From Podarcis liolepis (taxonomy: Eukaryota), in NCBI GenBank assembly GCA_965112155.1, contig OZ218106.1: a DNA stretch of 64,000 bases; one strand, given 5' to 3'. Each line of letters starts with the position of its first letter. The first letter of the stretch is position 1. The translations under genes and the position numbers were made by a program. Below are positions 1 through 64,000 of this stretch, piece by piece. A model generated the notes under the pieces. That model was not told the DNA's origin. It saw only the letters and a program-made list of their open reading frames with translations, and made no database searches.

Positions 1-99
1 GGAGGTGCCATTAGCGAAAGCACGCCTCATGTTACAAGCAGTTTTAGGTTGAGAACGGACCTCTGAAATGGATTAAGTTCCTAACCGGAGGTACCACTG
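1..99 (-). mobile_element. Tc1/mariner-pogo (Tigger-like) MITE, truncated by the window edge
   Basis: Ends in GAGGTACCACTG followed by TA (100-101). It is reverse-complement similar to the left part of the complete copy at 42962-43187. Confidence 0.8.
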
Positions 100-104
100 T
101 ACAC

Positions 105-270
105 TACTTTGAATAATTTACTATCAACATCAGCAAATTTACTGCTTGTCCTTAAGTCAACTCATTTATGGACAAGTTAAAAAGTACAGGTACCAATACC
201 AGTCCTTGGGAGACTTCACTTTCTGCATCCTTTCATTGGGAAAACTCTTTATTCCTATCGTGCTTCCTGT
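105..270 (-). mobile_element. CR1 LINE reverse-transcriptase remnant
   Basis: The minus strand of ~165-222 translates to SEVSQGLVLVPVLFNLSINE, a degenerate form of the CR1 RT motif SGVPQGSVLGPVLFNLFINDL. Confidence 0.7.
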
Positions 271-271
271 C

Positions 272-403
272 TAGGGCTGCCGTATTTTGAAGAGCAAAAA
301 AAAGTGGACACATTTGCTGACTTCTAACAATGGATCACTATGATGACTTTACCCATGAAAAAGAGGACGTGTCTTGGAAAAAGAGGACATATGGCAACCC
401 TAC
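272..403. mobile_element. Short hAT-like MITE next to or inside the CR1 remnant
   Basis: Imperfect terminal inverted repeats (TIRs) TAGGGCTGCCGTA ... TATGGCAACCCTA, with internal AAAGAGGAC repeats. Confidence 0.55.
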
Positions 404-1929
404 TAGAGGATCTCTCCTTTTATTCCATGACTGCTAAGCTTACCCAGACATCTGTTATTCCATGACTGCTGGGTTTACTTAGAGCTGACATCTGACTCCA
501 GATCCTCTAGGCTGATGGATCTGGTCTGGCTGGTCCTTCCTAATATGAGTGGATCATATCCACCTGGTGCTGCAGGTGGAGGCCATCCTGACAATAGTTT
601 GCCATGTGGATACAGAGTTGAATAGGAGTCATTTAAACTGGCCTTTATTTTGTAGCCAGTTTTGTGAGCATTATCTCTGACCCAATTTTCGTGTTAATTG
701 TTAGCACGCAATGCTCAATATTGGATGGCAAATATCCAACCAGGATGCATCGTCACGTGGTGACAGTTGGTTTTTACCATGCGAGATAAACTAAGATCAA
801 GAAATGGGTGTGGTTAGGTAATCTCAGGGTGCTTTTTTTATTTTAAAAAATCTTCCAAATTCATCAGATCTAAATCTTAAACCCAGTAATGTACTTAGCA
901 TATTTACTTGCCAGATCTGCTTCACCTAGCTATTAGCATATATCCCTGGCATACAGGCCACATTATCTACTAATTCAACAGGATGTAAATCACTGTTGAA
1001 GTAATTACGTCTGTTCTACTGATTTATCCCTCGGTGCTGTATGCCTGAGCACTTTATTGACCTGCACTTTGCTTGTGACTATTGCTAATTTAAAGAACTG
1101 CCTTTGAGAAACTTTCATTATCTTTCTAGATCCAATTAGTGATGACTATTCTCCAAGGCCATCTTAAGAGAATATGCCAAAGACAAGGAGGGGCATTATC
1201 ATTTGTGTATCCTTGTCTGTTGACTATTAGTGGTGGTCAAAAATCACCTTTATAATAATCCTTTTAGAAAGGCTTGTGATTATGGTTTTTATTGCTTCAC
1301 TTAGACTTGAGAGTTTATTAGTGGTGTTTAGCCTCTGGCCAAGAGTGTTTTAATGTCTCCAGATGGTACAATGTCTGGCACTTAACATTTGGGGAGATAT
1401 TCCCCCCCCCCCCAAAAAAAAAATCATAAGAGCATAAAGTACTTTTTCTATAATGATCTTCATATGCTATTTTCTAAACAAGGTTGTTGAATTAAATTAT
1501 CATTTGCTGTTAATATGATTTTTTTTTCTTGGCAAGGGGCTGCTTGGTTTTGTTCAAAATTTTAAAAATGCTATTTTGCTTATTGCATAAGTGGTGGAGT
1601 TTTATTTAATGTCTCTAGCTTTGGGTACAAAACCTTTGTGGCTAAATGTTCACAGAACTGTGTGTTATCCAAAGTTCAGATTTTACAAATTGGAAAAAAA
1701 TGAGACATTGCTGTAACCTCATTTGCTCTCCATAAAGCAGACCCACCAAATATCATAATGGTACCATAATCATGTACCATTGCACAGCACTGCTTATATT
1801 AAAAACAAAACAAAACATTTAAGAAATGGCATTCACTATTCCCCAAAATGTCTCAGATGCTGTGTCAGTCAAAATAATTTGGGGGAAAGAAAATGATGCT
1901 TTATCTGACCATGGAGGAGAGGTGGTTCA

Positions 1930-2180
1930 TTCTAGCCTATGCTTTGCACCCAAAGAGACATTAAAGTAAGCCCCAGATGAGTCTCCCTTGCATAAACATT
2001 CCACAGTTGAAGTGCCACTGCTGAGAAAGCGCTCTCCTCAGCCATCACCTGTCCCAACTTGGATGTTGGGGGAATCTGGAAAAGGACTTTGTTAATGATC
2101 AAACTGCACAGGAACATATGGCTGTAGCAGTATGTTCTGCCTAGAATGTGGGAAACAGAGAAGGCTACCCTCACCAGTGC
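1930..2180 (-). mobile_element. L2 LINE 3' remnant
   Basis: The minus strand encodes AFSAVALQLWNVY..., resembling the L2 C-terminal motif 'AFSVAAPxLWNxLP'. Confidence 0.6.
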
Positions 2181-4894
2181 CTATCTATTTTTAAGAAAGC
2201 ATTGTTACTTTGTTGTCCCAACTTTCCTTTGAGGCTAGTGTCTAATGGTATTAAGGTGTATACGTCTTTATTCTATATTTCTTCATTCTAATTTGTATCA
2301 ACTGGACTAATAAAAATAAACTTTCTGCCATTGTTGAATGGAAATCGTGGAAAACTTCATTGCTAAACTCTTAGTTTAAGGTCAATAGGAAAATAATAAA
2401 TTAATAAAAAACTGTGAAATCTCTATTCATTTTGGGTATGTGTAATACACAAACTATTTGTCTGTCTAGCAGAGTGCTCTCTGTGTGGGCTAGCAGTGCC
2501 TCCCTAATGTCTCAGTCATTTCATATAATCACTGCTTGCGTCTTTTTAAACTTGAGATGATGGGAATTAAACCTGGGACTTGCAGCAGGAAAACCATGTA
2601 CTATGCTACTGAGCTCTACTCCCTCCTCTAACCAAAATCTGTATGCAATAGACATCTTCTTGATGGTTTGTTTGGTCATGATCACAGGGAGAAAAGATGA
2701 TCCAGTATTTACTGTGATGCATCAGTAATACTATCTTTCTAGTCAATGCCAGCTATTCATGTTAACTTTCTCCACTTTACTGATATCCTGTCTCCCTTTG
2801 CAGTTGAAGTATGGGAGTTCCTCAAGTTCACTTTTGGTGAAATTTATCTCAGAACGCAGTCTTATCATCAAGATCAGCTGTCATCTGCCAAGTAAGATAC
2901 ATAACAATCTTGCTCCACAGTTTTTACTGTTGTTATCAGGAAAAGTCCTCAGGCCTAGTTTTCAGACTCCTTAGGTTCAAATGGATTATTAATGTCTCCT
3001 GCAAGTTCTCAGATAGTATTATGTGATGGGTATGCTTTTATTTATTGGGGGCATTTACACTTTGAGCATCGAGTTTCATGCCCAATCACAAATCCAGTCA
3101 CAAATTAAACATACACAGATCAATGAGGCAGCATCTAAAGTGATCAGACTGAATTGTGGCATTGTTACTCTGCTGATCCGGTGACAAAGATTCCATTTAA
3201 TAAACACAGTTGCCATTTAGCAGTAATTAATCAACCAACTGCAATGTCACACTGAGGTCAAAGAAACCAGAAGACCAAATGAGAGGAACATGAAAACTGA
3301 GCTGACATACAAAATGTGAATGCAGTGCCAAGGGAAGTTAGGAGGCATTAGCAGTGGTGAAACATTTAATCCCAACTTCATTTTAACATTTCAGTTCAAA
3401 AATAATCACATTCCCTTGGTTCAAATTAAGGTCACTTTTGTAACTTTCAGATGCTATTTCCTCCGAATAGCCTGCAGAGATGCTTAGAAAGGCTGGTGCA
3501 TTTTACAGATGTGCCTCTGTTCGCTCATGCCGTCTGGTTCCTTTTCCTCTTAATTTTAAAATGACTCCTTGCTTGGCTGATATTGCTTCTAACTTAGTCT
3601 GAAAGCAAGAGTAAGCAGCGAAGCAGCACACGTTTTAGAGAGGAGCCACATGGTTATGCAAAGCTGCTTCAAAGAGGCCTTCCCCCTTTCTTCTCCCTAA
3701 GACGTTTCCTTTCTGTTCCCCAATCCTACCACAACAAACACAGGACTCTGGACATCTTACAGAATGCTATTCCCCCCTTACTTTGTGGAAATACTATTAA
3801 GATGACCCATTCTGCCCTTAAATGCATTGTTACTTTATTTGCTTTCCTTTTGAGATACCAATGATACACTTCCATCAAGGGTACAGTTTAGTGAGATGGA
3901 TCATGCTTAGGTAACTGGCAGTTCAAGGAAGTCCTACCTTAGGTTGTTTACATGAACATGTTTTAGAACAGCTATTTAGCTTCCATTTATTCCACCCTCC
4001 TGCCCAGCTGTAAGTGTGAATGCCGGCAGTGAGTCCATAGGTCGCTGATAAACTGAACCCCCATTTGGCAGGCAGGGAAGTTAGAATGATAAGGCACTTG
4101 ATTTATGTTTTTCTCTGTCACTAGATTTTCAGTAAAGCTGTGCAGCCAGCCTTAACAGAGTGAGTTTTGCTATCACCTCTGTTGCTTTGGCTTTAAGTGT
4201 ACCAGATTCTTGAGCTTCTTCCCTTAAGAACAGGAAAGATACATATCTATTAAATGCCACATTCTCCAAATCTCTTATTCTTGGATCTTCTGGGAAGTTT
4301 TTCCATGCCTGAAACTATACTTTGTTAAAACTAATGTGCATTTCATGCTGCTATAAATTAGGGACAGTTTTATACTTCACATTTTGTATTACTAACCACA
4401 CTGAATAATAATTGAACCATAGTTAGTTATGAAAGGTGTAACTGGAATATAGCATGGGGTATTACAGTACAACCCTAGCTGTGTCTTCTCAGAAGTAAGT
4501 CATTTTAAATTCAAGTGGATTTACTCCCAGGTAACTGGAGTTAGGACTGCAACCCTAATTCAGTTTAATTATTTAGTTAACTAAACGAAACAAACATACA
4601 AACAAAAACTTATGCAGCAGCAAACACACAACACAACAGGACACAAAATACAACATAAAACAGTGACATCTCCTAGTACTGTTTTTCTTCTTAAAAATCA
4701 TCCTCCATTAACCACCATGAAATGCTGAGCAGCAAATCTGGCTTCCTTAAACATAATTTTATTACACTCAGAAACAAGGAACTCACTTTTATCAGTATCA
4801 TTAACTCTCTTAACCTATATCAATAACTCTTCAAGCTGTTTCTTCCTTGGCAAATTATAAATTGGAAACCACAATATAATATAATAATGTGTGT

Positions 4895-5122
4895 GTGTGA
4901 AACACACAAAAATGCATTTTATGGGGAAATTGCTTCGCAAAAACCTGATTTTTTTGCAGAATTGCACACAAGCATACTTGCATAATTGGAAGACATTTGT
5001 GTACATGAAGAGAAATCCTCACTAAAATTTTGATGATTAAAAAAAAAGCAAACTGATATGGAAATGTGCAGAACTTAACTCAAGACTAGAAAAATGAGAG
5101 AAACCAAAACTGCTCATACCTA
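4895..5122 (+). repeat. Partial copy of an AT-rich ~450-bp dispersed repeat (putative non-autonomous DNA transposon)
   Basis: Shares 'aaatgcatt..ggggaaattgctt', 'gcaaactgatatgg' and 'aaaaatgagaaac' blocks with 15917-16372, 35173-35605 and 58670-59105. Confidence 0.6.
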
Positions 5123-8100
5123 GTGCTGTGACTGCCCAAAAGAAGAAAATAGTACTGTATCCTCAATTCAAACATATATGTTTCAGTCCCACAAAATGTT
5201 TTGATAGAAGGATAAACAGCAAAAACAGATGGGAGCCTACTATATTCCATATATAGAGGGAAGCAATATGGATACATTATTTCTTTGGTATTCTTCTAAT
5301 TTAGCAAGTTCTTCTAAACCAAAACTCTCACACAAAACCTAAGGTAGGACTATGCAGACAACTGTGCCAATCATTCAGGTAATGCATGAAGGAGAATGGA
5401 GTCTTACCTACTAGTCATTTCCCCTGGCCCTGGCATGACACTTGACCATGACCCCCAGTGGTTGTGTAGTGTAAAAGGGCACCTATGTGCACACAACCAT
5501 ACCACACAGTCCCACTCACATGTGTGCATTCAGGGGCTGCATGAGAAAGATGCCTGCATTTGAATGCAGCCAATTATGACTATTCTCACCTCTGTCTATA
5601 CTCTTTACATCTTCCAAACAACTATTTCACAGACTGCTTTCTGATCTTTTATTAATACATCAATGGATGTAAAATATAATATCCCATGGGCATAAAACCA
5701 ACTTCTACACGAATACATGACACCAGTGTACAGACTTAACAACTTCCTTTTCAACAATTTCTGTCCTGAGATTGGGGGGGGGGGGGGCTTCAGCCTCGTC
5801 CCCACATTCTTTGGGGAGGGGGATCAACTGTCCTCAGACCCATAGAGTTAACACCTATGCCCAACATAAATACTGTGGAAGAAAAGGCAACAAAACTGGG
5901 AATACATTAATCTATATCAACTGTATTTTCACTAACCCCAAAAGCATTTTGCCAGCTACTAGTAGCAAAAAAAATGTGCCCATGTCTCCAATGGCATTGC
6001 ACATGTGGTGCCCTCTCAAGAAAGCGGCAATCGAATCAGTCTGCCCACTCAGTTTCCTTGACTAGTTTATCAGAAGCATTATAGCTAGATTAGAAAGCTA
6101 CATTGGGAAAATGAACTGCATTTTCCCCTCCCCACCATGTGTGACTCTTCAGGCAGCTAGGTATATGCATGCAGAAGATTTTGGACACACCAATGTGCAT
6201 CTGATGAAAAACTGCTCCACAGAACAGTATCATGCCATTCTGTCTTACTGGCATGTATCCAATGTCAAACAGAGTCACAGTTTAATGCTGGGCATCCTGT
6301 TGTTTTCCCTATGTCTTAGAACTTTACATACAAGTCATTAATACAGGCCTTTGCTTTGTATTTTGCTGTTAGTATTTTGTGACCACAAAAGTGCTTTGCT
6401 TTCTGTCTTCATCTTTCAGTCACCCTGTCCTTGAATTTAGCCATTATTTTAAAAAGGCAGCTAAATTCCATTACCCACTTTTTGCACATCCATAGTTTAT
6501 CAGTAGGTGGATCCATAACTCCTGCTTCTCATTCCCTGAACAGCTGCTGCCTCTCTGCTTTTGTGGCTTCCTCTTGCCCTATGGTAAGCTATAAAACTGT
6601 TTATATTCATTGCTGAAGTATTTTCTCTATGTGTGCTTAGGGACTATAAACCTCAAATATTTCTTCACCACTAATGGGCACAAAAAGAAAATGTTTCTAA
6701 TCCTTTGTTTACTGGCAGCACACACAGTACCTAGTGTTTTACACTAGTATGTGCCCATGAATCAAATTCTTCCACCAGTCTTCTTAAACCCACTGAGATA
6801 CAAGAATTTAGCTTTATGCAGATAAAAGAGCAAAGCAAAAAAATGAAGAAACCTGGACTCTTTCCCAATTTTATATGGATTATTTCAAATGGGATTTCTC
6901 TAGATTTAACGGATTGAAGATTTTTATTTATTTCGGATTAAATAAAAGTTATATATCTCATTTGTCATCAGATTCTATATCTCGTTTGGCATCAGATGAG
7001 TTGGCATCCAAATAACTTTAAAAGGTACCAGTTAAACTGACCATATTGTTATGGATTTGGGGTACCAGAGTTTGGGGGTACAAAAGTGCCCATAGTTCTG
7101 ATAAGTTACTGAACGTTAGAAATTTCTAAATGTGTGGAACTGTCCCCTGGGATGGAAGTCATTAAGCATGACAAAGGTGTTGATGGCCCATCAAAGGAAG
7201 ATGGTTGGGTCTGTGAAATAGAGGTTGCCATGGTAATGTGGGTATGATGTCACACAAGAAAAATGTTGTCCTTCTGAAAAACAGAGGTCTGGAGAAGGGG
7301 GTTGAGCAGACAGAAGGTGATGTGTTGCACTTGGCAAGGCATTCTGGGAAGAAGGAGGAGGATGTAGGAGAACTCCATGCAGCCACTGATGGGATGAGGC
7401 TGCACCGAGAGACCGGGGGCCATGACAGACTGCTGTTTTTGAACCAAACTTGCTGAAGCTATGAGAGGAGCAACAATAGACTCTACTCTCTTGGGGTGTA
7501 ATGTTCTGCACTGCCTCCATTGAAGATTTTAGATGTAGATATATGTAAATTAAATCAGAATGGGGCAGAATGGAGTGGGGCTCAAATGGGCCACAATGGG
7601 GGCAAAGTGGACTTATGCATGCTCCACCATCACATGCAATGACCCAGAACATGACCTCTATGCAAATTGGGGGTTGCCTGTACACATAATTGCAAACAAC
7701 TTTACCCTTCAGCACAGTGCTTTGTAGGATTAGACTGGATTCAAAACATTGTGGCTGGGGAAGTTCAGGTACACCCATTAAGGATTTCATCTTTTGTTTC
7801 AGTGAGAAAGTCAATACACACAAAGGAATAGATAGCTGTAGCTTCACCTCCATTACCGTGAATGGGAAGCCTTACCAAGTAGCAATAGGGGTGAATGAGA
7901 ATGCACACAGAGATCAAGATTTATAACCTTGCATTTAGTTTCCTTAAGGCCCTTTCTATGGCAGTTTCTAATGTGTTTGTTGGACATATGCACATGGTAT
8001 TGCATCCAACATCAACAGCAAGGACATTCTCAATTCAATAAAATCCAAGCTGTTTGTTATTTAGATGCATTGCTAGTTTAATTAGGTTCCTCAAACAGTA

Positions 8101-8636
8101 GCCACAAAATATTGTCTTTCATGCACTCTGGAAGCCAAGAACATTTTTGTCTCAATCCACTAGTGTTTGGAGAGTAGCCAAAGCTATCTGGAAATGCAAA
8201 TAGCCATCTTTTATGTTCAGAGGGACCTCAATTTGTACAAACCATTTAGGAACATCTTAGAATATAAATCATGCAGAATAGAAGTCTTTTGTCTCATAAC
8301 CAGCCCATCCATAGCTTCAGGGGGCAAAAATTACATTTCATTTGAACCCGTAGACTACATATGGCTTAAATTAGTTTCATTTTCATTTTGTGAGTTTTAT
8401 GACTATTTTAAAAAATAATTTTCCTGTTTTCTGAGCAAATTACACAAGACATCTGCCCTATATTTAATCTAGGAACCTCATAAAGGCAAGAGGCAGACAT
8501 TTTATGAGATATATTATAAAAATTAGATAATTATCTTGTTTATTTTAGCAGTTTCTACTTAGTGTTTTAACAGTAGTCTCCCGTTAAAGACTTAAACATT
8601 CAGTGTTGCAGTAGGCCAATGTAATGCTCAGATATT

Positions 8637-8880
8637 GAGAGCCAGTGTGGTGTAGTGGTTAAGAGCGGTAGTCACGTAATCTGGGAAACCGGGTTCGCGT
8701 CTCCGCTCCTCCACATGCAGCTGCTGGGTGACCTTGGGCCAGTCACACTTCTGTGAAGTCTCTCAGCCCCACTCACCTCACAGAGCGTTTGTTGTGGGGG
8801 AGGAAGGGCAAGGAGAATGTTAGCCGCTTTGAGACTCCTGAAGGGGAGTGAAAGGCGGGATATCAAATCCAAAACTCTTC
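8637..8880 (+). mobile_element. tRNA/CORE-type SINE (Squam3-like, MIR/Ther1-related)
   Basis: Pol III A box TGGTGTAGTGG (8648-8658), B box-like GGTTCGCGTCT (8692-8702), MIR-like core GTGACCTTGGGCCAGTCAC and CTT-type tail. Near-identical copies lie at 47526-47761 and 53151-53399. Confidence 0.85.
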
Positions 8881-10525
8881 ATATAACACTAAAACTCATA
8901 ATACTAATACTAAAGCAGCTTAATCCTATGAGCTGCTGGAGCATGCATCCAACTGGTATGAGTTGGGGCATCACAAGGCTGAAGCAGACCTGAGGGTGGC
9001 AAAGCGGCATGTTTAAATCCAGGCCTACCCTAATCACAGAAAAAGCATGGAGGGTGGTGTGCGTAGTGATTTCTAAAGCAAAAGGGGTATGCAGGGAGAG
9101 TAGGGGGGAGCTGAATTTTCTCCATCTGGAGACAAGAGATCACAGCTTCCTAAAGCCAACCCCCCTTAAGTGCTTTCTCCCCAGTTAAACTCTCTTCCTG
9201 TATTGGAGCTCAGCTAAGAAGGAAAGTACAGTACCATACACAAAGCCTGCAGGGAGATAAGACCATAGGGGATGGGGCAGTTTATCAAGCCCCTCCATGT
9301 TGCATTTGCTGTAAAAATCATACCTCCTTCCCATGTTTTACAGGGTTGCTCTTCCACTAAAACCAACAAAAGCTAAGAAGAGAGGGAAACCACACTTTCA
9401 TACTTGAGAGGGGAGACCATCAAAAATGTGTGAGTGTGTTACAAGGCAAATTATCTGAAGCACTGAAACACTTTCGCTCCACGAATGACTTACTCCATCG
9501 TAGTTAAAGCACAGCCCTGCTTTATATTATGCATTGTGAGTGCTGACATAAGAAGCTGATGATATGAGTAGTTAAATGAGAATTCCACTATTTGTCTAGC
9601 TTTAGGTATATGAAAAGAATATTGTGAAAATCCGAGAAGTGTGAAAATCTGAGGGCAGCAGCTTATACATTTGCCGAGTTTCGTTGTGAACCAGCTCATT
9701 TTTCAGGCAAGTCATAAAGAGGCTCAAAAACAAGCATTTCACTGTTGGGTGTTTTTCTTTTTTCAAATGAGGTTATTTCCATGTGACTGCTATTCATCTG
9801 ACATCATTACTGACATACCTTCCATTAGTGTGGTATCTGATTAAGGCTTCCAGCCACATTGGAGCCAGACATAAGTAGTCCAAGTAAGGTGGCTAAGAAA
9901 AATTAACATGTCAGTATTATTCAGAGGTGAGAGTGTCTGTCTTGATTTTGGTTTGGTCAAATAGGATTGAAACTATAGGTACTCAGAATAGGAAGCTTTT
10001 GAATATCTTTGAAGCTTTGGAAGTAGCTGGTATTGTTGCATAGTACCAAACTGGAGCTGAGGATGAAACTAAAAGCAATAAAAGAGCAGTAAATTAGGAC
10101 TGTAATTCTTTCTTTCTTCTTCCTTTGCACTGTCAGTATGTTCCTCTCATAGCCATCTCATGTCAGGAGGTGACTTGCGATGAAGAGGAGTGTTTGGGTA
10201 GATAGAACAGCATTTATATTTGGTACCAAGTTTAAATGATGCATGTTTGTTTTGGATAAGTGAGTTGTTAGTCTTTCTATTTGGCCAATCACAGGGTTGG
10301 GTGGGGATGAGCACGCTAGCACCTCTACCTGTTACTGAAGCAAATGGTGGCAGAAGGAAGTCTGCCCTACATAGGCTCCCTGCACAAAACAGATCCATGG
10401 AATATTGGGCTTTTAAATTCTGTGGGAAGCCAACACAAGTAGAAAAGAGTACCTGGTTTCCTTTTGCTTTTTGAACACAAAAAGATTGAGAACCCAATCA
10501 CTCACCATAATTGCTTAGCTTAAGG

Positions 10526-10649
10526 CAGAGATAGCTAACCTGGTGCCTTCTAGAAGTTGTCCACCAGCCCCATCCATCAAGGCAAATTACGAGGAATAAT
10601 GGGAACTGGAGTTCAACTACATCTAAAGGGCACCATGCTGCTATCTCTG
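10526..10649. mobile_element. Short palindromic hAT MITE
   Basis: TIRs CAGAGATAGC/GCTATCTCTG; 8-bp flanks GCTTAAGG (10518-10525) and GTTTAAGG (10650-10657). Confidence 0.7.
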
Positions 10650-10657
10650 GTTTAAGG

Positions 10658-10782
10658 AGATGATATGGAACCTGTGGCTCTCCAGCTGTCATTGAACACC
10701 ATCATCTTGAATATTGGCTGGCCAGAGCTGATGGGAGTTAGATACCAACAATAGCTGGAGTGCCATAGGTTCCCTATCCCTG
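10658..10782. mobile_element. Second related short hAT MITE, abutting the first
   Basis: GGAACCTGTGGCTCTCCAG ... CTGGAGTGCCATAGGTTCC inverted arms, right end CCCTATCCCTG, followed by GTTCAAGG (10783-10790). Confidence 0.65.
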
Positions 10783-11864
10783 GTTCAAGGGAAGAGTTAA
10801 GGTGCTCACAAATTTATTCAGCAACTTAAACTTTAATTTCATGTGTGTAGCTTTGTGGATGAGTGTGTAAGCACCTTAAGGGGTTTTGTGCCTAGAATAA
10901 GCTGTTAGAATACAAATGATGTTTGAGGCTCCTTCTGCTGATGTGGAGAAACTACAGCTATTGAGTTCTTCTAAATAAGATTCAGTAACAGGTTGCTGAG
11001 ATGAAATTGTTCTTCAGAAGTTCAGCGAGCTGGGACTGAGTAGTTCAGCTGATAAGGCCCTGGCTCTTCACTTATAGGACAAACAGTTCAAGCCTCTTCC
11101 AATTTCATAAGTTAATTTAGTTATGCCAGCTATGCTTACAATGATAATACAATAGACATGCCACACATAGCTGTCCTTGTATGGCTACACTGAACTATAA
11201 TAATAAAAAAGAACTGAGGGCCTTGACTTGGCTGTATGATGGCATGTGTGGACCTAGTGTAAATGATGCAAATAACGTGGTAAAAATGAGCAACAATTTC
11301 AGCCCAAACCTTAGCTGTCATTTGTCTGCACCAGAGAGATGTTACAAATACCTCTTGAGTCCAGCGCTGCAGTAATGGTGTGCCTATTCCAATATGTTCT
11401 TCACCTTTCAGTGTTGTTTTGAAGTGCCTCCAATCACGATAACAGAAAAAGACACTGATTCTTGCAGGGGGGAAAAGTGTGTATGTGTGTGTGTGTGAAT
11501 GTAATAAAATGTTATAACATTGCAGAAACACTTTACTACAGGGTGTTGCAAGCAATGGTGTCACTTCAGTAGTACAGCATTGAAGTGCCAGTATGTGAAT
11601 ACTAGAAACTCGGATGCACATCCCTCCTTAATCACTCTCTATCATATAGACAGCAGGTTCTTTTAAAAATGCTTCCAGGTACATGGGGGCAGCCATCATT
11701 TTACCAGTGAATTCCCCAGGAAGTGACTGTACATAACGATGTACAATCACTTCCTGGAAGCATTTTATAAAGGATTTTTTTTTTAAAGTATGCTGTCATG
11801 AACCTGCTTAAGAAGTTAAAGGAAGAAAGAGGCACACCTCGAAACACCTCATAAGTACAGTATG

Positions 11865-12010
11865 CAGTGCTTTTTTTTCTTTAAAAATGTTTAGGGGTAC
11901 TCTCGTTTTCCTACTCCTATTGAAATACTCCCCCTCAATGAGGCCAAACTTAGATTCACAAAATGTTTAGGGGTATGCGTACCCCTGCGTCCCCCCAGAA
12001 AAAAGCACTG
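11865..12010. mobile_element. 146-bp hAT MITE with perfect 8-bp TSD
   Basis: TIRs CAGTGCTTTTTT/AAAAAAGCACTG; TSD ACAGTATG at 11857-11864 and 12011-12018. An inverted sister copy lies at 39377-39535. Confidence 0.9.
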
Positions 12011-13224
12011 ACAGTATGAACTCATAAGCACTTCAGTCTGTTGATTATGTGGTGTAATCTGCAAATCAACATTCTGATCCAACTATGAGTCTGAGGGGGA
12101 CAAAATGAGAAATGTGGAGTGAACTGGAATCCTCCCCAACTCTGTTCTTGACTCTTGTGTATCCTGGCTAGTTTGTGCAAACTGTGGCGGGTTAACTGGA
12201 TGGATGCAGGGTGCAAAGAACACTTTGTTGCTTGTTGGTGTGGTACAGTCACTACTGGGAATAAAACCCCACCCTGGACAGGGTTTTATGCCAACTACTG
12301 CCCAGTCATCAATATACATTTTTGGAGCAGGGTGATTGAGGAGCAGGTTCTGGTTCAGAGGCAGTTTCTCTTGGATGAAAGTGATTCTCTTGATTCATCC
12401 AAGTATCAGTTGAAGACCAAAAGAGAATCAGTCTTGGTCACCCTGGTGGATTACGTTCTTCAGGAGATGGACAGAGGGACATGATCTAATTTATTTTCCC
12501 CACAGTATCCTCTGGCAGTGGCATAACATGGGGGGCAGGGGGTCCGTGGCCCCAGACACGTTTTGTGAGGGGGTGCGACCAGGCATCCCACACTGGTTCC
12601 CTCATTAGAGCTTGGCTACAAAAAACTCCCTGCTTCTGACCTTCACTTTCCATAAGTTGAAAGGTGATGAAAACAGCAATGCAAGGTGGGGGAAAAAAAT
12701 CCTTGCTGACCCCCCCTCATGTATTGATGTTTCTCTTACTGTAATGCTGGAAAAGGACCTAAAAGATAAACAAACAAATTGGCTGAGACAGCTGAATCAC
12801 TTACTCCTGTGTAGTCTTACTAACTTTGGTTTGGGTCTGGCATAAATGCTTTGAAGATATGATCTGTGTGCTGTGAATGGGAGACTGCCAATGAAATCTT
12901 CCTTTGCTGTGGGGAAAATATAATACATCAAATGACCTTCTTGTGTAATCTAGGTTTGTATCTTGCTGAAATGATTCATATTTTTGGGTAATAATCCTTC
13001 TTTGTTTGCATCACTCTTGTGATGATCAAACTTCCCAGGAATGAAGAACCATGACACTTAAGAGTTTATTAAGTTTTCACATTTGTCATGGAGCAAATAT
13101 TCTGGTGCGAAGCCAAGTCTGCAATTTCCATGGAAGCATATTAAGAAGAGTTCAAATCCCTGGTGTAAACACACTTTGTATGAACTGCTTTGGATGTCTT
13201 CAAGGAATATATCAGAGATGCTGG

Positions 13225-13226
<2 letters not shown>

Positions 13227-13272
<46 letters not shown>
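13227..13272. repeat. (GT)n microsatellite
   Basis: Perfect GT run. Confidence 0.95.
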
Positions 13273-13274
<2 letters not shown>

Positions 13275-15916
13275 ATTACTATTATCCATAGCTTAATAGG
13301 ACTAATGCCACTTCTGGGCATAAGAATCTCATACATAAGAGATTATCTCCTTTCCCACTTACTGTGCTACCATCTAGGTAGCAAGTTTGGGCTGCCATCA
13401 TGTACACAGCACCAGCCTAGACACAACACTAAATAAATATATGATTTACAATGTCATCTGCTTTTATTTTTATTTTTAAAAATTAATAGCAGGCATATAG
13501 TGTGGATTTTTATCAAGACTGCAGCATGTGGGCATGGGATGTTTTAACCCATTCCTAACACACACACACCCATGCTTGCAACCAGCAGAATGCCTCTGCT
13601 GTTACTGGAAGCACTGTTCTTTCCATTCACATGTACTCTTAGGCTTCATTGCTGCCGCCTTCATTTTTGCCCACACCAGTCCAGGCTCATTTAAAAATGT
13701 CTGCTCATGTAGTTCAGTGTCACCAGTGTAGAAGCAACTGCAGAGGTTGTAGCAGCCATTCATTTATTCAAAACACTTATATGCTGCTCTTAATCTGAAT
13801 AAGTCAGGACAAGAAACAAAACCTTCAATAAAATTACCATGTCAGACCAAGAAAATCACAGAAAGGCATTAAAAATATACAGAAATACAGCATATCAGAT
13901 ATATCTTAGCTAAGCATCAACAACAATTTCCAAAAGCTTGAGGTGTCTAAATGCCCATTGTAAAAAGGTACCATGCTGCCAAAGAAATAAGATACTTATA
14001 TATTAGATGGCTCTTGAAGCAAAGCTGTCAACCTAATTAGATATCAGTGGCTACAATGGTGTTCCAACTGGTAGTCAGGATTGCTCTGTTAAGTAAATTG
14101 CTGGTTAGATACTCTACAATGGTTGGCTAATGTTTACTCAATGGGAGCTAAATGTCAGGTGTTAATCATGCGAAGGGGTCTCCAGGTGAACACAAGCGAT
14201 GGAGCCATGCTGTTGGCCTTGCCCCTGAGGTCATACATCTCTGTGGTTTCACCTCACAGAGCAGAGACATCTGCAAGAGGGAAGCACGGAGAAGCTTCCA
14301 AAGGACTTCAGATTCATAAAGGTCTACACATATAGGCTTCCCTCTTGCAACATGTTGACTTTGAAGGGTGGGTGGGATCAAAAGCCATGAAATTGCATGA
14401 AGGGGCCTTCAGTGATGCACTGAGAGGTAGTGAGAGGTCTGAAGCACTAAAGGGGATGCAGAACATCTTTGAGTATCTGAGGTTGGATGGCTGGTCTGCT
14501 GCATGGTAGAGAAACACATTATTTGCCAACATTTATGTTATATTTGTATATGGAAATAAAGCAGCAATTAAAACAAGGGACAGTGAGGAAGGGGAGGGAG
14601 TATGTTTTGATTTTCTTAAGACTCAGTTGTTAAATTGGGCTCCACTCTTCAGCTTCCATGTCTTTGGCCACATCCACGCAATATATTTAAAGCACTATTA
14701 TACCACTTTAAACAGTCCTAGCATCCCTCAAGGAATCCTGAGAAATATGGCTGATTAAGGGAGCTGAGAGTTGTTAGGAAACCCCTATTCCACTCACAGA
14801 ACTGCAATGTTTACCCCATCAGGAAATGCCAGTAAAAGATAGTGGGAAGGGCCTGCCAAATGTGCCCCCACTTGACCAAAAGTTCATTGCTTTTTCCACT
14901 TATTTCAATACGAGGTCACATAGTCTGAGTTAATGAAAATAACATTCTACACAAAACTCCTGCTATCTTCTTTGGAGGCTGTAGATAACCAACATAACAT
15001 ATTGCTAGTTGGCAAGGTTTTTTCTGTTTTTTCTGTTTTTGTTTTTTTAAAAGGCTCTTTCTTTGTATATTTGTGCCGAAACTGCAAATACCTGGCAGGA
15101 GTAAAAAGGCAACTGGTATTTTAACAAAGTTTATTTGAGCTGAACCTTTAATGGGTGCTGTCAATGCCAAGAGTCTGTCATAGGAGGAAGACTTGAATCA
15201 TTTTGGTCTAAACACTAGCATATCAAACACATTTTATCACTGTTTGACAAAGACTAACCTCCATGTCTGGTGAAAAGGAAGATGAAACTCATCTGTCTGC
15301 TCTTCCTGGCCCCCAATTTGCTTTTATTCAACCTTATTAAACTTCTATCTTACTTTGTCTTCTTGAAGGCATTTTGGCTGCCTTTGACAATTTGATATAT
15401 TTCCCCCCCAATATTGCATTTCTTCAGGAAATTCATAGTAACATTCATGATGCTGAAGATTCTAATAATTCCCATAAATCATTTTTAATTGCCATCAGGA
15501 TTAACCAGGAAATTTGTGTACTGAGCCTGTGTAACAGTGTACTTCCTCTTAATCCCTGCATTTATTTTCTTAAAAGTAATCCCTAGCTTTCCTACCACAC
15601 AGATACATTGTCAAATACATCGTTGTAACTTTCCTGTTGTTATTAGAGAACCTGTAAGGCAGTTCACACAATGTACGCTTTCATTACAGAAGCAGCCCTG
15701 GCTTTCCTCAACCATGTGTTTGCATTGAATAAACATAATGTGTGAACCAAGCTATTTTGGATATGAGTGTATCAACAGCTTTTAACTTCCAGCTGCAGCA
15801 GCTTGCAGTAGCTACAACATGTATAGGGATGGTTCCAGGTTTTGGGGTGTCTTCAGCAAGGTGCTCTGAGCGGTCCTGCTCTCTGTGAAACCTCCTCTTC
15901 TCCAAGGCATTGCTTC

Positions 15917-16372
15917 TAGGGATGGGGAAGACATGTGATTCGGTTGACATTTAAAGGCAATTCTGCCTAATTTGTACTTTCCAAAACAATATGGGAAACA
16001 AAACATATCCACCCTTTGAAATTCACAAATTTTGGAAATCACTTATCCAGCCAAGTAATGTGTACATAAATGCATAAACTGGAGTAACGTGTGCATAAAA
16101 ATGCATCAGTTAATGAAAGTAACATATAAAAATTCATTTTTAGGGGAAACTTCAAATATACACATATTTTGCAATATTTGTATATGAGAAAAATCACATT
16201 CAAAACTGTATAATGGCACATAAACTAGGAGGAATAATCACTAAAATTCTGATGGATTTGAATAAAGTCTTTAAAAAATGCAAACTGATATGGGAATGTG
16301 CCAAACTGATGTTAAGATCTTAAAAAATGAGAAACTGAGAGAGACCAAAATCTACAGATTGGTCCACCCCTA
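15917..16372 (+). mobile_element. Near full-length copy of the AT-rich ~450-bp repeat (putative non-autonomous DNA transposon)
   Basis: Ends TAGGGATGG ... CCACCCCTA form an imperfect TIR; three other copies occur in the window. Confidence 0.65.
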
Positions 16373-19300
16373 ATCACGACACGCTCAATTTCCTTTTCAC
16401 TCTGAGCCCATTCCATACAACCAGCCAGGAGACTGATGCTGCCATAGTACAGAACAGACATATGAATAAACACAGGTGAAATGGATAAATGTGTTTACTG
16501 TGATGGGGAGTGGTGAAGCAGAAGGGAAGTTAGCATGGTGCAGGCACATTGGTGGGAACACCAGCTTGGCTCTTCCAGTGCACCCATATCATGCCATCCT
16601 TCCTGCCAGCTCACCTCCTAGCCCCCAGAAAGTGGCAGTGACCCTACTTCCAGGAAACTTACAATATAGTTCTGTCCCACTGAATGAGTCACTTCTACCG
16701 TAAGGATGTCTTTTCTAATCCCTCCCCAAACTGGAGCCAAAACCTGGATCAGGTCAATATCCTGTATTGGTAAGGAGATCCAGAGTCATGTGTTCCCAGT
16801 CCCTGTGCAAATGCAGCACAGATGGGCCTTGTGTGTCCCAGCTTGGTTCTTAGGTTACCTGGTAGAGTGGAAATCACTGCAGCTCTGGTCCTTCCTGAAG
16901 GGCCAGATAATGTGAGAACCCCCAGAACATGTAGGAGTAGCCAAGAGCATGGATTATCTCAGGGTGATTTCCCTAGAGACAGGCTACCTTTGCTGTGAGG
17001 AAAAGCTGTAGTGTGGAGTCCACCTCCACACCCAAGACCTCACATGTTGCTGGAGGAGTAATGTTGAAGCAGTTCAGTTGCTGTAACCGTCAGTGAAATG
17101 CGGATGTGAGGCTCTGTAGAAGTATTTGCTTCGAGGCAGCTCAGTTGCTTCATTGCTAAGATTTAGAAAGGATTTTGAAAGATGGTCCTTCTCAGAACAC
17201 GAAACTGATAAGAGCGTCTTGGGCAAATTTTCTGGAACTGCATGTGACTCATAAATGATTGCAAAACATTTTGCTGCTGCAATGCATGAACATTTTTGTG
17301 TGTGTCCCATGTGAGTTACTGCTGCAATGGTAGTGGATTTAATTGCTTCTTGAGGTTCTATAATGTAACATCTACATTTCTGTTTAGAGACAGTAGTCAT
17401 TGTGCAAGGAAAGAGAAGAACATGGAAGGTGGGGGTGTATGTGCAGAGAAGGACCAGTATGGGGCATGACCTGGGAAGGGAGAATGGCCTGGGAGCCAGA
17501 AAAAGAGGAAAGAGGGATCACATTCAACCCCTGGCTTGAAACTCCCCACCTCTGATCTAAAGAAGGTTACTGTCTCAAAACGTGTGTACACCAATGAATC
17601 CTGGTGGTGTAGTTTATCCACCATGGAGCTAGAATTCCCAGCACCCTGAACAAACTGCAGTTCCTAGGAAGTGTATGTTCTCTCAGCCTTAACATATCAC
17701 TTAATTATTATTGCTTACCTACCCTTTATCTTAAAGTCCAGCAAGAGTTACAACAATTAAAACAGTTTAAATCAGCATGCACTCACAGAAATAAGATGGG
17801 TTCTAAAAATACATATCTCAAGAGTAAAGAGGTGCACAGGCTGTTATGTGAGGATAAATAAGATAGTAGCAAAAACAACTTTGTGCACAGTAGTTTTGTC
17901 ACTCTCTTTTAAAATGTTAAACCTGTGGTTCTGTTTGCATTTGTCATCTTTAACTACTGGAAAATTTATCCTGTTCCCAGATAATAGGGAGTAGCTGCCC
18001 TTTAAATCATTTTAAATAGACCTATGACTGAGGAACATGAAGAACAGAAGCTCTTGAGAGTGACAGGAAAGACTGCTTTTGCAGTGGGCATGTGTGTTGC
18101 ATAAGCTTCATGGTTTCAAGGTAATCTTTCTCATCTTTGCTTATTTTGCCTTCCTGTAAATTCTTCATAGCAAACACCTGCATTTTGCCAAGGGTTTCGT
18201 GCTCAGGGTGACGGAACTTGGCACTGAAAAGGCACCAAAATAACTTCAATTCTGCGCCAAGGAAAGCCAGTTTCTCTGTCCTGAAATGTGGCTGGATCAC
18301 CAGTTACAAGGACAGTTTCCTGACATCACTGGTCTTCAGCATGCCATCATGGTCCTTAAAAGCTTCTCAGGAAATCGAGAAGGCCTTTCAGAACAATGGA
18401 GGATGCCATTGGCTGGCTGGGTAATCACTAAAAAAAATGGGCTTAAGATAACAACATCATGGAAAGAAAGTTTCTCAGCCCTTATGTCACCCAGCAGCAT
18501 CCCAAACCAATCCACATTGTTCAAGGGCATCCCCCCACCAACCCTCTGGAGATGCTTCAGAGAATAGCAAACTTTTCTTCTGTGAAAGAACTTATCTTAG
18601 GATCCAAGCTGCTGTAGATAAAGGAAGCTCATGTTTATATAGTTATTGAATCGCCATCATTTAATCTGCTTCTGGTCATCATGGAATCACACAAGAAGAC
18701 TTTGCACAAGAAGATAGCAAGGTCACTGCCTCCAAATGTAGGGAGGTCAATGAAAGACTTGTCAGCCCAAATCCAGAAGTATTTGCAACATTTTGAAATG
18801 GCTTTATATTTACTAAGTACTTTTGCATGTTCATTTTAAAAAATAAAAATAAAATTTAAATCTGCAAGTTTTTAAAAAAATGCTTTCTTCCAAGCTATAC
18901 AAGTTAACATCAAGTTCTGTTTATACCAAGCATAAAATCCATGTATTTATCTCCAGCAAAATGTAGCTGATTTATGAGATACAGCAAATGACGTCTTCTG
19001 AATTTCTAAGTTTGCATCATTTGACCCTGAAATTGTAAGCATTTTGTGGGTTTAGATGGGACAGGATTATTTCATGTGAAATCATTATCTGGCTCAGCCG
19101 CATGTCAGATGGTGAATAAATGCATATTTTGGGTGGGATGGGGAGAGAGAGACTCTTCCAGACAGGAAGCTCTTAGTATATCTTTTGTTCCAGATAAGAG
19201 TTTCAACTATTTCTCAACATTGAAAATAACACTTGGCTATGACCTGTGGCCCTAATCCACTATACATACTCACAGCAGCCAAGACTCTGTATTGGGGCAT

Positions 19301-21409
19301 CTATGTGTTTTGGATGATGTGAGTGGATGTCTTTTGCCCATTAAAAATCAAAAACCATTTTAGTGTTTATATGTAATATGATGAGGGCTCCATGGCTACA
19401 AGAGATCTGTGACCAGATCTCCCATGATCTAAGAGTTTGATAACAACATTATCTGTTTAATAGCAGATCAGATTGGGGCAATGATGCTGAAGGAAAGGGA
19501 TTTCACCCTATCTCCATGCTGGTTTTCCAATGAAAATTTCACCACAACATAACAGAGTGCTGCTTAAACAGCCACCATAGTCCCAACAATTTCTGTTTTC
19601 AAAGGTTATTTCCATCACTTCTAGTTTGGCACAAGACTGACCACTCCAATCAATGACAAAATGCTGTCTGAAAAAACCCCTAATAGCAACCTCCATTAAG
19701 GGGCAACTGCCTGTGATCCTGGTTAACAAATGCATCTTCCTCTGCCCATACGAACTCTACATGTAGTCTGTACAGTGGCATTGGCCCCTGCTAGCCACAG
19801 TGAGGAACCAGCATGCAGAACAGTCACATCCTGTGTGTCCTTCACTTGCGCAATTTCGACATTACATGGTTGAAAGCTGGCCAGTTGAAATCCCACAAAT
19901 TAATTACATGCAAGATGGGGAGCTTAAAAGTTTCTTTTGCCCTAGGTTTTTCCAGCACAGAAATTGCTTTTAAGCTGCCAGACTTGCATCCTGGGCTCTG
20001 GGATGCCCTTCCACAGGCTCTGGGATGCTCTCACAGGAACTTGGACATCCCAGTGAGATCTCACAAGAGCATCCCAGAGCCTGGTAAGCAAGTCTGAAAG
20101 CTCAAGTGCTCTTTCTGTATTTGCATTTTCGTATATTTGTGCCATCCCCAGGATGTAACTCCTGTGCAAGACATGATCGTACTGTGCATATCTTGATTTC
20201 TTGGGGTTGGAAGTTTTACATGAGAAGAGCATCCATAGTTTCCAAAATGAGGGCCACTTAGATATACCCAGATATATGTAACTGACATTTTAACAAAATA
20301 AATGTTTCCAGTTAGTTGGACTCATGCACAAAACACACTGCACAATTCAAAAATATTCCATGTGACAGATGTGAAGTATTTAGGAATCAGATATACCCCT
20401 GTGCATTTTAAGTTGTCCACATAACTGCTTGGTTTTGGTATTTGAGGCCCACTAAATGGGTGAAAAAAATACCTCTAAGATTTCCATCTGCTTGTATTTG
20501 AGAACTGACTGGAGAAGAGGAAGAGAGCAGGTAACTACTTTTCCCCCAATATAGCATAGCTAAGATACAAGCATCTGGCTTTAACAAGAATCTGCTCATT
20601 TACTAAATGTCCCAGATGGCTACACTGAAGCATAGCATGGTGAAATTTGGATTTTCTCAGAGCAACCAAGCTAATAATTGGCTCAGCTGAAAAGTTTCTT
20701 GGTTACTTTCAGGGTTGCAAAAACTGATGATTTTATCAGTTTCATTCATGAAACCTTTCTCATAATTAATTTATTCCCCTGCCCCTGAAACATAAAAATA
20801 AAAACCATGAACAGCTTGCTCCCCATGCAAACCTTGTATAAGTTTACATTCAGAGGCAGACTTTGGTCCAGCACAGATCATCCTGAAGGGAACACGGCCT
20901 GAGTTAAGTTACAACTAAAGATTGGCCCAAGAATTAATTGCATGGCCAAAATCCTGCTTTGTATGGAGCTAATGTATGTGGGTGGGATAATATGTTCCAC
21001 ACAAAAGCCTTCACACGTCTTAGAGCTCTCTGCACCTCTACACTCCCCCTCTCAGTAAGCAGCAGTGACCCATAGTAAACTGGGGAGCAACAGAGCCTTA
21101 CCCATGCCACCTCGTGAATTGCTACTGCATCGTGAAAGGAGAGGGTGGGTTTGGTGAGCTGAAATGGATGGTGGCTATTGGGCAAGCTATAAGGGACGAG
21201 AGAGATGGGGTGAGCTGTAAAAGGTGGGTTGGCAGCTTTGGTGAGCAATGCCAGCAGGGGCACATCTCCTAGTTAATAAGAATATTGTACCATTGAAGCA
21301 AGTCCGAACTGTGTTCAGTAGAACTTCCAGATATGCTACAGGTTATTCCTAATTGTGCATAGGATTACAGCCATATGATGTTAGATATTTCTTTTGAAAA
21401 AGCCAATAC

Positions 21410-21412
<3 letters not shown>

Positions 21413-21471
<59 letters not shown>

Positions 21472-21496
21472 TGTGTGTGTACATACATACATACAT
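21413..21496. repeat. Compound (CT)n(GT)n(ACAT)n microsatellite
   Basis: Direct inspection. Confidence 0.95.
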
Positions 21497-22046
21497 GCTT
21501 TGTTTTAGGAAATAGAAGTGGAACTTCATTACAATAATTACTCCTGATTCATGAGGTTATTGAAATAACTGCAGTGGTTGCAACATCTCAAGTTCCACTG
21601 AGACTAAAATATTGTCAAAAGGCCTAGTCAAACAAATAAAACCCCCCCACACAGACACCAGTTGTACGATTTCAAACCATTTTAAGGCAATGCACAGAGT
21701 TGAAGGAACACATGAGCTTAAGCAATCCCTTTCTCAAGTGTTCTGGGATAATTACCTTTAAGAGGAGATAATTTCAGTTCATAGGGTTTGCTGTTTTAAG
21801 CCTTTCAGGGAAATGTGAATTTTCCATTGACAGCAGTTTGAATGTGTGACACTGGAGCCAGGGTGAATTAGATGGAAGAACTACACAGTCTAAACAAACA
21901 GAGGCTCCCATTATCAGAACAGAAGCCTGACCACCAAATAGCACAAACCATGGTTGTAGATCTGCACAATGCAAGAACCAGATTTTTAAAAAGAGTGTTT
22001 TGTCTCACAAGATTAAACACATAAGGCACATTCTACCTTGCTATAA

Positions 22047-22050
<4 letters not shown>

Positions 22051-22081
<31 letters not shown>

Positions 22082-22122
22082 GGATATAATTCCAGAATTC
22101 CAAGAATCTTTCATAGCAGATA

Positions 22123-22170
<48 letters not shown>
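22051..22170. repeat. (TA)n and (ATT)n microsatellites
   Basis: TA run at 22051-22078 and ATT run at ~22128-22170. Confidence 0.95.
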
Positions 22171-23954
22171 TCATCATCATCGTGAGACAGCCTCCTACTC
22201 GGTTAATATAGCCTACTTGGGTTTGTGCCACAGCTGGATTAAATTACATCTACTTTTACTCACAGCACTGGGAAATGGTTCTGTACCTTTCTCTTGCTTG
22301 CCATTTATTTATATCTAGAATACTCATCAATGATATTTTGAACCCACTACAACCTGGACTTAGTCAAGTTAACTCTTATTCATAGCTAGCAGCAGTCTTT
22401 AGCTTACTCAACACTGAAATTTTCATCTCAACCAGAAGAGATTGGCCAAGAATGTGAGTATTCCTTTCTCAATGATTTATTTGACTTATTTATTATCTTA
22501 CATACAGTATATACCCCACCCTTCTTCTGCCATGGAACCCAGTGTGGTGCAGAAGTAGCTTCCATGCATTGAGTAAACTCAGAACTGCTTAGCCTCACCA
22601 GGGGGGTGGCCTCATGTTCCTTCACACCACATATATCCTTGCAGATGTCATGAAGTGACTTTTTTCCTTACCATTTTCATCTGATTCAGGAATGACTTTT
22701 ATGTCATTTGAATGTTCCTCAAGATTAGGAGTATACTTCTAATGTTACATATATTATCAAGATAATGAGAGATAGCTTATTAACCATACACTTAACATTC
22801 ATACCCTGACATTCCCCTCCACCCCCGCCATTGCTTCAGTAAACCCTTAGCATACACTTTTAGAAACCGGGATTCATTAAACACTTTGGAGGGACATTTC
22901 CATGTTGTTATCTCACTAAGAGGAACAGCTGGTGTTGCCAGGTTGATATCATGAGTGTAGAGTTAGTATCTTCTCCATAATGTAGTCAAATCTATTGAAG
23001 CCAAAATAATAGTCATTTTTAACACAGTTGCACAGAAGACCAAATAGTCTTTGTTCTAAAACCCAAGCACAACCCTTCCTAAGGAGATGAATGATTCTCA
23101 TGTATGCTGTTGAAGTCATATTAAAATGCATGGAACTACACCAGTGTAATAGCTAGGCTCAATGTACTGATCATTACAAGAATTTCAGGATATAAATGTA
23201 CTATTTATATCTATTTATAAACTATTCAATTATCCATCCTAGGAAGCATTAATATTAGTCTGTGAGACAAGAAGGACTTAAAATCCATTTTCTGCTCTGA
23301 TGGTCATATTTTACTTTCTATGTCTGAGGCATAATTACAATCCCTCTTTCATCTTCATGGAATTATACAAGAAGTACTGGAGAAGCAAATGTTAGGTTTG
23401 GAATATTTAAAACAAATGTGGACAAATGACTTCAAAAGTCACCTTCTCCTTCTCATGTGGTTTTGCTTTCGGTCTGTTTCACATGAAAATTAGTAGGCGT
23501 ATACAGCAAATTTCTTTCTTTCTTTTTGACAAGTTTCCTTCCTTCTAGTGTACCTTTATTACCATGTATGTTGTATTTAAATTGCCCTACACAGAAGACT
23601 CCAGTTAACTGTATGTCAGGAATAGTTTATTATTTCATTGTATCACAAGCTTTTTTTGTTTTTTGTTTTAGTCATTGGTGGATTCTGTTAATGAAAGGTT
23701 TGGTACATTAGACAGTGATCACAGTGCACCAGTTTCAGTATGTAAATATGGAACAGGATGACTATGTTGATGGGGCCTCTGTATGCTGGACTCTAAGTGC
23801 ATAGATTCCACTGAAACATAAAGTCAACGGGCTGAAATAAAGTGGGCTCAGGATCAGGCTGGAAGTCGTAAATCCTGAATAATAAAGATGCTAGCAATTG
23901 GCACCAACACAAATAATGTATTCCCCTGAAGCAAAAGAGAAACAGTGGATTCCT

Positions 23955-24096
23955 AGAATCAGAATCATTGAGTTGGAAGGGACACTGACGATACTCTAGT
24001 CTGCCCCCTGCAATGCAGGAATATGCAGCTGTTTCATATGGGGATCAAACCTGCAACCTTGGCATTATAAGCACCATGCTCTAACCAACTGAGCTA
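23955..24096 (-). mobile_element. tRNA-derived SINE with CR1-type 3' tail
   Basis: The minus strand begins TAGCTCAGTTGGTTAGAGCATGGTGC...GCAGGTTTGATCCCC (tRNA-like A/B boxes) and ends TCCCTTCCAACTCAATGATTCTGATTCT (CR1 3'-end-like). Confidence 0.8.
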
Positions 24097-24471
24097 TTTA
24101 ATTCCCACTCAGAGTAAGCACATTGAAATTAATAAACCTAGTATAGCCTTGTCTGTTCTGAGAAGGACAAGAATTGAATACCATCCAGTGATTTTCCAAG
24201 GGCTGACAGTCAGGGAAGGGAAAGGACTATCATCCCTGATAAATAATGGGGTCATATGCAAAATACATGGTAATTACTACCTTATGAAATGGCAACATGA
24301 ATGGACAGGCATGCTCTAAATTTTAACATCACAGCTATGCAAACTAACTGTTATATATAAACACTCTGAACCAGTTACAACCCAATGAGCATTGCCAATT
24401 AAAAATGTTCAGAAAACCAGGTTTATATTAGCAGAATGGTTTGCTCCTGATCTGCAATCAGCTGAAAACTT

Positions 24472-24488
24472 CAGTGCCCTCTATTGGC
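24472..24488 (-). promoter_or_regulatory. Candidate CTCF core motif
   Basis: Minus-strand GCCAATAGAGGGCACTG is close to the CTCF consensus GCCASYAGRKGGCRSTG. Motif match only. Confidence 0.35.
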
Positions 24489-24809
24489 TAATGTGATTTT
24501 TCTTCCCTGCCATGTGAAGGAACGTTGTTTGAAAAGCTTAAGCATGTTTAAATAAACCAAGCAAGACCCTTCTCGGTGTGTGATATGTTCTGAAAAATAA
24601 CGGTGGCATGGCAAATTAAAGGCTGTGTGTAGACTGAAATACCTTAATTGGTTGTAAACAACATGTTAACAAATAATGGACAATAACAGGTCATTTTCTA
24701 AAAGAATCCATTAAATCATCTGACTGTCATTAAAAATAAACAAAATAAAAATATAAGTGTGGGGCACCATACTCAGCACTAAGAAAAGATTTGGCTGATT
24801 CTCTTTGAA

Positions 24810-24891
24810 TATAATAAAAATGGAGGATTTAAAAGTATATTCAGCTTCCATATAATGAAAACGGAGGATTTAAAAGTACATTAAGCTTCCA
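24810..24891. repeat. 41-bp tandem duplication
   Basis: TATAATAAAAATGGAGGATTTAAAAGTATATTCAGCTTCCA is followed directly by TATAATGAAAACGGAGGATTTAAAAGTACATTAAGCTTCCA. Confidence 0.9.
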
Positions 24892-26603
24892 TTTCAGTGA
24901 CCTTCAAATACATGGGACCTTAAAAGGCCCCAGGCTTAAAGAGGTAAATAATTTCACATGCATTGGCACTTATTGGTATTTCTTGGAAAATAGTAATAAG
25001 AAAGAGCCAGGAGAATAAGTGGACAGAATGCTTGCTTGTTTCCAACACATCTCTAGTATATGTGGATGACTGTAGCTCCACAGGAAGCCCCAGCTAAATC
25101 TCAGCAGCTGGATTCTGTCATTCCTGATGGAGGGCAGTCTTGTTAGTGTAGTGTGACCTCTGGAGCACTAACACAGATAATACTGGCACCTCTCTCTCCT
25201 CTAATCTACTACCAGTCTGAGCAATTCAGCTGGGGATGGGGGCATTAAGGCCATATTATTCTAAACAAAATTCAGCAATGGTAGCAAAGTATTATGACAG
25301 TGCATGATGGATTTCACTAGTCAACTAGGCAGGTCTTCCTTCCCCAAGATTTCTCCCCCCCCCCCTTTTAAAGTAGGCTGAAAATAAAAGATTTTATTGA
25401 AACCACAGCCTTGAAACAATTTATTCACATTAGCCATAAAGAAGAATAAGCGGTTTAAGGAGTGCATCATTAGGAACCAGCTGTTATATCTGGGAAGCTG
25501 AATTTAAATCATGCTGGCTCCACTGAACATAGTGTTTTACTTTATACTAGAGCGTGGCCACACTTTGATAGACGTTCAACCCTAAATATTGGTGGGATTC
25601 CCAACAAAGAAGGAGTTCAAATTGCCTCCTCTCTTTTACATCTTGATGGTATGAGGTGAATTTCGAGGCATCGAGGCATGCCTGTGTTCCCAGGCATCAC
25701 ATATTGTCATTCTAGGGGCATTTGGTGTGTGTGTGTGTGGAGACTAGCAGCCCACATTAGCCATGCTCCGTGAGAAATGGGGATTGCATTTCAGTTCAGC
25801 CTCATTTTCAATAGAACAGAAACCATTTTGCATGACTGCAATACACATCCCATTGAAGTATTTACATACTGCATTCAAATGAATCATACCTATGTGAAAG
25901 TATAGTCTTTAATTTGCCTCTGTGAGCAAGAGGGCACACCCAAATATGACCAGGGGCTGAAATCAGTTTGGAAGGGTTTTGGTGTGTGTGTTTTTTAAAC
26001 CAGAAAACAGGGGATACGTTTTAGTTTATGAAAGACGTAAGCATAATCCACAAAGAATGCCAAAGGAAAATCAAAAGCACATTATACATAAATTAATCTT
26101 AGGCAAGGCAAAATATAAGGAGTTGTTTATGCAGTGTTGGAGGGGAATTAAGATACGATAATTGCAACATGTTGCTTAGTTCTACAGTGAGTGACCTAAA
26201 TACTGCCAGCCCTCTAGTTAAAAACCTGCTACATTCCGAGCTGTCCTGCCTATATAGCATTTTCATGTACTGTATTCTAGCCCAGGGCTTCACCTACTAC
26301 AGTATTGGTGTGCAGACACATGTGACTATCCTATATCATATTGAGTAGGAATGGGTCTTTTGGCCATGGAGAGAGTGTTTTCTACACCTTGTAAGGTGAT
26401 GTCTCAATAACAGTTTTTATGCTGTGAACCACGTTGAAACCTTCAAATGAAGGGTAGTATACAAATTTAATAAATAATTAAAAATAATGACCATCAGCTG
26501 TCAAAGGGTTCTGTTTTTTTTTTAAAAAAAATGATAACAGTGTTCACATATTCAAGAAATTAAACCTTGTCACTGGTGTATAATAATTTTTCTGCACTGA
26601 TAT

Positions 26604-26979
26604 AGGCAAAGGCAAAGGACCGCTGGACAGTTAAGTCCAATCAAATTCAACTATGGGGTACAGCGCTCATCTCCGCCAAGGGATCTGGCGTTTGTCCACA
26701 GACAGCTTTTCCGGGTCTTGTGGCCAGCAGGACTAAACCGCTTATGGCACAACAGAACAGCATGAGGAGTGCTAGAGTGCATGGAAACACAGATTACTTT
26801 CCCGCTGCAGTGGTACCTATTTATCTACTTGCACTGATATGCTTTTGAACTGCTAGGTTGGCAGGAAGTAGGAAAAAGCAACAGGAGCTCACCCTGTTAC
26901 GCAGATTTGATCTGCCAAGCTTATGATTGGCAAGTCCAAGAGGCTCAGTGGTTTAGACCACAGCACCACCGGCATCCCC
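26604..26979 (-). mobile_element. Sauria SINE (full length, diverged)
   Basis: Minus-strand head GGGATGCCGGTGGTGCTGTGGTCTAAACCACTGAGCCTCTTGG and degenerate (ACCTTT)n-like tail; homologous to 56594-56966 and 63682-64000. Confidence 0.9.
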
Positions 26980-27014
26980 TTGTTGTAAGGCCAGTTTGGT
27001 GGATAAGGCCAATA

Positions 27015-27267
27015 CAGTGGTGCCTTGCAAGACGAAAAGAATTCGTTCCGCGAGTCTTTTCGTCTTGCGATGTTTTTTGCCTTGCGAAGCACGGTCCGTC
27101 GCAACTGCACCTCTTCAAGCGGCTTTAAAAAAAAAGCGCAAGACGTTTTCGTCTTGCGAAGCAAGCCCATAGGGAAATTCGTCTAGTGAAGCAACGCAAA
27201 ACCGAAAAACCCTTTCGTCTAGCGAGTTTTTTGTCTTGCGAGGCATTCGTCTTGCGGGGCACCACTG
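27015..27267. mobile_element. Tc1/mariner-pogo MITE with TA TSD
   Basis: 22-bp TIRs CAGTGGTGCCTTGCAAGACGAA / TTCGTCTTGCGGGGCACCACTG, with TA on both sides (27013-14, 27268-69). Confidence 0.9.
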
Positions 27268-27423
27268 TATCTTAGAGTAAAAGTTATTAGTTTTATCAAG
27301 ATCCTTCTTTGATAAATGTGCCGGAATTAACTTTCCTTTAATTGCTGGAAATTTTACTAATGTTGTACAACAATGGCAAGGAATTAAATGAAAGTTACTC
27401 ATGTCCTACTAATAATGCCAATG

Positions 27424-27425
<2 letters not shown>

Positions 27426-27462
<37 letters not shown>
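27426..27462. repeat. (CT)n microsatellite
   Basis: Direct inspection. Confidence 0.95.
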
Positions 27463-27467
<5 letters not shown>

Positions 27468-30400
27468 AACACCCAGGAAAATCTTGGGTTTGCACTGATG
27501 TAAATATTCTGACATTTCATCAGCATAATGGATCAACTGTTAATCTGCAATGTCTTGTAACCACAAGCAATAGTTCACAGGCTCAGTCTTTTGAAGAGTG
27601 AGTCATTGTTTTCTTGGAATTGTTTATAACTGTTGTACTTATATTAGTATGACGTATTGCTCATTGGGGATTTTATAGCTCTAGGAAGTACTGTATAAGA
27701 ATTTGGAGTAGTTCAAACTACTGTATATCTTGTGAAGGTTGGGACCATCCAATGGGTTCTCCTGTTTGTGATTCAACCATTTCAGCAAATACACAATGGA
27801 AATAAGGGTGCTCCTGTTGAGTCTGTTGAGTCAACAAGGGCTGATCTGCACAAGCCAGAGGCACGAGCTTGCAAGGGTGAGGGCGTGGGGGACAACAATC
27901 AGAGATACCCTGATCCTGAAGGTTCAATGTGGATTCTCATGGCTGAGACCCATTGATAGGTCTCTCTGCCAGGAATTTGTCCAATCCTTTTTATAAGTTA
28001 TCTATGGTAATGTGCAGATAAAGGTAAATACATACACTTTGTTAAATTTAGCATTGACTGGACAAGACTGAAGCAAATGAAAACAGATATTTATAGAAAA
28101 CCATATTACTTTTTTTCATGAGCTTTCTACAATGCTCTCTATTCCATCCAAAACAGAAAAGCAGAATAAACTCTGACCCTTGGCTGCCTATTTGACCACC
28201 ATTTTAAAAAAAGATTATTCATGAGACCTTTGATCTGTAGTAATTTTTACTGAACTTTCACATGCAAGAGAATGCATTTCATAATATATTCCAATAATTA
28301 ATCTTATTGTGCAAACTCTCTTTCCCAAGAATATCACAGAATGCTCTTCACTTCAGTTTTCCATCTTCTACAAAAAGCTATCCTTTGAATGTATTTAATG
28401 GTTCTCCCACTCAATCTTTTTTCATATGGACATTCACCTTTGCCCATTCTTGGCTTAAGGAATGTAATGAAGAACTAGAAGCAAGAACTACATGGGAGCC
28501 TGAAGCTTTCAGGAGGCAGGTTCAGTAGCTCAAGTCATACCAGGGAGTGAGGGGTTGTACCGAAGATAAGCTTTGCACTAGTGGAAAGGTCTTCCACACA
28601 TGCAAGGTGGTCCATTTGATTTTCAAAAGCCCCTTCTACTTCCTGCATCCCTGCACATTATACTCCATTCTGGTCTTGAAGGTCCCCCAAACATTAGAAA
28701 GCAATATTCAGGTGCAGAGGGGGCTGCCTTGTGTAGAGCACATCAGGAAAAATCAGGTGTCCAGTCTTGAGCGAGCAGAACTTGGATACAACTCAAGATC
28801 TTGTAAAAACCAGAAATTTACCAAAGAATGCAACACATTGTGCAGAAACAGCCTTTGAAGCAACACCACAAGGAAATTTGCCATTGAACATGCTGCTTCT
28901 AACCAAACCAGATGGCTGACTTGTTTTAGATCCATATTCTTGGTAGCCAATCCTAAGGCTTTATTTGCTTAATTTTTAGGATTAGGCTGTGAAAGGAACT
29001 AATGTACTTACACTGTTAGTAATTTTCATGTTCAGTAATTAGAAACGTAAATTGACTGCAAAATCTCCTGTACCGAGGGACTCACTCAGTGTGAAATATC
29101 CAGTAAAATCCCTGTTTGTATTCCTTCTCAACTTCTGTTACAAACCTACCTGGTAGATTTATTAGTTGATTTCACTCCAGTAGTCTGACTCCCTATGGTG
29201 ATCCCCAAATGTCTGCAGACCCTAACAAGTGCTTACTGCTGCAAAAGATTATGACATCATGGAGGTTAGCAAGAGAATGAATGATGTGGCTAGCCATGTA
29301 TTCAATATTAATAGAAGAGGGGGTTATAGGCAAACATGGCCTTTCTGTCAGGTAGAATGAATGAGATATATAATTTGTTTTGTCCTTCCTTTTAAAGAGC
29401 AAGTAGAAGGAGATAATCTATCTTAATAAGGGCATGCTTATAGTCTTAACCAACTAGAATACAACTTTTTCAAACCATCCATATGTGATCCCATTATTAA
29501 ATTAGGATTTTGAACCCAATGTAAATTATCAATTTATAAATCAGCCAGTCAGCTAAATTAGCCAGCTTTATACTGATAAATGGGGGCTAACAATGCAATT
29601 GCTGCTTTCTGAACCATAAGGCATGAGTTTTCACGTTCTGTCAAATCACTACAATGAATTATAGATTACTGAAGTAATATATGTTTTCCTTTATAAGATT
29701 GAACTCCCAGTACATTGTTATTACAGACAATAAAATCTACGGTTAAGTAGCTTAGCAATGACATAGTAGTAAAGAATGACAAATCAATGGCTAAACTCCA
29801 GGGCCTAACCGTGTACATTCCAAATCGCACTGAAATCAATGGTTTGAAATCAATCTAGCTCTCTGCTGGATTGTTGCTAGTGTATTCTCCATTAAGAGTG
29901 ATGCTTCATTCTTAGCTCCTAGTCAGCTGCAACAAGCTCAATGGACTGAGCCAGAAATTACCAGTGCTGTGTAACATTAAACAGTGCACTGCATTGATAC
30001 CACTAGTATCAAAATAAAAGCATGCTCGGATTCTAAAAATGCACTACAAAGATAAATAATATTAATGATTGCTTGAATCCCACTGGACAAAGGGGGGTGC
30101 TTCTTTTCCTTTGTTGTAAATTTCTTTTTTTTCCCTTGCCCCCCGGCAACCTGCTAGGGAGGCTTGGGGCCCCCTCTAGAACTGTGGGGATGTGGTGAAG
30201 GGGTGGCTACAAGGTGAACAGGGATGTTGCAAAAATAAAAACCACCTCCCTGTTTACTCCACTGGATGCCTTCCACTTGTGGAAGTGATCATCTGGATCC
30301 AAGATCATCAGTATCAACATCAGACTGTCATGGACTTGGTGGACCTGAAAACTGATCCATTGGGTTTGTTCTTATGTGCTTCTACACTGTTTATTTTGGA

Positions 30401-32044
30401 TTTCTGTGTCACCAGTTTTAATGGGCGAAGCTGGTTAGGCATGATACGCTGGCCTTGCCACTAAATACAGATTTCGGCTAATGCTTTGACTCTCATAGGA
30501 CAGTTGTTGAGCCTGGATGAAGAATGTTAATGGCACATACTAAAAATAACCACAATATTTCTTAATAAGAAAAACTAGACTTAAGTAAAATGCAACCAAC
30601 TGAAACCCTTATAAAAATGAAAATTATCCTAGTAAAATATTTTTAAAACCTCTTAATAAAGCTCATAAAAAACACATTGCAAGGCCTAATAGACCTAACA
30701 GAAAGTAAGGAAATGAGGCAGTCTCTTTCAGTCAGTGCTGCAGGAAAACTACTACACTACTTTGCAACACTCGTTTATTTGGGCCCCAAATCAGAAATTA
30801 AAGTTATTGGGTGTGTTTATATCGCCAAGGCTAGCGCAATACATTTTGCTGCCTGAGGTAGAAGCTGGAACAGCAGCATTACCCCAACAGCCAAGGTACA
30901 TTGTATCCAAGGCTGGTCAAGTTATTTTGACACCTGAGGCAGAAAATCCCACAAGCACCTCTTTCTGTTCCCAGCAGTAAAAGTGCAATTATAAGTAATT
31001 AAATAACAATTTCATGACATCCAAAATCAATTGGCCACCTTACTCTACCTAACGTAGGTTGACCCCAAATACCAGTCTCTTCAATGTTCATAGTCAAATC
31101 CATAATGGAGTTTATGTTACCAAAGTTCCCAGTGGGCTGTATCCAGGATCCTTTCTCCTCTAATAAACTTCTTTGCTAATAAAGCAAGGCTACTGACTAA
31201 AAGCAACCTAGTGTGACTAGTAGCCTGCACAGTTACGTACTAAGTATATTTCATGCTTCACTTTTTGTTTCTTGGCAATGAAGTGAGTATATGCAGCTAC
31301 TCATGTGCACATTTATTGCACAGGTCCCACTTCATATTGACAATTCTTTGCACAATGGGGTGGTGGTGTGAGAGCCCCAGGCTGTCTTCTGCACCCAGCC
31401 ACATGCCATGACTATGTGTGAACCAGTTCTTAGTAAAACACACTTGAGATGAACAGCCCATTGAAATGTGTGAGGGCTCTAACAGCATAAAGACTGGAGG
31501 ATATACTGTAATGCTGAACTTACGTATTTCAGGCTACTTCTTCTTTAGCCCATTCTTCAACTGAAAAGGGTCCCAGGCTGCCTTAAAAAAATCAGTAATA
31601 AGACAGTCCCTGCCTTGAGACTTGCAAATCTACAAGACAAACCTGTAAGCTGATCTAGGACGGCTTTCCTTAAGCTCTAACAATTTAGGGTAGTAAATAA
31701 CTCGTGTCCATTGACTTTAACAGGTCTACTTGGAGCATGACTAATGTTAGATATCACCAATTTTATTCAGGATTGGGGGATTGTTCCTTTGTGCCACCTG
31801 GATTCCATTTTGTTTTGAACTAAGTCATACTTCAAATTCTCTCACAGAAAGAGATTAAACGTAATTTCACTTATGTTTGGTTGTATGCAGCTTCTGTTTT
31901 TCTGCCCATAGAAGGGCTTTTGTCCCTTAGAAGCCTCTAGTAATATAAGGATTAAGATTATTCCCACCAATTACCTTCCTCCCTATGACTTCCCCCTATC
32001 CTATCCCATACCACCTCACCCACTGTTCTGGAGAACACTATGGG

Positions 32045-32072
<28 letters not shown>
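32045..32072. repeat. (GT)n microsatellite
   Basis: Direct inspection. Confidence 0.95.
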
Positions 32073-32076
<4 letters not shown>

Positions 32077-34238
32077 CACTTCTTTTCATTTCCATTAGCC
32101 TCTGCTGGATGAAGCATTGGGCATATCCTATTCTTTATTTTGGTTAGTGGGAAACCCTGAAAATGTTGGGTTTCTTATAAATATTCTTGTGGGGATTTCT
32201 CCTGCATCAGCCCCACTGAAATGAATGAAAGGTGGACAAAAGCAAGCTCACACTCATTTACACAGTGTATATTGGGGGGAGGGGAGATTCTGAGAGGTAG
32301 GGGGGAGCTAATGTCAACTTGTACATAGAATTGCCTGCAAAAAAATATCCTTTTTATTAATCCATTTATTGTTGGCATAACATGTGACATTTTGTAATGA
32401 CTTTAAATTCTGCTATACTGATGGGAGAGAGGACTGCTTAGCATATCCAAGCATGAATGAAGGCTGGTCAGTAGTGTGGATGGTTTTACAACCTGCCACC
32501 CCCTTTGAACAGCATGGGATCGTCCATGGTTTTGGCATGTATCCCAGAAATATTGCCCCAGGAAAGCGGAATTTTCACCTTGTGCAACGAGAGCAGCTGG
32601 TGTCAAGAGATGTTGTTCCCTTCAAGAGGTGGCACTTCTGGGAATGATATCATTCTAACTTCATGACCATCAGGAAGACAGAGGAATTGAAGACCATTTC
32701 CTTTGATCTGTTGATAGCGGGCAATTAGATTCCACCCTCCTTACATCTGTTTCAGCCTCTAGCTCCTGACGTATTCCCTAGCCATGGAAAAGTTAAGAGA
32801 ACTGTAAAAGGCATGTTTTGCTGGCAAACAGCAGCAAACTTGCTAGGCTTTCTTCATTAGGGTTAGCTATTTAAACCATCAGCAGCTTTCTGGGAGGACA
32901 TCGGACATGTGTCTACCAGATGCCTGCAAACAGAGCTCCACTAGGGACCTGACTCAACTTAACAATAATCTGCAGACAGCGGGTGTGAACCTGAGCTGGG
33001 CAAACACCTCATCAGGCTGCATGGCTAATTGATTTCAAAATTAGACTTGGTATTTCTGAACAATAATCTTAAAAGGCAGCAATAAAATCCATCAAAATCC
33101 TTTGAGCTAGCCAAGCTTTCATCCAAATGGCTTATTATACAGAGCTGGCACACCTGAACTTTGGCATGGACAAATAAATTCCCAACAGCAAATGGAAACC
33201 ACATTTGGCACTGAAGGTTTTGTCAAGTGAAGTTTGTAGTCATCAGGAAACAAAATCTTGGTTTCTCCTTCCCCCACCCCCCCAACCAAGCCACTGCCCT
33301 TAGTGACAGGAAATAATTCATTGAATTAGGGTTGCTGTTACTCTAGTGATCTTTTCAATCAAATATATATGGAGTGATTGTTTGGTAATTTTGGTTTGAG
33401 CATCGCCCATGTCCATGATACTAGAACCCTCTCCCTAAATACACCAACAACTACAGATTATCTAGCAGTGATAATTTAGTCACAGAAGCAGATCTATCCC
33501 TTTGAACTCTGAAGGTCTGTGTTCTGATATTGCAGTCCAAAAGAATTTAGGTCTCTCTTTTGCCTGGTCATAATAAATTATACCCAACCCCTGAGCAATG
33601 TTTGGAATCTTATCTGAAATCCTGGATGGGAGCAAACAATCACTACAGAGTAGAAAAACTTTGAGTACAAACTTTCTGGAGTTAGTATTTCAGACGATGT
33701 AAACTGTGCTTGATTTTTAATCTACATATGCATTGCTAGGTAGGGTTGGTCTCTCTCATCCAGATCAATGTGGTATTTAAAAGGAATGTAAGAAACTACA
33801 GATGGTTATCAGATCAGGATTGCAATATTTATGTGTGATGAAATACATTCTCAAAGATGAATAATCAAATACAATGATGTTTTAGTGGCTGGTACAGAAG
33901 AATACACTAGGACTTCTTCTCTTTGGGAGATAGTTACTTATTTAGGCGTACTACTTTTGAAATGGAAAATTATCCAAGGTTCTTCTGTTTGGAAGATGCC
34001 ACTGGCATTTGCAACAATAAGTGCAAGAACAAGAAGTTGTGAGATGAGGCTATAGCTTAAGCCCTGTTTAGTCATTTATTGCACATAGAATGAGCACATA
34101 TAGTAGAGCATAACAGTAGCAGGTTCAATCCCATAAATCTGTGGCTGTTCAATAGAACATCTGTAGGGAACCCCTATGCATATAGTTGTACAGAATGAAG
34201 AGGAATCCAGAATTGCATCCATTCTCTATGGAGTAAAC

Positions 34239-34340
34239 CATGGATGGGGAACCTGTGGCCTTCCATAAGTTGATGAACTCCAGCTTCCATCTGCCATGGC
34301 CAGTATCGCCAATGGCAAGGGATAGTTGGCACTGTAGTCC
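34239..34340. mobile_element. Short palindromic hAT MITE fragment (same family as 10658-10782), cut by an L2 tail
   Basis: GGGGAACCTGTGGCCTTCCA ... TGTAGTCCAACAAC; the right end is missing. Confidence 0.55.
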
Positions 34341-34342
34341 AA

Positions 34343-34378
<36 letters not shown>

Positions 34379-34610
34379 TTTATTAGTTATACCTCGCCCA
34401 TCTGACTGGGTTGCTCCAGCCACTCTGAGCAGCTCACAACAGAATATAAAAACACAGGGAAACATCAAAAACATCAAAACTTCCCGATACAAGGCAGCCT
34501 TCAGATGTCTATGGAAAGTCTTTGACATCTAGTAGGAGGGCATTCCACAGGGCAGGCGCCACTACCAAGAAGACCCTCTGCCTGGCTCCGTGTAGCTTCA
34601 TATCTCGCAG
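34341..34610 (-). mobile_element. L2 LINE 3' end with simple-repeat tail
   Basis: (AAC)n tail on the plus strand; the minus strand has GGGTCTTCTTGGTAGTGGCGCCTGCCCTGTGGAATGCCCTCC, matching the 'AFSVVAPALWNALP' L2 motif. Confidence 0.75.
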
Positions 34611-34698
34611 AACAATAATAAACAGCATTGAGACAGCAAAAGGTTCTTTGTAACAAACAAATGGACAGAACTATATATTCTTGCATTTCCTTGGTGCG

Positions 34699-34699
<1 letters not shown>

Positions 34700-34733
<34 letters not shown>

Positions 34734-34742
34734 TGTGTGTGT
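34700..34742. repeat. (CT)n(GT)n microsatellite
   Basis: Direct inspection. Confidence 0.95.
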
Positions 34743-35172
34743 TTATAAGAGAACCAGACAGATAGAAAGAGCAAAAGAGAGAGATGTTTAGGAATTTTAA
34801 AAATAGGGACCCCTTTCTGCTACAATTTGTAGTAATAAAATTGTGGAATAAATCCACTATAATATTTAGAATAGGTTTACATTGATATATGAGCTGCTAA
34901 GCAATTTCTTACACAGGTTTCTCTTTTCATTTACAGCAATTTAAAACAAATGTGTTCACACTGATTTCCAGAGCTGCTTCTTACTTTCACTGCTGAAAGG
35001 TGAACTGAATTCTTGTGGCTCACTAGCCCTCTGCCAACAACTGCACAGCAGGTACACAACTTCTACTTGTGTAGGCTTGGTGCGGAAGGCATAATCTACA
35101 CGGGGAAAGGGGAAAAATAACTCAGCATCGGGTTTCTGTTTTCAGTGGTAGCTCCATGCAGAGCATTATGGG

Positions 35173-35605
35173 TAAGGATGGGGGATAAATTCAATTCAGT
35201 TTGTATTTAAAAGCAAAGCTATCTGTTTTGCAGTTTATAAAACAATATGCAACCTGGATCACAGCCATTCTTCAAAATTCACATTTCTATGAATTTTGCA
35301 GTGCACTTCTCCAGCCAAGTAATGTGTACAAGAATGTACATAAAAAAGGGTAAAGTGTTCATTAAAATGCATATATTAAGAAAACTATCATACAGAAATG
35401 CATTCTATTAGGTGAAATTGCTTTGCAAAAATGTGTATATTAGACAAAATTCTATGAAAAATGTCTCTGATAGCAGGAATTCTCTCTAAAATGCTATGGA
35501 TTTTCATGTGGACTTTAACAAATAATTATCACAAATGGGTTTAGAAAAGTGGAGTGCTACACATAAGATTGAGAAAAAGAAAAAGAAATCAAACTTATTC
35601 CATAT
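35173..35605 (+). repeat. Copy of the AT-rich ~450-bp dispersed repeat
   Basis: CACTTCTCCAGCCAAGTAATGTGTAC and flanking blocks are shared with 15917-16372. Confidence 0.65.
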
Positions 35606-37026
35606 TTATGGATAGCTTCATCCTGACCACAGTTTATGTCCTAAGAGTGGTGAGTTGCTATCTAATGCACACAGCCTATGAGAATTGTTCTTATACAGGT
35701 TTTCAACTACAGGTGGGGTTTGAATACACCCTCCTTCAAAATCGTTTCTACAAGAATGTCCACCAGGAGTGCCATATCATATTTTGTGATACAGCAGCTC
35801 TAATTATTGACACATTCCATCTGAAACCCATATGTCTTGGGCACAGCAGGTTCTAAGACCATGCTAACAGTAAGTTAAATCTATGAACTTATCCATTAAT
35901 TAACTGGCTTTCCCTGCCCGCCCACCCCAAATTCCAGTTTCTGAATACAGGTGCTAATTTATTTAGTTGATGCAGGGGGCTTCTTTCAGTTAAATGAAAA
36001 ATCATTTAAGTCACTTTAAACTCTGCCGAAGATTTAGGTTGTGCAGATAGATTATGCTATCAGCGATGCCCATGCTTCTATGGGGATAGTAAATGTGCTT
36101 GGAATGGTATCTGAAAGTATACATTTTAATGCTGTGATTGCTTAATCTATGATGTATGCTTGCAGCTGACTGAGAAATTATCTTTCACTTCCAGCCAAGA
36201 GTAACATTATAGTTTGAGGCAAAGTATGAGCTAAAAAAGTTGATACATAATTTCCACACTCTTAAACTTTAGATTCTCTAATTAGCATCTCTGTCCGAAT
36301 TTCACCAAATTACTTCTTACAAGACAACATCTGCATATATATTAATTGTAAGCATAGATACAAGACCCATGCCCCAACCGCCACAATAGCATCTAATGTT
36401 TTAGGTGTTGATACTCGTCTTTTTGCATATCTTCAAAAACTACACACCGGCCTAACCAAAATGAAGAGCAGATGTACTAATAAAGACATTACAAGCAAAT
36501 TCTGACCTAAGTTACAGCTGTGGAACCCCACCGATTTCTGAGGGGCTTGCCTGGGTGTAAATGAGGGCAGATTTTGCTGTATGCTGTCATGGCATCCATC
36601 ATGATAAGAATGTTTTCATCTGGTTGTGAGGCAGAAGGAGACCTATGCCGTGCTGATAAAGAGTATTACGTGACTGTTCCAAAATTGGCCTTTTATCATT
36701 CTCCGCTTACGTTTTATATGTTTGCTACATGTAGGATACATATGCAGGGCACATGAAGGCTTTGAAGTAGTGCAAATAGCTGAGCAAAACCTCCCTAGAA
36801 AAATCTTGAGCCAGCTGCTGCTATTTCTTACATGTTTTAGATTAAAGCTTCAAGTCTACTCATGCTGGACCACCACAGGAGAAAAACTATGGGACACTGA
36901 ATGTTCTCATGCAGGGTGTTATAGAAACATCTGTGGCAAATTAATCTATCCTTATCCTCTGTGAAAATTCACAGGGTTTAATAGCTTTCTTACCTGTGAA
37001 GGGGTGGTCTAGTTATTGGGCTGCTA

Positions 37027-37057
<31 letters not shown>

Positions 37058-38317
37058 GAAAAAAAATCAACAATGCAACAATGACATAGGTTTGTATCAT
37101 TGGTTTGTTTGCATTATACCTATCCAAGCCACAATAAAGCATTTGAATAATGTAAGAGACATACTGTGTGAGACTGATCTTTTCATTTTAGTAGGTGTGC
37201 GAACATAGCTCGTAGGCATGAGAGCAGAATTCAGAGAGAATTAGAAAGCATTTTATAACTATGTGGAAGCTTGAGAGGGATAATTCATGCCATATAAAAC
37301 TGGCTATTAAATGCCATGGGCTTCCTAATGAGGGTGCACTTTTAGCAGCGGTATACTTTCCAGGGGAAGATGAAAGCAATGGTTTTGGGGTAAAAAGCCT
37401 TCTTAAAGAGGTTCGCTTTTGCCAGCAGTCTCTGTATTTTCAGTGGCCACTCCTGTCTTCAGACTCTCTGTGTGCAAAGTGACCACCTCACACACAAATG
37501 GTCTAGCTCCATAAAATAAAATAAAAATTCTACCATTCCACAATAAAAGCTTCAGAAAATGAAAGGGAAAGGGAAAGGGAAAGGGAAAGGGGGAAAGTCC
37601 TGTTTGGTTGATTGTTAGAGTGCTATGCTTCTTTAAATGAGAAGGATATCATTAGAGGGCTAGACCTGAGGGTTAGCTATTCCAAACCAAATTTTCATAA
37701 CAAATTAGCATAAGCAATCTAGATTATAATTTATCACAAGCATCGGGAAATGGAAGAGCAGTCCTACGAAGGCAGGGGTTGGAGGGGAGAGTCCATTCTT
37801 CCACTTCCTAAGTCCTGCTAGGCCAATGCTGGTCAGGGTCCCCCCCCCCCATGATTTCAGTTGGAGGGGAAACAACTCCAGGGCTAGTATCATTTGTCTC
37901 CCTTATTGGTGGGTGATGTTGGAGGAACAGAAGTGCTGAAGATTCAAGACTTTCCCCAGTATGTTCCCAAGATGCAGTTCTTCAGTCCTTATCTCGGTTG
38001 CAGCTCGAATGGTGGAAGAACAATGGTGGCGGAACTTTCTGCTCTGCAGTGAAGATGCTTCTGGAGGCAGACTTCCTTGCCACCCGCATACAGGAAGATC
38101 TGCAGGGTTGTTCCTTCAATTAGTAATAAAATGACATTTTGTGCGAATGTAATACTATAGAACTCACATTTCATCATTAAAATTCTGAAAGCTTGCAGTT
38201 TTTTCTTTTGAAATGCAATTTTTTTCTTTTAAAAAATAAGCTACAAGTCTTGCTGATGTATCTTAGAATCACAAGGACTACCAAGAGTAAAATGGAAAGC
38301 TGACAGATGAGTGAATA

Positions 38318-38446
38318 ATGGTATCTGAAGAAGTGTGCATGCACACGAAAGCTCATACCAAGAACTAACTTAGTTGGTCTTTAAGGTGCTACTGGAAGGA
38401 ACTTTTTTATTTTGACTATGGCAGACCAACACGGCTACCTATCTGT
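38318..38446 (+). mobile_element. Penelope-like (PLE) terminal-repeat-derived short insertion with 13-bp TSD
   Basis: TSD AGATGAGTGAATA at 38305-38317 and 38447-38459. The body resembles the reptile PLE end motif CTGAAGAAGTG...CACGAAAGCT...GTT(A/G)GTCT.TAAGGTGC...CAGAC.AACACGGCT (from memory). Confidence 0.75.
38319..38360 (+). ncRNA. Minimal type I hammerhead ribozyme motif
   Basis: Stem I UGGUAU (38319-24)/AUACCA (38355-60); core CUGAAGA (38325-31) plus one extra A; stem II GUGUGC-AU-GCACAC; GAAA (38347-50); palindromic AGCU in place of stem III; UC cleavage site at 38353-54. Confidence 0.75.
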
Positions 38447-38599
38447 AGATGAGTGAATAGTCTGACCTGGAATAAGGCAGCACCTTATGTTCTCAGGCTG
38501 CACCTTTGCTGCAAGTCCTTTTCTCAAATGCTACTGGCACACTCTGTCTGGTCCTCTAATGGGCTCAGACAAAGACCCAGGGCCCTATCATTTGTGTCA

Positions 38600-38720
38600 G
38601 ACTTGGACTTCAGATACTATTGGACTCCCAACTCCCATCATCGCTGACTGTTGGCTATGTTGGCTGGGAGTGATGGGAGCTGGAGTCATCATCTGAAGGG
38701 CTGCAGGCTCCCCACCCTTG
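38600..38720. mobile_element. Short palindromic hAT MITE fragment
   Basis: ACTCCCATCATC ... GTGATGGGAGC inverted core; same family as 10658-10782 and 60532-60657. Confidence 0.55.
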
Positions 38721-39376
38721 TTCTATGTGGGTGAGATGCCATTAGCTGAATTTGAACTGTACATAAGTGCAGTAAAGACTTTTTCAATAAGTCAAAGGCA
38801 TCATGACTAGTGGACTGTGCAATTAACAGGTTGAGAAATTACTGGGCTCTGTATATTAACTGTAAGCTGTAATTTATTGAGGTGTAGCTCAACACATTTT
38901 GGGATTTAAAACACAGTGTAATACAGTAGGGCGGTTTTATCAAGCTGTCCCATTTAACAGCCTGTGCAATTTAATGTGCTTCACAGGTGAAAACTAGGAT
39001 GGTGCAAATTAATCAGGCTGTGTTGTTTATTGGAGCTGTACAAAGGTATGTGGCTCATGCAACTCGTTGACTTAGTAGAGGCTATGTGTGTTTAGTAGGA
39101 GCTGCAATACATGGAGTTCAGGTTACTATTAGACCCGCATATCAAACACAATGTGATACTGTAGGAACTGCAAGAGAAGTTGAAGAATGACTACTCAAAG
39201 TGGAAAGAAGGAAAAAGCTCCATAAATGTGGACTAAATGTTACCAAAACTTGAACATATTTTTTATGGGTGAAATTAATACTTTTAAACAAGGATACACG
39301 TGAAATTAGAAGAGTGAAATGCTGATCTGTCAGTATTAGACAAACCCCATTCTAGCTGCAAGTGTTGAGTCCTAAG

Positions 39377-39535
39377 CAGTGTTGTCTTTTCTGGGGGGGG
39401 GGGGACGATGCAGGGGGACGCATAGCCCTAAACATTTTGTGAATCTAAGTTTGGCCTCATTGAGGGGCAGTATTTCAACATGAGAAGGAAAATGAGAGTA
39501 CCCCTAAACATTTTTTTAGGAAAATAAAAGCACTG
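39377..39535. mobile_element. hAT MITE, inverted sister of 11865-12010
   Basis: Contains TGTGAATCTAAGTTTGGCCTCATTGAGGGG (reverse complement of the first copy) and ends AAAAGCACTG; TSD degraded. Confidence 0.85.
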
Positions 39536-40316
39536 GTCAACTCAACTCAGTCTTCCAGAACTTAGCACAAAATCAGATAATTAGCTGAAAAAGCGCTAGC
39601 AAGTATTTTGAAGCATACCAATTGCATGACAGGACCTCAGCGCAGCTTTTGAAATTATTTTTTAAAGTTTTTCAAACTGTGCACTTCCATCTTTTCAGAT
39701 GACCTTTACTAGCTTCAGTTTGTGATGCTCGTATCTGAGACTGAACTCAAAGAAACCAGAAGAGGGTAGGATCATATGAATTCTAATTGCTTTACCTGTT
39801 GTCCTGGCTTGTAAACCTACAGAACATCATGGGGTGATGATCCAAAAACAGACATTTTCTGCCACTGTCTTTGTACTATGAGATTCCCTTCTTTCTACCA
39901 TATGTGAAGCAGCAGGTGTCTTGTAAAGTCATATCTTTTTGCCCAGGCTTTCCCTGATCCATAAGGCTGGACCTTGTTTTTATTTGTCTGAATTCCTGTA
40001 TTTGCTTTTATAGGCTTTTCTTGATGTCATGTTTTTGTTTTGATCATATTGTTTATTGTTTTAATGGTGCATGCTGCTTAGAGAGTTTGTAAATATTGAA
40101 CCATCAATTAAGCAATAAATTGAGAAGATTCCTAATGCTGTATACCACAACCCATGGGCACATTGACAGAAGCACCCACCAATTCTCCCTTATTATTTAC
40201 AGCTCTTCCCTGGCCCATTGCTTTTATAAAGGGAAAGATTTTTATGTAATTTGAAATTCAGCCTTCTTCTGAATCTTTTTTGGTTAAAAAAATCATTCAG
40301 CATTTGTATGTGTGTG

Positions 40317-40546
40317 CAGTAGAAACTCAAACGGCTCCATTCTCGAACTTTTCGGCTTCCGAACACTGAAAACCTAGAAGTGTTCTGGTTTTCGAACGTT
40401 CCTGGGAACATGAACGTCCAATGGGGCTTCCGCTGTGCAAAAACTTAGCTGTCGGCCAATCAGAAGCTATGCCTCAGAATTCAAACTTTTCATAAGTCAA
40501 ATGGTCTTCCGGAATGGATTACAGTTCGAGTTCTGAGGTACCACTG
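40317..40546. mobile_element. Tc1/mariner-pogo MITE (older, left end degraded)
   Basis: Right end GAGGTACCACTG+TA, with internal TCGAAC/GTTCGA repeats. Confidence 0.65.
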
Positions 40547-40689
40547 TATGTCTAAAATTTCTGTCCATGGATACAGATAGATAGATATAGATATACACAC
40601 ATATACATGTGTGTGTGTGTATAGATACACACATGCATACATATACTGTGTTTGTCACTACTTGTCCATATTTGAAACAGCATTATTCC

Positions 40690-41378
40690 AACATAGAAAT
40701 GAACAAAGAAACCTTTTGAAACAGATACTGAGAATTCAGAAGTCCTTCATAAGAAAAGTAGGTCCCTTATAATACTAACAAAATTGTTCGTCAATGAATA
40801 CATTAGATTAACATGAAATATATCAGAACATGCTTTACACTAGGCAGAGATTATTTGAATTATGAGAAAAACAATAAATATTATTATTTTATAGACTAGG
40901 CGGGGGGGGGGAATGTAATGATCATGATTTCACCCACCAATAAGAAAACATGTTGATGTCTTTAACTTTGTTCAATGAATTAAGTAATGAAGTAATAGCT
41001 GGATAGCTCACAAGGTATTCTAAGATGGTATACTCCAAATGATCTCAATCAAAATATAGTAAATATTTTTTTTCTAATCTAAAAATAGCAGGCTAAGTGA
41101 TGGCAATAAACAAAGTATGGATGCTCAAGTTACAATGAAGGAAGGAGTCCAAGCAATTAAAAACCTAAAAAGCAATAAAGTGCCTGTGCCTAATGGCTTT
41201 ATCTTTAACTTTTATAAAAAGATTTTGGAATATTTTAGCAAAGTCTTTGATGAAAGCAATTTATGAAGCCCATGAAAAGGGAATTCTTCTGTAACTGAGC
41301 ACAGATTAGTTGTACTACTAATTCCTGGAAAATATAACTCAAATCTAGCATCTTATGGATCAATTTCCTTACTAAATC
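40690..41378 (+). mobile_element. L1/Tx1-clade LINE ORF2 remnant
   Basis: ~41153-41221 reads AIKNLKSNKVPVPNGFIFNFYKK (cf. AIKxLKxxKAPGPDGFxxEFYK), and ~41351-41377 reads SYGSISLLN (cf. YRPISLLN). Stops and frameshifts are present; the 5' boundary is approximate. Confidence 0.7.
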
Positions 41379-41966
41379 CTTTTACTATCCCATTTTAATT
41401 CATCCATTTTTTTAATTAGTTAATTTTGCAAGCTGTGCCTTTCCACTTTGCAAGGTACGGTAGTTTTACAATCCAGGATAAAGCGGTTTACAAATTGAAA
41501 AGCCACGTAAATGAAAGGCAGCAATCTAAAAGCACATAGGGTGTATGTGTATTTATCCACAATAAAATAAGCTGAAGCAGCAGCAAGATTACAATAGCAA
41601 CAGAGACTGTATTATGTTTTTATTCTTATGCTCCATAAAGAGCCACTGAACCCCTGCTCAATCTCCCAGGATTTTCTGGGCACAACAGAAGAACCACATT
41701 TTCCCAAATGGATTTGGTCATTCATTAAGGTTGTAATCTAAAGCACTGCCTCTTTGGGTGGTTGTAGGGTCCCAGTTAGCTTTTAGCCTTTCTATCAAAC
41801 AAAGGCAGATTACAATTATGCAAACTATGCAAGTACACGCATGTTTTACACATCAGAACATTTAAATGTTCTCAATGCTCTTTTAGCACAGAAAATGCAC
41901 AGCCCTGGTTGAAACTCAACATACACAGGAAGAATATACTGAGTCAGACCATTGGTCCTTCTAGCT

Positions 41967-42365
41967 CAGTGGTCCCCAGTTACCTAAGAACTGTGGACCC
42001 CCAGTTCTTCAAAAGCCATGCCATGGACCCCCTACTTTTGAAAATGTTGATATCTCTGTGGTAGTTTTGGTTAGGTGAATGGTGCCACCATATCCTCCAA
42101 CATGTTCCAGTGCGAAACCAAGATGCTTGTCTTTCGGGTCGGGCTCCTGTGCAAGTCATGTGACCCTCACAAGAGCATGGTGCCCCAAAATGCACATTTT
42201 TGTGTGCCATGGCCACAATCTCATGGGGTTCAGGGCATTTTGCTCTCATGTGAAAGCACAGCCAAAATTGGATGTCCTGGACAGTTGATGAGTATGTGGC
42301 ACAGATCCCCTGGATGGGTTATGCGGACCCCCTGGGATCTGCGGACCCCCAATTGGGAACCACTG
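41967..42365. mobile_element. ~400-bp hAT (Charlie-like) non-autonomous element
   Basis: TIRs CAGTGGTCCCCA / TGGGAACCACTG with subterminal GGACCCCC repeats at both ends. Confidence 0.75.
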
Positions 42366-42820
42366 CCATATAGTAAAAGCTATGGTTTTCCCAGTAGTGA
42401 TGTATGGAAGTGAGAGCTGGACCATAAAGAAGGCTGATCGCCGAAGAATTGATGCTTTTGAATTATGGTGCTGGAGGAGACTCTTGAGAGTCCCATGGAC
42501 TGCAAGAAGATCAAACCTATCCATTCTGAAGGAAATCAGCCCTGAGTGCTCACTGGAAGGACAGGTCCTGAAGCTGAGGCTCCAATACTTTGGCCACCTC
42601 ATGAGAAGAGAAGACTCCCTGGAAAAGACCCTGATGTTGGGAAAGATGGAGGGCACAAGGAGAAGGGGACAACAGAGGACGAGATGGTTGGATAGTGTCT
42701 TCGAAGCATGAATCTAACCAAACTGCGGGAGGCAGTGGAAGACAGAAGTGCCTGGTGTGCTCTGGTCCATGGGGTCACGAAGAGTCAGACACGACTAAAC
42801 GACTAAACAACAACAACAAC
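42366..42820 (+). mobile_element. RTE-BovB LINE, 5'-truncated 3' fragment
   Basis: ORF 42382-42711 (MVFPVVMYGSESWTIKKADRRRIDAFELWCWRRLLRVPWTARRSN...) is the BovB ORF C-terminus; it ends in GGGGTCACGAAGAGTCAGACACGACT plus a (CAA)n tail. Confidence 0.95.
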
Positions 42821-42955
42821 TCCAGCTCATTATGGCCTATACTGACTTGCAGGAGCTCTCTAGGGTATCAGACAGGTGTCAATCTCAGCCAGAGATTGAA
42901 GTCGGAACCATTTCCATGCAAAGCATGTGCTTTCCCTCTCAGCTACAACCCTTCC
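42821..42955 (-). mobile_element. Old tRNA-derived SINE, distal part (other part at ~41925-41966)
   Basis: The minus strand starts GGGTTGTAGCTGAGAGGGAAAGCACATGCTTTGCATG (tRNA-like head). It continues the motif GTCAGACCATTGGTCC.TCTAGCTC found before the nested inserts; a related copy lies at ~54560-54670. Confidence 0.55.
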
Positions 42956-42961
42956 CCAATA

Positions 42962-43187
42962 CAGTGGTACCTCGGGTTAGGTACTTAATTCGTTCTGGAG
43001 GTCCGTTCTTAACCTGAAACTGTTCTTAACCTGAAGCACCACTTTAGCTAATGGGGCCTCCTGCTGCCGCTGCACCGCCGGAGCACGATTTCTATTCTCA
43101 TCCTGAAGCAAAGTTCTTAATCCGAGGTACTATTTCTGGGTTAGCGGAGTCTGTAACCTGAAGCATATGTTATCCGAGGTACCACTG
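42962..43187. mobile_element. Complete Tc1/mariner-pogo (Tigger-like) MITE
   Basis: TIRs CAGTGGTACCTCGG / CCGAGGTACCACTG; TA at 42960-61 and 43188-89; internal TTAACCTGAA repeats. Confidence 0.9.
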
Positions 43188-46100
43188 TACTACACAGATT
43201 ACTCTTCTGAAATGCATCCAGTTTTCCTCTGAAACGACTGATACTTTTTTTGTTTTGTTACCACAACTGTCTTTGGGAGACTATTCCAGGGCTTTACTCA
43301 TCTTAAATTTTCTTTTGATCACCAGCCAACAACATATTAATGGAGCTCTCCTAGCTATTAGATCTTATTCCAAGAGTCCTGTACTTTTCATACACAACTG
43401 TATTAATTCTCCTGAAATTATGGTATCAGTTATCATCACCAACACCACAAGGAATACATGAAATCTACCTAGGCAGGCTATTAATCTATTTAGCCATTTA
43501 TTGTTTACTATAACTGGTGGTTGCTCATAGACAGAGATTTTTCCCAGCTGGGGAGACCTAAGATCCTTGATTGAATCTATTTACGTGTAAACGATGAGTT
43601 CTACCACTGAGCAATAGTGTCCCCTTTTAAGGAAATCTGTTTTGGGCTGCTGTCTGATTGGGCTTACTTTGGAGTGAACACACAAAACAGGGATGATGTA
43701 GCTGTACAATCATCTGCAGTTGTTAGACAGAAATGAAGAACTGTATGAATCTGCCGCCCTGGAGATGATGTTGGATTCCCATCAGGGTCAGCTAGCATGT
43801 ACTTCAAGATCTAGAAGTTTTAACTACATGCTAACTGACCCTAATGGGAGTCCAACCTCATCTTCTGGGCAGCAGATCCATATGATACTCTGTGGGATAA
43901 AATGTGCAATAGTACTGTTGTACATACTAATGGGTTAGGTTTGTGCTTTTTGTAATTTTCTTCCAGTTCTGCTTGCTGGGTGGAGCTTTTCCATCAGTCT
44001 AGTTGTGTTGCAATAAAGTAAGGTTTTGTCTGAATACCTGATTACATGGTTGCTTGTTTTTTCTCTGAACCCCATCACAACAAATACCACTGTTTAAAGA
44101 CTGAACATGTTGACTAACTTAGCTGGTGCTATTTTCACATTTCACTTAAGTGCCCTTTCCACAATTTTATCTCTTTCCTCGACCAGATCAATCCCTGCCA
44201 TTTCCCCCCATTTAAAACTCTGATGCGTTCCCCTCCCCCGCTTTCTTGGTTATCAGACCAAGCTCAGATCCAATTAATGAGTCATAGTGCCCAAATCCAT
44301 GCCCCTGGCAAAAAACCATACCACGCAACCCATTATGGTAAGCGAATTAAAAGACCATCTGAGCAGGTATCTGGTGTGTGTCTCAGTTCATTCTTCCATA
44401 ATAAACTATGTTCTCCCCCTCATTCATTTGTCAATCATAGGAACTAAAGATTATCATTTGCTGTTTGTACGTGACACCAGCAATTTGCAAAGCCTGTTGG
44501 CAAGAAAATAAGGTTAGAATGACAGAGCGAGAAATTAAGCAGAAGTCTGATGCAATTAGGTATAACAATCAGTGCTCTAATTTCTGATTTATTGTTTCCT
44601 GTTTTCTTGCTGCGCTCAAGCCATGAATACTGTATGTGCTCCATATAGGTCAAACAATTGCCTTATCATTCCCAGTAAAACCAAGAGGTCACCGTTAACA
44701 ATATTTATTTAAACATGCAGGATGCTTCCCACTGCAGTTAGGAAATTGCTATTGCTAATAGCTTGTTGGCACTATTTCCTCATTTACACAATTTTTATAA
44801 AGACCAAAAGCCCTAGAACCAGCAAGGGGGGGGGGGTCAGATGTCCAGTTATTCCAATGGTATATTAGCTGGGTGGTGTTGTTTTGTTATTGCCAGATTG
44901 CCTGTATTTGTATCAGAACAAAGTACATCCCAGTTATTTAAACAAGTCAAAACAAAAGGACTTTTCCAAACATCTGCTTAGAAATGGTGGGCACAGAGAG
45001 TCTTTTTGCATTAACACTATGAAACATTGTCAGCTGTGAGCCAAATCTTGATCCTACTGAGATCAGCAAGAGTTTGCCACTGATTTCAATAGGATTAGGA
45101 CTTGGCTCTTTAACTCTGCTCTGGCTGCCACTTTTGCCTTATGCATAGTTTGAGGTTTTTTGGACAACAGTCTCATTCTTGGTAATCCAGAGCCATTCAT
45201 AAAGTATTATTATATAATCATTACAAATCCACTTGTAATGCAAATAGCTGTTATTTTTAGTGTGACAGTTTTATAGCGACGCAGCACCCAAAGTCTGAAA
45301 AGAAATCTGCCCCAGAATATTACTGAATTGGGTTTGTGTGCACTAAAGAAAGGAGGGGGAGGCAGGGCTGGCTGTTAGGTAAAGTAACATATAGGGAAAC
45401 TGTGCAATACTTGAAAATTAGCTAGCATGTTAAGACACAGCAAATATGGATTGCTCCATTCTGTTCCTCCTTCCACCCAGTTTTCCATTCCCACCATTCT
45501 GCTCAACAGCTAGTCAGCATTCCACAGCCACTGAGCATAGTCTTCATTGGACTATCCCCAATCCATTTGTACTTTTGCAAATTTTGGGGTTCCCCCAAGC
45601 TTACTGATACCTCTTATACCATACATTTTAAGAAGGAAGGTGTGGCTCAGTTAATTGACTGACACCCAAATAAAAAGTGGGCCATTCTGGATTATATAGA
45701 TGTACAGATTTCACTAGTGTGCCATTCCCTCAAACTCTGGTATATCTAAAGTTAATATGCCCACTAAATAACTTTTGCTTCTAACCAGCAATTTCTTATC
45801 TGTGTGCAGAAAGATCCGGTCCATATTTTCCTCAGAGGTGGCTTAAGTGCATTACAAAATATAACCCCTAATTTTTCTTCAATTACCCCTTGGGCGGAAA
45901 CGAGAAATTTCATTTTTGCCTCTGGTTTAATAATTTAATACTAATATTCCCTCCATTATTAGTTTTACTGGTAAACCAAGGAGCAAGCTGGCGGAGTCCA
46001 GCTGTGACCCCAGGGCAGGAACTTTCTGCCTGCTGTCACCTTCTGACAGTTTATGCTGTTAATTACCTCAGTCAACTGTAGCACAAGTACCTCTCTGTCT

Positions 46101-46996
46101 GCCAGCTGGCAGGCCTGAACTCGCAGCCTTGAAGATTTAGAACCTGCAACAAAGGGTTGTTAATGTAAACAGTTTACTGAATAATACACCCAGGCAATGG
46201 GAGACCCACCTCAGTAATCAAAGGTAGGCTCTTTTACATGGATGTGTTACCTTTAAAAGAAGGGACAAGCCTTGCTCCCATCTCCTTTCTCAGCCATTCT
46301 TCTCCGAGGAAGAGGGAGTGTGACATTCAGAGCAGAAAGAGAGCCTGCTTTGTATAAAAAGTCACAGCGATTAAGACAAGGGCTCCGTGTACAGTCTGGG
46401 CAAAGATGTCAAATGTATAAGGCCATCTTTCAATTGATTGATTGATTGATGGTTCGAGTTAAGGAGAGGATAACTGGGGTGGGGGGACCCTCTTTGAAGT
46501 CGTTTTTAGTACAAAAGTTTGTATTGCAAGTTTCCTGGACTGGCATTTTGAGTTAGCCAATAAAATAAAACCTGTAATGTTTGTGTCCAATCTGTCTAGC
46601 CTTACTGAAATTCAATTACTGAAATTCATGAAGGATCACGGGTTGCTGAAAAATACCCATCCACCCTGATCGAGAATGCCAAGGGAACTTCTATGTAAGC
46701 AAAGGCCATTCTGTGTGGAAGCTCCTTCCCTTCACCACCTTCACTTCAATGGAGAGAGCATGTCATGGTAATCAAAGAAAGGCATGTGTACACAGAACTG
46801 ACCATTTCTACTGGGCAGGCTTAGAAGTGTGCCATGAGAAAGGCTGAAGATGGGCCAAATTTAGGGGCAGGCAGCCCAAGTGACCAGCTGAGATGCTCAG
46901 CTCAGTGAACTCTATCATGGACTATCTACTCAGGGTGGATAGTGAAACACTTGTAAAGCTGGCAATACTGGTCCAGTAGTCCAAATTGGATGAACT

Positions 46997-47032
46997 GTTT
47001 GTTTGTTTGTTTGTTTGTTTGTTTGTTTGTTT
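46997..47032. repeat. (GTTT)n microsatellite
   Basis: Direct inspection. Confidence 0.95.
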
Positions 47033-47525
47033 GTGTGCTAGAATGTTTAGAAGTGGATTCAAGAGTCTCATTTGCTCTCCTCACCATGATCTGGTGGGTG
47101 AGATGAGCCAAAGGCTTTCTCCAAACCCAGAGCTACAGAAGAAAAGGGATGAACCCTACCCCACTCCCAAAGTTTGGCCTAAGCATTGCAGCTTGGCTCT
47201 GTGCTTGTCAAAAGTCACAGTGAATTGATCAGGCTTCTAAGCACTTCACTGCAACAGATCATAGTTATTGCTCTGGCATAATTTACACAGGCACAAGAGA
47301 ATGTTTATAATAGTGGTGCTACTGACTCTCAAGCTTTGGAATTGTTGAAATACTGTATATACAAAATAATAATAATCAATTTGAGTTGGGCCACCCAATT
47401 GGGTCTAGTAGACCCAACATTTTTAAGCAATGTAGCCTAATTTTTTTTTCTGGGACCCCTCTGGGATTAGGGACCCTGAAGCTTAAGCTTCATTAGTTTC
47501 ATAGTAGATCTGCCATTGTAGTAGC

Positions 47526-47761
47526 TTGGATTTGATAACCCGCTTTATCACTACCCTAAGGAGTCTCAAAGCGGCTAACATTCTCCTTTCCCTTCCTCCC
47601 CCACAACAAACACTCTGTGAGGTGAGTGGGGCTGAGAGACTTCACAGAAGTGTGACTAGCCCAAGGTCACTCAGCAGCTGCATGTGGAGGAGCGGAGAAG
47701 CGAACCCGGTTCACCAGATTACGAGTCTACAGCTCTTAACCACTACACCACACTGGCTCTC
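47526..47761 (-). mobile_element. Squam3-like SINE
   Basis: Reverse-complement match to 8637-8880. Confidence 0.85.
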
Positions 47762-48921
47762 CTACATTGATGCCACCTCACGGCTTATCACATGAGTGGA
47801 AGCAGCAGGAACCTGTAAAAATGATGGGAAAGTTTTTCCATATTATGGGGGCTGCAAGCAGATTTTTTCCAGAATCAAATAACATAGAAATGAGCATTAA
47901 ACTTGCACTATATCCACTTGTATCCCATTAGTTTTCTGGAACTGGCTTTTACATCATGTAAAAGCTCAAATATAATGGACAAATTTAGGGAAACGTTGGG
48001 GAAATGGAATAAACTGCCGTGTGAATGCAGCTAGAGTTTCATTTTAGATTAGATTAGATTTTCTCAGACATGGGTGGGTATGTTGTCATTGTTGCACCAC
48101 ATTTCCACACACAATGTGTGTGTGTGTGTGTGTTCTAAAATAAGCTTGGGAAGAAGCTGTTGGAGTAGAAAGCCATCTATGATCCATCTTGGATGAGAAA
48201 GCAGTTGTAACTGGCAATGGTTCAAGGCACTTTTTTTGTTTGTATCTTTGTCATTCACAACAACAGACGTAAATGTAAATGTAGTTTTTTTTCCGGAGTG
48301 GAAGGAAATGTCATGCTTGCCTTTGGCACCAAGATAGGCTTGTGACAGATCAGGTTGCTCTCCTCTGATATTGTCCAACAGATCTTACAATCAAATTTTA
48401 CAAGCTAACAGAAGTTGTGAATTATAGTTAGATGGACCTCATAAACAAAAACTAAAACTTATGCATACAAGAGAATATTGAAAAGTTTGCAAAAAGCTGT
48501 CAACATGTGATGTGCCAGTGGATTTCTCTTCCTCCCATTTTATTGTGTCTTTTCTCTAGATAGAAGTACGTCTGCCAAGTATGTGTGCATGGATTTATGC
48601 TTCCAAATGAAACAAAGCTGTGGCATTATTATTCCAAAACCTCTCCTAACATACCTCAATCCATGTATATTTACCATAGCTCGACTTGGTTATTGCTTGG
48701 GGTTGAGTTTGTTTTTTCTATGTAAGGCCAAAAGACCAATTTAATGAAAAAACAGCTCTGCTTAAGTGTTTCTTTGTATTTGACATTATCAGCTATGATA
48801 CTGCTGGAAGTGGATGCACAGAAAAGGTCACAGATAGCATCATGAGATGAGTGTTTGAATTAAATGGCTGTATCTTACAGTATAATCCATGATGCAGAAT
48901 CTGAGTGGCCCTTGTGTACTG

Positions 48922-48925
<4 letters not shown>

Positions 48926-49008
<83 letters not shown>
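48926..49008. repeat. (CT)n(CA)n microsatellite
   Basis: Direct inspection. Confidence 0.95.
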
Positions 49009-49011
<3 letters not shown>

Positions 49012-52000
49012 CATTTCCCATCAAGAGTTGGCAGCAGCCAGTTAAAATTGTCACCACTTTAGTGGAATATCACCTGGCCATCTTCAACATAAATATATGA
49101 ATCTACTTTAGTTTAAGACAGACTGCTGGTCTATCTAACCCTGTATTGTCTACTCCAACTGGAAATGTTTTCCAAGGTCACAAGCTTTTCCAGCCCACCT
49201 GCCTGAAATCAGGGGTTAATTTCAGGGTAAAGCCAGATGGGTTGAACGTACCCCCACTTTCCCAGGGCAGGCTTTTGCCAGCGTTTCCCCACTCTCATCA
49301 ATGATGTAAACATTTCAGGGACTCATAAAGTCTCCCTTTTTGCTCTGGCGGCCAAAAAGATCAGAAAGAAGACCCTGGACAATATAGCAGTGAACTGTAA
49401 GGGAGATGCAGAGATCTAAATAGAGACTATTATTTGTAGCACGGCATCCCTTTATGTGTAACTATTTTTGATTCAGATTTGCAATGGCCAATAGCTAGTA
49501 CAATAAAGTTATTTGGATTGGATTGTCCATTATGTAATGTTTCCTACAGGTAGTTTTGAAGAGTATAGAAATAACACTCATTTATGCATACATTTTTCTT
49601 GGGAATTGTTTGCAGTTTCTTTTTTTCTTTTTCTTTTTGGCCAAACACAAAGTTTCAGTCTGTTTAGAGTTTGCTTCATTATGTTGTAATTATTGATTGT
49701 TTTATTACACTATAGAAGTAAGGCTGGTGGTGCTCATATCAAAGATCACATATTTCTGTCTTGATTTCCTATTATAGCAAAAGCAATATATATATATATT
49801 ATAAGTAAAAGCAAAACAGAGGCCACAAAACAATAGATACACAACCCTACTGCAAATCAGTGGGTGTATCTATATATATATATAGATCTAACTCTGTGGT
49901 AGCCTGTGGCCTGAGTCACAGATTAGTGATTTGCTGCTACTGTAGTTGTACCAAGAGTGCTTATTATTCACAAGGACGGTTAACACCAATGAAGGACTAA
50001 TCTAAATTTAAAATGGCATCTTTCCTTTCATGTAACCTTTTAGCTGTTTGCCTAGGTGTTGATTAAATCCTGAGTGCAGTCCATTATTTTGGTCTTGCTT
50101 CTCTGTGTTTATTCTTCCACTTACACACATGCACCATAGAGACACATGCACATTCTGTATTGCTACATTCTAGACAAATGAAAATAATCATTATTCCTCG
50201 AGAAAACTCTAAACAGCAACAGAGAGAGGATTTGCAGAAAGGATGTTGGGTAGGAGGAGAAAAGAGGAGGAGAGAATGTTAATGCATGACAGCAGTGAAA
50301 TTACACAGATAAATTTCCGAGTTCTTTTATCTTGTAAACATCCTAATTATCAACTTCAAAGGAACAGGGAAAAGACATTCCCTCTTCTTCTGTGCCAAAC
50401 TGGGAGAACCAAGTCTCCTTTAAATCTCATATGGGAGATATGAGGAGCCTTTGAATGCATCATTGATTTTTATGAGTAGCAATGAGGTGAGAAGTATTCT
50501 GGTGTGTGGCACAGGCCTTCATTAAAAAGTGTGAAACGGAATGGCTTATAGTTAAAAGGAGCAATTTGTTCTAACATACTTGCTAAATTGTGTTGTAAGT
50601 ATGCCAGGTCAATGGAGTACATTTTCCTCCAAAGCATTTGCGTGCAATTCTCTGTCCCTGTTGAGGGGGCAGTTCCTACTAATTGCAAACTAACAAGCTG
50701 GCGAAACAATATTTATCCTGACATTTGAAAGGGAATTAACAGCAACTCACAAGAGGAGCGGAAGGATCCTGAAATTCCTTCAGTCTGCTGGTGGAGCCTA
50801 TTAACCTTTTGCGTTAAAAAGCCTTGCACTTATAGTACCAGTACAGTGTACTGTATATGAAAAGCTAGCTCGAGTATTCCTTGAGCCCTTTGTCTTGCTC
50901 ACACCAGTGATCTATTCACCTGACTGCAGAGGTGTATTTCAGCTAGTGCAACCAGTCCACTGCACTGGGTGCTGAGCCTAGTGGGCGCTGCAGCTGTGAC
51001 ATAGTGCACTGAGCAGAACAAAAGGAGAGAGGCAGAGAGGGAGAGCCAAATTTTGGCCTTGCACAGGGCACTGCTAAAATTTGAAAGACCAAAGTCTGTC
51101 CCTGCTGAGTGATACCCCATGAGATCCAGGTGTTTCATCGACCATAAAGCCTACAGATTCCACAACTCCTGATACTCTAAAATGCAGTTTCGAGTATGTA
51201 GAAGTTTGGCTTCCAACTGCACATTACATCTGTTCTTGTGAACTGGAAACTCACACAAGCATTTGTGAAAGCAGGCGGAATCATATGGGTACTTGCAGAA
51301 TGTTGCATCTTTTATTTTCGACACTGTTCACAGTAGATCAAGATGGAAGTTCTACATAAGCATTTAATCTATCCCAGCATACAAGTACTGTAAAATACCC
51401 CCCCCAAAAAATGCATTCAACCTGATGTTTATCTATATACTTTCAAGTCTTTCTAAGACATGTTTGTTGCATTTATATCCCAATTTTCTCCCATGGTGGA
51501 ACTCAAAAAAAGTATACCTAGGGTTCCCTGGTGGCCTGATATCCATTATGTAAGTTACGCTGGCTAAAGCCCTGAATTGTGGTTGGCTGATTGTAGTGGC
51601 TTTCTCTCAAATTGCGTTAATTGAATCTTAGCTATGTTTCGTTTTGGGGAGGAGGGGCTGTTACTTTCAGCCCTGCAGAGAAATTTGGCCTGACTCCAAA
51701 GAACCTGGACTAGATCCTCATACACAAGAGAGCTTTATACTTTCGTTACTTAAACAGCAGCTCTGTAAGCCACATGGCAACTTTCTTTAGAAACTGGGGA
51801 GAGGGGAGGTTCAAAAACAGCTTGTAATATGGGTTAGCTGTTCAAAGGAAGGAAGTAAAAAATTCCACTAGGCATGGCCAATCCCTTGGATGCACCTATA
51901 GTGACTCTTTGGATCCCTGCCATTAAATATACATTAACTTTAATAATGCAGAGGGGGAAAAGAAAGCAGATTTCTAATGCTGCGATTGCATCCCAAACAT

Positions 52001-53150
52001 ATTGACATGGTATGGATTATATGCTTTGATCTAGATGGAAAGGGCTGGTGAAAGTTGGACTTGCCAGTCTTTTCCAACTCTATGGATCTCTAAGTCCCAT
52101 TAACATCAGCAGGACATGTTCACAGATGTGTTTAGAATCAAAGCTGGGTGCTGGAATTCTCAAGTCACTTGCTGAAATCAGTTGTACTACCCAAAGGTTC
52201 ACACTTTGAGGATCGTGTCTAGTTTTCATCAATGAGATGATTTGCTGGATGTTAAGTTTTGCTGCCAATCCCCCCCCCCCCCGGCACTGTTTTACTGGGT
52301 CTGTTTCTTGGGGTTTTGTACTCTCTTTATTGTAATGAACTGTTCTCTCTCTCCCCCACCCCCTTTTCATTTAATGTTATGCTTCATGCTTCTGACCGGC
52401 TTAGGGAGGGAGGTGCGATGCTCCAACGAGTCCAAGAGCCCTTCTGCCACCTTTTCAAAACTAACCTGGCTTTGGGAAGGAGGCAGGAGGGCTCCAGCAT
52501 CCTTTCAGATGCCTGGTGGCTCCTTCCCAAAGCCCAATAAGCTTCTGCCCGACTTAAGGAGGCATGATGCTCATGTGCATGGTGTCAAGATAGCGCCCCC
52601 ACCCAATTGCCCTTGCAAGCTGGTGCCTCCAGCCCTAACTGTTCCCCCATGAAAAACTTCACCGCACACCGCTGATCTCAGTCATGATCCTTCCACTGCA
52701 ATTTAGGAAGAGGAGTAAAACAATTGGTTTAAGGCAATGATATTTCAAAAGAAAATCGTTAAAGTGGTAGTGTTGATTCCTAGACAGGAGACATAGACCA
52801 AACAGGTGTAAATGACGAGAGTAACCTAGGAAATGGTTACAGTCATCTGTAAAAGCCATAACTGATCAGGGAGCAGCTCAATAGGTCACTGGGGCACATG
52901 GGAAGCTAGTGATCTGAATAAAAAGAAAGAAAGAAAACCAGATTTTCTGAGGTCTTGGGGGGGGGGGGAAGCATGCTGAACAGGGAAAATGTGAGGGTGG
53001 GTGTGTTTTGTCCACCATTTCATGCAAATATCCATGAAAAGTGAACGAAGAAAGCATGGCTATTTTGGACCATCGCAGAAAGAGTGTGAGTCAGCCCAGA
53101 TAACGATCCATGCAAATAAAGAGAGTGTTGTTTATTTATTATTATTATTA

Positions 53151-53399
53151 GAAGAAGAAGAGTTTGGATTTGATATCCTGCTTTATCACTACCCGAAGGA
53201 GTCTCAAAGCAGCTTACGTTCTCCTTTCCGTTCCTCCCCCATAACAAACACTCTGTGAAGTGAGTGAGACTGAGAGACTTCAAAGAAGTGTGACTGGCCC
53301 AAGGTCACCCAGCAGCTGCATGTGGAGGAGCGGAGACGCGAACCCAGTTCCCCAGATTACGAGTCTATCACTCTTAACCACTACACCACACTGGCTCTC
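53151..53399 (-). mobile_element. Squam3-like SINE with (CTT)n tail
   Basis: Reverse-complement match to 8637-8880; the GAAGAAGAAG tail on the plus strand sits next to an (ATT)n tract. Confidence 0.85.
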
Positions 53400-54018
53400 T
53401 ATTAGTAAATACCTTTGTACTATATATACTGTTATGGCATTTCATTACCAAGCTGATTATAAATTTGAAATACATAAATCAGCAGGTCAAGAAATAGATA
53501 AGACATAAGCAATAAATATTTCAGACTTCCAATACTCCTGAAATTACATTAGTCTACATTACATTATCCTATAATCTATCCTCAGCCCCAGAAATTTCCT
53601 ACTCTTTTCTTATATATTGCACAACCAGTTTCCAATTATTTAATCTGTCCTTATACTCCCTCTCCTTCCTTAATGTTATCATTAGTTTAATAATACCCAT
53701 CTGTTCCCATGGGCTTCTAATTAATTCCTTCTTTCTGGGCTTGTGGTTGTACTCCTGAATCTCCACAAACACGACCCTTATGTATATATTTATTTAAGAA
53801 GGATGATAATATGCAATGCAAAAATATGTAAATATAATTAAAATCTGTCCATAAGAATACTTACAATTCTGTTATTAAAAGGCAACAAAGGTCATGATAA
53901 ACAAGAATGTCTTTAGCATGCACCAGAATTGTATTGCCACTTGATACATAGGTGGAATATTCTTCACGAGTGATTCTAATTACCACCTCTAATGCTTTAT
54001 CATTCACAGTTCCCCATC

Positions 54019-54043
54019 CAGGGGTCCTTTACCTTTACCTTTA
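54019..54043 (+). mobile_element. Sauria SINE tail-only remnant
   Basis: CAGGGGTCCTTTACCTTTACCTTTA matches the 3' terminus of the Sauria SINE (cf. reverse complement of 56594-56619). Confidence 0.5.
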
Positions 54044-55782
54044 CAAGGCTGTAGTCCACAGGAGTGGTAATGACTGAATTCTATACACCTGCCACTCTCA
54101 GACCTGCCCATCCTGGTCAGGAGTCACCCCCCCCCCCCCACAATTAAGTAATGCTGAAACACACATGTCCTAGACACTTGGACTACAGACATTTATCCTG
54201 ATTATGAATAAATTGTTGAGTTTCTATTCATTTCTTTGAAATCCCACATGGAATTGGTACCACCCCTTCAGAAAAGAAGGCTGGGCACTTCTCTGAGCGA
54301 GTGATGCTTTGGAAGAAATCTATGGCTTGCTGTCATAGAGGCCACCCGTTTTATGAGGCACAAAATTTCATGCTAAGAACTCAATAGAAACTTTTGACAG
54401 ACCATAATATGAAGTCTTTAGGTGCACACTTTCAAGTTCACTTACTTATTTTTTGACATATATATAAGGACCTCTGGTGCCAAAGTTATGAGGTAAATAC
54501 CACGTATGTAAGTGTGCTGATCAAGCCATTCTCAGGAAAAGGAGGTATACATTGGAAGCTGTCAGGTCATTGGTCCATCTCGCTCAGGATTTTCTACACT
54601 GACAGACCACAGTTGTCCAGGATTCTCCCCAATCTCTCCTTGGAGATGCTAATGCCCTCTACCACTAAGCCATGGTCTTTCAGTACTGGCTTGATAAGTG
54701 ATAAACTGACCACTGTCAAGGAACCAGAACAAAACCTTAAACAAATGGGATAGTATTAGAAAATACTTATCTGAAGAAAAAGCTCTTTTCAATCTGCCAC
54801 TCACAACAGGATGAATTGGTTTCCTCAGAAGTTGGCAGGATCTGTAAGTGAGTGAAAATTTGGGCTATGTGGTTGAGAATTAGAGAAAGCTGGGCTCATT
54901 ATGGGTTTTCCCCCTTCTTTAGTTCTCCTTTTTTATTGATTTTGTTCATATATGAAACAGAAAGTGCTGGCACACATTAGCCTTATTTAGCACAACTGGG
55001 AGATATTGCGTGTGCAGCAGGTCTTCTAACATAGCAGCGGCCAAAAAATTGAAAACAGAGCTGCTGCAATGAAAGGTATTTTGCAGCGGAGTATCCAATA
55101 AAATGGATGCTTTTGAAAGAGATGACTTTTCCTTAAACATATAAGAGAGCAGAGGAGACAGAGCAGCCCATCACCAAACAAATTTCAGCTGTATAGAGTT
55201 ATGGCATGATGTAAATAAAAAAAAACTACCATCTCCTAGGATTGCTAAAGATGCTCTGCTGCAGCATCATGTCCTCTTATTTTTGAAGGTCAGTGTGCAT
55301 TCTTCTGTAGCCAAAAGAGGACCACTCATGCACCAAAGTAAGGTATTGGCATGCCTGAATCCTAAGGTTTGCAAAAAAGCCAGCATCTGCGAAGAAAACT
55401 GAGAGGATGGATGACCCCAAACATAGCCAATGAGGACTGAGAATGCCAGGCAGACACAGGATTAAAAAAAATCAGTGGGATGGGCAAGGCTGACAGACTG
55501 GAACATTGAACAGGATCACTGCACTCTACCACATTTTGTAGTTGCAATAATAGACTGCCAGTGATCAGAACCTTTATCCTAGGATGGTAGTCTTCAGACC
55601 CAACTTTAGCCCAAACTTGAGCTACAGCACCTTGTTTTTTAATGATATATATTTTCATGACAGTAGTGCAACTTAGGGCAAGTGTTGAAACCCAGGTTGA
55701 AGCCCAGTGTTTTAGAATACAGCATAGGGCTCTCAGTGCTATACTCCAAATTACTTTTCATTGCCCATGTGCTCTAGATATA

Positions 55783-55991
55783 GGGGGTCAAATCTAATGC
55801 TACCATTCCACTAGTGCAGCAGAGTTCTGTTTCCACAATGGAACTTTTCCCCTCCTCTCCCCTGCACCCTCAAAATCTGCTCCCGAAGGTGCTCCAATTC
55901 CTGGGAGCAGGTTTTGAGGGTGTGCGGGGAGAGGAACGGGAAGTTCTGTTTCTTGAGCAGACCTCCCTGCACACAGCATTGGACACAACCC
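55783..55991. repeat. Palindromic (MITE-like) element with a long internal hairpin
   Basis: Arms 55841-55884 and 55903-55946 are largely complementary; weaker complementarity extends outward to AATGCT/AGCATT. Confidence 0.65.
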
Positions 55992-56593
55992 ACAGATTCC
56001 TGCTGGTGTATCCTCAAATATAATTCCAGCTTTTTGCACCATGAAATATCTGCAGAATTGTGCAATATGCAGATTATTGTAATGTATCAGTGGCGACGCC
56101 CAACATATGTCAAAAAGTACTTCAAATATATTAATTTTTTACCCCCGTCATCTTATTTTGTAAATACTTGAAGGAAATGCAACAGAGGAGAATCCCGACC
56201 CTGATTCATAAGTCTCTATTTACGTCTTTGAGATGTAGCCCATATGGTACAGAACATTGCAGCCAGCTGCTAATTAGGCACCCGGCATGCTCAGTACTTA
56301 AGGTCAGCTCAAACAAATAAGGACAAAGCTGTTGTATTAGTAGGATATATTATCCTGTGGATGGATTCATGCAGGTTCCATTAGCATTAATGAACAAGGC
56401 ATTGCAAGTATCCAGAAAGGGGGTAGGAAGGCAAATCCTCTGCAAATCATGATTGGCTGGATGCAATTGGTACGGCATGATACAAATGAAAGCACTGGTT
56501 GCCTATCCCAAATGCTAAGATTACAAGAATATGCTTCTCGTGTTGTTCGAACTCATTCAGGAGTCATAAATGTTTCTTATAATGTCAGTAGTA

Positions 56594-56966
56594 AGGTAAA
56601 AAAGGTAAAGGACCCCTGGATGGTTAAGTTCAGTCAAAGGTGACTATAGGGGTTGCGGCGCTCACCTCGCTTCAGGCCGAGGGAGCGGCGTTTGTCCACA
56701 GAAAACTTTCTGGGTCATGTGGTCAGCATGACTAAACCGCTTCTGCCACAATGACACACTGTGACAGAAGCCAGAGCGACAAAAACACTGTTTACCTTCT
56801 TGCTGCAGCGGTGCCACGTTATCTACTTGCACTGGTATGCTTTTGAACTGCTAGGTTGGCAGAAGCTAGGACAGAGCAACCCCGTCGTGTGGACTCAAAC
56901 CACCAACCTTCCAATCGGCAGGCGCAAGAGGCTCAGTGCTTTAGACCACAGCGCCACCCGTGTCCC
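56594..56966 (-). mobile_element. Sauria SINE, full length with degenerate 14-bp TSD
   Basis: Minus-strand head GGGACACGGGTGGCGCTGTGGTCTAAAGCACTGAGCCTCTTG and ACCTTT tail; flanks TAATGTCAGTAGTA (56580-93) and TAATGCCACTAATA (56967-80). Confidence 0.92.
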
Positions 56967-58409
56967 TAATGCCACTAATATGATATCCATTAAAATGTAA
57001 ATGGATGCTAAGCAAGGCTTTGAGAAATAGATATTTCCTATAGACAGTATATTCAAGATGACACAACTGGGATTTGTGTTCTCTTTGTATCATTGGGTTA
57101 CCACTATGATATTAAATATGTCAGGCCAATCTAACTAAACTGAAGTGCTTTGATGGCCATTGATTTCAACAGAAAAGTTAAAAAGCAATCCTGTACAAAC
57201 TTACTTGGGAGTAGGTAAAAACACACACATTTGGAATCCAAATCCCTTCTATCTCAAATAACGTTAACAAGCTCCAGCTATGTTGTATGAATGTGGAGAG
57301 GGAGATGTGCGATGAGGGAACTATTATAGAACCAAACACAAAGGAAAATTAAATAATTTGTCCGTTGGCACAGATTTCTAAGCTTCCAGAAACCCACGAA
57401 GTCATTTTTCTCCAATGACAATAATTAATCTCACTCCCAGACTGCACAGCCAAACATTTTTTTAATGAGCTTGTTAAGTGTGCTTACCTATCCTTGTTAA
57501 CTCTGGGGTGGGAGAGTTTTATAGAAACTTGGAGCAGATGCTGGCAAGACAGATCTAACGTGTGGTCGTTTAATCAGAAATACCATGCTATGAAATATTA
57601 AAGATAAAATATTGGCCTTGGATTTCCCCCTCCTCTGTTTTGGTCGGCGTACACAGAGGCTATTATAGTGACTATTTCCATGCTAATGAAAAGAAAACTT
57701 AGATCTTGAATGCCATACAGTGGGTGTAAATTATTACAGTGGTTTCACATTTTCATGTGATTGAGGCAACAGAAGTAAGCTCATAAACAAGATACTACTA
57801 ATTATACAGAGGAGAAGTCATAAAGTCACCAGTGGATGCATGCCTTATATTCATGGACACATCGTTAAAATGTTCAGACTTGCTATCAAATTCTACATTT
57901 AATACTAGACCCAACAGCATTAAACCCTCCCAACAAGAAAATCAGATTGGTTAATGATCCTTTTTTGTCACACAAGTTTTATATGTCTGCTGTTGAAGCA
58001 GCTGGGTGATTTTCTGTTTCTGGACAGCTTAATCACTGGATGATTAAAATAATTTTTATCTGTGCTACTTGGTACATATAAAGTCTGAAGATGTTTCAAC
58101 ATCCTGAGTTGAAAGTAGACATATTTAACACATAAGAATTTTTTGTTTTTAAAGTTTTTACACATCTTGTCTTTTTTTAGTTTTTGCTTTGGGGTGTGTG
58201 AACTTAAATAAATAAGTAGTTTATTTATTTAAAAAATGTATATATTTCTATTCAGAAAAAAAGGAATCAGAGTGGTTTACAACCACTTGTAGGGTCTGGG
58301 TTCTGTTTGCTTTACTGTAAGAGTTGTTTGTTTTTTAGTCGTCGTCATTTTTTATTTGGAAGTTCCTTCTGTTTGATGGCTTCATAAATAAAATGACCTT
58401 GGTGGCACA

Positions 58410-58640
58410 GAGTGTCTTCCATCCATTTTGGCTCATGGCCCAGCATTGGCCTAATTTAGACAAAGACAGCCTAAGTACTATTGTCTACACTCTGGCTATT
58501 TCTAGGCAATACGTTCTGCATGGCATTGCCTTTCTGGGTGGTTTGGAAACTGTAGCGGGTGCAAAATTCAGCAGCCAGGTGGCTCATCAGAGCAAGGCGG
58601 TACAAGCACCTAGCACCAATCCTGACCCAACTGCACTGCA
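58410..58640 (+). mobile_element. L2 LINE ORF2 remnant
   Basis: ORF 58559 reads QNSAARWLIRARRYKHLAPILTQLH (cf. QNAAARLLTG...HITPVLxxLHWLP). Confidence 0.75.
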
Positions 58641-58669
58641 AGCAGCAGCACCCACTCCAGTGCCAACCA

Positions 58670-59105
58670 GGTATGGGAAAATGTGGCATCAGTTTGCCAT
58701 TTTTTCCAGTCTTATGTTGTCTTCCACATTTCTATAACAGTTTGTGATTTTTTTTTTTGGAACATGGAAAAAGTTATTGTGAATATTCATTAGGATCTTA
58801 GTGTCAAATTCTCAAAACGTGCACAATTTTTGGTATGCAATTTCCCCCAGTAAGCATATTTTTGCAAAGCAATTTCCCCTAACAGAATGCATTTTTGTGT
58901 CTTGTATTTTCTTCTTCTAATATATGCATTTATATTCACACTCCCCCCAGTGTATATTTATTTTTGGACATATAACCTGGCTGAAGAACTGCACTGTGCA
59001 ATTCAGGGACATGCCCATTTTGAAGAAAGGCTGTTTTGGTTGGTGTATTGCTTTGGAAAGGGCAAAGTAGGTAGGCTCACTTTCAAATGTGAGCTTAATT
59101 TAATG
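58670..59105 (-). repeat. Copy of the AT-rich ~450-bp dispersed repeat
   Basis: Reverse-complement blocks (GCAAAGCAATTTCCCCTAACAGAATGCATTT) match 35173-35605. Confidence 0.65.
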
Positions 59106-59418
59106 TAAGGTAGCCTGGTAACAACAGGTGTCTCATCCTATTTCTCTCTCTCTCTGCTTGACACAGCCATGTATGTGTCATCTAGGGCAACAGATGCAGG
59201 ATTCCCACTGCCTTAAGGGGGTCTTCTCAGAAGTACAAGATCAACAAGTTAATTCTAAGTCTCCTATTTGGCAACTTCCACTCCTGATCCAGGCACTTTA
59301 ACAACCAGTTGCATACTCTAAACAGTCTACGCAATGTGAGAGGACAACACACCCTTGAGTGTGTTCAGAAACCAGTGTAGCTCAGATATCCAATTCAGGC
59401 TCGGGTTCCTTCGGGTGA

Positions 59419-59877
<459 letters not shown>

Positions 59878-60531
59878 TATCTGTGATGCTGCATTCAGCT
59901 ATAATAAAACTGCTTATTTGACAATATGTTTCTGAGGAATCTTTTCATAGTAGTTCAGCTTTTTGTTAGCATGGAAGTAATTTCACAGCAAAATTCTCTC
60001 TTGTACAAGTTGGGTTGTTTTAACTTTTACATGGCTTTTCTTACTGGTCCTGTACAAGTGTGGTTTCTCATTGGACTGTATATGATTGCAGCCTCAGTTG
60101 CAGAAGAATTTGGTTCCATTCTGAACCACAGAAATGAAAACGGTATAAAGGAATGTGTACATATTAGCGACACTTTAAAATTCATTGAGTCAGTTCTTTA
60201 ATACTTGTGCAGCTGTGTCACTTTCTTTTAAGTACTGACATAACTAAATGTTAAATGACAATTTTTTGCTTGATGCTTATGTTGCTGGGCTTGCTTATTT
60301 AAAAAAGGAGAAAACTAAAAAGAGAGAGAGAGATATCCAATTCAGCAGTAAATTCAAAATTATGGAAGGTAGGAAATGGGGAATGACAGTGAATATGCAG
60401 TTCAAAAGGGAAATAAACCCTCATATTTTAATTTATTTTATCACATTTCCTCCAAGTAGCTCAAGATGGTGCACCCAGCTTCCTGGCTGAGTGGAGATTT
60501 GAAGCTAGGGTCCTAGGTTCAAGGGTAAACT

Positions 60532-60657
60532 CAGCCTTTCTCAATGCAGATGGTCTTGAACTCCAATTCCCATCATCCCTAGCCAGCATGGCCATTGGTC
60601 AGGGATGATGGGAGTTGTAGCCCAACAACATCTAGGGAAGCAGAGCTGAGAAAGGCT
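60532..60657. mobile_element. Short palindromic hAT MITE fragment
   Basis: AGCCTTTCTCA ... TGAGAAAGGCT ends, with a TCCCATCATCCCT/AGGGATGATGGGA core. Confidence 0.6.
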
Positions 60658-62930
60658 CCTCTAACCACTGCTGAGTTCAGCCAGTTTCCCAGCCTATCTT
60701 ACCCCCAAGGGTTCTTGTGAGGGTAACCACCCACACCACTTTGAGCTCCTTGGAGGAATAAATAGATAACAAATAAAAGTTACATCATGTCATGGCTAAA
60801 AACATGACCTAAATTCCAAGAATCCCCTGGATAAAATCTCACCTCAGATACAAACACACCAGATTGCCTCACATTATGTTTTAATCATTCGGCACTATTA
60901 GTTAAGTTATCAGCGAGTGAATTTATCCAATTCCTTTTCTTCACCGCTTTTCCTTTCCTGAGTCTCTTTTTTGTGCTTGTACTGTCAAATCATTTACCCT
61001 GAAATAGCTCCAGGGCTGAAAAAATCACAGCCAAAATCTCTTAACTAGAAAGAATATTAATTATATGCATTTTTTTCCTCTGCTCACTAGCATTTGTGTA
61101 TTTTTCACCAAATTATTGACAGATGACAATATCCTATAACAACTGACAATATACATAATAGGGGTTTCAGGCTCTTTCTACTTCTTCATATACATTCTGT
61201 GTACGTGTGTAAAATCTGCAATTTGCTGCCAACAATTATCTCTGTGTACTGCCCTTATCTACAGACAATAAAGGATTCCTTAAACCCACTTGCGTGCATT
61301 CATTGTCTACCAATACTATTACAAGCAGATCGTCACCATCCCATATTCGTCATGTAATTTAATGATTCGCATAAGGACCTTTTTAAAAAGAAAAGAAAAG
61401 AAAAGAAAAGAAAGAAAACTCAGTCCTTTTCCTGTTACCAAAACATCTGCTCATAGAGGGAAAGAGAGAGAGAGGAGGGGAAAAATCATCTTTGATTTGA
61501 TTTTATTGCAGGATGCATGCTCAGTCGCTAGCCTGACGAACGCCAAGATGCAGGCGAAACTGTGTGGACCTTGCCCCTTTTTTGGAGTTAACCAGTGAAA
61601 AAGCTGCATCTGTTTATTCTCAGACATTAGAGCTACTAAAAGAATAAGACATCAGAGGCCTGTGAACGAGAAGCTCTTTTAAAACACACAAAGCCTTCGC
61701 TCCCGAATCCACCTTAACCAGTTTAGAGAAAGAGCTTTTGGCACCAAGTCTGCCTTCGGTGAAAGACTGATAATGATCACGAAAGACATTCTGTGGGCTC
61801 CTGCTCCGCTCACTTCAAAGGCCTTCTCTCTTAATCAACATTAAATCATCATTTTCCCCTTGCACACAGGACAGCTGTACACAATCTATTTGTTTTAAAA
61901 CAGATTATGGCTAGTTTCCCTGCTAGAATATATGCTGCACTGATTTTTCTTTCCAAAGAGAGAGAGAGAGAGGTTTTTAACTGGTTTAGCTAGTATAAAC
62001 TCCTTCCCATCTGTACAGTCTAAATATTACTTTCCAGGATCTGGCCATTATTTTGGCAGTACCACATTATTTTATTGGTATCACAGGGGTGTGCACGATC
62101 TTCAAAGCAAGTACAGTGTTGCAACTACGAATCAGGCTCATCCAGACCAGGCTGCCTTGAGCATTAGACTCCAGGAATTCCATCCTGGGTTTTAAAATGT
62201 GGTTTTCATTAGAACGAGGAGTTTTTTGTTTTTTTTAATGCTAGTCTCCCTACCTCGAACATTTGCAGGGATTGTTTCTTCTTTTTCTTTTTTTGCTCCT
62301 CTCCAGAATGCCAGTAATTGTATAAATTCCAGATTTTCGGTTGCATAGCCCATTGAACCCAACGGAACTTCACCTCTGATAAGATTTGTACAGAATTGCA
62401 TTGTGAGCAGGACCTGGTTGACCTGTGGGAGTGCCCACGAATTCTAGGATGACCAGAAGACATTTTATTGCCCAATTAAAGTAAATGTAGATTAAAAAAA
62501 GATAACTGTTGACTAATTAGTGTAAGGGCCCTTAAAAAAATCAGCAGATTGCCTTTTCCCAGATCATTTCCAAAGATATATTGCAAAGGGCAGTCCCTTT
62601 GTTTAGTGGAAGAAGAAGCACTGTGACCCTACAGTGACCCATCTCTAGGGTTGCTTGGCATTCTGTAGTCTCTTTTCTGTAGTCGGTTACCAGAGTGACA
62701 GCATATACCATCGCCAGAATTGAGCAGTAATAGAGCTTTTCCTGGACAATGGAAATGATTCCTTTCCTGACCATACAAGATGGCACAGTTGCACATGCCT
62801 TAGTTAAATCAGTAGGATCTCTCCATGCTGCTGCCTTTGAAAACTAGTTTAGCTACTATAAACCCCAGCTAGTACAGTTTGCAATATGGCCAGGTTTTTT
62901 GTGAGGGAGCACACAACTTCTCTTTTACTT

Positions 62931-63190
62931 CACTTACAATGGCTGCCAATCCATTTCTGGGTACAATTCTAAATGCGGGTTATCACCTGTAAGGTTTTAC
63001 AAAGTCTTGGGATCAGGAAGGATAAATAAAGGCCTGTTTCCTTCCTTATGCTGAGATTATTTGAATAGGGCTCTTTCTGAGGTTTGGTAGGAAGAAACAT
63101 AGGAAAGGGATTTATCAACCATCCAGGTTTTGGAACTTCTTGTCCTTGGAGGTCCATTTAACCCCCTCCTTGCTGGCTTTCCATCTTAAG
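62931..63190 (+). mobile_element. L2 LINE 3' ORF remnant
   Basis: Translates as HLQWLPIHFWVQF*MRVITCKVL (cf. LHWLPIxFRxQFKxLVITYKAL). Confidence 0.65.
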
Positions 63191-63681
63191 TTACTTCTCT
63201 GATCATGTAAGGAGGTCGTCTCTCTTCAGCCTCTCCCACCAGTTCCCAACAAGTTCCCAAGCCCCACCCTCCTATTATCAAAGAGCAAATTTTCAGGAGG
63301 TGCAGAAGCTGAAGACAGAAGGGAGATATGTGAAAATTCTAAACCATAAACCATGAACTCTGTTCATATTCACAGAAGTAAAGTTAGGATCAAGCAATTT
63401 AGGCTCCCCCCCCCTTCTTATTTCAGCACAGCTCTGCCTGATGGCCTGATTCTATTTACTCCCTTGTCATTAACTGCTGCTTTTCTTTTGTTGTCTTAGT
63501 TATGAAACTGTTCTAGGATTGTGGGCATTTGGAGAACTCATTTTGCTAGCCACCTTAGGTGGATTTTTAACAGAAAGGTGGAATGTATGTTCCATTAGTT
63601 AAGCTCTTGTTGAAATCAGTACACTTTTGTAACTCCATAGATTTCAACGGGTTTAATTGGAGTGTGTATTAGATGTCCACC

Positions 63682-64000
63682 ACTGTGGTCTAAACCACTG
63701 AGCCTCTTGGGCTTGCCGATCGGAAGGTTGGCTGTTCAAATCCATGTGACGGGGTGAGCTCCTGTTGCTCTGTCCCAGTTTCTAGCAGTTTGAAAGCACC
63801 CCAGTGCAAGTATATAGATAGGTACCACTGTGGCGGGAAGGTAAATGGTGTTTGCGTGCACTCTGGCACTCGTCACGGTGTCCTGTTGCACCAGAAGTGG
63901 TTTTGTCATGCTGGCCACATGACCTGGAAAGCTGTCTGTGGACAAATGCCAGCTACCTCAGCCTGAAAAGTGAGTTGAGCGCCACACCCCATGGTCGCCT
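63682..64000 (+). mobile_element. Sauria SINE, runs off the window end
   Basis: CTGTGGTCTAAACCACTGAGCCTCTTGGGCTTGCCGATCGGAAGG..., homologous to the two minus-strand copies. Confidence 0.9.

Follow-up and report, generated by a model that had tools for sequence, protein, structure and literature searches.

The window, which is the whole 64-kb stretch of Podarcis liolepis DNA analysed here, carries a 129-bp insert (38318-38446) bounded by a perfect 13-bp target-site duplication (TSD). Every feature named in the original prediction, including this TSD, is found where it had been placed (Table 1). The first 43 bases of the insert correspond to the minimal type I hammerhead motif that had been drawn there. 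A minimal-hammerhead descriptor agrees, with a single match across both strands of the window and none in 200 dinucleotide shuffles. The check suggested at the time, a scan with the hammerhead families of Rfam, matched no family, either at E<=5 in positions 37000-40000 or at gathering score in the window.

The predicted ribozyme has the features of the minimal hammerheads described for metazoan Penelope-like elements (PLEs), as far as the accessible text of PMC4209133 reports them: the core, an extra base before helix II, G10.1-C11.1, palindromic positions 15.2-16.2, a 4-bp helix I and no helix III. However, helix II here is a perfect palindrome of 14 nt, with 6 bp and a loop of 2 nt, whereas the hammerheads in that source have 7-8 bp. 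Minimal hammerheads on truncated PLEs have been known since 2014, and most of those described in the same text are single motifs of such elements, with reptiles included (Cervera and De la Pena 2014, PMC4209133).

The perfect 6-bp stem I of the original prediction is present in the insert, but only four of the six pairs belong to the element. The junction bases 38319-20 stretch the stem from 4 to 6 bp, and the parent bases upstream of the unit differ. In a hand count, 15 of the first 100 non-parental junctions listed have this dinucleotide before the unit (out of 1,791 matches to a pattern that misses roughly a quarter of all such junctions). The longer stem I of the insert is an accident of the junction, and the stem I of the element has 4 bp.

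Downstream of the hammerhead, the distal pairing that had been proposed is upheld as an 8-bp stem with pair probabilities of 0.93-0.94 for seven of its pairs; the whole unit folds with unremarkable energy (z -0.32). An older PLE family carries a compensatory G-C to A-U change in this stem. A pattern that fixes the older 5' arm and leaves one base of the 3' arm free gave 14 matches, of which 12 have the compensating base; with 12 of the 14 aligned, 11 of 500 shuffles score as high. The compensation is a single inherited change, yet it supports a real stem, which may plausibly be a structure for RT recognition or initiation.

Four older relics, picked by a core pattern, keep the catalytic core. 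Between the older and young families there is one two-sided change each in stems I and II, which 53 of 500 shuffles equal. The older relics in the genome have a stem II loop of 4 nt. Loci L183-L199 are relics of this older family; they share the hammerhead core and the distal stem with the young one but differ from it in the sequences of the stems.

Table 1. Features of the insert, the window and the parent locus. Positions are those of the window unless a contig is given.
Feature	Position	Strand	Basis and remarks
TSD, left copy	38305..38317	+	13 bp, 100% identical to right copy (family D8)
Three junction bases not matching parent	38318..38320	+	parent differs here in ORF-linked copies
Minimal type I hammerhead (predicted)	38319..38360	+	sequence and descriptor match; 15/16 positions self-complementary
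Hammerhead stem I	38319-24 / 38355-60	+	sequence
pLTR tip, 127 nt (5' leader of ORF mRNA)	38321..38447	+	97-100% identity to genomic copies
Hammerhead core CUGAAGA	38325-31	+	sequence
Extra A before stem II	38332	+	sequence
Palindromic stem II	38333-46	+	sequence
Putative upstream ORF, 9 codons, ATG in stem II loop	38339..38368	+	read from sequence
Hammerhead GAAA	38347-50	+	sequence; followed by G-C-U-C
Predicted cleavage site	3' of C38354	+	motif
Distal stem, 5' arm	38373..38380	+	pairing prediction; compensatory change in older family
Element RT-endonuclease ORF, first 10 codons	38418..38447	+	ORF P0002 begins at unit 98 in L107
Distal stem, 3' arm	38423..38430	+	pairing prediction; compensatory change in older family
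TSD, right copy	38447..38459	+	13/13 match to left copy
RPS23-like intronless frame	59446-59877	+	in-frame stop near 59656; processed pseudogene
Parent locus L107	G000:C8:51194000-51201500	minus	intact 910-aa ORF, both pLTRs

The parent element

A DNA search of the same genome finds copies of the unit that are 96-100% identical and end near the same two points. Some of these copies have upstream sequence in common, and following it revealed a reading frame that encodes RT and GIY-YIG domains. One locus (L107) is a partial tandem with a period of 3,019, and its intact ORF (P0002) has its ATG at unit position 98. The protein matches the Pfam families RVT_1 (47 bits, cut-off 29.6) and GIY-YIG (24.6 bits, cut-off 22.6). 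Both pLTRs of this locus carry a C-to-U change at the hammerhead cleavage position. A further long open PLE copy lies inside a complex array of tandem and inverted copies (L111).

In L107, the unit is located 180 nt past the ORF stop and overlaps the start of the next ORF. The same arrangement after the ORF stop, mostly at 180 nt, is seen in 19 of 19 endonuclease-bearing copies when the insert's own locus is excluded. Thus, the unit is the tip of the pLTR and also the 5' leader of the ORF mRNA, a leader that contains the hammerhead, a short upstream ORF and the first ten ORF codons. Both the identity of the unit and its place at the pLTR-ORF junction are direct observations. The proposed derivation from a PLE is therefore confirmed, since the 127 nt are the pLTR of the ORF-bearing copies. 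Upstream of the unit, the parent has a TATA-like T at 33 nt and an Inr-like A at 3 nt, which gives a spacing of 30 nt.

The insert extends one base beyond the hexamer TATCTG, and the final base of the 127-nt pLTR tip (38447) is common to the right TSD copy. This terminal hexamer was considered as a trace of a tandem or circular template and rejected, because it is coding sequence (ORF codons 8-10), because both L107 and L111 vary in it, and because few tandem junctions exist.

The parent has the hallmarks of EN+ PLEs as described in the accessible text of PMC8557442 and PMC3846280. These are a single ORF with an RT, a CX4CxxC linker and, at the C-terminal end, a GIY-YIG domain, partial-tandem pLTRs, heavy 5' truncation, head-to-head inverted copies, a 30-40 bp tail at one end and TSDs of 7-14 bp. 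The pLTR that takes in the first codons and bears TATA and Inr-like motifs is likewise common to both.

In P0002, a C-X4-C-X2-C linker precedes the GIY-YIG domain. According to the part of PMC8557442 that treats this feature, a CX2-5CxxC zinc-finger linker between RT and EN is present in Neptune and Nematis and absent from Penelope/Poseidon. Neptune is the linker-bearing clade reported from vertebrates. We therefore class the parent as a putative Neptune/Nematis-type PLE, an assignment made by the linker motif and not by a tree. The Poseidon clade had been a first guess, which was dropped once the Cys linker was found in P0002.

Copy number and copy ends

The 39-nt hammerhead has 9,801 exact matches in the genome, and in 2,799 of these the 24 nt upstream are also exactly those of the parent. 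For a mid-unit 24-mer the count is 16,309, and the reversed controls gave 0. Because 61 of 100 sampled matches sit in inverted pairs, these counts represent arms rather than insertions. Short copies of the PLE's ribozyme-motif end number more than ten thousand, the insert among them. The copies differ from the per-position majority by 0.7% (70 of 10,144 aligned bases, a value biased low by the exact anchor), in agreement with the prediction that the insert is young. It is also solo as predicted, in that the locus holds a single unit.

The ends of the copies were mapped in a sample of 100 consecutive exact matches to the mid-unit 24-mer from the first 4.4 Mb of contig C1, each extended against real copies. 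The 3' ends form two clusters, with 51 at unit positions 83-100, 49 at 124-139 and none deeper into the ORF. The first ten ORF codons cover most of the approximately 35-nt 'tail' between these clusters. The two clusters correspond to the known optional tail (PMC8557442, PMC3846280), which PMC11167929, in its accessible part, ties to two internal RT start sites. Among the 31 inverted pairs, 28 combine one short and one long 3' end (binomial P about 2e-6, by hand).

The 5' ends are distributed differently, with 35 copies extending upstream (to -883), 32 cut within the unit and 33 ending in a 7-nt window at the edge of the hammerhead. Only 3.4 ends would be expected in this window among the 68 copies at risk, given the flanking truncation rate (P about 1e-24). 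This strong hotspot bears out the view in the original prediction that the copies are more than randomly truncated ends. The two 3'-end clusters and the one 5'-end hotspot are both observed directly. A strong 5' hotspot at the hammerhead edge goes unmentioned for EN+ PLEs in the accessible text of PMC8557442 and PMC3846280, unlike the family here, and we found no report of one in the main text of the openly accessible literature searched.

None of the 100 sampled copies has its 5' end at the cleavage site (+35), and a template beginning there was rejected for this reason. A TSD-like repeat of at least 8 nt flanks 18 of the 39 unpaired copies. In L055 (2090-2490), the unit is repeated together with 20 nt of flank at a period of 152, and in L083 a solo unit, with a 12-nt repeat, has inserted into an older copy of this element.

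Possible origin of the short copies

We propose, with a probability of roughly 0.7, that the insert is a copy of the pLTR tip of a young PLE, produced when RT started in the first codons of the mRNA and ran off the 5' end. The GIY-YIG endonuclease would nick the target, and RT would begin on uncleaved RNA at one or the other of two internal sites, as suggested by the anole PLE study (PMC11167929, accessible part). An RT bound near the ORF start would copy back about 95 or 130 nt and would then run off the predicted mRNA 5' end, just before the hammerhead motif. The hotspot would mark the start of transcription, and the spacing of the TATA and Inr-like motifs makes it likely that the element RNA begins there. 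Longer copies may arise from read-through RNA of tandem elements. For the stubs as a class, we lean slightly toward the view that they are run-off cDNAs between the transcription start and the two internal RT start sites.

Several features are shared with the Poseidon element PAc of Anolis carolinensis (Frangieh et al. 2024, PMC11167929). As far as that source is accessible, PAc has the same two internal RT starts bracketing a tail, located some 111-118 nt past the beginning of stem II as here, the same AC-rich stem-loop and the same lack of RNA ends at the cleavage site. However, the PAc ORF starts at stem II, whereas here that ATG opens the 9-codon upstream ORF, the main one having its start at unit 98. 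The anole element belongs to the Poseidon clade and the parent here, by its linker, does not, a point against the run-off reading.

Other PLEs differ in their promoters. The accessible text of PMC3846280 describes rotifer PLEs with a TATA and Inr pLTR that takes in the first 12 codons, and that of PMC2377424 describes a TATA-less internal promoter in D. virilis Penelope. Given the latter, the TATA reading may not transfer, and a SINE-like cycle keeps a small probability.

The junctions of the copies are also informative. A G directly before +1 is in excess (58 of the 100 listed non-parental junctions), which fits the copying of a cap. However, many of these junctions are fold-backs, and of the 13 copies whose start lies two bases earlier, 10 have a T before it.

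Three raw RNA runs from a related organism, chosen by species label and of which 6-12% each was sampled, were aligned to L107. In the two bulk runs, ORF reads come mainly from one strand, and depth drops toward the 5' end of the ORF. Coverage of the unit is deep from either strand, and its flanks are mixed at +1, 88, 94 and 129-131, as expected if these reads reflect passive transcription of dispersed stubs within other transcripts. Molecule starts do not pile up at the hotspot in the three runs, from libraries that map capped starts poorly, and in the sampled 6-12% of each the cleavage site has no pile of molecule ends. One run has a pile of 12 molecules approximately 14 nt upstream of the hotspot. 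The lack of a start pile at the hotspot and the reads from both strands of the unit count against a run-off origin.

If the short copies are indeed run-off products, the genome would hold, in its thousands of copies, an in vivo map of the RNA 5' end and of both priming sites, and uncleaved RNA would be shown to be the template. The pairs of one short and one long copy would suggest a paired RT that primes the two target strands at separate sites. Read-through RNA of a tandem would be the only template for a full element, and this would explain why PLEs need tandems. The copy ends give testable predictions for the RNA start, for a cleavage event unused in making the template, and for priming sites used one per strand. 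The family could be useful for this purpose, being young and having at least one intact ORF with both pLTRs, whereas the locus itself is an ordinary stub among many thousands. The solo copy was probably dead on arrival because both the TATA-like box and the RNA 3' of the RT start are missing from it. The anole PLE protein needs RNA downstream of its RT start sites (PMC11167929, accessible part).

The main rival is that the 5' hotspot reflects an RT stall or template switch just after the hammerhead on RNA that reaches further upstream, possibly with help from microhomology of the cDNA end to the palindromic stem II. Many of the inverted pairs either meet at this palindrome or have, at the junction, short templated pieces of the first bases of the unit, and 22 of the 33 hotspot ends lie in inverted pairs. 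The missing RNA start at the hotspot in the three runs is also on its side. However, the hotspot persists among unpaired copies (11 of 39), an RT would presumably stall while entering a hairpin and not after leaving it, and the TATA/Inr spacing is exactly 30 nt. We therefore regard a structural stop or switch as unlikely, though it deserves more weight than any other alternative to run-off.

The original prediction had favored an independent non-autonomous unit, SINE- or retrozyme-like, possibly copied from tandem or circular RNA. Under this reading, solo copies would be transcribed from an internal promoter or as tandem or circular RNA and mobilized in trans by the PLE protein. The fixed 5' edge, the TSDs and the high copy number are all compatible with such a unit, and a few tandems do exist. 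Two units lie within one TSD in L056, a tandem with a variant base whose first unit is cut, and a head-to-tail junction pattern has two exact matches genome-wide. The internal promoter of D. virilis Penelope (PMC2377424) and the proposal that retrozymes derive from pLTRs (bioRxiv 2026.07.22.740005), both taken from accessible parts of these sources, point the same way.

However, an independent unit would be expected to have private alleles, and none are found. No position separates the 33 edge-starting copies from the 28 long copies (smallest P 0.48), and the insert's own minor allele at unit 82 is present in both groups. This sharing counts in favor of run-off, and a SINE-like lineage of its own with diagnostic substitutions is not seen. 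In addition, the 5' ends spread continuously on either side of the edge and none lies at the cleavage site, and the two tandem junctions compare with 9,801 hammerhead matches. No joint between unit end and unit start is listed in the three RNA runs, a weak test because the libraries lose small circles.

Non-LTR retrozymes, as described in the accessible parts of PMC7229834 and bioRxiv 10.64898/2026.07.22.740005, share with the unit a type I hammerhead, low GC, a long TSD and a link to PLE pLTRs. They are tandem, with mostly canonical hammerheads and abundant circular RNAs. In contrast, the unit here is dispersed, has a minimal core and is identical to the tip of an autonomous element. Retrozymes carry at least two tandem units with complete hammerheads, and this locus has one. 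We consider an independent unit improbable. The retrozyme- or SINE-like classification is not supported, given the alleles shared with long copies and the identity of the unit with the pLTR of ORF-bearing copies, and the same holds for copying from a tandem or circular template.

It is very unlikely that the edge is a 3' splice site, with a pyrimidine tract and CAG forming an intron end and the copies derived from spliced RNA. The parent sequence immediately upstream does resemble an acceptor, and an intron in D. virilis ends at helix I (PMC4209133, accessible part). However, the edge-starting copies have no upstream exon in common, which also led us to reject a spliced-leader origin, and no splice joint into the edge is listed in the three RNA runs, whose depth is low. 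Recombination between the two direct pLTRs of a full element, suggested for some TSD-less solo pLTRs of rotifers (PMC3846280, accessible part), has a negligible chance of explaining the insert, because the 5' pLTR of full elements bears long upstream sequence that is absent from it, unit-length copies far outnumber the few long elements seen, and junction insertions indicate retrotransposition.

Host context and nearby sequences

Without stem III, the hammerhead of the insert would need a partner copy or the element protein to cut. Cleavage by the anole PLE hammerhead occurs only with protein (PMC11167929, accessible part). In the accessible text of PMC4209133, minimal hammerheads did not cleave when single and cleaved at a low level as dimers, and thus trans-cleavage of host RNA by the insert, which had been raised as a possibility, is unlikely to matter and finds no support in the present data.

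No host exon was identified in the window when 132 stop-to-stop frames of at least 75 aa were compared with Pfam. RPS23 is the only match above cut-off among these frames. ATP6AP1L, a synteny-based guess for the host gene, was rejected because it has no match within the window.

Elsewhere in the window, an open frame at 42292-42708 (+), which has no Pfam match at E<=0.01, presumably resembles the C-terminal part of the ORF of an RTE/Bov-B-type LINE. A borderline tRNA match at 24042-24103 (-) (29.1 bits, E 0.058) is possibly the tRNA-derived head of a SINE. Approximately 170 nt 3' of the insert, a hairpin-like inverted repeat occupies positions 38623-38687 and likely belongs to another short repeat family.
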